A stretch of 63,839 nucleotides of DNA, filler included, from Octopus bimaculoides (GCF_001194135.2; 9 parts of 9 records of this genome joined end to end with filler, not necessarily neighbours in it), one strand, 5' to 3'. Counted from the whole stretch's first letter, positions 1-63,839 are shown. The notes: a model not told the origin generated them from the sequence alone. Program-made: numbers and translations.

Positions 1-30
<30 letters not shown>

Positions 31-33
<3 letters not shown>

Positions 34-260
34 ATTTTTTTTTAGAATGAGATAAAAAAAACCATGGCTATGGATATTTTAGGACATTTATAAATAGAAG
101 TTCTTACAGCTGTTTCCAGGATATTTATTATATCCCTTCATCGGACACAGTGTGTGAAAATGGTTAAGCAATAGTTAATTTAGATAAGACACAAAATAGT
201 AAGTGAAGTAAAAGAATGAAAATATGTGTGAGATATGCAGGGATATTGCATTTCTAGGTG
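31..260 (-). mobile_element. Diverged copy of the hammerhead-carrying repeat
   Basis: AGGACATTTATAA, CTTACAGCTGTTTC and TATCCCTTCATC are shared, in reverse orientation, with 48640-48856; abuts (AT)n at 1-30. Confidence 0.6.
99..147 (-). ncRNA. Degenerate hammerhead motif, same family as 48753-48806
   Basis: Minus strand reads GUGU-CCGAUGA-A-GGGAUAU-AAUAA-AUAUCCU-G-GAAAC-AGCU-GUA-AGAAC. Core U4>C and stem I is broken; flanks are homologous to the 48.6-48.85 kb copy. Confidence 0.5.
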
Positions 261-2169
261 CATTATTTAGGCAGAATGTTATACATATAAGATTCCAGTA
301 CCTTGTGATATATATACATATATCATTGTGTGTAATATTTATACATGTATAAATATGTGTCCGTGTGCCATTGTCTACACATCACATGATGTGTGTATAG
401 GTATATACATATACGTGATATATATATACGCTGGTATCAAACAGGGTGAATGAGCGCTCAACGCAGCATTAGTGCAAAGAATTTCTTCAATTATACATTA
501 AAAGAGATATCAATGGCTTCAAGTCAAAAAGATCTCTACAACATTCAAGCGATCCGCTTGGAATATTTATAATCGTCTTCAAACTGAAGATGAAATTTAT
601 TAAAATGTATCTCGTCTTCTCGAAAGTAAACGCGCAACTGTGAAAGCGGCGCTATATTCGAAAGTATACTCCATTTTTTGAGATCCATCTTTTTTTTATT
701 ATTATTTTGACATACGCAGCAATTTACGTGATGTCGCCATTAATAAACATCTTTATATCGTCGAAAGACAAAAGACAGAACTGCAACCTTATACTTTTGT
801 GTCGCTCTGTGCTTGAAGACCATTGCAATTTGGACGACTTCGCTTCTCAACGCTTTGCTCTAACAGTACTCAGGATAATCCCATGTATCTCGGCGCTTAT
901 TCCCCTCTGATTATTCTGGGATTAACAAAGCTCTTCACACTTGATGTTCGCTGTTAATAGCAGTGTTTCAGTAAAAATTTGTCAACCGGTTTATATCTAT
1001 TTGCTATAATTCTTTCAAAAAGATTGCCCTCACTCTCCTTGACTATCACAAAACTTGGGAAAGGGCCTATAACCATGGTTCCCATACTTGCTCTGCTCAC
1101 TTTCGGTACTAAATTCGAATTTACTCCTCGAATAGTTTTCTTGTTTTCAATGATTATAAGGATGCAGGTTCCTAAGGATGAAGTTTAATACGAGTGAAAA
1201 TCAATTTAGTAATTTAGCACAATAAATTGCATATACGTGTCCAAACCCTCCGCCATTGACATTGTTTGCGTTTGACGAACAGGAAAGTCACTGCTAAGTC
1301 TCTAGCAAGTTATAAATTGTGTTGCTCTTTGAGTCTTACGAAATCTCATTGCTATTATCGTTTCGTCACTATATTCACACTTAAAATACTTTATTCATTT
1401 CATTTACATTTTAAAATATTTTTCATGAATTTAAACGCTGTGGCTATCAACTGATAATAGATTTCTTTTAAGTTCTTTTGTTATTTTTGTCTTTCTAAAA
1501 GGCAAATTTCAATTCATTTATAAAACATTTTGTACGTCCCACAATGCATTGATACTAACAGAAACTATTGAAATATATTGTTGTGTACCACGTGAAGTAA
1601 TCTCCTAGTTGCAGATTATGCAATTAGATATTATACGAAGCAAATTTTTTGCACGACTTTTTACAAAAAATTTAGTTGCCGAAATTGATGTCGGCTGATG
1701 AAGGAATGTCTCACAAGACTATTGTATATTGGTGTGGCGTAATTTGTTGGGAGGAAGCGTGAATAGGCAGCCTTTAACTGCTACAAAGTACTGAGTATTT
1801 CCTTTGAATAGCAATTTTTTAATGAAATCAATGGTTAATACGCCACACGTTCATGTATTTATCGGTTATACACACATATATGTGTGTGTGCATGTGTGTA
1901 TACCATATATACACAGATACCATATATTCATAGATACATATGTACATATACATATACATATATGTATGTATATACATATACATATATGTATGTATATATA
2001 TATATATATATAATCTTTTATTCACCTTTTCACCTTTTCACCTTTCACGTTTTCACCATTTAGAGAATTAACATTGCTAATCTTTTATTCTTTTACTTCT
2101 TTCAGTCATTTGACTCTGGCCATGCTGGAGCACCGCTTTTAGTCATACAAATCGCCCCCATTTTAGACA

Positions 2170-2273
2170 CACACACACACACACACGCATACACATATAT
2201 ATGTATGTATATTTATACATCTATATATATATACGTACATGTATATATATACACACATACATATATATGCATA

Positions 2274-2348
<75 letters not shown>

Positions 2349-2369
2349 ATCTATCTATCTATCTATCTA

Positions 2370-2414
<45 letters not shown>

Positions 2415-2435
2415 AGTGTGTGTGTGTGTGTGTGT
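2170..2435. repeat. Compound (CA)/(TA)/(TATC)/(TG) microsatellite; representative of many similar tracts (e.g. 44330-45130, 47385-47820, 53070-53160, 53560-53760, 63138-63183)
   Basis: Direct reading. Confidence 0.95.
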
Positions 2436-3680
2436 ATCGTTCGCTTTTATTTTTTGTTAGCATTCTGGCCTTGAAATTTATATCGTTGTATCTCTGAATT
2501 GTCATTACGCCAACAATAAAAATACGCACTGGTTTTCTTTCAACTCATTTATTATTATTGTTCCGCTATGTAACAGTGTTAACCAATGAAATCGATTGCT
2601 TGTTTGATTAATCGCATAATCAATTAATTGATTAAAAGGTTAAAATATTTACTAGTGGGCTAAGAATAGAAACAATAGAACACAAGTAAAAGACAAACAT
2701 TGAGTGTGTTTATTATTTGCATAATGACCCTCCCGAGATATAACAATGCATTTATATACATACATGCATCCATGCACACATACACACACACTCACACACA
2801 CCCACACACATACACACACATATGTATATCTTAGATCTTATACGTTTAGTAAATCTGTGCAGTTCACTCTTCTCTTACTCATACTGCTATTTCACCACTA
2901 GTCAGGAAACTGAATTTGTTAGCAAATGTTTCGATATAAACAAGTCGTTAGCATATTTGTTAGATCTTCTGCTCCATATGATTGATTTCTAACTTCTTTG
3001 ATGAATCGAAGATATCTATGAGGATTTGAAATATATTTGAATATTCAATAACATCTCTGAGAATTCTTTGAAAATCGAATGACTCTTAGCGAAAAACACT
3101 TAAAACGTCCAACGCTAGAATGATATCTATTATAGTTTAAAAGCCTGTATCATGCTGTTCATTTCTCGATTTTATTCTTAGTGCTTAGTATCGTTGTGAA
3201 GTTCTGTTCTATCAATTCGTATTATATGCGTTTAGCAATGTATTTATATATTCATTAGTGTTTAAGTCATATGAATTTGGAAACTTCGAGTCAATGTCAA
3301 ATAATTTGTATTTAACAGGGAAAATCGAACTAGATAAAGCTATGCAAGGATAGCATTGAAATATTGGGTTAAAAACATTTTGGGTAGAAAAAATCAAAGG
3401 CTGCCCGTTCTTTTGAAGTTTTTAACTCTAATGACGTAGAGAATGTACAATGTTCACTGATAATAATAAACCTTCTAAAATGGAAGAAATGACTGTCTTG
3501 TTAACAGGAGATTTAGGTTCGTGTTCCATGGGCCTGTTTCGGCTGTTTCAATGCAAAGTGTGTCTTCGTTTTACCCAGTAACTTACATGCTACTATTTAT
3601 CGCTTTATCTATCCCCTATTTCACCGCTAAAAGCGTATTAATTCATTAGTCTATTTGAAATTGCTTTCTAGGTTTATGTA

Positions 3681-4154
3681 CGAGGGTGAGTCAAACAGTA
3701 ATGCCATTTTGTTTAGGACAGGTATAATTACCAACACAGGAACATGTATCATACATCAAAATGAAGCTGGTCCTCTGTGGATCACATCCCTACTTCTCAA
3801 CATAGTCACCGTTTCTCTCAATAGCAATGTTCCACCTTCGAATGAGAGCATGTATCCCTGCCCTGTAAAATTCTGTTGACTGTTCTTTGAGCCTCTTCTT
3901 CACTATAGTTTTCACTTCTTCGTCACTGGACTATAATCGTTACTGGACTATCATCGTTACTGGACTAACATCGTTACTGGACTATCATCTCTTCGGCCCC
4001 ATGAAAGAGGGTTTGAGAAGCAAGCATTATTTCAGTGACGAGGAAATGAAAACTGTAGTGAAGAAGTGGTTCAAAGTACAGTCAATAGAATGTTACGGGG
4101 CAAGGATACATGCTCTCATTCGAAGGAGGAACATTGCTATTTGAGTCACCCTCG
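3681..4154 (+). mobile_element. Non-autonomous mariner element (deletion derivative)
   Basis: TA|CGAGGGTGAGTCAAA ... TTTGAGTCACCCTCG|TA; internal DYHLFGPMKEGLRSKHYFSDEEMKTVVKKWF (mariner transposase C-terminus). Confidence 0.85.
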
Positions 4155-4633
4155 TAGAATCATATCTACGTGATGTCATGTGATTGTGTAAACATCTACC
4201 CATAAGTAATTTAAAACTTATCCCACATTTACATATCTGAAATGAAACTTTATCTCCGAATATCAGTTTGTAGTCTACTTTTCTGTGTGCGTGTGGGTGT
4301 GTGTGTGTGTGTGCGTGTGTGTGTCTGTGTGTGTGTGTGTGTGTGCGTGCGTGTGAGCGTGCGTGTGTGCGTGTATGTGTGTCAGCGCGTGCGCGTGCGC
4401 GTGTGTGTGTCTATGTATGTATGGATGAATGTTCTTCACTTTCCCATGTTAATTTAGAATAAATTCATTTCGATCGGCCACCATCTTGGTAACAAAGCTG
4501 TGAAGAAAAGCATTTTGTTTTGTTCACCATCTTCTAGAAGCGCTTGCAGATTTTTACAGTCCTAGATATCTTCATCATTTGTAGTGTATGAATTAGGAAT
4601 TTGGGTTCTCTCCCTTAGAAACTCAGTTCAACC

Positions 4634-4800
4634 ATACTTTGCTCCAGCGGGATTGGTATGTATCCTTTTGCTCCAGTTATAATGAATATCAAGCTAAAAA
4701 GTGCATCTCGGGTACTAGATTTGCAAACACCTTATCAATGGTCCATAGCTGTCCTCTTTCACTTGTCCTCTTTCGAACCATATCAGTGTCCAGAGTGCAT
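4634..4800 (+). repeat. Unclassified dispersed repeat, copy 1 (copy 2 at 6036-6198)
   Basis: Shared blocks ATACTTTG.TCCAG.CGGG, ATGTATCCT.TTGCTCCA, CCTCTTTCACTTGT, TCCAGAGTGCAT. Confidence 0.7.
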
Positions 4801-4822
4801 GTATTTATTTAATTATTTATTT

Positions 4823-4863
<41 letters not shown>

Positions 4864-5683
4864 TTATATATGTCTGGCGCCACACAACTTTGTATGCGTG
4901 AGTTTCTCTCTGTGTGCCTGAATTTGTATATCTGATTTCTGTTATTATGTTTAATTATCAGCTTCAGTGTATGTGTTTGTTCGTTATGTCTATTATTTGT
5001 CTCACTGTATGTGTACTTATAAATGCCCGTTTGTGTGTCTCTCACTGCATTTGTATATGAATTCTGCTGTTATTTCGGTTTTACCAAACGCAAGCCAAAC
5101 AGGAAGCTGTCGCTTTTAAATACAGTTGATTAGTTTACTCCATTTTGCAATGGATTTCCTTTGCTGTAAATTCCGAATCTTCCATAAACACGTGAACATG
5201 CAAGACTGGGAAAACGTGTCATCTTTATATTAGACTTACAAAAGACTTTTGACAATGCTAAACTCTAATTACAGACCATGAGAAGGAAATTAAATATGAC
5301 CCTGTAATTATATTTGATTCCACCTAGGATCAGGAATTACCCAAGAATGTGCACGATACCCGAAAAGCACACCTAAAGAAGGCAATAAAAAAACAACAAA
5401 CAACACGAAAACAAACAGCAGGACGTTAATAACAAGCAGGCATAATCAGCAACCAACCATGTCTTTATTGTGAATAACATTTATCTCGCCTTCCTAAGTA
5501 GGCCCATATTCAACGTAACAGAACCTAGACATTTCTCAATGATATGAATGAAGATAAACCTCCTTCAAGTTGTCATATCCGACCTAGACATGTATTTATT
5601 ATATTTAAATATTATATTGTAAATCAATGTTCGATATATGGTACTATTGCATAATTTTATGCCTAGGTATTTAGAATGTTTAA

Positions 5684-5965
5684 GGCAGCGCGCTGACAGA
5701 ATAGATAGTACGCCAGGGAAAATGCTCATCGACATTTCGCCAATCTTTGAGTTCGGAGCTCTAATACGCCAAAATTTGAAACAAAGTTTAAAATGTTTAA
5801 GGCGGTGAGCAGAAAGAATGGTTAACACGCCGGACAAAATAATTAGTAGCATTTTCCGTCCTTAGTTTCTAAGTCCAAATTCAGCCGAGGTCGACTTTGC
5901 CTTTCATCAATTCGAAATCGATAAAATAAGTACTGTTTGAGTACCGGGCATCAATGTAATCAAGT
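5684..5965 (+). mobile_element. tRNA-derived SINE family A (two tandem, partly degraded copies)
   Basis: GGCGGTGAGC..AACACGCCGG..GCCGAGGTCGACTTTGCCTTTCATC core shared with other copies. Confidence 0.75.
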
Positions 5966-6035
5966 ACTGCCTAAGGTACAAAAGAATATTTAGAATGTTT
6001 GTGCGTCTATTAGGTAAAATCTAGGACTGACAGAG

Positions 6036-6198
6036 AATACTTTGGTCCAGACGGGTTGGCATGTATCCTGTTGCTCCAATAAACATGGGTATGAAAGTGA
6101 AAGTGTATCCTGAGTATTGGATTTACAAAGTTATTGATGATCCCTAGATGACCTCTTTCACTTGTAATTTCCGAACCACATTAGTATCCAGAGTGCAT
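6036..6198 (+). repeat. Unclassified dispersed repeat, copy 2
   Basis: Homologous to 4634-4800; ends CCAGAGTGCAT before a TA/TG microsatellite. Confidence 0.7.
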
Positions 6199-6247
6199 AT
6201 ATGTATGTATATATGAATATATGCATATATGTAAGTGTATGTGTGAG

Positions 6248-6293
<46 letters not shown>

Positions 6294-6480
6294 AGTAATT
6301 TGCGTCGAACAATCAAAAATGAATATCTTTCGCTGATAAGATTTAATTAGATTGAAACCCAGTAGTTTCTTTCTCCACGTGGCTTTAAAAATAAGATCTA
6401 TTCCATTCGCTGCCTTTTTTCAAAGTATTGATTATCCGCTATCATACCATGTTATAAATGTTATTTTACTTGCTTGATTT

Positions 6481-6513
<33 letters not shown>

Positions 6514-7230
6514 TCTCGATTTGCATAAGTTTAATAATCTATTTTTTTCAACTCGTATTATCATACGCATAAGATCTTTCGCCAATTTGTGACAGTGTCT
6601 TCCTATGACGCTATCTCTGTTTACATAGGTGCCGAATAGCGGAAATGTTTATCGGTTAGTAACAGGATCAAATACATGTCTGGCGTAAATGAAAGAGCGC
6701 AGTTTAGTCCACTTACAACATTCACCATGTAAGGCTTTAATTGCAAATTTTCTGACCACTTACACATAAAATCGCAAGAAATTTCATGAATTTACTTGAC
6801 ATTTTAAAATAACTAAGCCTATTTATAACTAGCAGCTTCATTTTTAATTGCTTTGTCAGTCTCGAGTATAGCATGAGATAAGAAGGGTTCCCAAGTCATC
6901 ACTGAGAACAGCTGTGCTTTTATCAATTATGGAGCGTTTAGGATTTTAAAGTATGCTGCCCTTACACGTAAATATGTCTTCCAAATCTAGTGATTATCTT
7001 CCTGTTACATACTAGTGCTGCTGTCATAAGACGCTAGCAAAATATCTACAAAGGGAGTTTATACTGATTGTCCCAATGTTCTGCACAGACACACACAAAC
7101 ACGAGAGCGCCTACATACGTGCAGTCACATAGATTTGTACACAAAAAGCACACAAATATAAACGTAAGAATATATTTAGATATATATACATATATATAAG
7201 TAAATATGTATATATACATATAGGTATATG

Positions 7231-7457
7231 TTGGGTTGTCCGGAAAATTCGTGCCGATTTATAGTAGCTTACCTTTCGACTTCTTTGCCATGAAACCACC
7301 TCAAATCTGGGAAGATGTTATTTTCAAGTTAAAAGAAAGATGGAGATGCATTGTGCAACAAAATGGTTCATATTTGGTTCATTAAAAATGTAATGGCAAG
7401 GATTTATTGACCTTTTTCTTTCCTTAAAAATCGGCACGAACTTTCCGGACAACCCAA
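7231..7457 (+). mobile_element. mariner-derived MITE
   Basis: 30-bp TIRs 7231-7260 / 7428-7457 (29/30 identical), TA on the right; internal WEDVIFKLKERWRCIVQQNGSYLVH* (mariner C-terminus). Confidence 0.85.
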
Positions 7458-7739
7458 TATGTTCGTGTGTGTATATATATGTATATGTTTTTGTGTGTAA
7501 ATAATGCATATGCACATATATGTATATACATATGTAAATGTGTATATAAACACATATATATCATTCATATATATGTGTGTATATATATGTATATATATAT
7601 ATATGTGTGTGTGTTTGTGCGTGTGTGTGCGTGTGTGTGTGTGTATGAATATATGTATATATATGTATATATATCTGCATATACATATGTATATATGCAT
7701 ATATATAATTATATGGATATATATATATATATATATATA

Positions 7740-7839
7740 NNNNNNNNNNNNNNNNNNNNNNNNNNNNNNNNNNNNNNNNNNNNTTAATTAATTAANNNNN
7801 NNNNNNNNNNNNNNNNNNNNNNNNNNNNNNNNNNNNNNN
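7740..7839. other. Artificial scaffold linker N44-TTAATTAATTAA-N44 (also 28370-28469, 40341-40440, 44713-44812, 54394-54493, 56087-56186, 60407-60506, 61796-61895)
   Basis: Identical 100-bp structure eight times; the 12-mer has stop codons in all six frames. Confidence 0.95.
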
Positions 7840-10800
7840 CATTCGTTCATACGTACATTCGTTCGTACGTACGATCGTTTGTTCGTTCCTTCCTTCCTAC
7901 GTACGTTCGTTCGGTCGTATGTACGTACGTTCATTCGTTTCTTCGTTCGTTCGGTCGTTCATACGTACGTACGTTCGGTCGTTCGTTCGTACGTACGTTC
8001 GCTCGTTCGTACGTAAGTACGTACGTACGTTTGTTCGTTCGGTCGTACGTTCGTTCGTTCGTTCATTCGTACGTACATAGTTCTTTCCTTATTTCCTGCC
8101 AACGTAATATGTACGTACGTACGTCTGTTCGTTCGTTCGATCGATCTTTCGTACGTACGTACGTACGTTTGTTCGGTCGTACCTACGTACGTACGTTCCT
8201 TCGTTCGTTCGGTCGTAGGTACGTACGTACGTACATACGTTCGTTTGTTCGTTCGTTCGTACGTACGTTCGTTCGTTCTTTCGTACGTACATGCGTTCGA
8301 TCGTTCGTTCGATCTTTCGTTTGTTCTATCCTTCTTTCGTTCGTTCGTTCGTTCGTTCTTTTGTTCGATCGTACGTACATACGTACGTTCGTTCATTCTT
8401 GCGTTCGTTCGTACGTACGTACGTTCGTTTGATCGTTCGTTCGTACGTACTTACGTACGTTAGTTCGTTCGTTCGCACATACGTACGTTCGTTCGTTCAT
8501 ACATTTCGTTCGTTCGCTTGTTCGTACGTAGGTACGTACGTCCGTCCGTTGGTTGTATGTAAGTACCTTCCTTCCTTCCTTCGTNNNNNNNNNNNNNNNN
8601 NNNNNNNNNNNNNNNNNNNNNNNNNNNNNNNNNNNNNNNNNNNNNNNNNNNNNNNNNNNNNNNNNNNNNNNNNNNNNNNNNNNNNNNNNNNNNNNNNNNN
8701 NNNNNNNNNNNNNNNNNNNNNNNNNNNNNNNNNNNNNNNNNNNNNNNNNNNNNNNNNNNNNNNNNNNNNNNNNNNNNNNNNNNNNNNNNNNNNNNNNNNN
8801 NNNNNNNNNNNNNNNNNNNNNNNNNNNNNNNNNNNNNNNNNNNNNNNNNNNNNNNNNNNNNNNNNNNNNNNNNNNNNNNNNNNNNNNNNNNNNNNNNNNN
8901 NNNNNNNNNNNNNNNNNNNNNNNNNNNNNNNNNNNNNNNNNNNNNNNNNNNNNNNNNNNNNNNNNNNNNNNNNNNNNNNNNNNNNNNNNNNNNNNNNNNN
9001 NNNNNNNNNNNNNNNNNNNNNNNNNNNNNNNNNNNNNNNNNNNNNNNNNNNNNNNNNNNNNNNNNNNNNNNNNNNNNNNNNNNNNNNNNNNNNNNNNNNN
9101 NNNNNNNNNNNNNNNNNNNNNNNNNNNNNNNNNNNNNNNNNNNNNNNNNNNNNNNNNNNNNNNNNNNNNNNNNNNNNNNNNNNNNNNNNNNNNNNNNNNN
9201 NNNNNNNNNNNNNNNNNNNNNNNNNNNNNNNNNNNNNNNNNNNNNNNNNNNNNNNNNNNNNNNNNNNNNNNNNNNNNNNNNNNNNNNNNNNNNNNNNNNN
9301 NNNNNNCTCGTACGTTCGGTACTTCGTTCGTTTCTTCGTTCTTTCATTCGAGCGTATGTACGTTTATTCGTACTTTCGGACGTACGTACGTAGGTACGTT
9401 CGTTCATTCGTTTGTTCGTTCGTTTGTACGTACATACGTTCGTTCGTTCGTTCTTTCACTCGTACTTATGTACGTACGTACATACGTACGTTCGTTCGTT
9501 ATTTCGTTCGTTCGTTCACTCCTTCGTACGTACGTACGTTCGTTCGTACGTACGGACGTATGTACGTACGTTTCTTCGTTTGTTCTTTCGCACGTACTTA
9601 CGTACGTACGTTCGTTCGATCGTTCGTTCTTACGTACGTTCGATCGTTCGTTCTTACGTACGTACGTTCGTTTGATCGTTCGTTCTTTTGTTCGTTATTT
9701 CGTTATTTCGTTCGGTCGTTGGTTCGTACGTACGTTTGTTCTTTCGTTCCATCGTTCGGTCGTACATACGTTCGTTCGTTCGGTCGGTCGTACGTATGTT
9801 CATTCGTTAGTTCGTTCCTACGTACGTACGTTTGCTCGTTTGTTCGTTCATTCGGTCGTACGTTCGTTCGATCGTTCGTTCTTACGTACGTCCGTACGTT
9901 CGTTGGTTCGTTCGTTCCTTCCTACGTACGTACGAACGTTCGTTCCTTCGTACGTACGTTCGTTCGTTCGTACATACTTACGTACGTTCGTTCGTACGTA
10001 CATGCATACGTTCGTTCGTTCAATCATTCGTTCGTACGTACGTTTGTCCGTTTGTTCTTTCTTTCGTTCGTTCCATCGTTCGGTCGTTCGTCCGTTCGAT
10101 CGTTCGCTCTTACGTACAAACGTACTTTCGATGGTTCGTTCGTTCCTACGGACGGACNNNNNNNNNNNNNNNNNNNNNNNNNNNNNNNNNNNNNNNNNNN
10201 NNNNNNNNNNNNNNNNNNNNNNNNNNNNNNNNNNNNNNNNNNNNNNNNNNNNNNNNNACGTACGTCCGTACGTTCGTTGGTTCGTTCGTTCCTTCCTACG
10301 TACGTACCTACGAACGAACGTTCGTTCCTTCGTACGTACGTTCGTTCGTACATACGTACGTTCGTCTGTACGTTCGTTCGTACGTACATGCATGCGTTCG
10401 TTCGTTCAATCATTCGTTCGTTCGATCGTTCGTACGTACGTTTGTTCTTTCTTTCGTTCGTTCCATCGTTCGTTCGTTGCTTCGTACGTTCGTTCATTCG
10501 TTCGTTAGTTCGGAGGTTCGTTCATACGTACGTACGTTCACTCGTTTGTACCCACGTACGTAAGTACGTTTGCTCGTTCGTTCGGTCGGTGGTACGTTCG
10601 GTCGTTCGTCCGTTCGTTCGTTCGTTCTTACGTACAAACGTGCTTTCGATGGTTCGTTCGTTCCTACGGACGGACGAACGTTTGTTTCTTCGTACGTACG
10701 TTCTTTTGTTTGTTCGTTTGTTCGTACGTACGTACGTTCGTTCTTTTGTTCATTCGTACGTACGGACGGACGAACGTTCGTTCCTTCGGTCGTTCGTTTG

Positions 10801-13800
10801 TTCGTTCGATCGTTCGTTAGTTCTTACATACTTACGTACGTTCGTTCCCACGTACGTACGTTCTTTCGGTCGTACCTACGTTCGTTCGTACGAACATGCG
10901 TACGTTCTTTCAATCGTTCGTTCGTTCTTTTGTACGTACATACGTTCGTTCTTACGTACGTTCGTTTGTTCGTTCGTTCGTACATACGTACGTTCGTTCG
11001 TACGTACGTTCTTTCGTACGTACGTTCGTTCGTTTGTTTTTTCTTTCTTTCGTTCCATCGTTCGTTCGTTGCTTCGTACGTACGTTCGTTCGGTCGTACG
11101 TACGTATGTTCATTCGTTTGTACGTTCGTTAGTTCGGAGGTTCGATCGTTCGTTGGTTGGTTCGTTCGTTCGTTCCTACGTACGTACGTACGAACGTTCG
11201 TTCCTGCGTTCGTTCGCTTGTTTGTTCGATCGTTCGTTCTTTCGTACATACTTACGTACGTTCGTTCGGTCGTTCGTACGTACGTACGTTCGGTCGTTCG
11301 TACGTACGTACGTTGGTTCGTTCGTACGTACATGCATACGTTCGTTCAATCTTTCGTTCGTTCTTTTTTTCGTTCGTACGTACGTTCGATCGTTTGTTCG
11401 TTGGTTCGTACGTACGTTCGTTCGTTCGTTCGTACGTACGTTTGTTCTTTTTTTCGTTCGTTCCATCGTTCGTTCATTGCTTCGTACGTACGTATGTTCG
11501 TTCGGTCGTTTGTCCGTTCGTTAGATTGGAGGTTCGTTCGTACGTACGTACGTACTTTCACTCGTTCGTACTTACGTGCGTACGTACCTTTGCTCGTTCG
11601 TTCGTTCGGTCGTACGTTCGGTCGTTCGTACGTTCGGTCGTTCGTTCGTTCGTTCGTTCGATGGTTCGTTCATACGTACATGCGAACGTTCGTTCTTACG
11701 TGCGTTCGTTCGTTGGTACGTTCGTTCGTTCTTTTATTCATTCGTTCGTTCGTACGCTCGTTTGTTCCTTCGTACGCTCGTTGGTCCTTCGTTCGTTCGT
11801 CCTTACGTACGTACGGACGTACGTTCGTTGATTTGGTCGTTAGTTCCTACGTACGGACGAACGTTCTTTCGTACATTCGTTCGTTCGTTTGTTCGTTCGA
11901 TCGTTCGTTCATTCGTACATACTTACGTACGTTCGTTCGGTCGATCGTACGTATGTACGTTCGTTCATTCGTACGTACATGCGTGCGTTCGTTCGTACAT
12001 GCGTGCGTTCGGTCGTACATCTGCTCGTTTGTTCGTACGTTCGTTTGTTCGTTCGTACGCACGTACGTTCGTTTCTTCGTACGTACGTTCGTTCAATCGT
12101 TCATTCGTTCGTTCTTACGTACGTTCGTTCGTTCGTACGTACGTACGTTCGATCAATCGTTCGTTCCGTCGTTCGATCGTTGCTTCGTACGTACGTTTGT
12201 TCGTGCGTTAGTTCGGAGGTTCGTTCGTACCTACGTACGTACGTTTGCTCGTTCGTTCTAACGTACGTTCATTCGTTCGTTCTTTCCTACATACGGACGA
12301 ACGTTCGTTTCTTCGTTCGGTTGTTCGTTCGTTCGCTCGTTCGATCGTTCGTACATACTTCCGTTCGGTCGCTCGTACGTACGTTCGTTCGTTCATACGT
12401 GCATGCCTACGTTCGTTCGTTCAATTATTCGTTTGTTCGTTCGTACATACGTTCGTTCGTACGTACATTTGTTCGTTCTTTTGTTCATTCGTTGGTTCGG
12501 TCGTTCGTTCATTCGTTTGTTCGATCTTTCGTCCGTTCTTTTGTTCATTCGTTCGTTCCTACGTTATTTCGTTCGTTCGTTCGATCTTTCGTTTGTACGT
12601 GCGTTTGTTCGTTTTTCCTTCGTTCGTTCCATCGTTAGTTCGTTCGTTAGTTTCTTCTTCCGTCCGTATGTTCGTTCGGTCGGTCGGTCGGTCGTACATC
12701 TGCTCGTTTGCTCGTTCGTTCGTACGTTCGTTCGTACGCACGTACGTTCGTTTGTTCGTACGTACGTTCGTTCAATCGTTCATTCGTTCGTTCTTACGTA
12801 CGATCGTAAGTTCAATCGTTCGTTATTTCGTTCCTTCATTCGTTCGATCGTTCGTTCGTTCATTCGTTCGATCTTTCCTTCGTTCTTTTGTTCATTCGTT
12901 CCTTCCTTCGTTATTTCGTTCGTACGTACGTTAGTTCGTTTATTCTTTCTTTCGTTCGATCGTACGTGCATTCGTTCGTAGCTTCGTACATACGTACGTT
13001 CATTCGTTTGTTTGTTCGTTAGTTCGCTCGTTCGTTAGTTCGCTCGTTCGTTCGTACGTACTTACGTTCGCACGTACGTACGTACGTTTGTTCATTCCTA
13101 CGTAAGTACGGACGGACGGACGAACGTTCGTTCCTTCGTTTGAACGTACGTTCGTTCGTACGTTCGTTCGTTCGTACGTTCGTTCGTTCTTTTCTTCGTT
13201 TGTTCGTTCGTACGTTCGTTCGATCGTTCGTACGTACGTACTTACATTTGTTAGATCGTTAGTTCGATCTTTCGTTTGTTCATTCGTTCTTTCCTTCGTT
13301 ATTTCGTTCGTACGTACGTTTTTTCGTTTGTTATTTCGTTAGTACCGACGTTCGTTCGTTGCTTAGAACGTACGTTGAACGGACGGACGGACGTTCATTC
13401 GTTTGTTCGTTCGTAAGTACGTACGTTCGTTCGTTCATTCGTACGTACATGCCTACGTTCGTTCGTTCGTAAGTACGTACGTACGTTCGTTCGTAAGTAC
13501 GTACGTACGTTCGTTCGTAAGTACGTACGTACGTTCGTTCGTAAGTACGTACGTACGTTCGTTCGTAAGTACGTACGTACGTTCGTTCGTTCATTCGTAC
13601 GTACATGCCTACGTTCGTTCTTTCAATCGTTCGTGAGTTCGTACGTACGTACGTTTGTTCGTTCGCTCGTACGTAGTTCGTTCAATAGTTCGTTCGTTCG
13701 TTCTTATGTACGTACGTACGGTCGTTGGTTCGTTCTTATGTACGTACGTACGGTCGTTGGTTCGTTCGTACGTACGGACAAACGAACGTTCGTTCCTTCG

Positions 13801-16800
13801 TTCGTCCGTACGATCATTCGTTCGTGCGTTCGTTCGTTCTTTTGTTCGTTCGTTCATTCATTCGTTTATACGTACATTCGTTCGTGCGTTCTTTTGTTCG
13901 TTCGATCCGTCGTTCCATCGTTCGTTCGTACGTTCGTTCGTACCTACGTTCGTTCTTACGCACGTTAATTCGTTCTTTGCTTCGTACGTACGTTCGATCG
14001 TTCTGTCTTACGTACGTACGTTCATTTGTTTGTTCGTTCGTTAGTTCGTTAGAACGATGGAACGAATGAAATAACGAAAGAATGAAAGAAAGAACGAACG
14101 AAAGATCGAACGAAAGAACGAACGTACGTACGAACGAATGAACGAACGAACGAGCAAAAGAACGAACGAACGAACGTACGTACGTCCGAACGAACGAAAT
14201 AACGAAGGAAGGAAACAACGAACTAACGTACGTACGAATGAACGAACGATTGAACGAACGTACGTACGTACGAACGAACGAGATAACGAAAGAATGAACG
14301 AACGAGCAAAAGAACGAACGATCGAACATACGAACGAACGAGCGAAGGAACGTACGTGCGAACGAATGTACGTACGAATGAACGTACGTACGAATGAACG
14401 AACGTACGTAAATACGAACGAACGAAGGCATGAACGAACGTACGTACGAAACAACGAACGAACGTACGGACATACGAACGTACGGACATACGAACGTACG
14501 TACGGACGAACGTACGTACGTTCGAACGAACGATAAAATGAACGAAATAACGAAGGAATAAAAGATCGGACGAAAGATCGAATGAACGAACGATTGAACG
14601 AACGTACGCACGAACGAACGATGGAACGAAAGAAATAACGAATGAACGAAAGAACGAACAAAGATCGAATGAAAGAACGAACGATCAAACGAACGTACGT
14701 ACGTACGAACATACGAATGAATGAACGTACGTACGAACGAACGTACGTACATTCGTTCGTACGTACGTTCGTTCCTTCATTCGTTCGTACGTACGTTCGT
14801 TTGTATGTTTTTTCTTTCTTTCATTTGTTCGTTCGTTTGTTTGTACGTACGTTCGTTCGTTCCTACGTACGATCTTTCGTTGTTTCGATCTTTGTTCGCT
14901 CTTTCGTTCTTTCTTTCGTTCCTTCGTTATTTCGTTCGTTCCATCGTTCGTTCGTACGAACGTTCGTTCAATCGTTCGTAAGTACGTTCGTTCGTACGTA
15001 CATGCGTACGTTCGTTTGTTCAATCGTTCGTTCGTTCGTACGATCGCTCGTTCTTACGTACGGACGACCGTTCGTTCCTTCGTTAGTACGTACGTTTGTT
15101 CGTTATTTCGTTCGTTCGTTGTTCTTTTCGTTTGTTCGTTCCTTCATTCGTTCGTACTTACGTTCGTTCGTATGTTCGTTCGATCTTTCGTTCGTTCGTA
15201 CGTACGTTCGTTCGATCGTTCTTTCTTTCGATCTTTTTTCGTTCTTTCGTTCATTCTTTCGTTCCTTCGTTATTTCTTTCGTTCCATCGTTCGTTCGTAC
15301 GTACGTACGTTCCTACGTTCGTTTGTACGTACGTACGTTCGATCGTTCTTTCTTTCGATCTTTGTTCGTACTTTCGTTCATTCTTTGGTTGCTTCGTTAT
15401 TTCGTTCGTTCCATCGTTCGTTCGGACGTACGTACGTACGTTCGTTCGGACGTACGTACGTTCGTTCGTACGTACGTTAGTTCGTACGTACGTACGTTCG
15501 TTCGTACGTACGTTCGTACGTTCGTTAGTTCGTACGTAAGTTTGTTCGTACGTACGTTCGTTTTGTGCTCGTTCGTTCGTTCATTCGGTCGTACGTACGT
15601 TCGTTCGTACGTACGTTAGTTCGTACGTTCGTTAGTTCGTACGTAAGTTTGTTCGTACGTACGTTCGTTTTGTGCTCGTTCGTTCGTTCATTCGTTCGTA
15701 CGTACGTTCGATCTTTCGTTCGTTATTTCATTCATTCTTTCGTTATTTCGTTCGTTCGAACGTCCGAGCGTTCGTTCGTACGTACGTACGTTCGTTCGTA
15801 CGTACGTCCCTACGTACGTTCGTTCGTACGTTCGTTCGTTGTTTCGCACGTACGTACGTTCGTATGTTTCTTCTTTCTTTCGTTCGTCTGTTCGTTCTTG
15901 TTTCTTTCGATCTTTGTTCGCTCTTTCGTTCATTCTTTCGTTCCTTCGTCATTTCGTTCGTTCCATCGTTCGTTCGTACGTCCGTACGTACGATCGTTCG
16001 TACGTACGAACGTTTGTTCGTAAGTACGTACGTACGTTCAATCGATCGTTCGTTCTTTCTTTCGAACTTTGTTCGTTCTTTCGTTCCTTCGCTATTTCTT
16101 TCATTCGATCGTTCGTTCGTACGTACGTACTTTCGTTTTACGTACGTTCGTTCAATCGTTCGTTCGTTAGTTCGTACGTATGTACGTTCATTCGATCGTT
16201 CGTTATTTCGTTCGATCTTTCGTTCGTTCTTTCCTTCCTTCTTTCGTTCTCTCGTTATTTCGTTTGTCCGTACGTACGTTCTTTCGTAGTACGTTCGTTC
16301 GTACGTACGTTCATTCGTTCGTATGTTCGTTCGTTCTTTCGTTCGTTCGATCGTTCGTTCTTTCTTTCGATCTTTGTTCTTTCTTTCGTTCCTTCGTTAT
16401 TTCTTTCGTTCCATCGTTCGTTCGTACGTACGTACGTTCGTTCATTCGTACGTACGTACGTTCGTTCGATCATTCGTTCGTTCTTTCTTTCGATCTTTGA
16501 TCGTTCTTTCGTTCCTTCGTTATTTCTATCGTTCCATCGTTCGTTTGTACGTTCGTACGTTCGTTCATTTCATCGTTCGTTCGAATGTACGTACGTTCGT
16601 CCCTACGTACGTTCGTTCGTACTTTCGTTTGTAAGTACGTTCGTTCGTTGTTTCGTACGTGCGTTCGTTCGTTCGTTCATGCCTTCGTTCGTTCATTCGT
16701 TCGTCCGTACTTACGTACGTTCGTTCGTTCGTTCGTACGTACGTTCGTTCGTACGTACGTTCCTTCGTTCTTTTGCTCGTTCGTTCGTTCATTCATTCAT

Positions 16801-19800
16801 TCTTTCGTTATTTCGTTCGTTTCATCGTTCGTTCGTTCGTACGTTCGTTCATACGTACGTTCGTTCGTTCGTATGTACGTATGTTAGTTCGTTCTTTCCT
16901 TCCTTCGTTATTTCGTTCGTTCCCTCGTTCGTTCAGACGTACGTAGGTTCGTATGTTCGTTCGTTCGTTCATTCGTTCGTACGTACGTACGTTCGTTCGA
17001 TCGTTCGTTCGTTCGTAGGTACATGCGTCCGTTCGTTTGTTCAATTGTTTGTTCGTTCTTTCATTCGTTCCTACGTACGTTCGTTCGTACGTACGTTCAT
17101 TCATTCGTATGTTCGCTCGTTCGTTCGTACGTACGTTCGTTATTTCTTTCGTTCCATCGTTCGTTCGTACGTACGTTCGTTCAATCGTTCGTTCGTACGT
17201 TCATTCGATCGTTCGTTCGTTCTTTCGTCCGATCTTTCGTTCCTTCGTTATTTCGTTCATTTCATCGTACGTTCGTCCGTACGTTCGTTCGTTGTTTCGT
17301 ACGTACGTTCGTTCGTTCATGCCTTCGTTCGTTCGTACGTACGTTCGTTCGNNNNNNNNNNNNNNNNNNNNNNNNNNNNNNNNNNNNNNNNNNNNNNNNN
17401 NNNNNNNNNNNNNNNNNNNNNNNNNNNNNNNNNNNNNNNNNNNNNNNNNNNNNNNNNNNNNNNNNNNNNNNNNNNNNNNNNNNNNNNNNNNNNNNNNNNN
17501 NNNNNNNNNNNNNNNNNNNNNNNNNNNNNNNNNNNNNNNNNNNNNNNNNNNNNNNNNNNNNNNNNNNNNNNNNNNNNNNNNNNNNNNNNNNNNNNNNNNN
17601 NNNNNNNNNNNNNNNNNNNNNNNNNNNNNNNNNNNNNNNNNNNNNNNNNNNNNNNNNNNNNNNNNNNNNNNNNNNNNNNNNNNNNNNNNNNNNNNNNNNN
17701 NNNNNNNNNNNNNNNNNNNNNNNNNNNNNNNNNNNNNNNNNNNNNNNNNNNNNNNNNNNNNNNNNNNNNNNNNNNNNNNNNNNNNNNNNNNNNNNNNNNN
17801 NNNNNNNNNNNNNNNNNNNNNNNNNNNNNNNNNNNNNNNNNNNNNNNNNNNNNNNNNNNNNNNNNNNNNNNNNNNNNNNNNNNNNNNNNNNNNNNNNNNN
17901 NNNNNNNNNNNNNNNNNNNNNNNNNNNNNNNNNNNNNNNNNNNNNNNNNNNNNNNNNNNNNNNNNNNNNNNNNNNNNNNNNNNNNNNNNNNNNNNNNNNN
18001 NNNNNNNNNNNNNNNNNNNNNNNNNNNNNNNNNNNNNNNNNNNNNNNNNNNNNNNNNNNNNNNNNNNNNNNNNNNNNNNNNNNNNNNNNNNNNNNNNNNN
18101 NNNNNNNNNNNNNNNNNNNNNNNNNNNNNNNNNNNNNNNNNNNNNNNNNNNNNNNNNNNNNNNNNNNNNNNNNNNNNNNNNNNNNNNNNNNNNNNNNNNN
18201 NNNNNNNNNNNNNNNNNNNNNNNNNNNNNNNNNNNNNNNNNNNNNNNNNNNNNNNNNNNNNNNNNNNNNNNNNNNNNNNNNNNNNNNNNNNNNNNNNNNN
18301 ATCGTTCGTTCGTACGTACGTTCGTTCAATCGTTCGTTCGTACGTTCATTCGATCGTTCGTTCGTTCTTTCGTCCGATCTTTCGTTCCTTCGTTATTTCG
18401 TTCATTTCATCGTACGTTCGTCCGTACGTTCGTTCGTTGTTTCGTACGTACGTTCGTTCGTTCATGCCTTCGTTCGTTCGTACGTACGTTCGTTCGTTCG
18501 TTCGGTCGTTCCTTCGTACGTACGTACGTTAGTTCGTTGTTTCCTTCTTTCGTTATTTCGTTCGTTCGGACGTACGTACTTTCGTTCGTAGGAACGAACG
18601 AAAAAAACAACGGACGAACGAAATAACGAACAAACGTACGTACTAACGAAGGAACGAACGGTCGTCCGTACGTAAGAACGAGCTATCGTACGAACGAACG
18701 AACGAACAATTGAACAAACGAACGGATGCATGTACGTACGAACGTACGTACTTACGAAAGAACGTACGAACGAACGATGGAACGAACGAAATGACGAAGG
18801 AACGAAAGAATGAACGAAAGAGCGAACAAGGATCGAAAGAAACAAAGAACGATCGAACGTACATACGTACAAACAAACGAACAGACGAACGAAAGAAAGA
18901 AGAAACATACGAACGAACGTACGTACGAACGAAAGTACGTACGAATGAACGTACGTACGAACGATTGAACGAACGTACGTACGTGCGAAACAACGAACGA
19001 ACGTACGTAGGGACGTACGTACGAATGAACGATGGAACGAACGAAAGAATGAATGAAAGAAAGAACGAACGATCGAACGTACGTACGTACGTACGAACGA
19101 ATGAACGAACGAACGAGCAAAAGAACGAACGAACGTACGTACGAACTAATGAACGTACGAACGAACGTACGTACGAACGTACGAACGAAATAACGAAGCA
19201 ACCAAAGAATGAACGAAAGTACAAACAAAGATCGAAAGAAAGAACGATCGAACGTACGTACGAACGCACGCACGAACGTGCGTACGTACGAACGAACAAT
19301 GGAACGAAAGAAATAACGAATAAACGAAAGAAAGAACGATCGAACGTACGTACGAACGAACATACGAACGAACGAACGTAAGTACGAACGAATGAAGGAA
19401 CGAACAAACGAAAAGAACAACGGACGAAATAACGAACGGTCGTCCGTACGTAAGAACGAGCGATCGTACGAACGAACGTACGAACGAACGAACGATTGAA
19501 CAAACGAATGTACGTACATACAAACGAACGTACGTGCGAACGACGGTACGTGAAAACGAACGTACGTACGAACGATTGAACGAACGAACGAGCAAAAGAA
19601 CGAACGTACGTACAAACGAAAGTACGTACGAACGAACGAACGAACATACGTACGTATAAACGAACGATGGAGCGAACGAAATAACGAAGGAACGAAAGAA
19701 TGAACGAAGGAGCGAACAAAGATCGAAAGAAACAAAGAAAGATCGAAAGTACGTACGTACGAACGAACGTAAGTACAAACAAACGAACGGACGAACGAAA

Positions 19801-22800
19801 GAAAGAAGAAACATACGAACGAACGTACGTACGAATGAACGCACGTACGAACGATTGAACGAAAGTACGTACGTACGTAAGAATGAACGAACGAAGGCAT
19901 GAACAAACAAACGAAAGTACGTACGTGCGAAACAACGAACGAACGTTCGTACATTCGAACGAACGATCGAACGTACGAACGAACGTACGTACGAACTAAC
20001 GTACGTGCGTCCGAACGAACGATGGAACGAACGAAATAACGAAGGAAGGAAAGAATGAACGAAAAATCGAACGAAAGAACGGACTAACGTACGTACAAAC
20101 GAACGAACGTACGTACGTACGAACGAACGATGGAACGAACGAAATAACGAAGCAACCAAAGAATGAACGAAAGAACGAAAAAACATCGAAAGAAAGAACG
20201 ATCGAACGAACGTACGTACGAACGAACGAAAGAACGAACGAAATAACGAACAAACGTGCGTACTAACGAAAGAACGAACGGTCGTCCGTACGTAAGAACG
20301 AGCGATCGTACGAACGAACGTACGTACGAACGAAATAACGAAGGAACGAAAGAATGAACGAAAGAGCGAACAAAGATCGAAAGAAAGAACGAACGTACGT
20401 ACAAACAAACGAACGAACGAACTAAAGAAAGAAAAAACATGAGAACGAATGTACGTACGAACGAATGAAGGAATGAACGTACGTACGAACGAACGAACGT
20501 ACGTACGAACGATCGTACGTACGTACGTTCGAACGAACGAACGATGGAACGAATGAAATAACGAAAGAACGAACGAAAGAACGATCGAACGTACGTACGT
20601 ACGAACGAATGAACGAACGAACGAGCAAAAGAACGAACGAAAGTACGTACGTCCGAACTAACGAGGGAAGGAACGAAATAACGAAGGAAGGAAACAACGA
20701 ACTAACGCACGTGCGTACGAACGATTGAACGAACGTACGTACGTACGAACGAACGTACGAACGAACGAACGATCGTACGTAGGGACTTACGTACGAACGA
20801 ACGTTCGGACGTTCGAACGAACGAAAGAACGAAAGAATGAATGAAAGAACGAATGAAAGATCGAACGAAAGAACGAATGATCGAACGTACGTACGTACGA
20901 ACGAACGAGCAAAAGAACGAACGTACGTACGAACTAACGAACGTACGTACGAACGAACGATGCAACGAACGAAATAACGAAGCAGCCAAAGAATGAACGA
21001 AAGTACGAACAAAGATCGAAAGAACGATCGAACGTACGTACGAACGTAAGCACGTACGTACAAACGAACGTACGTACGTACGAACGAACGATGGAACGAA
21101 AGAAATAACGAAGGAACGAAAGAACGAAAAAAGATCGAAAGAAAGAACGATCGAACGAAAGAACGAACGAACGAACGTAAGTACGAACGATTGAAGGAAC
21201 GAACAACGGACGAACGAACAAACGTACGTACTAACGAAGGAACGAAAGAGCGAACAAAGATCGAAATAAAGAACGAAAGATCGCACGTAGGAACGAACGA
21301 ACGTACGTACAAACAAACGAACGAACGAATAAAAGAAAGAAAAAACATACAAACGAACGTACGTACGAACGAATGAAGGAACGTACGTACGAACGAATGT
21401 ACGTACGAATGAACGTGCGTATGAACGATTGAACGAACCTACGTACGTACATAAGAACGAAGGAAGGCATGAACGAGCGTACGTACGAAAGAACGAACGT
21501 ACGTAAGTTCGAACGAACGATGGAACGAATGAAATAACGAAGGAACGTAAGAATGAATGAAAGAACGAACGAAAGAAAGAACGAACGATCGAACGAACGT
21601 GCGTACGTACGAACGAACGAGCAAAAGAACGAACGAACTAACGTACGTACGTCCGAACGAACGAGGGAACGAACGAAATAACGAAGGAAGGAAAGATCGA
21701 ACTAACGTACGTACATACGAACGAACGAACGATTGAACGAACGTACGTACGAACGAACGAAAGAATGAACGAACGAACGAGCAAAAGAACGAAGGAACGT
21801 ACGTACGAACGAACGAACGAACGAAGGCATGAACGAACGAACGTACGTACGAAACAACGAACGTACGTACAAACGAACGTACGTACAAACGAACGTACGT
21901 ACGGACGAACGTACGTACGTTCGAACGAACGATGAAATGAAAGAAATAACGAAGGAACGAAAGATCGGACGAAAGAACGAACGAATGATCGAATGAACGT
22001 ACGTACGAACATACGAACGAACGTACGTACGTACGAATGAACGAACGAGTGAACGAAAGTACGTACGTACGAACGAACGATGGAACGAAAGAAATGACGA
22101 AGGAACGAAAGAACGNNNNNNNNNNCGGACGAACGTACGTACGTTCGAACGAACGATGAAATGAAAGAAATAACGAAGGAACGAAAGATCGGACGAAAGA
22201 ACGAACGAATGATCGAATGAACGTACGTACGAACATACGAACGAACGTACGTACGTACGAATGAACGAACGAGTGAACGAAAGTACGTACGTACGAACGA
22301 ACGATGGAACGAAAGAAATGACGAAGGAACGAAAGAACGAACAAAGATCGAAAGAAAGAACGAACGAACGTACGAACGAACGAAAGAACGAACGAACATA
22401 CGAATGAATGAACGTACGTACTACGAACGAACGAAATAACGAGAGAACGAAAGAAGGAAGGAAAGAACGAACGATCGAATGAACGTACGTACGTACGAAC
22501 GAACGAACGATTGAACGAACGTACGTACGTACGTACGAACGAACGATGGAATGAAAGAAATAACGAAGGAACGAAAGAACGAACAAAGATCGAAAGAAAG
22601 AACGATTGAACGTACGTACGTACGAACGAACGAACGAAAGAACGAACGAACTTACGAATGAATGAACGAACGAACGTACGTACGAACGAATGAAGGAACG
22701 AACAAACGAAAAAAACAACGGAAGAACGAAATAACGAACAAACGTACGTAATAACGAAGGAACGAACGGTCGCCCGTACGAAAGAACGAGCGATCGAACA

Positions 22801-25498
22801 AACGAACGAACAATTGAACAAACGAACGTACGTACGTACTTACGAACGAACGAACGTACGTATGTACGAACGATCATACGTACGAACGAACGATATGACG
22901 AAGGAACGAAAGAATGAACGAAAGAGCGAACAAAGATCGAAAGAAACAAAAAAGATCGAAAGTACTACGTACCAACGAACGTACGTACAAACAAACGAAC
23001 GAAAGAAAGAAAGAAGAAACATACGAACGAACGTACGTACGTCCGAACGAACGAGGGAACGAACGAAATAACGAAGGAAGGAAAGAACGAACTAACGTAC
23101 GAACAAACGAACGATTGAACGAACGAAATAACGAAAGAATGAATGAATGAACGAACGAACGAGCAAAAGAACGAAGGAACGTACGTACGAACGAACGTAC
23201 GAACGAATGAACGTACGAACGAACGTACGTACGAATGAACGTACGTATGAACGTACGTACGAACGTACGTAAGTACGAATGAACGATCGAAGGCATGAAC
23301 GAACGAACGTACGTACAAACGAACGTACGGACGAACGTACGTACGTTCGAACGAACGATGAAATGAAAGAAATAACGAAGGAACGAAAGATCGGACGAAA
23401 GAACGAACGAATGATCGAATGAACGTACGTACGAACATACGGACGAACGTACGTACGTACGTACGAACGAACGATGGAACGATAGAAATAACGAAGGAAC
23501 GAAAGAACGAACAAAGATCGAAAGAAAGAACGAACGAATGATCGAACGAACGTACGTACGTACGAATGAACGAACGTACGAACGAACGATGGAACGAAAG
23601 AAATGACGAAGGAACGAAAGAACGAACAAACATCGAAAGAAAGAACGAACGATCGAACGAACGTACGTACGAACGAACGATTGAACGAACGTACGTACGT
23701 ACGAATGAACGAACGAACGAAAGTACGTACGTACGAACGTACGATGGAACGAAAGAAATGACGAAGGAACGAAAGAACGAACAAACGAAAAAAAAGAACG
23801 GACGAACGAACAAACGTACGTACTAACGAAGGAACGAACGGTCGTCCGTACGTAAGAACGAGCGATCGTACGAACGATCGAACGATCGAACGAACAATTG
23901 AACAAACGAACGTACGCATGTACGTACGTACGAACGAACGTACGTACGTACTTACGAACGAACGAACGTTCGTACGTACGAACGAACGTACGTATGTACG
24001 AACGATCGTACGTACGAACGTACGCACGTACGAACGAACGAAATGACGAAGGAACGAAAGAATGAACGAAAGAGCGAACAAAGATCGAAAGAAATAAAGA
24101 AAGATCGAAAGTACGTACGTACCAACGAACGAACGTACGTACAAACAAACGAACGGACGAACGAAAGAAAGAAAGAAGAAACATACGAACGAAGGTACGT
24201 ACGAATGAACGTACGTACGAACGATTGAACGAACGTACGTACGTAAGAATGAACGAACGAAGGCATGAACAAACGAACGAACGTACGTACGTGCGAAACA
24301 ACGAACGAACGTACGTACGTTCGAAAGAACGATGGAACGAACGAAATAACGAAAGAACGAAAGAATGAATGAAAGAAAGAACGAAAGATCGAACGAACGT
24401 ACGTACGTACGAACGAATGAACGAACGAACGAGCAAAAGAACGTACGAACGTACGTAGGAACGAACGTACGTAGGAACTAACGAACGTACGAATGATCGT
24501 ACGTACGAACTAACTTACGTACGAACGAACATACGTGCCTCCGAACGAACGATGGAGCGAACGAAATAACGAAGGAAGGAAAGAATGAACGAAAGATCGA
24601 ACGAAAGAACGGACTAACGTACCTACAAACGAACGATATTTCGTGCCTTCGTATATACGTACGTTCGGTCGTTCCTTCGTTCGTTCATTCGTACGATTGT
24701 TCGTTCGTACGTACGTTTGTCCTTTCGTTCGTTCGTTCGTTCGTTCGTACGTACGTACTTACGTACGTTCGTTCTTTCTTTCGTTAGTACATACGTACGT
24801 CCATTCGTTCGTTCGTTTGTTCGTTCGTACGTACGTACGTACTTTCTTTCTTTCGTACGTTCGTATGTACGTTCGTTCGTACGGTCGTTCATTCGTTTGT
24901 TCTTACGAACGTACGTACGTACGGACGTACGTTCGTTCGTTCGTTCGTTCTTTCATTCGTTCTTTCGTTCGTATGTACGTACGCACTAACGTACTTGAGT
25001 ACGTTCGTTCCTTCGTCCATACGTACTTACGTACAAACGTTCATTCGTTTGTTCGTTCGTCCGTTCGTATGTATGTAAGTTGGTTTGATATTTTGTGTCT
25101 ACGTACATACGAACGAACGAACGAATGCATGCACGTACGTACGTGCGAACGAACGTACGAACGAACGAACGGACGGACGGACGTACGTAGGAAAGAACGA
25201 ACGAACAAACATACGTGCATACGTATTTATGTAAGTACTTATGAACGAACGAACGAACGAACGAACGAACGAACAAAAGAAAGAACGAACGAACGAACAA
25301 ACATACGTACCTACGTACGTAAAAACGACCGAAGAAACGAACGAACGAAAGCACGTACGTATGTAGGTACGAACGAACTAACGACCAAACCAACGAACGA
25401 ACGATCGAACGTACGAACGAACGAATGAACGATCAAACGAAGGAACGAACGTACTTACGTACGAACGAACGTACTTACGTACGAGCGAATGAACGATT

Positions 25499-25529
<31 letters not shown>

Positions 25530-25660
25530 CGAACGAATGTACGTACGTACGTATGAACGACCGAACGAACGAACGAACGAACGAACGAATGAACGAACGA
25601 ACGTACGTACGTACGAACAAACGAACGACGAAGGAACGTACGTACATACGTCCGAACGTA
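7840..25660. repeat. Giant cryptic tetranucleotide satellite (GTTC/GTAC units, inverted domains GAAC/GTAC), CpG at most unit junctions
   Basis: Parses in strict 4-nt register, e.g. 7841: attc gttc atac gtac attc gttc gtac gtac gatc gttt gttc gttc cttc. Continues with internal N gaps to 25660. The left end abuts an artificial linker, so the true length may be greater. Confidence 0.97.
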
Positions 25661-26272
25661 TGAGAAAGAGTGAGAAATAGAGTGAGCAAGGAATGGGGCG
25701 AAAGATAAGACAGACAGACAGACAGACAGACAGATAGATAGATAGATAGATAACTTTCTTTTATTAGCCACACAGGGCTGCACACATAGATAGGTAAGAA
25801 ACATTGAAAGGGGACATAACCAAGTATCACCTCCAATTAGTTACAGAATGTGTTGAAAGAGTTACTTCCCTGGAAACATAGACTCGTTTTCTGCGTTCTG
25901 TCAACGTTCTTTCTTTCTTTGCTCTTTTCTCTTACTCANNNNNNNNNNNNNNNNNNNNNNNNNNNNNNNNNNNNNNNNNNNNNNNNNNNNNNNNNNNNNN
26001 NNNNNNNNNNNNNNNNNNNNNNNNNNNNNNNNNNNNNNNNNNNNNNNNNNNNNNNNNNNNNNNNNNNNNNNNNNNNNNNNNNNNNNNNNNNNNNNNNNNN
26101 NNNNNNNNNNNNNNNNNNNNNNNNNNNNNNNNNNNNNNNNNNNNNNNNNNNNNNNNNNNNNNNNNNNNNNNNNNNNNNNNNNNNNNNNNNNNNNNNNNNN
26201 NNNNNNNNNNNNNNNNNNNNNNNNNNNNNNNNNNNNNNNNNNNNNNNNNNNNNNNNNNNNNNNNNNNNNNNN

Positions 26273-26610
26273 AACAACAACAATAAAACCATAGACACCA
26301 CCACCACCGCTACCACCACCGCTACCACCACTACCACCACCACCACCACTACCACCACCACCGCTACCACCACCACTACCACCACCACTACCGCTACCAC
26401 CACCACCAACCTCATTACTACAATCACCAACAACAACAATAACAGTAGCAACAACTGAAACATCAACAACTACTAACTACTACTGCTACTACTACCACCA
26501 CCACCACCAACAACACTACTACTGCTACTGCTACTACTACTACTAGCAACATCATCATAAATCTCACCACCACCACCACCAATAACAACAGCAGCAACAG
26601 CAGCAAGAAG
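26273..26610. repeat. Compound (ACC)/(ACT)/(AAC) trinucleotide repeat
   Basis: Direct reading; source of the poly-T and poly-V ORFs. Confidence 0.9.
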
Positions 26611-26943
26611 ACTGTGCAGTCAGCCGCACCGCCGCCGTCACCCGCCACAAGCATCACACCTCTAAGATCAATAACCAATCAATTGCGCAAAAAGCAATTA
26701 AACGCCAGCCATCATTATTGTATCGATCTGTTACATCTTGATTGATTTGTGGAATGTATGTAACAGGATGGCGTGTGTACGATTTATGATGCAGTGCACA
26801 CTTTGGACGCACACACGCAGCACACACATTAAGATATGTGCGTGTGTACATTTATGTACACATGCTTACACATACATGTTTACTTGTGCGTGTATGTATA
26901 TATACATGTATATATATATATATACATATATATACATATATAC

Positions 26944-27006
<63 letters not shown>

Positions 27007-27892
27007 CATATATATACATTTGTGTGTGTGTGCATGTTTACGTCACCGTAAATTAGCGTTTCAACAAAACAGACCGACAGAATAAGAACCAGTCTTGCAA
27101 AGACAAAGAAAGCAAAACAAATAAAAGTTACTGGGTCGATTCATCCGACTAAAATTTCTCCAAGGTGGTGCCCCAGCATGGTCGCAGTCTCATNNNNNNN
27201 NNNNNNNNNNNNNNNNNNNNNNNNNNNNNNNNNNNNNNNNNNNNNNNNNNNNNNNNNNNNNNNNNNNNNNNNNNNNNNNNNNNNNNNNNNNNNNNNNNNN
27301 NNNNNNNNNNNNNNNNNNNNNNNNNNNNNNNNNNNNNNNNNNNNNNNNNNNNNNNNNNNNNNNNNNNNNNNNNNNNNNNNNNNNNNNNNNNNNNNNNNNN
27401 NNNNNNNNNNNNNNNNNNNNNNNNNNNNNNNNNNNNNNNNNNNNNNNNNNNNNNNNNNNNNNNNNNNNNNNNNNNNNNNNNNNNNNNNNNNNNNNNNNNN
27501 NNNNNNNNNNNNNNNNNNNNNNNNNNNNNNNNNNNNNNNNNNNNNNNNNNNNNNNNNNNNNNNNNNNNNNNNNNNNNNNNNNNNNNNNNNNNNNNNNNNN
27601 NNNNNNNNNNNNNNNNNNNNNNNNNNNNNNNNNNNNNNNNNNNNNNNNNNNNNNNNNNNNNNNNNNNNNNNNNNNNNNNNNNNNNNNNNNNNNNNNNNNN
27701 NNNNNNNNNNNNNNNNNNNNNNNNNNNNNNNNNNNNNNNNNNNNNNNNNNNNNNNNNNNNNNNNNNNNNNNNNNNNNNNNNNNNNNNNNNNNNNNNNNNN
27801 NNNNNNNNNNNNNNNNNNNNNNNNNNNNNNNNNNNNNNNNNNNNNNNNNNNNNNNNNNNNNNNNNNNNNNNNNNNNNNNNNNNNNNNNNNNN

Positions 27893-27926
<34 letters not shown>

Positions 27927-28173
27927 GTTTTAGGGAAAAGAACCAAGGTTCATGAACTCATCGATGAAAATCCACTGTCATATAGAAAAATTAATTTTAT
28001 ATATATATATATATATATACACACACGCTAATACACGACTTATAATCCCCAATCCTGTTCATACAACGAATGGGGCATAACTAGCCGGTATACAGCACTT
28101 ACTCGGTATTCCCTGTATCCTCCTGGGTTTAGTTAAATCCAATACCCTTCTCAACCTTATATATGTATATATA

Positions 28174-28337
28174 GGCGCAGGCGTGACTGTATGGTACGAA
28201 GCTTGCTTCTCAACCACATGGTTCTGGGTTCAGTCCTTCTGGGTGGCACCTTAGGCAAGTTTCTTCTACTATAGCCCTGGGCCAACCAAAAGCCTTGTGA
28301 GCAGGTTCAGTAGACAGAAACTGAAAAAAAACCCGTC

Positions 28338-28340
<3 letters not shown>
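28174..28340 (+). mobile_element. tRNA-derived SINE family B
   Basis: GGCGCAGGCGTGACTGTATGGTA (A-box-like), GGTTCTGGGTTCAGTCC (B-box-like), GGCACCTTAGGCAAGT..AAAGCCTTGTGAG..GAAACTGAAA. Confidence 0.85.
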
Positions 28341-28369
<29 letters not shown>

Positions 28370-30159
28370 NNNNNNNNNNNNNNNNNNNNNNNNNNNNNNN
28401 NNNNNNNNNNNNNTTAATTAATTAANNNNNNNNNNNNNNNNNNNNNNNNNNNNNNNNNNNNNNNNNNNNTTGAACACAGGGGTCAATATAATCGACTATT
28501 CTCCACCTGCCCGAAGCCGCCGTTGTGGGAAAAATTTTAAATAATAATAATAATAAATAAATAATAATAATAATAATAATGACCTCTGCCGATCAAACTC
28601 CCAACCCACAACGAAGTCTTAAGTGTATATATATATATGGGCAACACACACACTAAATAAAAAAGATGTTAGTAAGTAAAAGTGTTTTAAAAAAGATTGT
28701 TAAATTTTCAGATTAACACCCGTACGATTTTCACTACAGTGTTAGGGTTAGGGTTTGTTAGGGTTAGGGTATTTGAGAAAGATATCTCGATGGTGAAGGA
28801 CGGTGTTAGAAATGGAAAGTAAACTTAAAATTCCCGCCAAATTGGAATGAGGTCATTGGTAACCATAAGTACATATATATGTGTGTATTTACGTATGATT
28901 AGTAGTGTGTCTGTTTATTTGACTCTCACTCTCCTTCGTTTCTCTGTCTTTTTTCTTGGATCGTTGGTAATCGTTCATAAGAGAAATTAGCAATTGCAAC
29001 GATGTGTAAGAGGAATAGAAATAGTTAATTTTAGAGGGGCAAAGTAATTTTGTATGTAGTTTTAATATCTGTCATTAGAGTATCGAAATGTGATTGTTTC
29101 AGTTTTGATCTTTTTGTATTTGTTGTTGGATTGATCGTAAATGTTCATAAGAGAAAGTAGGAGTTGAAAGGATTTGTATTAGAAAGAGGAAATTAGATTT
29201 TATTAGGGAGAAAATGTTTACTGCTGTAGGTTTATGTATTTTATTCATTATTAGGAAATTTAATGAGTGAAAAATGACGCAGTGACCTAACAAATTGTAT
29301 TTAGAATATTAATTGCGATTGTTTAATCGAAGAAATTTGGAATTGTGTAAATGTACGAATTTTAAACATACACACACACAGAGAAAATTTGCCTTTTATA
29401 GCATAGATACATACATACATANNNNNNNNNNNNNNNNNNNNNNNNNNNNNNNNNNNNNNNNNNNNNNNNNNNNNNNNNNNNNNNNNNNNNNNNNNNNNNN
29501 NNNNNNNNNNNNNNNNNNNNNNNNNNNNNNNNNNNNNNNNNNNNNNNNNNNNNNNNNNNNNNNNNNNNNNNNNNNNNNNNNNNNNNNNNNNNNNNNNNNN
29601 NNNNNNNNNNNNNNNNNATATATATATATATATATATAAATTTAAGGAATGGAGAAAACGCATGTTATAATTGCATACTTTATTCCTACATATGTTTCAA
29701 AGGATTACAACCTATGTGATCCATAGGGATCTGTTATGTTAAAATTGTAACATTCTCTTCAGGGAATGCATGGGAATCGTGCGTGTGCACGTATGTGAGT
29801 GCGCGAGCGCGTATGCGAGTGCGTGCGTGTATGTGTGTTTGTGTGTGTGTATTTGTGAGAGTCAATGTTGTCGTGAGACAACAACACTGACTTTCTCGAA
29901 ACATCCCAAAGACAATATTGTCCTTGAGATTTGGAACGATCGCACTAATGTATTTGGGTGGACGATGGAACTTGTCCAGGAATTTAACAGGTACATCTAG
30001 GATATCCTAGGGCTGGTTGAAGGTAGGTGGACTGGATTTGGAGCGACCACAGAAGATGAAAACCACAAACTATATCAAGTCCCTGAGTGACAATACCAAG
30101 AATATATTTCAAGGAATGGCTTTAGAAGCATTATGGAGAAGAAGACGAAGAATTTAAAA

Positions 30160-30294
30160 GAAGAAGAAGAAGAAAAAGAAGAAGAAGAAAAAGAAGAAGA
30201 AGAAGAAGAAGAAGAAGAAGAAGAAGAAGAAGAAGAAGAAGAAGAAGAAGAAGAAGAAGAAGAAGAAGAAGAAGAAGAAGAAGAAGAAGAAGAA
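30160..30294. repeat. (GAA)n trinucleotide tract, ~45 units
   Basis: Direct reading. Confidence 0.97.
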
Positions 30295-30474
30295 TGTAAC
30301 CGCGGGTCACTGTTGACATTTTGGGTGTATTTGCTTTAAGACAGCACCTGGGAAGACCGAGCTAAAGGGTCAGGTGTTTAGTAGGTAATAAAACATTGTG
30401 AATAGGAAAGTCAGGAAGAAAATGAGTGAAACCAAAAGAGGAATGGGCAACAGACCGTGCAAAAGCATAAGTTA

Positions 30475-31427
30475 TCTATACTATATATAAAACAGAGATG
30501 TGTGTGTAATCGCTTTTCACGTGAAATCGACTTCACCAAATGCTTCCATACTTGTGATGCATGAATAATTTGACCTCGGATAAATGTTAGGCTCTTCATT
30601 TGAGTTTTTTAATTAAAAATAAATAATATTGCTTTATATTTAAGATTCACTTCTTTAAAAAGGTTCCTCAATGTCAACTTCCGGTATTGACGTAACAACG
30701 GCAAAAAGCTTCACTCTCTATTTTGTGTGTTCGTATGTATGAGAGAGAGAGAGAGAGAGTAAATACTACATACACACCGCTCTCTCACTCTGTCTCACCC
30801 ACATACACACGCACACACACACCCCTTGACTCACTCACACTCTGTCTCTTACAAACACGCACGCGCGCGCATACACACGTGTGTCTTTGTAAATATGTTT
30901 GTATACATTTATGTATGTGTGTGTTTGTAAGAGACAGAGTGTGAGTGAGTCAAGGGCTGTGTTGTCATATGCATACATCCAAAGATGTATGTATATTTAT
31001 GCATGTACGTTTACATGACAACAAACCTCTCTCTCTCACTCACACTCTGTCTCTTACAAACACACACATGCGTAAATGTATACAAACATATTTATAAAGT
31101 CACACGTGTGTATGCGCGCGCGCGTGCGTGCGTGCGTGGGGGGTTCCACAATCGCCATTTATTTCAATTACTCTTGTGAGGATATTCACGTAAATCATTT
31201 TTTTCATTTAATCCCCATTTTAATTTTCGTAAAAGTTTCCAAGTACCAATGAGGCTTTTTGGCACATCTTCAATTCCCCCCATTCATGAGAGGCGCCCAG
31301 CCATCATTCATCTGAGAGTCCATCTACAGAATGTCCTCAAATTTCTATACAGCATATTTTGCCTTAGTTTTCTTCAAGTATATAAGCAACAATTTCATTC
31401 CCGAGCAACGCCGGGTGCCTCTGCTAG
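30475..31427 (+). mobile_element. Non-autonomous Helitron, both ends present
   Basis: 5' A|TCTATACTATATATAAAA at 30474/75; 3' hairpin CCCGAGCAACGCCGGG 31400-31415 then CTAG|T at 31424-31428; AT target. Internal peptide PIHERRPAIIHLRVHLQN resembles the Helitron Rep-Hel motif IHERxPxVVHLxVHLENGQ. Confidence 0.8.
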
Positions 31428-32839
31428 TAAAGTTATAAAGTATACATTATAAAGTTAGGATAACAGGCAGTGCAAAAGTATAAAAGTTAGTTACAAAACA
31501 AAGGAACACACCGACGCTATCATTGACGACAAAATAGGCCTGCTCCTCATGTATGAGAATGATGTAATCCAGGGATGGTTTGAGTATTTCAAAAACATTT
31601 ACAGTTACAAACACAAAGATGACAGCAACATCCTAGACAATTCTAACAAAAGAGAACTTGGGACATACTCCAATTCTCCGGGAGGAAGTTAAACAGGCAG
31701 TGCGTATGCTCAAAGATAGCAAGTTGCTCAGAGTTGATAAAATCCTATTAGGGCTCTTAAAATAAGATGAGCGAAAGTTTATCAAGGCACTAACAGTTAC
31801 CTGTCAGAAGATATGGGTAACGATGATACCCATTTCTAAGAAAGGCAGCTTAGGACTCTGCCAGAAATATAGAACATTCTGCATAACTAGCAACACCAGC
31901 AAAGTATTACTAAGGGTTCTGCTAAACGGACTTAAAGCTTAGGAGTTCGCCAGAAATAGAGAACAGTCTTTGGAACTAGCTACACCAGCAAATACTAATC
32001 TGCATAACTAGCTACGCCAGCAAAGTATCGTTAAGACTTCTGCTAAACAGATTTAAATGGAATTCAGAAGAAAAATCTTGTAGATGAAGAGGCAGGATAT
32101 AGGCCATAAAAGAGTATTGTGGAGCAGATATAAAACATTAGACTTCTCACTGGGAAGCATCTGTACTACCAATCTGACCTCTATCACCACTTCATCGACT
32201 TGAAAAACGACTTTGAAACAATGGTTTGTGAGAGTGATGAAAAATTACAACTTCGACAACAACCACATCGAAATAGTCCAAGCACTGTATGTGCACTCAA
32301 GCAGCGCAGTTATCCTTAACAATAACCTCGAATTATTCTTCAGGACTACAGTGGATTTTCGACAAAGATGTCTCCTCTCTCCAGTGCTTTTCGGTATCAT
32401 GGGACAACATCACACAGGATGCACTTCAAGTCCGCCACCCCTCTACTTTCATTGGAGGATGTCCCATTTCCAACTGGCGCTTTGTTGATGATATAGGTCT
32501 GTTATAAATATCAAGACATTTAGATCAACCTTTCTCCGGAACGTGTGTTCGCCTTCCTTGGGACAGATGCCAAGACAACCCAATCTTTTTAGTCCAAACT
32601 GTCCCATGCTGCGGTCAGACTACAATTTTTAAAAGGAAAAGAATGTATGAATGTATGCGGGCGTGCATACATGTTTTCTTTATCTTTTTAATTTTCAGCA
32701 AACTTTTGACTATTCCGTCGGTTACGAAGTCGAGGGTCACAGCTGATACAATCAACGGAACAATCTACTCGTGAAACTAACTTGCAAGTGACTGAGCACT
32801 CCACAGACATGTGTACCCTTAACGCAGTTCTCAGTTCAA

Positions 32840-33127
32840 GGGCGGTGAGCTGGCTGAATCGTTAGCAGACCGGGCGAAATGTTTAGCGTCATTTCGTCTA
32901 TCACTATTTTCTGAGTTCATATTCCGCCGAGGTTGACTTTGCTTTTCATCCTTTCAGGGTCGATAAATTAAGTTGCGTACTGGGGTCGTTCTAGTCGACT
33001 GGCGTCGTCCCCTAAAATTTCGGGCTTTGTACCTAGGGTAGAAAAGATTATTGCTCTCTACAGTTTTAAGGCGGCGAGCTGGCAGGAATGTTAGCACGCC
33101 GGGCGAAATGCTTAGCAGTATAACGTC
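32840..33127 (+). mobile_element. SINE family A (full copy plus 5' fragment)
   Basis: GGCGGTGAGCTGGC..TCGTTAGC (A-box-like), GAGTTCATATTCC (B-box-like), GAGGTTGACTTTGCTTTTCATCC. Confidence 0.85.
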
Positions 33128-33249
33128 TCCGTGAATTATTGTGAATACCGCTGTGTTACTCTGTGTGAATTACTGTGAATAATTGTGATTTTTGTGGAAT
33201 TATTATTGTTACGTTTCATGCGAGCCGCTGCATATTTTTCCCCAGCTGT

Positions 33250-34524
33250 GGCGAGTGGTAGTGTCTCCAGTATAGAGAGTTACGCCAGGGCCACTGCGGC
33301 GAAGAAGCCAGTGCCGCTGGAAACCAAATTGATCAAGCTGGATACGGAGGAGGTGAGCTGAAGCAGGAATTTGATAGAATCATACAAATTGTCCCCTCCC
33401 TCACAAAAGAGACCAAGGAAGACAAAATTCTGAGGACAGTTGTGTATTGTACACAGGCTGTCAAAACCTGTAAAATTGAAATGGTGACGGAAGAGGAAAT
33501 CGAGGAGTGCCTGGGTGAAATTGTGAATGAAGCCACGTACATCAGCAGAAGAAGAAAGTTCGTTAAGGTAGAGGTGAGGTTCGCCACTATAGAAGAGGAA
33601 ACCCAGTATGCGACTAACATTTTAAGAAATACAAAAATAGCATTACTACCAAGTTATAGAGGAAGAAGTGTGAGAATACGTATTCCCAGAGTGCCACCAG
33701 AAATTAAACCGGAGTGGTTGGTTGCATCAGTTCTGGTTGCAACCAAAGTGGATCCGGAAGTGGGACAAGTGGCGGAAACAAAAGTGTGCAAATGGTAGGG
33801 ATTTGGACTCGAAATGTGGCTTTTTGCCACATTCGAGGACATAGAAAGAATTCCCTACCAGATAGAAGTGGAGGACGAGAGAATGTTAAATGTCGTAGTC
33901 GAGGGAAGGAAACCAAATTGTTACATATGCGGAGAAAGAGCTCATATGAAGACCAAATGCCCCATACATGAGTTCACACAGCCACAGCAAGAGAAAGCAC
34001 AAGCAGAGGAGGAAAACATTGTAGACCACACTGAGGAAATGAAAGAGAGGCAGAAGTGTGAAACAGAGAAAGCAAAGAAGAACGAAAATGGAGCTACTAT
34101 CCCTAAAATGCGAAAGAAAAATAAGTCAAAGGAAAGGTCAACAGAAAACAAAAAGAGATAGAAAAACCAGAAACTAATAATGTACAAGAAGAGGAGGAGA
34201 GAACGGATAAGGATGTCAAATACAAGGCGGGTGGGTTGATAAAGTACGAGAATTGCGAGCAGATGGAGTGAAAAGTCGAGAGGTTGGAGGAAATAATAAG
34301 AGTGAAGATGCCGGAAAAATGTGCTGAGAAATGCATTTTGATACATGAGAAAAACTACTGGGAGTACATAAAAGAACTTGGTGAAAATATAACAACGATA
34401 AGGGTATGGTTGGTGGAGGCACCACACCTTAGAACTGATTATTTGCAGTTGATAAGGACGGAAGTAACAGTGGTTAATGGGAGAAATGTAACGCGAGTGT
34501 TTCAATTTTTTGAGTTGCAAAACC
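33250..34524 (+). pseudogene. gag/ORF1-like remnant (RRM-like segment and CCHC zinc knuckle) of a non-LTR-type element
   Basis: ORFs 33442-33798 and 33814-34161 share one frame, separated by a single TAG. IRIPRVPPEIKPEWL, VVVEGRKPNCYICGERAHMKTKCP (CX2CX4HX4C), then a K/E-rich tail. Confidence 0.7.
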
Positions 34525-34819
34525 NNNNNNNNNNAATGGGAGAAATGTAACGCGAGTGTTTCAATTTTTTGAGTTGCAAAACCGTTAAAATGTCTACATG
34601 ATGTTGAACGTAAAAGTGAAAACTGGATAAAGGTAACTACCCGACTTCGGGGGTCGTGTGGACATTGCGCCTCATTTTTTCGTTCTCATTCTTGCATATT
34701 ATCATTGTATTTTAATTTTTCTTCTACTATTATCATTCGCTTTTGTAATTTTTAGTTCCCCGATTTTATGTTTGTAGCGTTTTGTACCGTCTTTATATTT
34801 TGTGATGTCTTCAAAATTC

Positions 34820-35262
34820 TGTGTATAGCCCTATTTGGGTAATAAAGAAATAGGTATTTAGTCTGTCTTTACGTTTTGAGTTTAAATTCCACCGAGGTCG
34901 ACTTTGCTTTTCATCCTTTCGGGGTTAGTAAATTAATCACTTCCAGCGAACTGGGGTCAATCTAATCGACTGGTCTACTCACCAAAAAATTGGGGTCTTG
35001 TACTTGGAGTAGAAAAGAATATGTAGCTTCTCAAAGGCGGTGAACTGGCAGAATCGTTAGCACGCCGGGCGAAGTGCTTAGTGATATTTCGTCTGCCGTT
35101 ACGTTCTGAGTTCAAATTTCGCCGAGGTCGACTTTGCCTTTCATCCTTTCGGGCTCGATTAAATAAGTACCAGTCACGCACTGGGATCTATGTAATCGAC
35201 TTAATCCTTTATCCTTGTTTGTCCCTTCTATATGTATCCCCAAGGGCAATAAAGAAATAATT
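34820..35262 (+). mobile_element. SINE family A cluster
   Basis: Partial dimer junction at 34820-35010, then a full monomer at 35035-35262 ending GGGCAATAAAGAAATA. Confidence 0.85.
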
Positions 35263-35562
35263 ATGTAGCTGCTCCGGCTTAAACTATTCCAATTTAAAAA
35301 GAGAAAAAGAAATACATACATACATAAATACATGCACTTATAACCACATACATACATATATCCTTACAACCATACATGCGTACATGCATACTTACACACA
35401 CTCATTATTAAGATGTGGTCCAAAAATACATTTTATCGCTGTCAATCATGTCGAGGATGACTGAGATGTGTAGAAGAAAGATAATTCGCGGTATTTTAAT
35501 TGTGGAAAAAAAAAAGCTAGAGTTAATAAAAGCATTCTAAACTAGTATTTATTTTATGAAGC

Positions 35563-35672
35563 CATGAAAGGTAAAGTCGACATCAGTGGATTCTCTATTC
35601 AGAGTGTAGGCACGGACGAAATGCCGCTAAGCATTTTGCTCGAAGTGCTAACGATTCTGCCAGCTTGACGTC
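35563..35672 (-). mobile_element. SINE family A 5' half
   Basis: Reverse complement of AGCTGGCAGAATCGTTAGCAC..GCTTAGCGGCATTTCGTC..GTCGACTTTACCTTTCA. Confidence 0.8.
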
Positions 35673-35744
35673 TGAAGAAAGACAATCCTATGGACTTGAA
35701 ACATCTCTTGCAATCTTGACCACTACAACACATCACAATACAAC

Positions 35745-36033
35745 GATGATGCGTTTGCAATCCAAGAAAATGAAATTGCGACGAAATACATGACAAACAA
35801 GAGATAGTAATATCCTGAAGCTGCAACAAATTGTTTATTATGCCGTGTTTCGGTGCAAGATTTCGTTTATGATTATTGGCACTGCAAACACATTGTGAGT
35901 CGCTGTTCTTTGTTTTTGATTGCAGAGAATTCTGGGTCCAAATGTGCTTTATTCGACGATAATGTTCTTTAATAACACGTGATTTCTTAAATGTGCCACT
36001 GTATAATATATTCTCATCCACATTGTGTTGCAT
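35745..36033. pseudogene. Two fragments of an RLE-type LINE in opposite orientations
   Basis: Plus 35745-35864 FAIQENEIATKYM..NCLLCRVSVQD (C-terminal CCHC region); minus 36033-35930 VDENILYSGTFKKSRVIKEHYRRIKHIWT (post-RT region). Confidence 0.55.
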
Positions 36034-37727
36034 GTATCCCTCATCAGATATAGAGGAAACGGTTGAGTCACTGTTGATGTTGCTAGTCTCACAGTTTCCC
36101 TCAATTCACAACCATGGAGCAACATTTATACTGGCCAGAGTCCAGCGCTGTAGCCTTTGAGAATGTACGTGTGTCATTACTCAGTTTTATTTCAAGATTT
36201 CATGCCAATAGAGAAAAGGCCGGTTTCCTAACAAAAATCCAAGGCTTCTTTATCACCAACAGTATATTTTTGTATGTATGCATGCATGTATGTATACGTA
36301 CAGATTTGTATGATTTTGTGTATGTATGTATGCATGCAAGGATGTATGTATGCATATATGCGCATATATGTATGTATATAACCATTTATGTATGCTTGTC
36401 ATTATTTAGTTCTATTTGAAGCTTTCTTGCCAATAGAGAAGGAGCCGGTTTCTAACCCAGAACCAAGTGTTCTTCCTTTGAATTTCAAAAACATAAACAG
36501 AATATGTTTGTATGTGCAAATTCGTATGTTTTGTTTCATGAATGTATTCTCATGCATATACTTGCATATCTAGACATGCTCATATAAACTTAAATGATAA
36601 ACCTCTGGAAAATCTTACAGATGTTCAGAGTTCCAGTGACTGCTTGGATCTGTAGTCTTCGGATTAACTTTCTTCTCTCTGAGTTTGAGAAGTCCAATTA
36701 CTTAAGATTGATATTTAGGCATTGTGTTACATATCCTACTGCCCCAATAATCACAGGTATANNNNNNNNNNNNNNNNNNNNNNNNNNNNNNNNNNNNNNN
36801 NNNNNNNNNNNNNNNNNNNNNNNNNNNNNNNNNNNNNNNNNNNNNNNNNNNNNNNNNNNNNNNNNNNNNNNNNNNNNNNNNNNNNNNNNNNNNNNNNNNN
36901 NNNNNNNNNNNNNNNNNNNNNNNNNNNNNNNNNNNNNNNNNNNNNNNNNNNNNNNNNNNNNNNNNNNNNNNNNNNNNNNNNNNNNNNNNNNNNNNNNNNN
37001 NNNNNNNNNNNNNNNNNNNNNNNNNNNNNNNNNNNNNNNNNNNNNNNNNNNNNNNNNNNNNNNNNNNNNNNNNNNNNNNNNNNNNNNNNNNNNNNNNNNN
37101 NNNNNNNNNNNNNNNNNNNNNNNNNNNNNNNNNNNNNNNNNNNNNNNNNNNNNNNNNNNNNNNNNNNNNNNNNNNNNNNNNNNNNNNNNNNNNNNNNNNN
37201 NNNNNNNNNNNNNNNNNNNNNNNNNNNNNNNNNNNNNNNNNNNNNNNNNNNNNNNNNNNNNNNNNNNNNNNNNNNNNNNNNNNNNNNNNNNNNNNNNNNN
37301 NNNNNNNNNNNNNNNNNNNNNNNNNNNNNNNNNNNNNNNNNNNNNNNNNNNNNNNNNNNNNNNNNNNNNNNNNNNNNNNNNNNNNNNNNNNNNNNNNNNN
37401 NNNNNNNNNNNNNNNNNNNNNNNNNNNNNNNNNNNNNNNNNNNNNNNNNNNNNNNNNNNNNNNNNNNNNNNNNNNNNNNNNNNNNNNNNNNNNTATATAT
37501 ATATATATATATATATGCGTCCGTGTAAGCGTATATGTATGTATGCATATGTGTATGAATATGTATGTGTGTAAGCGTGTATGTATATGTGAATGGATGA
37601 ATGGATGGGTGGATTGATGGATGTTTACATGAATGTATATGGATCACGTATGTATAAATATTTTCTCACTTCATCGAGTCTGGAAATAGAAAGTTTCATA
37701 AAACCTGGAAGGACGCCTATTTTAATA

Positions 37728-37917
37728 GTCATGTTAATGTATTCTTAAGTTTTGTCACGATTAGAATGCATTTTATGTACCTTTACATGGGTGTGACAAA
37801 TTTTAGGTGTAATATCATCCTTGTCATGTTAGTGAATACTTAAGTTTTGTCACGATTAGAATGCATTGCATGTATCTTTATACAGGTATGGCAAATTGTA
37901 GTTGTAATCTTATCCTG
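37728..37917. repeat. 95-bp tandem duplication
   Basis: GTCATGTTA..CTTAAGTTTTGTCACGATTAGAATGCATT starts at 37728 and 37823. Confidence 0.85.
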
Positions 37918-38667
37918 ATAGGTATATTTATTTTTTTCGGCTAAGACTCATTGTTTTTTGTTCTAATTCAGCATGATCTCTTTTATACTTCGATTCGTTT
38001 AACTATTGAATAACTATGTGTCAGGTTTTGGACCGTAACATAATAAAAAAAGTAACTACGTTGAACAGTTTGGCTTATCTAGTCTTAATGGAAATGCCTT
38101 GAAGATTAGCATCGGTAAGTACCTTTTCTGTTATATCTGAAGATTTTGTTTATCCTCAAAACTTTAGCTAATATTCTGATCCCAGATCAAATTCTTTCGA
38201 ACTGTGATCATTCTACAAACTTTTGAAGAAATGATGTAACACCTACTTCGTTGTTTGTGAACTCTTGAGATAGTTAATCAAAGAATCCCATTTGAAAATC
38301 TATAATTTAATGTTTCTTCTTTTAGTTTCGACACTCTATTCCGATATTTTAAAAAAACATTGTCTTTATATTAACTTTTCATCCAACTACCCGACAAAAA
38401 AAAAACTTTTGAGCTTTTCGAAACTCATTTTATTTGTTTTTGTTTCTACATTAAAGCAAAATATAATTCAGAGGTTCTTTTTCAAAATGTCAATATAATT
38501 TTCATACATACATATAATTTTCATATAATAATTTTCAGACATACATGCACAGGCACAAACAGTGATAATCACCCACAAATATATACATAGGTATATACGT
38601 CAACATATATGTACACACATATACCTATACACACATATACCTATACACATACAAGTACCCGAAAATG

Positions 38668-40183
38668 CATGTGTTGGAAAAAATAATGGAAACACCTTAA
38701 AATGTCAAACAAATTTATTTTAATATTGGGTAGGGTCGCCTTTCGCAGTAATTACAGCCTGAATTCTACAAGGTATGAACTCATAAAAAGATTGAGTTTT
38801 TTACAGAGGGAGTTTTGTCCATACCTCAGCTAAAACAGTCTCCAGTTCTTGTAGTGATGATGGTGGAGGATATGGACTCCTTACTTGTTTTTCTAAAATA
38901 CACTATAATTGTTCAATTATATTGAGATATGGGGACTGTGGTAGCCAGATAAGATGTTCAGCTTCACTAGAATATTCTTCGTGCCATTCAGTAACAACTT
39001 TAGCTGTGTGAATTGGTGCATTATCATCCTGAAAGATTGCGTTTCCCTCCGGAAACAGTTCCGCAAACATTGGATGCATTTGATCAAATAAAATGCGTGA
39101 ATAGTTTTGACTATTAATTCTGTCATGAAGGGAAACCAGTGGGCCGGCGGATTTCCAAGATATAGTCCTCTAGATCATTACAGATACTTCTCCATGTTTA
39201 ACAGCTGGAAGAAGGAAGTCCGGGTCAAATGGAGTTTTGTAACGACTGGGAGATTTTCTCCTCTTTTTCCCTCAAAGGTTGTCATTACTTTCGAGAGAGT
39301 ACATCTTGATATACCAAACATTTCGGCTGTTTTCGTTACGCTAGCGCCTGCCATACGAGCACCAACAATTTGACCAATTTGAAAGTCTGATAGATCTGTA
39401 GTGAGAATATATGTACAGTACTATGTGTTGATATGGCTGCGTGTATATTATTACAAGAATTCTGACAGAGAAGGGGAATAAATTTAAGAATTATATATTT
39501 ATTACATAAAGATATATTTTATTAATTGGTTGTCGATGAAACATAATCAAAATGTAGAATGTAGTTGAATGAAAGTAATCTATGCAACAAAGTTCAGAAA
39601 TAGGAAATGTAGAAATAACAGCTAAGTGGTGATTTTCAGTAATGTAGCGAAGAGAAATAGACAGGCATAGCAACGGTGTGAATGGCTCTGAGTCTAATCG
39701 ACTAAGAAGCGAAAAGCAGTGTAAGCAAGCTGTTTTTCTTAAAGGAACACTAGACATTCTAAGAGAAACGCAAAACTTCTTGAATAATTAACAATTACGT
39801 CTCGTGACACATGATTCGAGAAACTTAGACAAGGGAAACTTAGACAAGGGAAACTTAGACAAGGGAAACTTAGACAAGGGAAACTTAGGCAAGGGAAACT
39901 TAGACAAGGGAGGTTACTCTATAAATCTTCTTGCAAGATAGTTCATTCAACTATTTATCTACAGACTACTACAGATCTGTCACTTTAATGAATTTTAATT
40001 ACCTCTTTCTGTTGATATCAGAAAAGCAACAGCAATTTTAGCAAAACATATTAAGCAACACTAGTAATAAATAAAAAAAAACAACATAAAAATAAACTTT
40101 TTTAATCTATAAACGATTTTATAGATATTTCAAAATTATGATGCTAAGATGTTAGGTGTACCCATTATTTTGTCCAACCCCTG
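38668..40183 (-). mobile_element. Tc1-like DNA transposon, internally deleted, DD36E spacing
   Basis: 29-bp imperfect TIRs 38668-38696 / 40155-40183 (24/29 identical) followed by TA on the right. Minus-strand DLSDFQIGQIVGARMAGASVTKTAEMFGIS (HTH) and FQDDNAPIHTAK...WLPQSPYLNIIE (39034-38907). Confidence 0.85.
39820..39909. repeat. 15-bp minisatellite (GAAACTTAGACAAGG)x6
   Basis: Six units, one substitution. Confidence 0.95.
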
Positions 40184-40754
40184 TATATATACATCCGACA
40201 CCGACTAGGCACTTAGTCATGTGTATATATGAATATATGTATATAAATACACGCACATATATATACTTCTGCACACTCATCTATAAGTTTGAATATATGT
40301 ATAAATATAAATATATGTATATATATATATATATATATATNNNNNNNNNNNNNNNNNNNNNNNNNNNNNNNNNNNNNNNNNNNNTTAATTAATTAANNNN
40401 NNNNNNNNNNNNNNNNNNNNNNNNNNNNNNNNNNNNNNNNACACACACACACACAATCCTCATCATTTAATGTCTGCTTCAAGCTAGCATGAGATGGATA
40501 GTTTGACAGAACGTGATTGGTCAGCATCTTGCTTCCTATGGCTTGATGCTGTTTTATTATGTCTATGCCAGCCACTTTACCAAATGAGGTTGTCTTGCTG
40601 CTTGCAAAACTAAGATCATATTCATTTGAATGGGGCTACAGTAGGGAGGAAAGTAGTTTTATGCTAGGAGATAAGGGATTAACCGTATGAGAGAAGGGGT
40701 CAGCGTAGAACAGGTTTCTTGCTATGGAGAGACTATATGGCTACTCACATTATA

Positions 40755-41150
40755 GGTGCAGGAGTGGCTGTGTGGTAAGTAGCTTACTTACCAATCACAT
40801 GGTTCCGGGTTCATTCCTACTGCATGGCACCTTGGGCAAGTGTCTTCTACTATAGCCTCGGGCTGACCAAAGCCTTGTGAGTGGATTTGGTAGATGGAAA
40901 CTGAAAGAAGACCATCGTATATATGTGTATATATGTATGTATGTATGTATGTGTGTGTATATGTTTTGTCTGTGTTTGTTCCCCCAACATCACTTAACAA
41001 CCGATGGTGATGTGTTTATGTCCCCGTAACGTAGTGGTTCGGCAAAAGAGACCGATAGAATAAGTCCTGGTGTCGATTTTTGCTCGACTAAAGGTGGTGC
41101 TCCAGCATGGCTGCAGTCAAATGACTGAAACAAATAAGAGTAAAAGGGAG
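40755..41150 (+). mobile_element. SINE family B with microsatellite and 3' tail module
   Basis: Full head, (TATG)n, then GTGTTTATGTCCCCGTAAC..GGTGCTCCAGCATGGCTGCAGTCAAATGACTGAAACAA. Confidence 0.85.
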
Positions 41151-42853
41151 GGTGGGAGTGACCAGGATGGAACTGGAAAGAGATAAAAAATAGTGGTGAT
41201 GAGGGGGGAGGGGAGGTTGCAGGGATGTATGGGAGAGTGAAAGAAGGTTGGATAGGGAATGAGTGAGAGGGTGAATATAATAAAGAACAAGTATTGAGGG
41301 ATGATAAGTAGGGAAGATAGGAAAGAGTATGTAACAACTGTAGAAATTGGGTAGGGTTCATTGCGTGTGTTTTTATAAACAGATTAATATAGTCCCTGCG
41401 TCAGTTGAAGTTTTGTAGACATAAATTACCATGTTTTGGTTGCTTTGAGATTATATTAGTAGATGGTGATTTTGTGATTTGTGTCTCCAAAATTTCAGTT
41501 CGTATAAGACTGAACTATACTAATATTACATTCATTTAATTTTTTTTATTTGTGTATCTACCTGTCTACCTACCTGCATGCAACTGATCTGCATATTGTA
41601 ATGCTGACGATTCACTTGTGATGCAACTGAGCTGTGTGTTGTGCCACAACTAATTCACAGGTTGCAATGCAACTGATCCCATTGTGTGACATCCTGTCCA
41701 GATGGAAATTTACTCAATCCTTCAGAAATTGCATCTAAGCAACAGACCTTCATATTTCTCTCGTGTGTAAAAAAAAAAAAAAAAAAAAAAATCAATTCTT
41801 TTTGTTTTAAAACTCATTTTTTTAAATCAGTTTTTTTCTTCTGTTTTTTATTTTTTTTATTTTTTAAATCTTTAGATTTAATACAATAACCATTATAAGA
41901 GAGTATTGTAGTTCACNNNNNNNNNNTGTAGTTCACTTGAAGCATTGTGTATTGTTTGTAAAGAATAAAAAGTTTAGAAAGCTATAACAATGCACTAGAG
42001 AACAAAAAATGGACTATATACCTGTTGTAACTTGGTTATCTATAGTCCGATGATATTTCGGAATTAGAATTCCTTCTTCAGATTTTATTTGCTGGAGTCT
42101 CTGCTATTATTGTATTTACATGAGTTCTAATATTCTGACAAACAGATTCAATAAAAAGCTCAGAGTTTCATACCTACAATATGAAATGATTGATATCTCC
42201 CCATATCAAGCCATGCTGATATTAATCTGTAAGCTTTAAAGTTTTATCTTTCAATGTTATCCCATTTTCCATTACATTGTTTTTTTGTTTTTTTTAAAAT
42301 TTATTGAATAGGTCACTAGCTCATATTAGTTGATCACTCTTCACAATGTCCCCCATGTAATTCCAGAGAATTCTGATTTTGCAGTTATTCAGCATTTATT
42401 GATAAGCTCACTAGTCTCATACATTTCCTCCTTACATTTATTTAATTTGAAAGATCCTTCTCTTAGAATATAAACAACACCTTATCTTCCTCAACATAAT
42501 GTTTTCAAAGTATTAAAAGAATAAGTACTCAGTTTAAGAAAAAATTAGTACTAGGGTTGATTTATTTGACTAAAACAATTCTTCAAGGCAGTACCCCAGC
42601 ATGAAACAAGTAAAAGATAAAAGAAAAGGCGGTCACCTGACTTTCTAGAAATAGCAGCCAAATCTAAAGTCAGATAATATCATCTTACCAAAAAAAAAAG
42701 AAAAAAAGAAAAAAGAAAATAATATAGTGATAGATGTAAAACGTTTGATAAAGACAGGGTAGAATAAGGATTAGAAAGGTTTTTGAGCTCAGGTCTGTTT
42801 CACCAGGAATGATATACTTCCAAAACAACAACAATAACGAAAACATAAATAGA

Positions 42854-43250
42854 AGTGCAGGCATGTCTGTGTGGTAAGAAGCTTACTTCTGAGCCACATG
42901 ATTCCGGGTTCAGTTCCACTGTGTGGCACCTTGGTCAAGTGTCTTCTACTATAGCCTCGAGCCGACCAAAGTCTTCTGAGTGGATTTGGTAGACAGAGAC
43001 TGAAAGAAGCCCATCGTATATATACACATGCATATATCTATGTGTGTGTGACTTTTCGTCTGTGCTTCTCCCCCTCCCCATCATCACTTGACAACTGGTG
43101 TTGGTGTGTTTACATCCCTGTAACTTAGCATTTTGGTAAAAGAAACTGATGAAATAAGTACTAAGCTTAAAAAAATAAATTTGTTTGACCTAAAAGGCAG
43201 TGCTCCAGCTTGGCTGCAGTCAAACGACTAAAACAAAGAATAAAAGAATA
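42854..43250 (+). mobile_element. SINE family B with tail module
   Basis: Same architecture as 40755-41150. Confidence 0.85.
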
Positions 43251-43730
43251 TTACTTGAAAATGAAGTGATGCTCCAAGGATTCAGCAGACTCCAATTAGT
43301 CACATGGTTGTCTTTATGGCTGCTGTTCAGCTTAAACTCAGCCCTCATCTACTGAACCTAGGTCACAGGGTTGTGGTATAGCTATATATATGTGTATGTG
43401 TGTGTATATATATATAGCATACTATATGTGTGTATGCTAGTGTGTGTATGAATACACACACACATACATGAATTGGTTCTTTGATGTTTGGAAGTAGAGG
43501 TTATGAGTATTGGAATCATTAAAATGAATGTCTGAAAGAAATATGAGTGGAAGATTGAAAACAGATTTGGTCTATTTCCTGTAAAACTTAACCCTACCGT
43601 TGCTTGTTGTATTCTATACTTTTGTCATCAATTACTTCCATCAAAATATGCTTGCTTTCCTGACTGACCAGTTGTATGTTTTTATACACACACATAATCT
43701 TATTTAATACATATACATGAATATGTGTGC

Positions 43731-43762
<32 letters not shown>

Positions 43763-44023
43763 NNNNNNNNNNNNNNNNNNNNNNNNNNNNNNNNNNNNNN
43801 NNNNNNNNNNNNNNNNNNNNNNNNNNNNNNNNNNNNNNNNNNNNNNNNNNNNNNNNNNNNNNNNNNNNNNNNNNNNNNNNNNNNNNNNNNNNNTATATAG
43901 CAGTCAAATCCTGACTCTAAATAATTTTAAATAATTTTAAATAATTATTACCTTTGATGGTTTTTATTCCCATGCTGACCACTTGATAAGATCAATATTT
44001 TAAATATCGATCTTATCCTTATT

Positions 44024-44056
<33 letters not shown>

Positions 44057-44611
44057 TCCAATGTGGAGCAAATAATTCAGAAGTAAATATCTGCAAAGAT
44101 ATTGACTGTATTATTATCTGGTGTAACAATTAGAATGATAATAACAGAATCAATAATATAGGCAATTGCAGGCCCAAAAGAAAAAAATGCATTAAATAGC
44201 TGAAGGATTAAAATTAATCAAAGGACATACTAAGTATGTCTACCTGCTGAGCTTTGACTGTTATTTCCAGCAGGTAGACATACTTACTATGTCCTTTGAT
44301 TAATTTTATATATATATACATGTTTGTGTGTGTGTGTATTTGTATATGTACTAAATGTGTATATGTGTGTGTGTTTGTATATGTACTAAATGTGTATATG
44401 TGTGTGTGTGTATGAATACACACACACATACATGAATGCGTGTGTATGTATGTATATATATATATATGTGTGTATGTATATATATATATGTGTATATGTG
44501 GTTGTGTGTATAAATATGCACATACATTTATATGTATATATATATGCATATATATATATATGCATATATATAAACGCATATATATATATATACGCATATA
44601 TATACATATAT

Positions 44612-44656
<45 letters not shown>

Positions 44657-44665
44657 TACATATAC

Positions 44666-44712
<47 letters not shown>

Positions 44713-44816
44713 NNNNNNNNNNNNNNNNNNNNNNNNNNNNNNNNNNNNNNNNNNNNTTAATTAATTAANNNNNNNNNNNNNNNNNNNNNNNNNNNNNNNN
44801 NNNNNNNNNNNNATAT

Positions 44817-44854
<38 letters not shown>

Positions 44855-45091
44855 CACACACACACATATTTGTAGGTATATATAAATATCTGTATGCACA
44901 TGTGTGTGTGTGTGTGTCTGTGTGTATATATGAGTGTGTGTGTATATATTTATATATATATGTATATATGTATATATACATGCTTGCATGCATACATACA
45001 TACATACATGCATACATACATACGTACAAGCATGACTATATATGTGTATATCTGTGTGTGTGTATTTATAGATGTACACGTATATGTATAA

Positions 45092-45122
<31 letters not shown>

Positions 45123-46380
45123 TGCATGTATGTCTGATCTCTATTAGTCTTGGCATGTTCAGTTATTTATTTAATCAACTGAAGAAGTTCTAAACTTACT
45201 GGATTTGCATATAAGCGGCTGAGTACTCCGAAACCAAGTGTACTCTTAACGGTTTTCTAATGCACAATTGAAGTCAAACAGTGTAACAAGAGTGAATCCT
45301 TAAAAAGTACGATCTAACCTGCGGCTTTGCAGTCAGGTTCCATCTCTGTCAACCCAATTACACTGACAAAGATTGGACAGTTGCCATTTGCCCAAGGTGC
45401 CATGTAGGGATCGCACCCGCGGCACATTGCGTATATACATACATTATATATATGTATATATACACACACACGCACACACGCACACACACACACACACGCA
45501 CACACACACACACACACATACATATATATATNNNNNNNNNNNNNNNNNNNNNNNNNNNNNNNNNNNNNNNNNNNNNNNNNNNNNNNNNNNNNNNNNNNNN
45601 NNNNNNNNNNNNNNNNNNNNNNNNNNNNNNNNNNNNNNNNNNNNNNNNNNNNNNNNNNNNNNNNNNNNNNNNNNNNNNNNNNNNNNNNNNNNNNNNNNNN
45701 NNNNNNNNNNNNNNNNNNNNNNNNNNNNNNNNNNNNNNNNNNNNNNNNNNNNNNNNNNNNNNNNNNNNNNNNNNNNNNNNNNNNNNNNNNNNNNNNNNNN
45801 NNNNNNNNNNNNNNNNNNNNNNNNNNNNNNNNNNNNNNNNNNNNNNNNNNNNNNNNNNNNNNNNNNNNNNNNNNNNNNNNNNNNNNNNNNNNNNNNNNNN
45901 NNNNNNNNNNNNNNNNNNNNNNNNNNNNNNNNNNNNNNNNNNNNNNNNNNNNNNNNNNNNNNNNNNNNNNNNNNNNNNNNNNNNNNNNNNNNNNNNNNNN
46001 NNNNNNNNNNNNNNNNNNNNNNNNNNNNNNNNNNNNNNNNNNNNNNNNNNNNNNNNNNNNNNNNNNNNNNNNNNNNNNNNNNNNNNNNNNNNNNNNNNNN
46101 NNNNNNNNNNNNNNNNNNNNNNNNNNNNNNNNNNNNNNNNNNNNNNNNNNNNNNNNNNNNNNNNNNNNNNNNNNNNNNNNNNNGATTTTAATTCCCAAAC
46201 CTACAAAACTATTCTATATTACAAGATCATATGTGTTTCTACAAGTACCCAACTGCTACGTACTTGAATGCTTTCTGCAATAAAGAAACATTTTTCTCAA
46301 GTGACTCTGCAGAAGCTGAGTACTTTACGAAAGTGATTAAATAGCTCTTGTTCATTTGTCGTTCATTAATTGCTCTGTGT

Positions 46381-46775
46381 AAGCGGCGTGTTGGCAGAAA
46401 CGTTAGCACGCCGGGTGAAATGCTGCCGTTACTTTCTGAGTTCAAATTCGGCCGAGGTCGACTTTGCCCTTCATCCTTTCGGGGTCGATAAATTAAGTAC
46501 CAGTTACGCACTGAAGTCGATGTAATCGACTTAATCCCTTTCTCTGTCCTTGTTTGTTCCCTCTATGTTTAGCCCCTTGTGGGCAATAAAGAAATAAGAA
46601 ACGTTAGCACGCCGGGCGAAGTGCTTAGCGATATTTCGTCTGTTTTTATGTTCTGAGTTCAAATTCGGTCGAGGTCGACTTTGCCTTTCATCCTTTTTGG
46701 GTCGATAAATTAAGTACCAGTTGCGTACTGGGGGCGATCTAATCGACTGGCCCCCTCTCCCAAAATTTCGGGTCT
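46381..46775 (+). mobile_element. Dimeric SINE family A
   Basis: Monomer 1 ends GGGCAATAAAGAAATAAG and runs directly into AAACGTTAGCACGCCGGGCG of monomer 2, which has a different tail (CTAATCGACTGGCCCCCTC). Confidence 0.85.
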
Positions 46776-47384
46776 TACCATATTCCCGCCATCGTTCAAC
46801 GACTGGCTGCGCTATTCAGTAGCCAACCGTAAATGAAATACGAGGGGACAGCGCCAAGTAGCGATATGCATAAATACAACTTTGTTACCATTGAAGGATG
46901 ATGGGAATATCATAAGAGGGACCTGTCTCACGTGCCAGTCCGTAGCTTCTAACTTTCTGGTTTCTGTTGCTGAAGAGGAGATAATCACTCCGAAGTGCAT
47001 GCATCCGGCAGTCTGGTTAGGGAATGCTGTGAGTTGATTCGGTGTATTTACACTTGTCTACGGCGAGGAATTTTCTCCGTGGCAAAACACAGTAAATGGC
47101 TTTCTGACGGGTTCGAATATACTTGCCGAAAACCATGTAAGCATTTTTGTGCTTATATGATTTCCTGTATTATTTTTTTTGTTATTTAACACCATGTTAG
47201 CCATAAAAGGGCAGATATATCATCAAAAACACTCTGGCCAAGACCATCTCAACTTGCAGGACTATGTGATGTCCCTTTTTGCACGACAGTTGGGTGAGAT
47301 ATGCTTCCTTTTGGCAACAAGTTGAGCGACAAACTCATTCCATCGAATGCTCATGTATGTACGTGAATGTGGTTTATACTTTTC

Positions 47385-47430
<46 letters not shown>

Positions 47431-47436
47431 CATCTA

Positions 47437-47493
<57 letters not shown>

Positions 47494-47583
47494 GTCTGTC
47501 TATCTGTCTGTCTGTCTATCTACCTATCAGTCTGTCTATTCCTATCTAACTAGCTAAACGTGTGTGTGTGTGTGTGGAAGAAG

Positions 47584-47616
<33 letters not shown>

Positions 47617-48189
47617 TGTGTGTGTGTGTGTGTATGTGTGTGTGTGTGTACTTACGAGGGTGTTGACTTTATGATGACCGGCCACCTGCTCTGCGGGAAG
47701 GATGTAAAGAAAAGACATCAAAAGGTGTTTTGAACAAAATTTGTGTGTATGTATGTATGTATGTATGTATGTATGTATGTATGTATGTATGTGAATGTGT
47801 GCACAAATGGATGTATGAAGTGTTTATTTATTTATTTANNNNNNNNNNNNNNNNNNNNNNNNNNNNNNNNNNNNNNNNNNNNNNNNNNNNNNNNNNNNNN
47901 NNNNNNNNNNNNNNNNNNNNNNNNNNNNNNNNNNNNNNNNNNNNNNNNNNNNNNNNNNNNNNNNNNNNNNNNNNNNNNNNNNNNNNNNNNNNNNNNNNNN
48001 NNNNNNNNNNNNNNNNNNNNNNNNNNNNNNNNNNNNNNNNNNNNNNNNNNNNNNNNNNNNNNNNNNNNNNNNNNNNNNNNNNNNNNNNNNNNNNNNNNNN
48101 NNNNNNNNNNNNNNNNNNNNNNNNNNNNNNNNNNNNNNNNNNNNNNNNNNNNNNNNNNNNNNNNNNNNNNNNNNNNNNNNNNNNNNNNN

Positions 48190-48226
<37 letters not shown>

Positions 48227-48230
48227 TATA

Positions 48231-48388
48231 TGATGGGCTTCTTTCAGTTTCCATCTACCAAATCCACTCACAAGGCTTTGCTCGGCCTGAGGCTATATTA
48301 GAAGATACTTGCCCAATGTGCCCTGCAGTGGGACTGAACCCGGAACCATGCGATTGGAAAGTATGCTTCTTACCACATAGCCACGCCT
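48231..48388 (-). mobile_element. SINE family B
   Basis: CTTCTTTCAGTTTCCATCTACCAAATCCACTCACAAGGCTTTG..GGGACTGAACCCGGAACCATG. Confidence 0.85.
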
Positions 48389-48568
48389 ATATATATATAT
48401 ATAAATACATGTGTGTGTGTGAGAGAGAGAGAGGTATTGGTATCTGGAAGACCCAAAGAGTGGCAGGTAACGCTAAGTAAATGCTATGGACAGATCGTAG
48501 TTAAATTCTTGGTTCGATAGTGGCACGAACGAGGAGTCTAAAGTGGGTCTTGTATTAGCATGCAAATA

Positions 48569-48849
48569 TATATTAGACAAAATGAGATAACAAAGCCAAG
48601 GCTGTGAGGAGTTTTCAGGACATTTATAAGGAAAGAGATATAGATATAATCTTACACGTATTTCTACTTTCATTCTCTTATTTCCCTCTATATTCCCTAG
48701 CTCCTTCTATAATAATTCCTTATTTCGAACTCAAATAATTTAACCATCTCACATCGTCTCTGATGAAGGGATATCCATAGTATCCCAGAAACAGCTGTAA
48801 GACTATATTTTTTCCTTATAAATGTCCTGAAAACTCATCATTTTGTCTA

Positions 48850-48923
<74 letters not shown>

Positions 48924-48980
48924 TAGACAAAATGAAATAATAGAGCCAAGGCTATGAGGAGTTTTCAGGACATTTATATA
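48569..48980 (+). mobile_element. Short hammerhead-carrying Penelope-type non-autonomous repeat with inverted terminal segments, plus a third end copy
   Basis: 48609-48634 is the exact reverse complement of 48811-48836 (26 nt); 48569-48585 is the reverse complement of 48838-48854 (17 nt). A third copy of the end segment lies at 48921-48978 beyond a (TA)n(TG)n tract. Confidence 0.65.
48753..48806 (+). ncRNA. Minimal type-I hammerhead ribozyme motif (Penelope pLTR-like)
   Basis: Stem I GUCU(48756-59)/AGAC(48800-03); core CUGAUGA 48760-66; stem II GGGAUA(48768-73)/UAUCCC(48781-86); GAAA 48788-91; palindromic stem III ACAGCUGU; predicted cleavage after GUA (48799). Extra A residues flank stem II (48767, 48787). 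Confidence 0.7.
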
Positions 48981-48993
48981 GGAGGAGCAATCT

Positions 48994-49230
48994 GACGGTT
49001 ACGACGACGGGGGTCCTAGCTCCTGAAATTAATCTGCAAGTGGCTGGGCATTCAACAGACACGTGTACCCTTAACGTAGTTCTCAGGGAGATTCAGCGTG
49101 AGACAGAGTGTGACAAGGCTGGCCCTTTGAAATACAAGTACAACTCATTTTTGCCAGTTGAGTGAAATGGAGCAACGTGACATAATGTGTCTTGCTGAAA
49201 AACAGAACGCGTCACCGGGAATTGAATATC
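48994..49230 (+). mobile_element. SINE-like family C (second, truncated copy at 32718-32832)
   Basis: GCAAGTGGCTGGGCATTCAACAGACACGTGTACCCTTAACGTAGTTCTC is shared with 32780-32832 GCAAGTGACTGAGCACTCCACAGACATGTGTACCCTTAACGCAGTTCTC. Confidence 0.7.
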
Positions 49231-49252
49231 CTAACCAGTAAGCCTCGCGCCA

Positions 49253-49739
49253 CCGTAAATCCTCGAGTATAGTCCGCCCTTGAGTATAATACGTAGGGGA
49301 TTTTTAGGGGGCTGTACCTCTGAAAAACCTAAACCTTGTGTATAATACGCAGCCTTCTCTAACTTGAGTCAAGGAGGTCTATATAACGTCCTTGGTTTGT
49401 AAACATATATACGGTAACGTCCTTTATTATTATTGTATATATAACATAATGCAAACGTGTAGCTTTTTTGTGCACTTTGTTTGTTGAAAATAAAGGAATA
49501 ACAATAATAACGTCAGTGAAAAATAAATATTAAGTAAATTGCTTTTACATATTTATCACTATCAGTTACAAGCCCGACATCACAAAATGCGCCTGAATAA
49601 ACATTGCCGGACAGAAAATAGAGACTGGGACATTGCTTAGAAAATATTTTTCATTTTTAACCTCGTATACAGTACGCACTAGGGATTTTGACCTTTAAAT
49701 TTTGAGAAAAAAATGCGGATTATACTCGAGGATTTACGG
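49253..49739. mobile_element. Tc1/mariner-superfamily (pogo-like) MITE
   Basis: TIR CCGTAAATCCTCGAGTATAGTCCGC versus the reverse complement of GCGGATTATACTCGAGGATTTACGG (24/25); TA on the right, CA on the left; subterminal GTATAATACG repeats. Confidence 0.8.
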
Positions 49740-51220
49740 TATATATATGTATACATTTGCTTGTTGGTTGTACCTTGTTTATCATTTTGTCCATGTTCTT
49801 TTGCCACGTTATGTACCCAGTTATGTATCTATATGTACATGTAGATGAAGGTATGTACATACATGTACATATATATGCATATACTCTTATATTGTTTGTA
49901 TCACGACAGAACGCACGCGTTAACCTTTATACAGTAAGTTTTAACTATTTTTCTAACGCGACTGTCTCTATCTCTCCTTCTCATTCTTCTCTCTACTGTT
50001 CTTCGCCTCTCCCTGTCACTACTATCTCTCTATCTCTTGTTGCTCGTCCTTCGCCTGTCACCGTTACTACTACTATCTCTCTCCCTCTCTACCTCTCGTT
50101 GCTCACTTTTATTATACTTCCTCCCCTTCTTTTCCCTCTGCTACTCTTTCTCTTTACACAGCGCTGGTCACGTGTGTCCGGCTGCTATTCCTTTTCGTTC
50201 TTGGACTCCCCAAGCTCGCACGTACTTTTTTGCCCCTCCTGTTCGTGCTTCACAGCGTTCAATACATACACACTTCACGTCTGGCTGTACAGCCTTTTTG
50301 CTTGTTTGTTTATTCATTGTTTCGTTTTCCTGTCTTGTTTTCCGTCCGCCACTACCCTCCACGAAAACAATTTAATTTGTGTTCGTGGGAAAAACCATTT
50401 CAACGATGCGTNNNNNNNNNNNNNNNNNNNNNNNNNNNNNNNNNNNNNNNNNNNNNNNNNNNNNNNNNNNNNNNNNNNNNNNNNNNNNNNNNNNNNNNNN
50501 NNNNNNNNNNNNNNNNNNNNNNNNNNNNNNNNNNNNNNNNNNNNNNNNNNNNNNNNNNNNNNNNNNNNNNNNNNNNNNNNNNNNNNNNNNNNNNNNNNNN
50601 NNNNNNNNNNNNNNNNNNNNNNNNNNNNNNNNNNNNNNNNNNNNNNNNNNNNNNNNNNNNNNNNNNNNNNNNNNNNNNNNNNNNNNNNNNNNNNNNNNNN
50701 NNNNNNNNNNNNNNNNNNNNNNNNNNNNNNNNNNNNNNNNNNNNNNNNNNNNNNNNNNNNNNNNNNNNNNNNNNNNNNNNNNNNNNNNNNNNNNNNNNNN
50801 NNNNNNNNNNNNNNNNNNNNNNNNNNNNNNNNNNNNNNNNNNNNNNNNNNNNNNNNNNNNNNNNNNNNNNNNNNNNNNNNNNNNNNNNNNNNNNNNNNNN
50901 NNNNNNNNNNNNNNNNNNNNNNNNNNNNNNNNNNNNNNNNNNNNNNNNNNNNNNNNNNNNNNNNNNNNNNNNNNNNNNNNNNNNNNNNNNNNNNNNNNNN
51001 NNNNNNNNNNNNNNNNNNNNNNNNNNNNNNNNNNNNNNNNNNNNNNNNNNNNNNNNNNNNNNNNNNNNNNNNNNNNNNNNNNNNNNNNNNNNNNNNNNNN
51101 NNNNNNNNNNNNNNNNNNNNNNNNNNNNNNNNNNNNNNNNNNNNNNNNNNNNNNNNNNNNNNNNNNNNNNNNNNNNNNNNNNNNNNNNNNNNNNNNNNNN
51201 NNNNNNNNNNNNNNNNNNNN

Positions 51221-51278
<58 letters not shown>

Positions 51279-51754
51279 TAAATTAGTCGAAAATTCGTAT
51301 TCAGTTTCGATTGTCTTCTTCAATGCGGGGCCAGAATCATTGCCATCCCTGCACTAAATGGTTTTTATGCATTCCGGACCTCAACTAGACAACAACGACC
51401 TTCAGTGAAGCTTATGGCACTGTAGTCAAGGGATTGAAGTCTGGCAATCTTGGAAGCCAAAGTTTGGTGTTACGTGCTTGTATAGATCAGGAGTCGGGGA
51501 AATTTTTTAACCAGTTACCCCGAAATATATTCATTTACGCCAACGTTACCCTCTTGATTCGAAAGGAAGAAAATCATAGATTCTTTGAATTCAAAAGGTC
51601 TATTAAATCTATTTTATTGAATCTATTTATATGAATCTATTTACATTTCCATTACATTGGACAGATGGAACGTGTTTTTTTTTTATATAATTTTACTTAT
51701 GCCTAATGAGTCCTCGTTACCACCAAGAATCTCACTTTTATCCCACTTGGGGTA

Positions 51755-51779
51755 ATTTACCCCGGTTCGCCGACCCCTG
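51755..51779 (-). mobile_element. Possible hAT-type terminal sequence
   Basis: Minus strand CAGGGGTCGGCGAACC resembles hAT/Charlie TIRs and sits where the maT-like remnant is cut. No partner TIR was found. Confidence 0.35.
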
Positions 51780-51784
51780 GTATA

Positions 51785-52390
51785 GATTGTCTGGCAACCA
51801 TTTTGGGTTACGGAGCTTTGTGAGGAGGTGCTAAGTGTTGTTGAAATACGTATCTCTTTCCATTGCGTGTTTCATCCATCAAGGGCATAACAACTGTACC
51901 AGCACTTCAAAGTATTCGACAGCATAAATTGGATAGATGTGAGGTAACATGGCATGACCTTCGTTGCTCATCATTCCTAAAACCTTCACAGCTATTGGAA
52001 ACTTAGTAGGCATCACTCTGCGGACATCAGAAAGATCTGCACATAGCTATCTATCATTTCTCCTGTTATTGACTTTTGGTCTTGATTGAAGCTTTTCTCA
52101 ATAGAGAAATATCAAAGGTTCCCGTATTTGTGAGGATTTTTAACCTTAAGTAAACGCTTGGCACTGATCAAATAGTTATACTGTGTCTTTGTAGGGATGA
52201 ATTGGCCTCTTCTCAGTACATATGACTTACGTCCAATGATCTCGTAGACAATAATTCTGAAAGTTTAGTCCAACACCTGAAGTTCTTTGACGTTCCCCCC
52301 CCCCACTCAATTCTATATATTCTGGGATGATCATCGACAATGTTTTGAAGCCGTTGGATGAATTGTAGTCTCCTTAAAGTGTCCCAACAT
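51785..52390 (-). pseudogene. maT/DD37D-like (Tc1/mariner superfamily) transposase remnant
   Basis: Minus strand KSYVLRRGQF, YFSIEKSFNQDQK, VMPTKFPIAVKVLGMMSNEGHAMLPH, VFQQHLAPPHKA; truncated before the third catalytic residue, so the spacing cannot be counted. Confidence 0.75.
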
Positions 52391-53068
52391 TTTGAACGGT
52401 CTTTTTTTCTTCTTCTCTTTGATACAGTTAAAACGCTCCTCCCAGAAAAAAAACCGAAGCATGTCCATTGCTCTCGTCAGTGAGCTTTAAATATCAGATA
52501 CAATCCCATTTGCATTGTGTAATATTGTCTAAAAAGTTTTACCAAATGATNNNNNNNNNNNNNNNNNNNNNNNNNNNNNNNNNNNNNNNNNNNNNNNNNN
52601 NNNNNNNNNNNNNNNNNNNNNNNNNNNNNNNNNNNNNNNNNNNNNNNNNNNNNNNNNNNNNNNNNNNNNNNNNNNNNNNNNNNNNNNNNNNNNNNNNNNN
52701 NNNNNNNNNNNNNNNNNNNNNNNNNNNNNNNNNNNNNNNNNNNNNNNTTTTTTTTTTCTTTTTTTTTTTTTTCCTGTCCTGATTGCTCGGACAATCTCAA
52801 ATTGATCAACGTCTTCTAACTCACAGTAAAACATATGTGAGACACCGCCCTTCCGTGTATTTAGCAATGCGGAAGGGTCGCCTGTGAGAGGTATTGGCCT
52901 TCGGCTATATTGTTTATTTTGCATGTGTGTACAGTTTATATGAGCACTGCTCATATAAACGAATAAAGCAATAACAGATTACTGTGCATATTGGACATTT
53001 TCTAAAATGATTTTCTCTGAAATCAGCTCAACGTACGATTCAAAAATAATTCAGGTACTATTTTTAGC

Positions 53069-53130
<62 letters not shown>

Positions 53131-54042
53131 ATAATAGTAGTAGTGGTGGTGGTGGTGGTGGTCCTTGTTGCTGTTATTGTTGTTTAGTACCAGGTCCGTG
53201 ATGGGTAGGGTACTTTCACGATCAAAAGGCATCTTGACTAAACCGCCCCGTTTTTTTTTTACTTTGGCACAAGACACCCTCAAGACTACATCACCGAATC
53301 TACTTCCACCATCACCACCATCACCACCATCAACTCCTCTTTTCTTAAGGCAGATGGATGAGATGTGAAAGGGTTTACGCTGCCATTTCTAGCAAATTAA
53401 CTGAACTCGCGAAGAGCTCTTGTGTGTGTGTATGTGTGTGTGTGTGTGTCTGTGTGTGCTTGTGTGTACTTATTGCGGATGATTCCCCCTATCAGTGTGT
53501 GAAAATAATAATGTTAATACACCATTGGGTATGTATACGCGTGCTTAACTAAAGTACATCTGTGTGCGTATGTGTGTATGTATGTATGTATGTATGTATG
53601 CATGTATGTATGTATATATATATATATGTATGTATGTATGCATGTATGAATGTATGTATGTATGTATATATGTATGTATGTATGTATGGATGGATGGATG
53701 TATGTGTGTGTGTGCGTGTATGTATGTGTGAGCGCATTCATATGAGTATGCGTGTTGTGTGTGTATGCGTGTGTATGCGTGTGTGGTGTAGGACACATGT
53801 CCAGTCAAGTATATTTTCCGTAATTTCGCATACGCGGGCACACTAACGCACACGTGTGTGTGTATATATATATATATGTGTGTGTGTGTGTGGTGTTACA
53901 TGCAGGCATACGATCTGTCGTCGTTATAAGTTACTCTTGCGTGTTTCGAGTGTGTGAGATTCTAGTCTGCATGTGAACATGCAATCCAATGTGTGTATAA
54001 CCATAAGCCCATATACATACATACATACACACATACACACAT

Positions 54043-54084
<42 letters not shown>

Positions 54085-54639
54085 GCAGGTAGACGGACGG
54101 CTTCTTTTTATGCATGCGTGCGCGCGCGTGTTTAGGTCTATGTGTGGACGAAAGGGTAAGGGAGTGCTAAAAGCCATGAGAACTTAGACCTGTTTATAAG
54201 TCTGAGGTTATGCCACAGGGCGTTTGTTTCCCCGTGTCTGTATATGTGTGTATGTGTGTGTGTGGATGTGGTTATGGCACTATTTGGGTGTAAGAGTGTG
54301 TGAATAAACGATGGGTTTGAATATGCTACCTATTGTTTCTGTGCGTTTATGTGAGAAAGAAATAAAAGAAAGCGATCTTAAGCCGTTATATATNNNNNNN
54401 NNNNNNNNNNNNNNNNNNNNNNNNNNNNNNNNNNNNNTTAATTAATTAANNNNNNNNNNNNNNNNNNNNNNNNNNNNNNNNNNNNNNNNNNNNTTGATAG
54501 TTCAGAATCTGCGTTCCGTTGTTTCTTCAAGAAATTTAATGTATGGAGCGGAGTACACCTAATGGTGTATAACCACTTCCCTACAAAGTGAAATATTCCC
54601 TGAACCAACCATAAAAACTAAGGCAGATGAAAATCAAAT

Positions 54640-56086
54640 AGATGAAGAAAGTCATACAGAAATTGACCCAACAGAACTATATGATCTAAAAAAAATCAAA
54701 TCATGATTGAATGGCTGAAAATTAAAGAGACCAATATGAATGAATGCAACAATCTTCTGAAAATTCACAATTCTAACCAAAACCTGAAAATAATCGGTAA
54801 AATCTGCCTTGCATTTAAGGATATAATTTCAGCTAATGATGTTGACATTACAGATCTCAACTACCTGTACTATGCATCCACGAAAATCTCAATGATTCTA
54901 TGTGGTGAAAAGATTAGAAAACGACAACATTCCCACAAAAAGCCTACTTGGCAAGAGCATATTCAACACCAAATTCAGCTACTTGGGTCTGACATAGAAT
55001 GTTTAAAAAACCTTAAGTTTGACAAGACTATCAAACCAACAAAAATCCGAAAATTGAAGAAAAAAATATACCACCATAGAAACTATCAAGCAAATGCTAT
55101 GTGCTAAAACTGCCTGCATAACAAGGTATGAAAAGCATGTTAGATACTTCAAGGACAACAACATGTTAAAAAATAACCCAAAAAATTTTTACAGGATGAT
55201 AGGGGAAATACCAGTTACAGTAAAGTCTGTCCCATCAAAAGAAGAAGTAGAGGAATTTTGGAATAAAACTTGGGCAGAAGAAAAAACACAATGAAAAGGC
55301 CCCTTGGATTGAAATATCTACAGACTTAGACTCCTTAGAAGAGCAAAAGTGGGAGGATATCAAGGTAGAGGATGTAAGATCTGCTCTCAGGAAGTCAAGC
55401 AAATGGAAGTCTCCAGGAAAGGATAAAATTCCTAACTTCTGGTTGAATGCCTTCCCAGAGAGCCATGAACTGCTTACAAAACTTTACAACAATGTTTTGC
55501 AACAAGCTAGTATGATTCCCTCTTGGCTAGTTAATGGCGTATCATTCCTACTTCCAAAAAATGAAGAAACAAATGAGCTAGAAAATTATAGACCCATAAC
55601 CTGCTTAACAACAATGTATAAAATACTAACATCTGTCTTGACTGAATATACCTATAGTTTTTCAATAGAAAGTGGCATATTCCCTAATGAGCAAAAAGGA
55701 TCTAAACATGGGTCCTATAGTTGTAAAGATCAGCTACTCATCAACAAGATGAGCTTGGAAGATTGTCACAAATGATACAAAAACTTGTCGATAGCCTGGA
55801 TAGACTATAAAAAAGCTTTTGTTAGTCTACAACATAGCTGGATTAAGAAATGTCTGGAAATGTATAGCACCTACTCTGTGAATTTTCTTGTCTGTGAGTA
55901 TGAGATCATGGAGAACCACACTGACTTTGAACCGTGGCAATGAATCTCTTAATGCTGGAGATGTAAAAATTTCATGTGGCATTTTCCAGGGTGACTCTTT
56001 ATCGCCACTCCTCTTTTGTCTAGACTTAATACCTCGCTCGAAATTGCTCAATGATGTACAATACGGTTATAAAATGTTTGATAAAA
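54640..56086 (+). pseudogene. R4/Dong-clade (RLE-type) non-LTR retrotransposon RT region, frameshifted, cut by linkers
   Basis: KWKSPGKDKIPNFWLNAF, NYRPITCLTTMYKILT, EQKG..SCKDQLLINK, AWIDYKKAF, GIFQGDSLSPLLFC; several frameshifts and a stop at 55773-55775. Confidence 0.85.
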
Positions 56087-56373
56087 NNNNNNNNNNNNNN
56101 NNNNNNNNNNNNNNNNNNNNNNNNNNNNNNTTAATTAATTAANNNNNNNNNNNNNNNNNNNNNNNNNNNNNNNNNNNNNNNNNNNNAATATGTAGTAACT
56201 TGTATCTCTGTAAAAATGTGAAACAACACAAGATTAAATTTTGTTTGCAAGGAATGTGGAAAGGAAAAACGTGTAGAATTTCAAAAATGAAGTAAATGTC
56301 ACCAAGTAATATGAAGCTATAATACAAGTTTCATATATCGGATGAGTAAGAGAATTAACCACACACCCTCAGT

Positions 56374-56433
<60 letters not shown>

Positions 56434-56899
56434 GGGAACAGGTAGAGGGTAAAAAAACTGCTGCTGTTGAAGGAGGATAGGGAATGACTATACCTTTACA
56501 CAAACAGAGTATTTAAGCAAAGGAAACAGCTAGGTAAGGCTATAATAGTGGGATGGAGAGGTAGTTGGTGTAAATTAACATCAAAATAATAAGGTAAGTT
56601 AGGCCTCTGAAAGAAAATAAAATTGATGAAGTAAAAATAATTAAACTAAAGGATTAGGGTCCTACAAATGATTAAGTGATGATGGTTAAAAATTAAAATT
56701 AAATAAAAGCTGCAGTAAACTACTTGTGGATTTCTTAATGGAATATTTTTGTCTTTTTTTTGAACCTCTGGACTCAAGTCTGGTTGCTGAATTTCTGTGG
56801 TGAATAAATGACCGAGATTGAAAGACAACATCTAAACAAGATGTCAGTCTGTTGTAGTGTTTAAGGCCAACAATTTTGAAAGAAGTGGACAAGTTGATT

Positions 56900-57060
56900 A
56901 CATCAAATCCCAGTACTTGACTGGTGCTTTATAAACCCCAAAGAGATGAAAAACAAATTTGATCTTGACAGGATTTGAACTCAGAACTTGAAGAGTTAAA
57001 AGAAATGCTGCTAAGTATTTTATCTGATGTGCTAACAATTCTGCCAGCTCACTGCCTTGA
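56900..57060 (-). mobile_element. SINE family A, diverged
   Basis: GGATTTGAACTCAGAAC..TGCTAACAATTCTGCCAGCTCACTGCCTT is the reverse complement of the family A 5' region. Confidence 0.75.
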
Positions 57061-57456
57061 AATGAATATAGACTTAAAATATAGAATGCAAGTTCGCACC
57101 AATTCAGCACACACAAGAGCGAACAACAGGCATCCAGCAGGTATCAGCAGGCAAAAGTTCAATTCCGTTCACCATGTCCCAAAAAATTTTCACCAAACAT
57201 GAGTCAAAAACAATTACAGCACACCGCAGGTATCCATCAATAAAAACAATTTCACAAAACCCCATACAATACCTATGGTCATTTTGGAGGTACACCACTG
57301 TATTTCAAAACACAATAGAGTGTAAACTGGTGATGACCCCCTCGTCAGGGTAAACTCACGTACAAAGTCACGACATGCACAAGGGGAAAAAATGATTTTT
57401 ATAAAGAGCAAATATATATAAACAAAATGGACCAGCCTATGCAAATAATGGGAAGA

Positions 57457-58680
57457 TTAAAAAAAAAACAAAAAAAACCTCATATTATGCATAAATGAGA
57501 TTTTTGATTTGAATCCGCTTGCTTCAAGGGCGTTGTTATAAACCGGCGCATGTTGATTAAAAATTTCTACATTTGATGATAAATTTGATATTATAATTGA
57601 AATTCCGGTGACAATACTATCTATGGTGGACCTTGGGTGATTTGATGAAACATTTATGTACGACACAGATTTGCTAGGTTTACGGAACGGACAATAGAGA
57701 CCCGTATCCAAACATAATGTCACGTCCAGGAAATTAACCTTTCTGGAGTTAACATCAAATACAATATTCAGGTTGAAGAAATCCTTAAGGAAACACCTGA
57801 GGGACTTCTTCAACCTATTTAAGGCAGTTTTAGACTTACCCCGTACTGCTAAAAGCACATCATCTCTATATAGTCCTCTGGTAAGGAGGGGAAAACTAGC
57901 TTTAATCTGTGAGAGGAGGTACAGTCCCACCAGGTCAGTCACCTGTGCAGAATCAGATGACCCCATAGTTATATCAAAAAAATCAGTTGAATCCGCCCTT
58001 TGCCATTCATATTCATTGTAGCATATGAGGGTCTCCCTAGCAGCTAAAATAATGTTAATGTCTGTGCCTAGTATATCTACAAAACTACGGGCGATAATCA
58101 GGGCCTTGTTTAATAGTATGGGGGATATCGAGTTATAATAATTCGAAATATCGAACTGTATAAAGCTAAAACAGGTTTTATCCTTAAGGGACTCAAACCA
58201 CATGATGACATCTCCCATAAAACTCCTTAACGGGAGTTGAACGTTATCCCTTACGATGGGAATAATACGGTCAATTATGAATTTGCTAATCCAACCCAAA
58301 TCAGATTTGGTAGGGCATATTAACCTAATCGAGGGGTTTGACAAAAAATCAGGCTTATGGTCCTTCAAAAGTGCATGTGGGGTTTTTGGAGCATATGGCT
58401 GGGTTCTATCCAGTAGGCCTAAGTTGGAGATGATCTCCCGCGTCCTTTTTGGCATGCTTGCATCCTGAATTTAATTCCTTTAGCATCAGTTTATTATAAA
58501 GCTCAGGTGGCACTGAATAGATATTTCCAGTCTTATCAGACAATATATGCAAGTTCGGAGATGACCTCATCTCAGATATCTTATCAGATAACAGCTTCTG
58601 GAAGGGGTTCGTATAGTTAAAGAACTTCAGTTGTTTAATCATATTCATCAAATCACGCTCAAATTTAGCAATAGCATATA
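57457..58680 (-). mobile_element. Penelope-like retroelement reverse transcriptase (Naiad-like), 3'-truncated, no GIY-YIG domain visible
   Basis: 332-aa ORF 57457-58455 with LKDHKPDF, IQFDISNYYNSI, FDITMGSSDSAQVTDLVGLYLL, GLYRDD, VNFLDVTL and YINVSSNHP. An upstream frame (58406-58680) gives FERDLMNMIKQLKF..FQKLLSDKI..SDKTGNIY, separated by a frameshift near 58430. Confidence 0.85.
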
Positions 58681-58684
58681 CATA

Positions 58685-58755
58685 AGTGCAAGAGTGGCTG
58701 TGTGGTAAGTAGCTTGCTTACAAACCACATGGTTCCGGGTTCAGTCACACTGTGT
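58685..58755 (+). mobile_element. SINE family B 5' fragment abutting the Penelope-like RT
   Basis: GAGTGGCTGTGTGGTAAGTAGCTTGCTT..CCACATGGTTCCGGGTTCAGTCAC. Confidence 0.75.
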
Positions 58756-59483
58756 ATATTGTATTTAGGTCATTCTGCAGGCTTATGACATCATCAGGAT
58801 TCTTTATTGCCTGAGATAGTTTTGTGTCATGCCTTCCTGAGTTTGAGTACAGTGTGCAGGGTCTTCGTTGTCATCCTTTTTACAGCCTGTGTCCCTCATA
58901 ATGCCTTCTAGGAGGTCAAGATGTGGTTTTATAAGATCATAGGAGCATATGAGCTCCTGTTTCTTCCATTCAATTTGGGCCATAGATCTGTAGAAATTAT
59001 ATCTATGCAAGGTTTTAGCTATTAGGTCATTTGCAGGTGACTTTGACCAAGCTCTATGCTTGTACAAGAAGGCGAATTTCTTCTAATTGCCAGCTTCAGC
59101 GCATCTTCTTCTTGTTAGCCTCAATTTGGCACTGTATAAAGCTTCGTCTGCTGGTGTCCATAGTGCACGGTATTTGAGAGAGAGGTTATCTTAGGGTATA
59201 GAGAAATACTAATAGAAAAAAAGAAAAGAGGATAAAGAGGGGAGGGAGAATACGAAGTAGAGAAAGCATACAGAAATAGAGAATACGTACAGAGTATGAA
59301 ATAGGGAATTTTGATAGATAGACAGAGAGAGAGAGAGAGAGAGAAGGGGAAATGAGAGAGAGAGGGGGGAGTGAGAGAGAGAGGATGTGATAGGAATAGA
59401 GATGTTTGAGAAAGAGAGAGAAGATAACTCAAGATAGAAAACAAAATGAAAATGGAAAAGAAAAATGAAAAATATATCACGGA

Positions 59484-59602
<119 letters not shown>

Positions 59603-61149
59603 CTAAGATAAGATAGAAGAGAGAAAAAGTGAGAGAGAGAAGATGTGATAAGAATAGAGATTTTTGAGAAAGAGTGTAAAACGAGGTGACTATAAGGGAA
59701 GTTGAGTGAAAACTTAAGTAAAAGGGGAGATTTTCACCTTAGGTTCTAAGAATGTAAATAACTATATATATAACTATATAACTGTATATATATTTGTGTA
59801 TGTATACACCAATAGAAGACACCAATAGAATAAGTACTAGGCTTAAAAGAATAAGTCCCGGGGTCAATTTCTTTAACTAAAACTCTTTAAGGTAGTGCTC
59901 CAGTATGGCCACAGTCCAATGATTTAAACACGTAAAAGAGACACACACACATACTCATTCACTCACACACACACATGTACTTGCCAGGTAAGTAATTTGA
60001 CCGAGATCATGAGTTGATACTAAAACAATTATTACACGAAAACACATATTAACCATTACAGAACCATGTAAACACTGTTAACTTGAATATGGATCTTTTT
60101 GGTTTGACGGGCAACACTTGTTTTCTTAACAAAACACTTTCAAACTTGGGATACTGGTAGAATGTGTCATATAAAACATCTTTTTCTCTTAGCCTTCTTA
60201 ACAAAAATTAGTTCTTAATAAGTTATTTCATGTTAAAGTTGTCGTATTTCTTGATGTTGACAAATAATAAATGTAGTAAAAAGCTTTTGTGAGTTTTTAA
60301 ATAGCAAATATGTACCTTCCATACTGTAATTGTTTTATATACATACATGTGTGAGTGTGTGTGTGTGTGCGTATGTATGTACAAATATGTATATATCTGT
60401 GTGTGTNNNNNNNNNNNNNNNNNNNNNNNNNNNNNNNNNNNNNNNNNNNNTTAATTAATTAANNNNNNNNNNNNNNNNNNNNNNNNNNNNNNNNNNNNNN
60501 NNNNNNTATATGTATATATATATACACACACACATACAGATACAGTGAGAGAGAGAAAGCAAGAGAGATATGTACGCACATATGTATAATACAGCCATAT
60601 GTACATGATGTGTGTGCGTGTTTGTGCATATATATGTGCGTATGTTCACTCACACATAAACGAGTTCATACGTGTATATAACACATACGACCGCGTGTTT
60701 TTCGGGTATGGTGCGGGGATCGGTGCGAGGTAGCGGGTTGTCTGTCTGTGCGTATATACGTACAGACGCATGTAATCGCACACGCATGTGTAACCTTAAT
60801 CAAACAGACACACGTTCACCACACACACATGTAAGCACACGCACATATATATATATATATACATATATACATGCATATATACACACAAACAAGCCACAAT
60901 TATATAACGAGGGCGACATAAACGCGCGTGCCGCATCACCCCCTTCCCGCCTCTTACGCTTTAGCAGTTTAGTTAAATTCCCGCCAATTTTTTTTTTTTT
61001 TTAGGGCTTAAAAGTTATTTCGGGACGTGAAACACAAACACATTTCAAGATGTTGTTTTGCCCTCAATTCTCCACTGCAGTAGTCACGTGTTCAAATTTC
61101 GTCACAGTTAGGTATTCATTTTTTTCTATTTTTTCTTTTGTTCTTTTAT

Positions 61150-61365
61150 TTATTTCAGGCCTCTGACTGCGGCCATGCTGGAGCAACATTTTGAAGAGGT
61201 TTTATTTTTTAGTCGAACAAACAAACCCCAGGACGTATCTCTCTGTTTTTTAAAGCCTAGTACTTATTCTATTGGTCTCTATTGACCAACAGCTAGGTTA
61301 CGGGGACGTAAACACACCAACACCGGGTGTTGAGCGGTGATGTGGGGACAAACACAGACGCAAAA
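61150..61365 (-). mobile_element. SINE-B tail module (further tail-only copies at ~2090-2160, 27090-27192, 42530-42625, 59815-59940, 61660-61730)
   Basis: GACTGCGGCCATGCTGGAGCA..TTTTAGTCGAAC..AGCCTAGTACTTATTCTAT..GTTACGGGGACGTAAACAC. Confidence 0.7.
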
Positions 61366-61749
61366 ACAATCACAAATATATACGCATAAGTCTGCTCTAA
61401 TGAATCCATAAACACATGTAAAACATCCAAGAGTATATTTTTTCCCTCTGAAGATATTATGCTTACGCCATATAAATTTAATATTTACTGAGCAATAATT
61501 GAAACAGCTGTAAGGGATCATGATTAATTTGCTGTTAATAATAAACAATTATTAACTTCCCAATCTCCATTTTCTTTTTCTTTTTTTTATAAATATATAT
61601 ATATATATATGTGTGTGTGTGATAGATAGATAGATAGATAGATAGATAGACAGATAGATAGATTTGTCAAGGCTGTGTCCCAGCATGGCTGCACTCTATT
61701 CACTGAAACAAGTAAGAAGATAAACAAAAAGTGATATTTCGTATCGTTA

Positions 61750-61795
61750 AGGTGGCGAGCTGGCAGAAACGTTAGCACGCCGGGCGAAATGCTTA
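61750..61795 (+). mobile_element. SINE family A 5' end cut by a linker
   Basis: GGTGGCGAGCTGGCAGAAACGTTAGCACGCCGGGCGAAATGCTTA. Confidence 0.8.
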
Positions 61796-62228
61796 NNNNN
61801 NNNNNNNNNNNNNNNNNNNNNNNNNNNNNNNNNNNNNNNTTAATTAATTAANNNNNNNNNNNNNNNNNNNNNNNNNNNNNNNNNNNNNNNNNNNNGAGAA
61901 GGAGGATGATGTGAGGTGTGTGGGAGGTGATGATGGTGGTGGTGGCGGCGGTGGTGGTGGGTTTTTGTTGTGGTTGTAGTGGGGGCGAGGTAAAAGTGGG
62001 ATGAGGTGGAAATATAAAGACAGGCTGACCAAGTGGAGGATGAGGAAGAGGTAGAGAAAAAAAGGTGACAAAGATAGGTTTGTGTGTGTGTATGTGTGCG
62101 TATACATATATACATACACACAGCATATATAAGATATATATATATATACATGTATGTATATACATATTTACATCCAGCCATATGCACACTCACGTATATA
62201 TATATATATATATATGCATATGTATATA

Positions 62229-62260
<32 letters not shown>

Positions 62261-63026
62261 CACATATATGGGGTACAGTACGTCATATTTATATACATAT
62301 ATATGTGTGTAGAGAGANNNNNNNNNNNNNNNNNNNNNNNNNNNNNNNNNNNNNNNNNNNNNNNNNNNNNNNNNNNNNNNNNNNNNNNNNNNNNNNNNNN
62401 NNNNNNNNNNNNNNNNNNNNNNNNNNNNNNNNNNNNNNNNNNNNNNNNNNNNNNNNNNNNNNNNNNNNNNNNNNNNNNNNNNNNNNNNNNNNNNNNNNNN
62501 NNNNNNNNNNNNNNNNNNNNNNNNNNNNNNNNNNNNNNNNNNNNNNNNNNNNNNNNNNNNNNNNNNNNNNNNNNNNNNNNNNNNNNNNNNNNNNNNNNNN
62601 NNNNNNNNNNNNNNNNNNNNNNNNNNNNNNNNNNNNNNNNNNNNNNNNNNNNNNNNNNNNNNNNNNNNNNNNNNNNNNNNNNNNNNNNNNNNNNNNNNNN
62701 NNNNNNNNNNNNNNNNNNNNNNNNNNNNNNNNNNNNNNNNNNNNNNNNNNNNNNNNNNNNNNNNNNNNNNNNNNNNNNNNNNNNNNNNNNNNNNNNNNNN
62801 NNNNNNNNNNNNNNNNNNNNNNNNNNNNNNNNNNNNNNNNNNNNNNNNNNNNNNNNNNNNNNNNNNNNNNNNNNNNNNNNNNNNNNNNNNNNNNNNNNNN
62901 NNNNNNNNNNNNNNNNNNNNNNNNNNNNNNNNNNNNNNNNNNNNNNNNNNNNNNNNNNNNNNNNNNNNNNNNNNNNNNNNNNNNNNNNNNNNNNNNNNNN
63001 NNNNNNNNNNNNNNNNNNNNNNNNNN

Positions 63027-63090
63027 GAGCCGACCAAAAGCCTTGTGAGTGCATTTGGTAGACGGAAACTGGAAAGAAGCCCGTCGTATA
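63027..63090 (+). mobile_element. SINE family B 3' fragment
   Basis: GAGCCGACCAAAAGCCTTGTGAGTGCATTTGGTAGACGGAAACTGGAAAGAAGCCCGTCGTA. Confidence 0.8.
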
Positions 63091-63328
63091 TATATATATA
63101 TATATATTTTTTCTCCGTTTTCCTTCTCCTTTAACAACTACTACTACTACTACTACTACTACAACGACGACGACGACGACGACATAAAGTTACGATCACT
63201 TTGCCTCTCCAAGGTTTCTCAACTCACTGTCTTTTCCCTTCGTTAATCATAAAAACAACAAAAAACAACAACGCGAGGACGTGATACAGATGTTGTGTTA
63301 CTGGACGCTCGGGAAAGGAAAGAAAGAG

Positions 63329-63366
63329 AATTTGACGTTTCGAGCGGGGCTCTTCGTCGGAAACAT
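63329..63366 (-). ncRNA. Minimal type-I hammerhead motif, second family
   Basis: Minus strand AUGUUU-CCGACGA-A-GAGC-CCC-GCUC-GAAA-CGUC-AAAUU: stem II GAGC/GCUC, palindromic ACGU stem III, GUC cleavage triplet, stem I GUUU/AAAU. The core has U4>C. Confidence 0.55.
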
Positions 63367-63839
63367 AGGAAAGTCCAAAGAAGTGAAGACGGAGGAAGAA
63401 AAAAAATCGCCATGTAATTATGTATATATATATATATACACTCACACATACACACATACTTACCTAGATAATACATACATACATACGCAGACACACAAGC
63501 ACGTACACTCACCCATTTAAAGGCAACGGCTGAGAATTTAATATAAATGATATGAAAAAAAACGGCTGTGGATTTATCTATCATTACGTTTCTGTACGTA
63601 TGCGCGTGTCTGTCTGCTCACAAGTGTATGCATGTGTGTATATATATACACAAGGTTAAACACACCGGTATGCACCAGGAAGAGCTCTAGGTACTTGAGC
63701 CAGAGTAAGCGATGCTTAAAACGAAAGCCATAAAACTGAAGTAGGGTAGGGATAAAAATTTTATGCTTTATTGTCTCCGTTTATGCATCATCGTTTGTCT
63801 TGCAATCCTGCTACATACATGCACATATATATATATATA

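What the first reader, a model, noticed from the sequence alone, without database searches (positions are those of the whole stretch)
7840..25660. ~18-kb CpG-saturated GTWC satellite written in a strict 4-nt alphabet
Seen: the array is neither a pure microsatellite nor a fixed monomer. It is a string of GTTC and GTAC units plus mostly single-substitution variants (ATTC, GTTT, CTTC, GGTC, GATC, ATAC, GTAT) that stays in 4-nt register over long stretches, with a CpG at most unit junctions, inside an otherwise AT-rich sequence. It is packed with ACGT, CGTACG and TACGTA palindromes. Inference: this could be an undescribed satellite class acting as a chromatin or methylation domain, or a high-density protein-binding platform (possibly pericentromeric or subtelomeric). 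Its function is unknown.
Basis: partly seen in the sequence, partly recalled or inferred. Interest (0 to 1): 0.75.

Follow-up and report, generated by a model that had tools for sequence, protein, structure and literature searches.

The report
Octopus GTTC/GTAC compound tetranucleotide satellite array
This is a real but probably ordinary piece of non-coding repetitive DNA from an octopus genome: about 16 kb of 4-letter GTTC and GTAC units kept in step, most likely grown by copying slips and local duplications, with its many CpG sites surviving because octopuses barely methylate such DNA.

Summary
Places 7840-25660 contain 16,040 read bases, almost all of them 4-nt units. GTTC makes up 37%, GTAC 20%, and 94% of units lie within one substitution of GTWC. 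Of the inter-CpG distances, 98.2% are multiples of 4. CpG observed/expected is about 3.3.

- The most common variant unit is TTTC.
- The array flips strand five times.
- It contains scattered direct and inverted segmental copies (83-97% identical against a 72-74% background), a perfect 24-bp x5.5 local repeat and a loose 127-bp periodic stretch.
- Two of the four gaps are flanked by identical 196-bp and 214-bp sequences, so continuity and total length are not established.

SINE copies in the right flank match Octopus vulgaris, so the source is an octopod.

My best reading is a non-coding compound (AACG)n/(ACGT)n microsatellite that grew to satellite size by slippage, unequal exchange and inversion. 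The CpGs are kept because octopus intergenic repeats are almost unmethylated. I found no evidence of coding, structured RNA or telomere association.

I rate this a new member of a known kind, of modest interest.

The parts
7840..8584 (+). Array contig 1, T-rich (GTTC/GTAC) strand on +. The left end is cut by the edge of the piece.
   Evidence: 128 CpG in 745 bp, CpG o/e 3.24.
9307..10157 (+). Array contig 2, entirely in a single 4-nt phase.
   Evidence: all 147 CpGs are in the same phase; 9884-10088 is an 87% copy of 10258-10478.
10258..14057 (+). Array domain in + orientation. It contains a perfect 24-bp x5.5 local repeat at 13460-13590.
14058..14746 (-). Inverted 0.69-kb array segment (GAAC/GTAC on +).
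   Evidence: the AT skew changes sign; junctions located.
14611..14880 (.). Imperfect palindrome (fold-back junction) centred at 14746|14747 inside a GTAC-GTAC pair.
   Evidence: arms of 61 bp at >=85% complementarity; single-strand DNA fold -90.3 kcal/mol against -60.4 for shuffles, z -8.2, with a stem spanning about 14611-14880.
14747..17351 (+). Array domain in + orientation with a loose 127-bp periodic sub-array (15106-17200). A signature block ...CGATCTTTGTTCG..TTCGTTATTTCGTTCGTTCCATCGTTCGTTCGTACG recurs at irregular spacing.
   Evidence: TRF period 127, 16.5 copies, 70% matches; positions of the signature.
17156..17351 (+). 196 bp identical to 18301-18496, on either side of gap 17352-18300.
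18301..18590 (+). Array, + orientation, first part of contig 4.
18591..22115 (-). Array domain in - orientation. It carries inverted copies (83-93%) of segments of 14747-17351 and direct copies spaced about 0.9-1.5 kb apart.
21902..22339 (-). Two identical 214-bp sequences (21902-22115 and 22126-22339) flanking the 10-N gap.
22126..24636 (-). Array domain in - orientation, continued.
24637..25095 (+). Short + oriented array segment.
25096..25660 (-). Last - oriented array segment. The right boundary with non-array sequence lies inside one contig.
   Evidence: contig 22126-25938 runs from the array into the flank without N.

Best explanation
This is a non-coding, microsatellite-derived satellite array at an intergenic locus of an octopod genome.

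It is built from two CpG-bearing tetranucleotide motifs, GTTC and GTAC, which belong to simple-repeat classes (AACG)n and (ACGT)n. The two motifs differ by a single T/A change at unit position 3.

Proposed history:
1. Replication slippage adds and removes whole units. This is why the 4-nt register survives over hundreds to about 1,500 bp.
2. Point substitutions create the variant units.
3. Unequal exchange and template switching copy blocks of 24 bp to about 550 bp, in both direct and inverted orientation. This gives the strand flips, one fold-back palindrome and a soft higher-order pattern with no fixed period.

The CpGs persist because octopus germline DNA outside gene bodies is very sparsely methylated, so CpG decays hardly faster than other sites.

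The array most likely has no sequence-specific function. It behaves as neutral or selfish tandem DNA and is possibly heterochromatic.

What is shown: composition, register, strand flips, segmental copies, unit-multiple indels, weak CpG hypermutability and octopod origin. What is inferred: the slippage and exchange mechanisms, the lack of methylation at this locus and the lack of function.
For: - Unit and register statistics.
- The two unit types are clustered rather than randomly mixed. P(A-type | A-type) = 0.59 against P(A-type | T-type) = 0.17. Runs average about 2 units for GTAC-type and about 4.7 for GTTC-type.
- Among indels between paralogous segments, 187 of 313 are multiples of 4 nt.
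- Segmental copies of 120-547 bp are 83-97% identical, both direct and inverted. Any two in-register pieces share a background identity of 72-74%.
- A perfect 24-bp x5.5 repeat at 13460-13590 shows recent local amplification.
- There is no dominant long period in the autocorrelation. TRF finds only a 70%-matching 127-bp period.
- Transitions at CpG sites are only 2.3 times those at other sites between paralogs: 5.5% against 2.4% per site.
- In O. bimaculoides, under 10% of CpGs are methylated and repeats are nearly unmethylated (PMC9476566).
- The source is an octopod. A SINE in the flank is 83.5% identical over 194 bp to Octopus vulgaris chromosome OX597836.1, and its translation hits three O. 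vulgaris proteins.
- Not coding. All three frames of the T-rich strand are open purely through composition. The only protein matches are generic FVRS/FIHS low-complexity sequences.
- No Rfam family reaches its gathering score.
- Absent from 185,579 prokaryote genomes and from IMG/VR. Only short tracts occur in metagenomes.
Against: - Contiguity and length rest on a gapped short-read-style scaffold, and two gaps are flanked by exact duplicates.
- No reads could be laid on the array, so copy number, genome-wide abundance and methylation at this locus are unknown.
- The paralog substitution analysis is confounded. In low-complexity sequence, aligned units need not be orthologous.
- The same methylome paper notes that RepeatMasker 'satellites' are relatively more methylated than other repeats, so 'unmethylated' is not guaranteed for this array.
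- Lack of function is a default assumption, not a result.
Confidence: 0.68

Rival explanations
1. Assembly artefact. The array as drawn is a concatenation or mis-scaffolding of shorter GTTC/GTAC tracts from several loci or haplotypes, and some strand flips are chimeric joins. Some tract at this locus is real, but not a contiguous block of about 16 kb.
For: There are four N gaps inside the array. Exact 196-bp and 214-bp duplicates sit on both sides of two gaps. There are five orientation switches. 20% of 31-mers are not unique within the array. The array runs off the left edge of the piece.
Against: One N-free contig covers 7.1 kb of array (10258-17351), and another runs 3.5 kb from the array into unique flank. 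92.5% of 51-mers are unique within the array. Paralogs are 83-97% identical, not 100%. Four of the five flips do not sit on strand-symmetric (GTAC)n runs, which is where a de Bruijn graph could switch strand. Exact duplicates at contig ends are also what a true repeat with two or more copies produces.
Confidence: 0.17
2. Functional chromatin domain. The array is, or belongs to, a centromeric, pericentromeric or otherwise heterochromatic satellite, or a methylated CpG-dense block. It would act as a high-density platform for a sequence-specific or methyl-CpG-binding protein.
For: The array is large, has a very high CpG density of 16.7 per 100 bp and carries dense ACGT, CGTACG and TACGTA palindromes. 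It has a fold-back structure. In O. bimaculoides, repeats classed as satellites are relatively more methylated than other repeats (PMC9476566). No octopus centromere repeat turned up in the papers searched.
Against: There is no positional, abundance, ChIP or methylation evidence. CpG transitions are only 2.3 times non-CpG transitions, which argues against heavy germline methylation. There is no fixed monomer or regular higher-order repeat of the kind typical of homogenised centromeric satellites. The array borders ordinary SINE and microsatellite-rich sequence.
Confidence: 0.1
3. Small-RNA or hairpin-RNA source. Opposed array domains (+ 14747-18590 against - 18591-24636, and the palindrome at 14746) would give double-stranded RNA if transcribed, feeding an siRNA or piRNA pathway.
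For: There are inverted segmental copies at 83-93% identity. The fold-back at 14746 is strong, with z -8.2. Many sub-threshold miRNA-like hairpin hits lie at palindromic spots.
Against: No Rfam hit reaches its gathering score, and the hits are what any palindromic low-complexity DNA gives. No transcription data could be obtained. No promoter or known cluster context was found.
Confidence: 0.04
4. Protein-coding low-complexity gene encoding V-R-S-F / V-R-T-Y repeats.
For: Long ORFs exist, up to 563 aa without X. One example is 10570-12261.
Against: All three frames of the T-rich strand are open at once, and the other strand is partly open too. This follows from units that lack stop triplets. 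The ORFs change strand with the array flips. There is no exact record of the ORF. The homologue search returned only generic low-complexity hits, at most 52% identity over 29% of the query, and none carried the VRTY component.
Confidence: 0.01

Closest known systems
Compound or imperfect microsatellites of classes (AACG)n and (ACGT)n, annotated by RepeatMasker/TRF as Simple_repeat
   Same: The unit length is 4 nt and the two core motifs are the same. Copies lie head to tail in register and indels come in whole units. TRF reports the whole region as period 4 with 71-77% matches. A mixed GTTC/GTAC tract of about 400 bp occurs in metagenome contig L008.
   Different: The scale differs: at least 15.6 kb against the usual tens to hundreds of bp. 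The array also has segmental copies, five strand inversions and sub-arrays with 24-bp and 127-bp periods. Cephalopods are reported to be rich in microsatellites, tetranucleotides included (PMC3397955; PMC12564688). No paper found describes this motif pair.
Classical satellite DNA with higher-order repeats, such as short-unit simple satellites of Drosophila or alpha-satellite HORs (from general knowledge)
   Same: It is a long non-coding tandem array. Local amplification of multi-unit blocks and inverted blocks are both present, and a heterochromatic location is plausible.
   Different: There is no fixed monomer or regular HOR period. Unit-level identity is only about 72%. Genome-wide abundance and chromosomal position are unknown. 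CpG density is far above that of typical AT-rich satellites.
CpG islands
   Same: CpG observed/expected is far above 0.6 (3.2-3.4) over many kb.
   Different: G+C is 44.6%, below the usual threshold of at least 50%. The high CpG is a by-product of the repeat unit. No gene or promoter was detected. GpC is depleted (o/e 0.1-0.2), unlike true CpG islands.
(TTCC)n/(TTCT)n-type NTTC arrays in cuttlefish (Acanthosepion pharaonis locus L013) and FVRS/FIHS low-complexity 'proteins' in a sea anemone and in metagenomes
   Same: These are T-rich NTTC tetranucleotide tracts whose translation gives S-F-x-x repeats. They were the best protein-level hits.
   Different: They lack the GTAC component and the CpG saturation. 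L013 has 0 GTACGTAC and 4 GTTCGTTC. The resemblance is one of composition only, with no homology.

Membership tests
Microsatellite (simple sequence repeat), compound/imperfect | Tandem head-to-tail units of 1-6 nt | tested here: met
   TRF finds period 4 across all blocks. 98.2% of inter-CpG distances are multiples of 4.
Microsatellite (simple sequence repeat), compound/imperfect | Length variation by whole units (slippage signature) | tested here: met
   187 of 313 indels between paralogous segments are multiples of 4 nt. Only 49 register breaks occur in 16 kb.
Microsatellite (simple sequence repeat), compound/imperfect | Short tract, typically under 1 kb | tested here: not met
   There are 16,040 read bases of array, and the longest N-free contig is 7.1 kb. 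It is of microsatellite origin but satellite scale.
Satellite DNA | Long tandem array (kb to Mb) of non-coding repeats | tested here: met
   The caveat is that contiguity across gaps is unproven.
Satellite DNA | Defined monomer and/or regular higher-order repeat | tested here: inconclusive
   There is no dominant period beyond 4 nt. The patterns found are a local 24-bp x5.5 perfect repeat, a 127-bp x16.5 period at 70% matches, and segmental copies with irregular spacing.
Satellite DNA | High genomic abundance, or clustering in heterochromatin, centromere or subtelomere | not testable with these tools
No eukaryotic genome collection could be searched by DNA.
CpG island | G+C >= 50% with CpG o/e >= 0.6 over at least 200 bp | tested here: not met
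   G+C is 44.6% and CpG o/e is 3.2-3.4. The G+C criterion fails.
Telomeric or subtelomeric repeat | Adjacent (TTAGGG)n tracts | tested here: not met
   There is no TTAGGG dimer anywhere in 7840-28369 and only one isolated hexamer. The piece is only 20 kb long, so this is weak evidence against a subtelomeric position.
Centromeric satellite | Association with CENP-A or the kinetochore, and presence at primary constrictions | not testable with these tools
   No ChIP, FISH or chromosome-scale coordinates were available.
Protein-coding repeat gene | A single preferred reading frame and strand, with homologues sharing the repeat | tested here: not met
   All frames are open at once. Only generic low-complexity hits were found. 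There is no exact record.
Known structured RNA (Rfam) | Score at or above the family's gathering threshold | tested here: not met
   All 105 hits are below gathering. The best is 53 bits against a threshold of 90, and it lies in the flanking TA-rich microsatellite. No tRNA was found.

The most novel reading that the evidence does not exclude
The GTTC/GTAC array could be one locus of an abundant, octopod-specific, CpG-saturated satellite that marks a defined chromosomal compartment, for example centromeres or a methylated heterochromatin block. It would be the 'satellite' fraction reported as exceptionally methylated in the O. bimaculoides methylome. The palindromic ACGT/CGTACG cores would serve as a dense binding or methylation platform.
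Probability: 0.1. Interest if true: 0.6.

Novelty: new member of a known kind. Interest (0 to 1): 0.27.

Why it matters
If the ordinary reading is right, the value is practical. First, it flags a scaffold region whose gaps and length should not be trusted. Second, it gives a clean example of how two CpG-bearing tetranucleotide microsatellites can grow into a 16-kb, strand-flipping array in a genome with sparse methylation.

It would matter more if the repeat proved abundant and localised. No octopus centromere or heterochromatin repeat turned up in the papers I could search. A repeat with 17 CpG per 100 bp would also be an unusually sensitive natural reporter of where cephalopod DNA methylation does and does not act.

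Tried and rejected
No reads could be laid, so abundance, contiguity, transcription and methylation are untested. I did not try to get around this.
- Coding reading rejected. The ORFs are compositional. The exact look-up of the 563-aa ORF found nothing. The homologue search found only FVRS/FIHS low-complexity proteins.
- Structured RNA or miRNA rejected. All Rfam hits were below gathering, and there was no tRNA.
- Two protein searches with other reading frames of the flank SINE found nothing. A third frame, run through the HMMER representative search, gave the Octopus vulgaris hits.
- Regular higher-order repeat not found.
- I tested the idea that all strand flips are palindromic fold-backs at (GTAC)n runs. 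Only the 14746 junction is.
- Prokaryotic or viral origin rejected. The 24-mer has 0 hits in 185,579 genomes and in IMG/VR.
- The cuttlefish locus behind the Acanthosepion hit has (TTCC)/(TTCT) arrays but no GTAC, so it is not related.
- Literature searches for octopus satellites, centromeres and AACG/ACGT tetranucleotides found no description of this repeat. The 2015 octopus genome paper was not held under the id I tried.

Full report
**What was examined.** The usable piece is 7840-28369. It consists of seven N-free blocks: 7840-8584, 9307-10157, 10258-17351, 18301-22115, 22126-25938, 26273-27193 and 27893-28369. The finding covers 7840-25660.

**Gaps first.**
- Gap 17352-18300: the 196 bases before it are identical to the 196 bases after it.
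- Gap 22116-22125: the same holds for 214 bases.
- These duplicates are what you see when contigs break at an exact repeat, or when contig ends overlap and the scaffolder did not merge them. Either way, the nominal gap lengths and the total length are unreliable.
- Gaps 8585-9306 and 10158-10257 show no suffix-prefix overlap. Sequence after the second of these is an 86-87% copy of sequence about 370 bp before it.
- At the nominal gap lengths, the 4-nt phase is continuous only across the 10-N gap. Because gap sizes are estimates, this says nothing either way.
- The array holds 16,040 read bases, or 15.6 kb without the two exact duplicates. It runs off the left edge of the piece, so its true extent is unknown.

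- Cutting the sequence at CpG gives 2,673 intervals. 98.2% of them are multiples of 4 nt and 66% are exactly 4. There are only 49 register breaks.
- In-register runs reach 1,542 and 1,522 bp, and some continue straight through strand flips.
- Of 3,854 in-register units, GTTC is 36.9% and GTAC 20.1%. Next come TTTC 8.1%, ATTC 4.1%, GTTT 3.6%, CTTC 3.2%, GTTA 2.6% and GATC 2.5%. 93.6% lie within one mismatch of GTWC.
- CpG occupies 67% of unit junctions, at 16.7 per 100 bp. CpG o/e is 3.2-3.4, GpC o/e is 0.1-0.2 and the flank has CpG o/e 0.66.
- ACGT, CGTACG and TACGTA occur 50.6, 38.5 and 25.9 times per kb. CGCG, GCGC, CCGG and GGCC are essentially absent.
- The pattern CGTWCGTWCGTWCG is found 553 times against 2.4 expected.

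- *Strand flips.* The array changes strand five times: + to 14057, - to 14746, + to 18590, - to 24636, + to 25095 and - to 25660. Only the 14746 junction is a palindrome. It is centred in a GTAC|GTAC pair. As single-stranded DNA, 14600-14899 folds at -90.3 kcal/mol against -60.4 for shuffles, z -8.2. The other four junctions are plain and do not lie on strand-symmetric (GTAC)n runs.
- *Non-random unit order.* A-type units (xxAx) follow A-type units with probability 0.59, against 0.17 after T-type units. This gives short GTAC blocks of about 2 units between longer GTTC blocks of about 4.7 units.
- *Soft higher-order layer.* Segments of 120-547 bp recur in direct and inverted orientation at 83-97% identity, against a background of 72-74% for any two in-register pieces. 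A signature block containing TTCGTTATTTC...TTCCATCGTTCG recurs at least 25 times at irregular spacing. TRF finds a loose 127-bp period over 15106-17200. A perfect 24-bp x5.5 repeat lies at 13460-13590. Autocorrelation shows no dominant long period.

**Source organism.** The right flank contains microsatellites and two SINE fragments.
- The translation of 28213-28344 (minus strand) hits three hypothetical proteins of Octopus vulgaris, with library-wide E-values of 1.5e-5 to 5.7e-5 and 71% identity over 28 residues.
- At DNA level, 28170-28363 is 83.5% identical over 194 bp to an O. vulgaris chromosome (OX597836.1), and 27040-27103 matches the same element.
- The piece therefore comes from an octopod. 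The species was not determined.

**What it is not.**
- It is not coding. All three frames of the T-rich strand are open at once because the units lack stop triplets. The longest clean ORF has no exact record. Its best 'homologues' are generic FVRS/FIHS low-complexity proteins from a sea anemone, a cuttlefish and metagenomes, and none carries the VRTY part that GTAC encodes.
- It is not a known RNA. No Rfam family reaches its gathering score, and the hits are hairpins that any palindromic repeat gives. No tRNA was found.
- It is not telomere-associated within this piece.
- It is not a CpG island by the usual definition. G+C is 44.6% and GpC is depleted.
- It is not prokaryotic or viral. The 24-mer AACGAACGTACGTACGAACGAACG has no hit in 185,579 genomes or in IMG/VR.
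- In JGI/ENA metagenomes the 24-mer occurs in 12 contigs, and only as short tracts. The best is a mixed, in-register GTTC/GTAC tract of about 400 bp in L008. The motif pair therefore exists elsewhere at microsatellite scale.

**How it most likely arose and persists.**
- GTTC and GTAC differ by one T/A change, and both create a CpG at each junction with the next G-initial unit.
- Between paralogous segments, 187 of 313 indels are multiples of 4 nt. This is the signature of slippage, and it explains the preserved register.
- Block copies in both orientations, the perfect 24-bp repeat and the fold-back point to unequal exchange and template switching on top of slippage. This step is inferred.
- CpG sites show transitions at 5.5% per site against 2.4% at other sites, an excess of only 2.3-fold. 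That is far from the roughly tenfold excess known for heavily methylated vertebrate DNA (general knowledge). The caveat is that aligned units in such sequence are not always orthologous.
- Published O. bimaculoides methylomes report under 10% of CpGs methylated. The methylated sites are concentrated in gene bodies, and repeats are nearly unmethylated, although RepeatMasker 'satellites' are relatively higher (PMC9476566). CpG saturation therefore needs no functional explanation in this lineage.

**Is the array an assembly artefact?**
- For: the gaps, the exact duplicates at two gaps, the flips, and 20% non-unique 31-mers.
- Against: a 7.1-kb N-free contig made entirely of array, a contig that runs from the array into unique flank, 92.5% unique 51-mers, paralogs that differ by 3-17%, and flips that do not sit on strand-symmetric k-mers.
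- I put about 17% on the array being substantially an artefact.

**Comparison with what is known.**
- The nearest category is a compound imperfect microsatellite of classes (AACG)n and (ACGT)n that has reached satellite scale.
- It meets the unit-size and slippage criteria for a microsatellite but not the size criterion.
- It meets the long non-coding tandem array criterion for satellite DNA. It lacks a defined monomer, and its abundance and location are unknown.
- Cephalopods are reported as microsatellite-rich, tetranucleotides included (PMC3397955; PMC12564688).
- A recent detailed repeat annotation of O. vulgaris lumps simple repeats together and describes no satellite (PMC13282606).
- None of my literature searches found this repeat described.

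**Verdict.** The description is confirmed and extended. The claim of an 'undescribed satellite class with chromatin function' is not supported, though it is not excluded. I rate it a new member of a known kind. Interest is modest (0.27), mainly because of the unusual CpG density and the unresolved question of octopus centromeric and heterochromatic repeats.

Noticed in passing
window 28170-28363 and 27040-27103: There are two fragments of an octopus SINE. The first is 83.5% identical over 194 bp to Octopus vulgaris chromosome OX597836.1 (L014 3233-3424). Its minus-strand translation matches O. vulgaris hypothetical proteins CAI9739595.1, CAI9725719.1 and CAI9733340.1, which look like SINE-derived gene models.
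   Followed up: yes
window 25708-25762: A compound (AGAC)n(AGAT)n microsatellite lies about 50 bp beyond the right end of the array, so the neighbourhood is rich in other tetranucleotide repeats.
   Followed up: no
window 26273-26610: This is about 340 bp of imperfect triplet repeats, (CAC)n, (ACT)n and (AAC)n, with GCT interruptions. It reads as poly-Thr/Asn on + or Gly/Val-rich on -. Whether it is an exon or just a microsatellite was not tested. It abuts gap 25939-26272.
   Followed up: no
window 26893-27019, 27893-27920, 28339-28369: These are (TATATATACA)n, (CA)14 and (TA)15 microsatellites. The best Rfam 'mir-297/mir-466' hits fall in the first and are sub-threshold chance matches.
   Followed up: partly
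window 13460-13590: This is a perfect tandem repeat of a 24-bp, six-unit block (GTAA GTAC GTAC GTAC GTTC GTTC), 5.5 copies with no mismatch. It looks like a very recent local amplification inside an otherwise 72%-identical array.
   Followed up: yes
window 24086-25627 and 13911-14656: The 4-nt CpG register runs unbroken through strand-flip junctions at 24637, 25095 and 14057. The inversions are therefore in phase with the unit lattice.
   Followed up: partly
L008 270-690 (OFHQ01036762.1, marine metagenome contig): A tract of about 400 bp mixes GTTC and GTAC in register, inside otherwise unique 40% G+C sequence of an unidentified organism. The same motif pair therefore occurs elsewhere at microsatellite scale.
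   Followed up: partly
window 8080-8110 and 25060-25095: These are short non-repeat islands inside the array (for example ...ttatttcctgccaacgtaatatg... and ...gtaagttggtttgatattttgtgtc...). The second sits at a strand-flip junction. Their origin is unknown.
   Followed up: no
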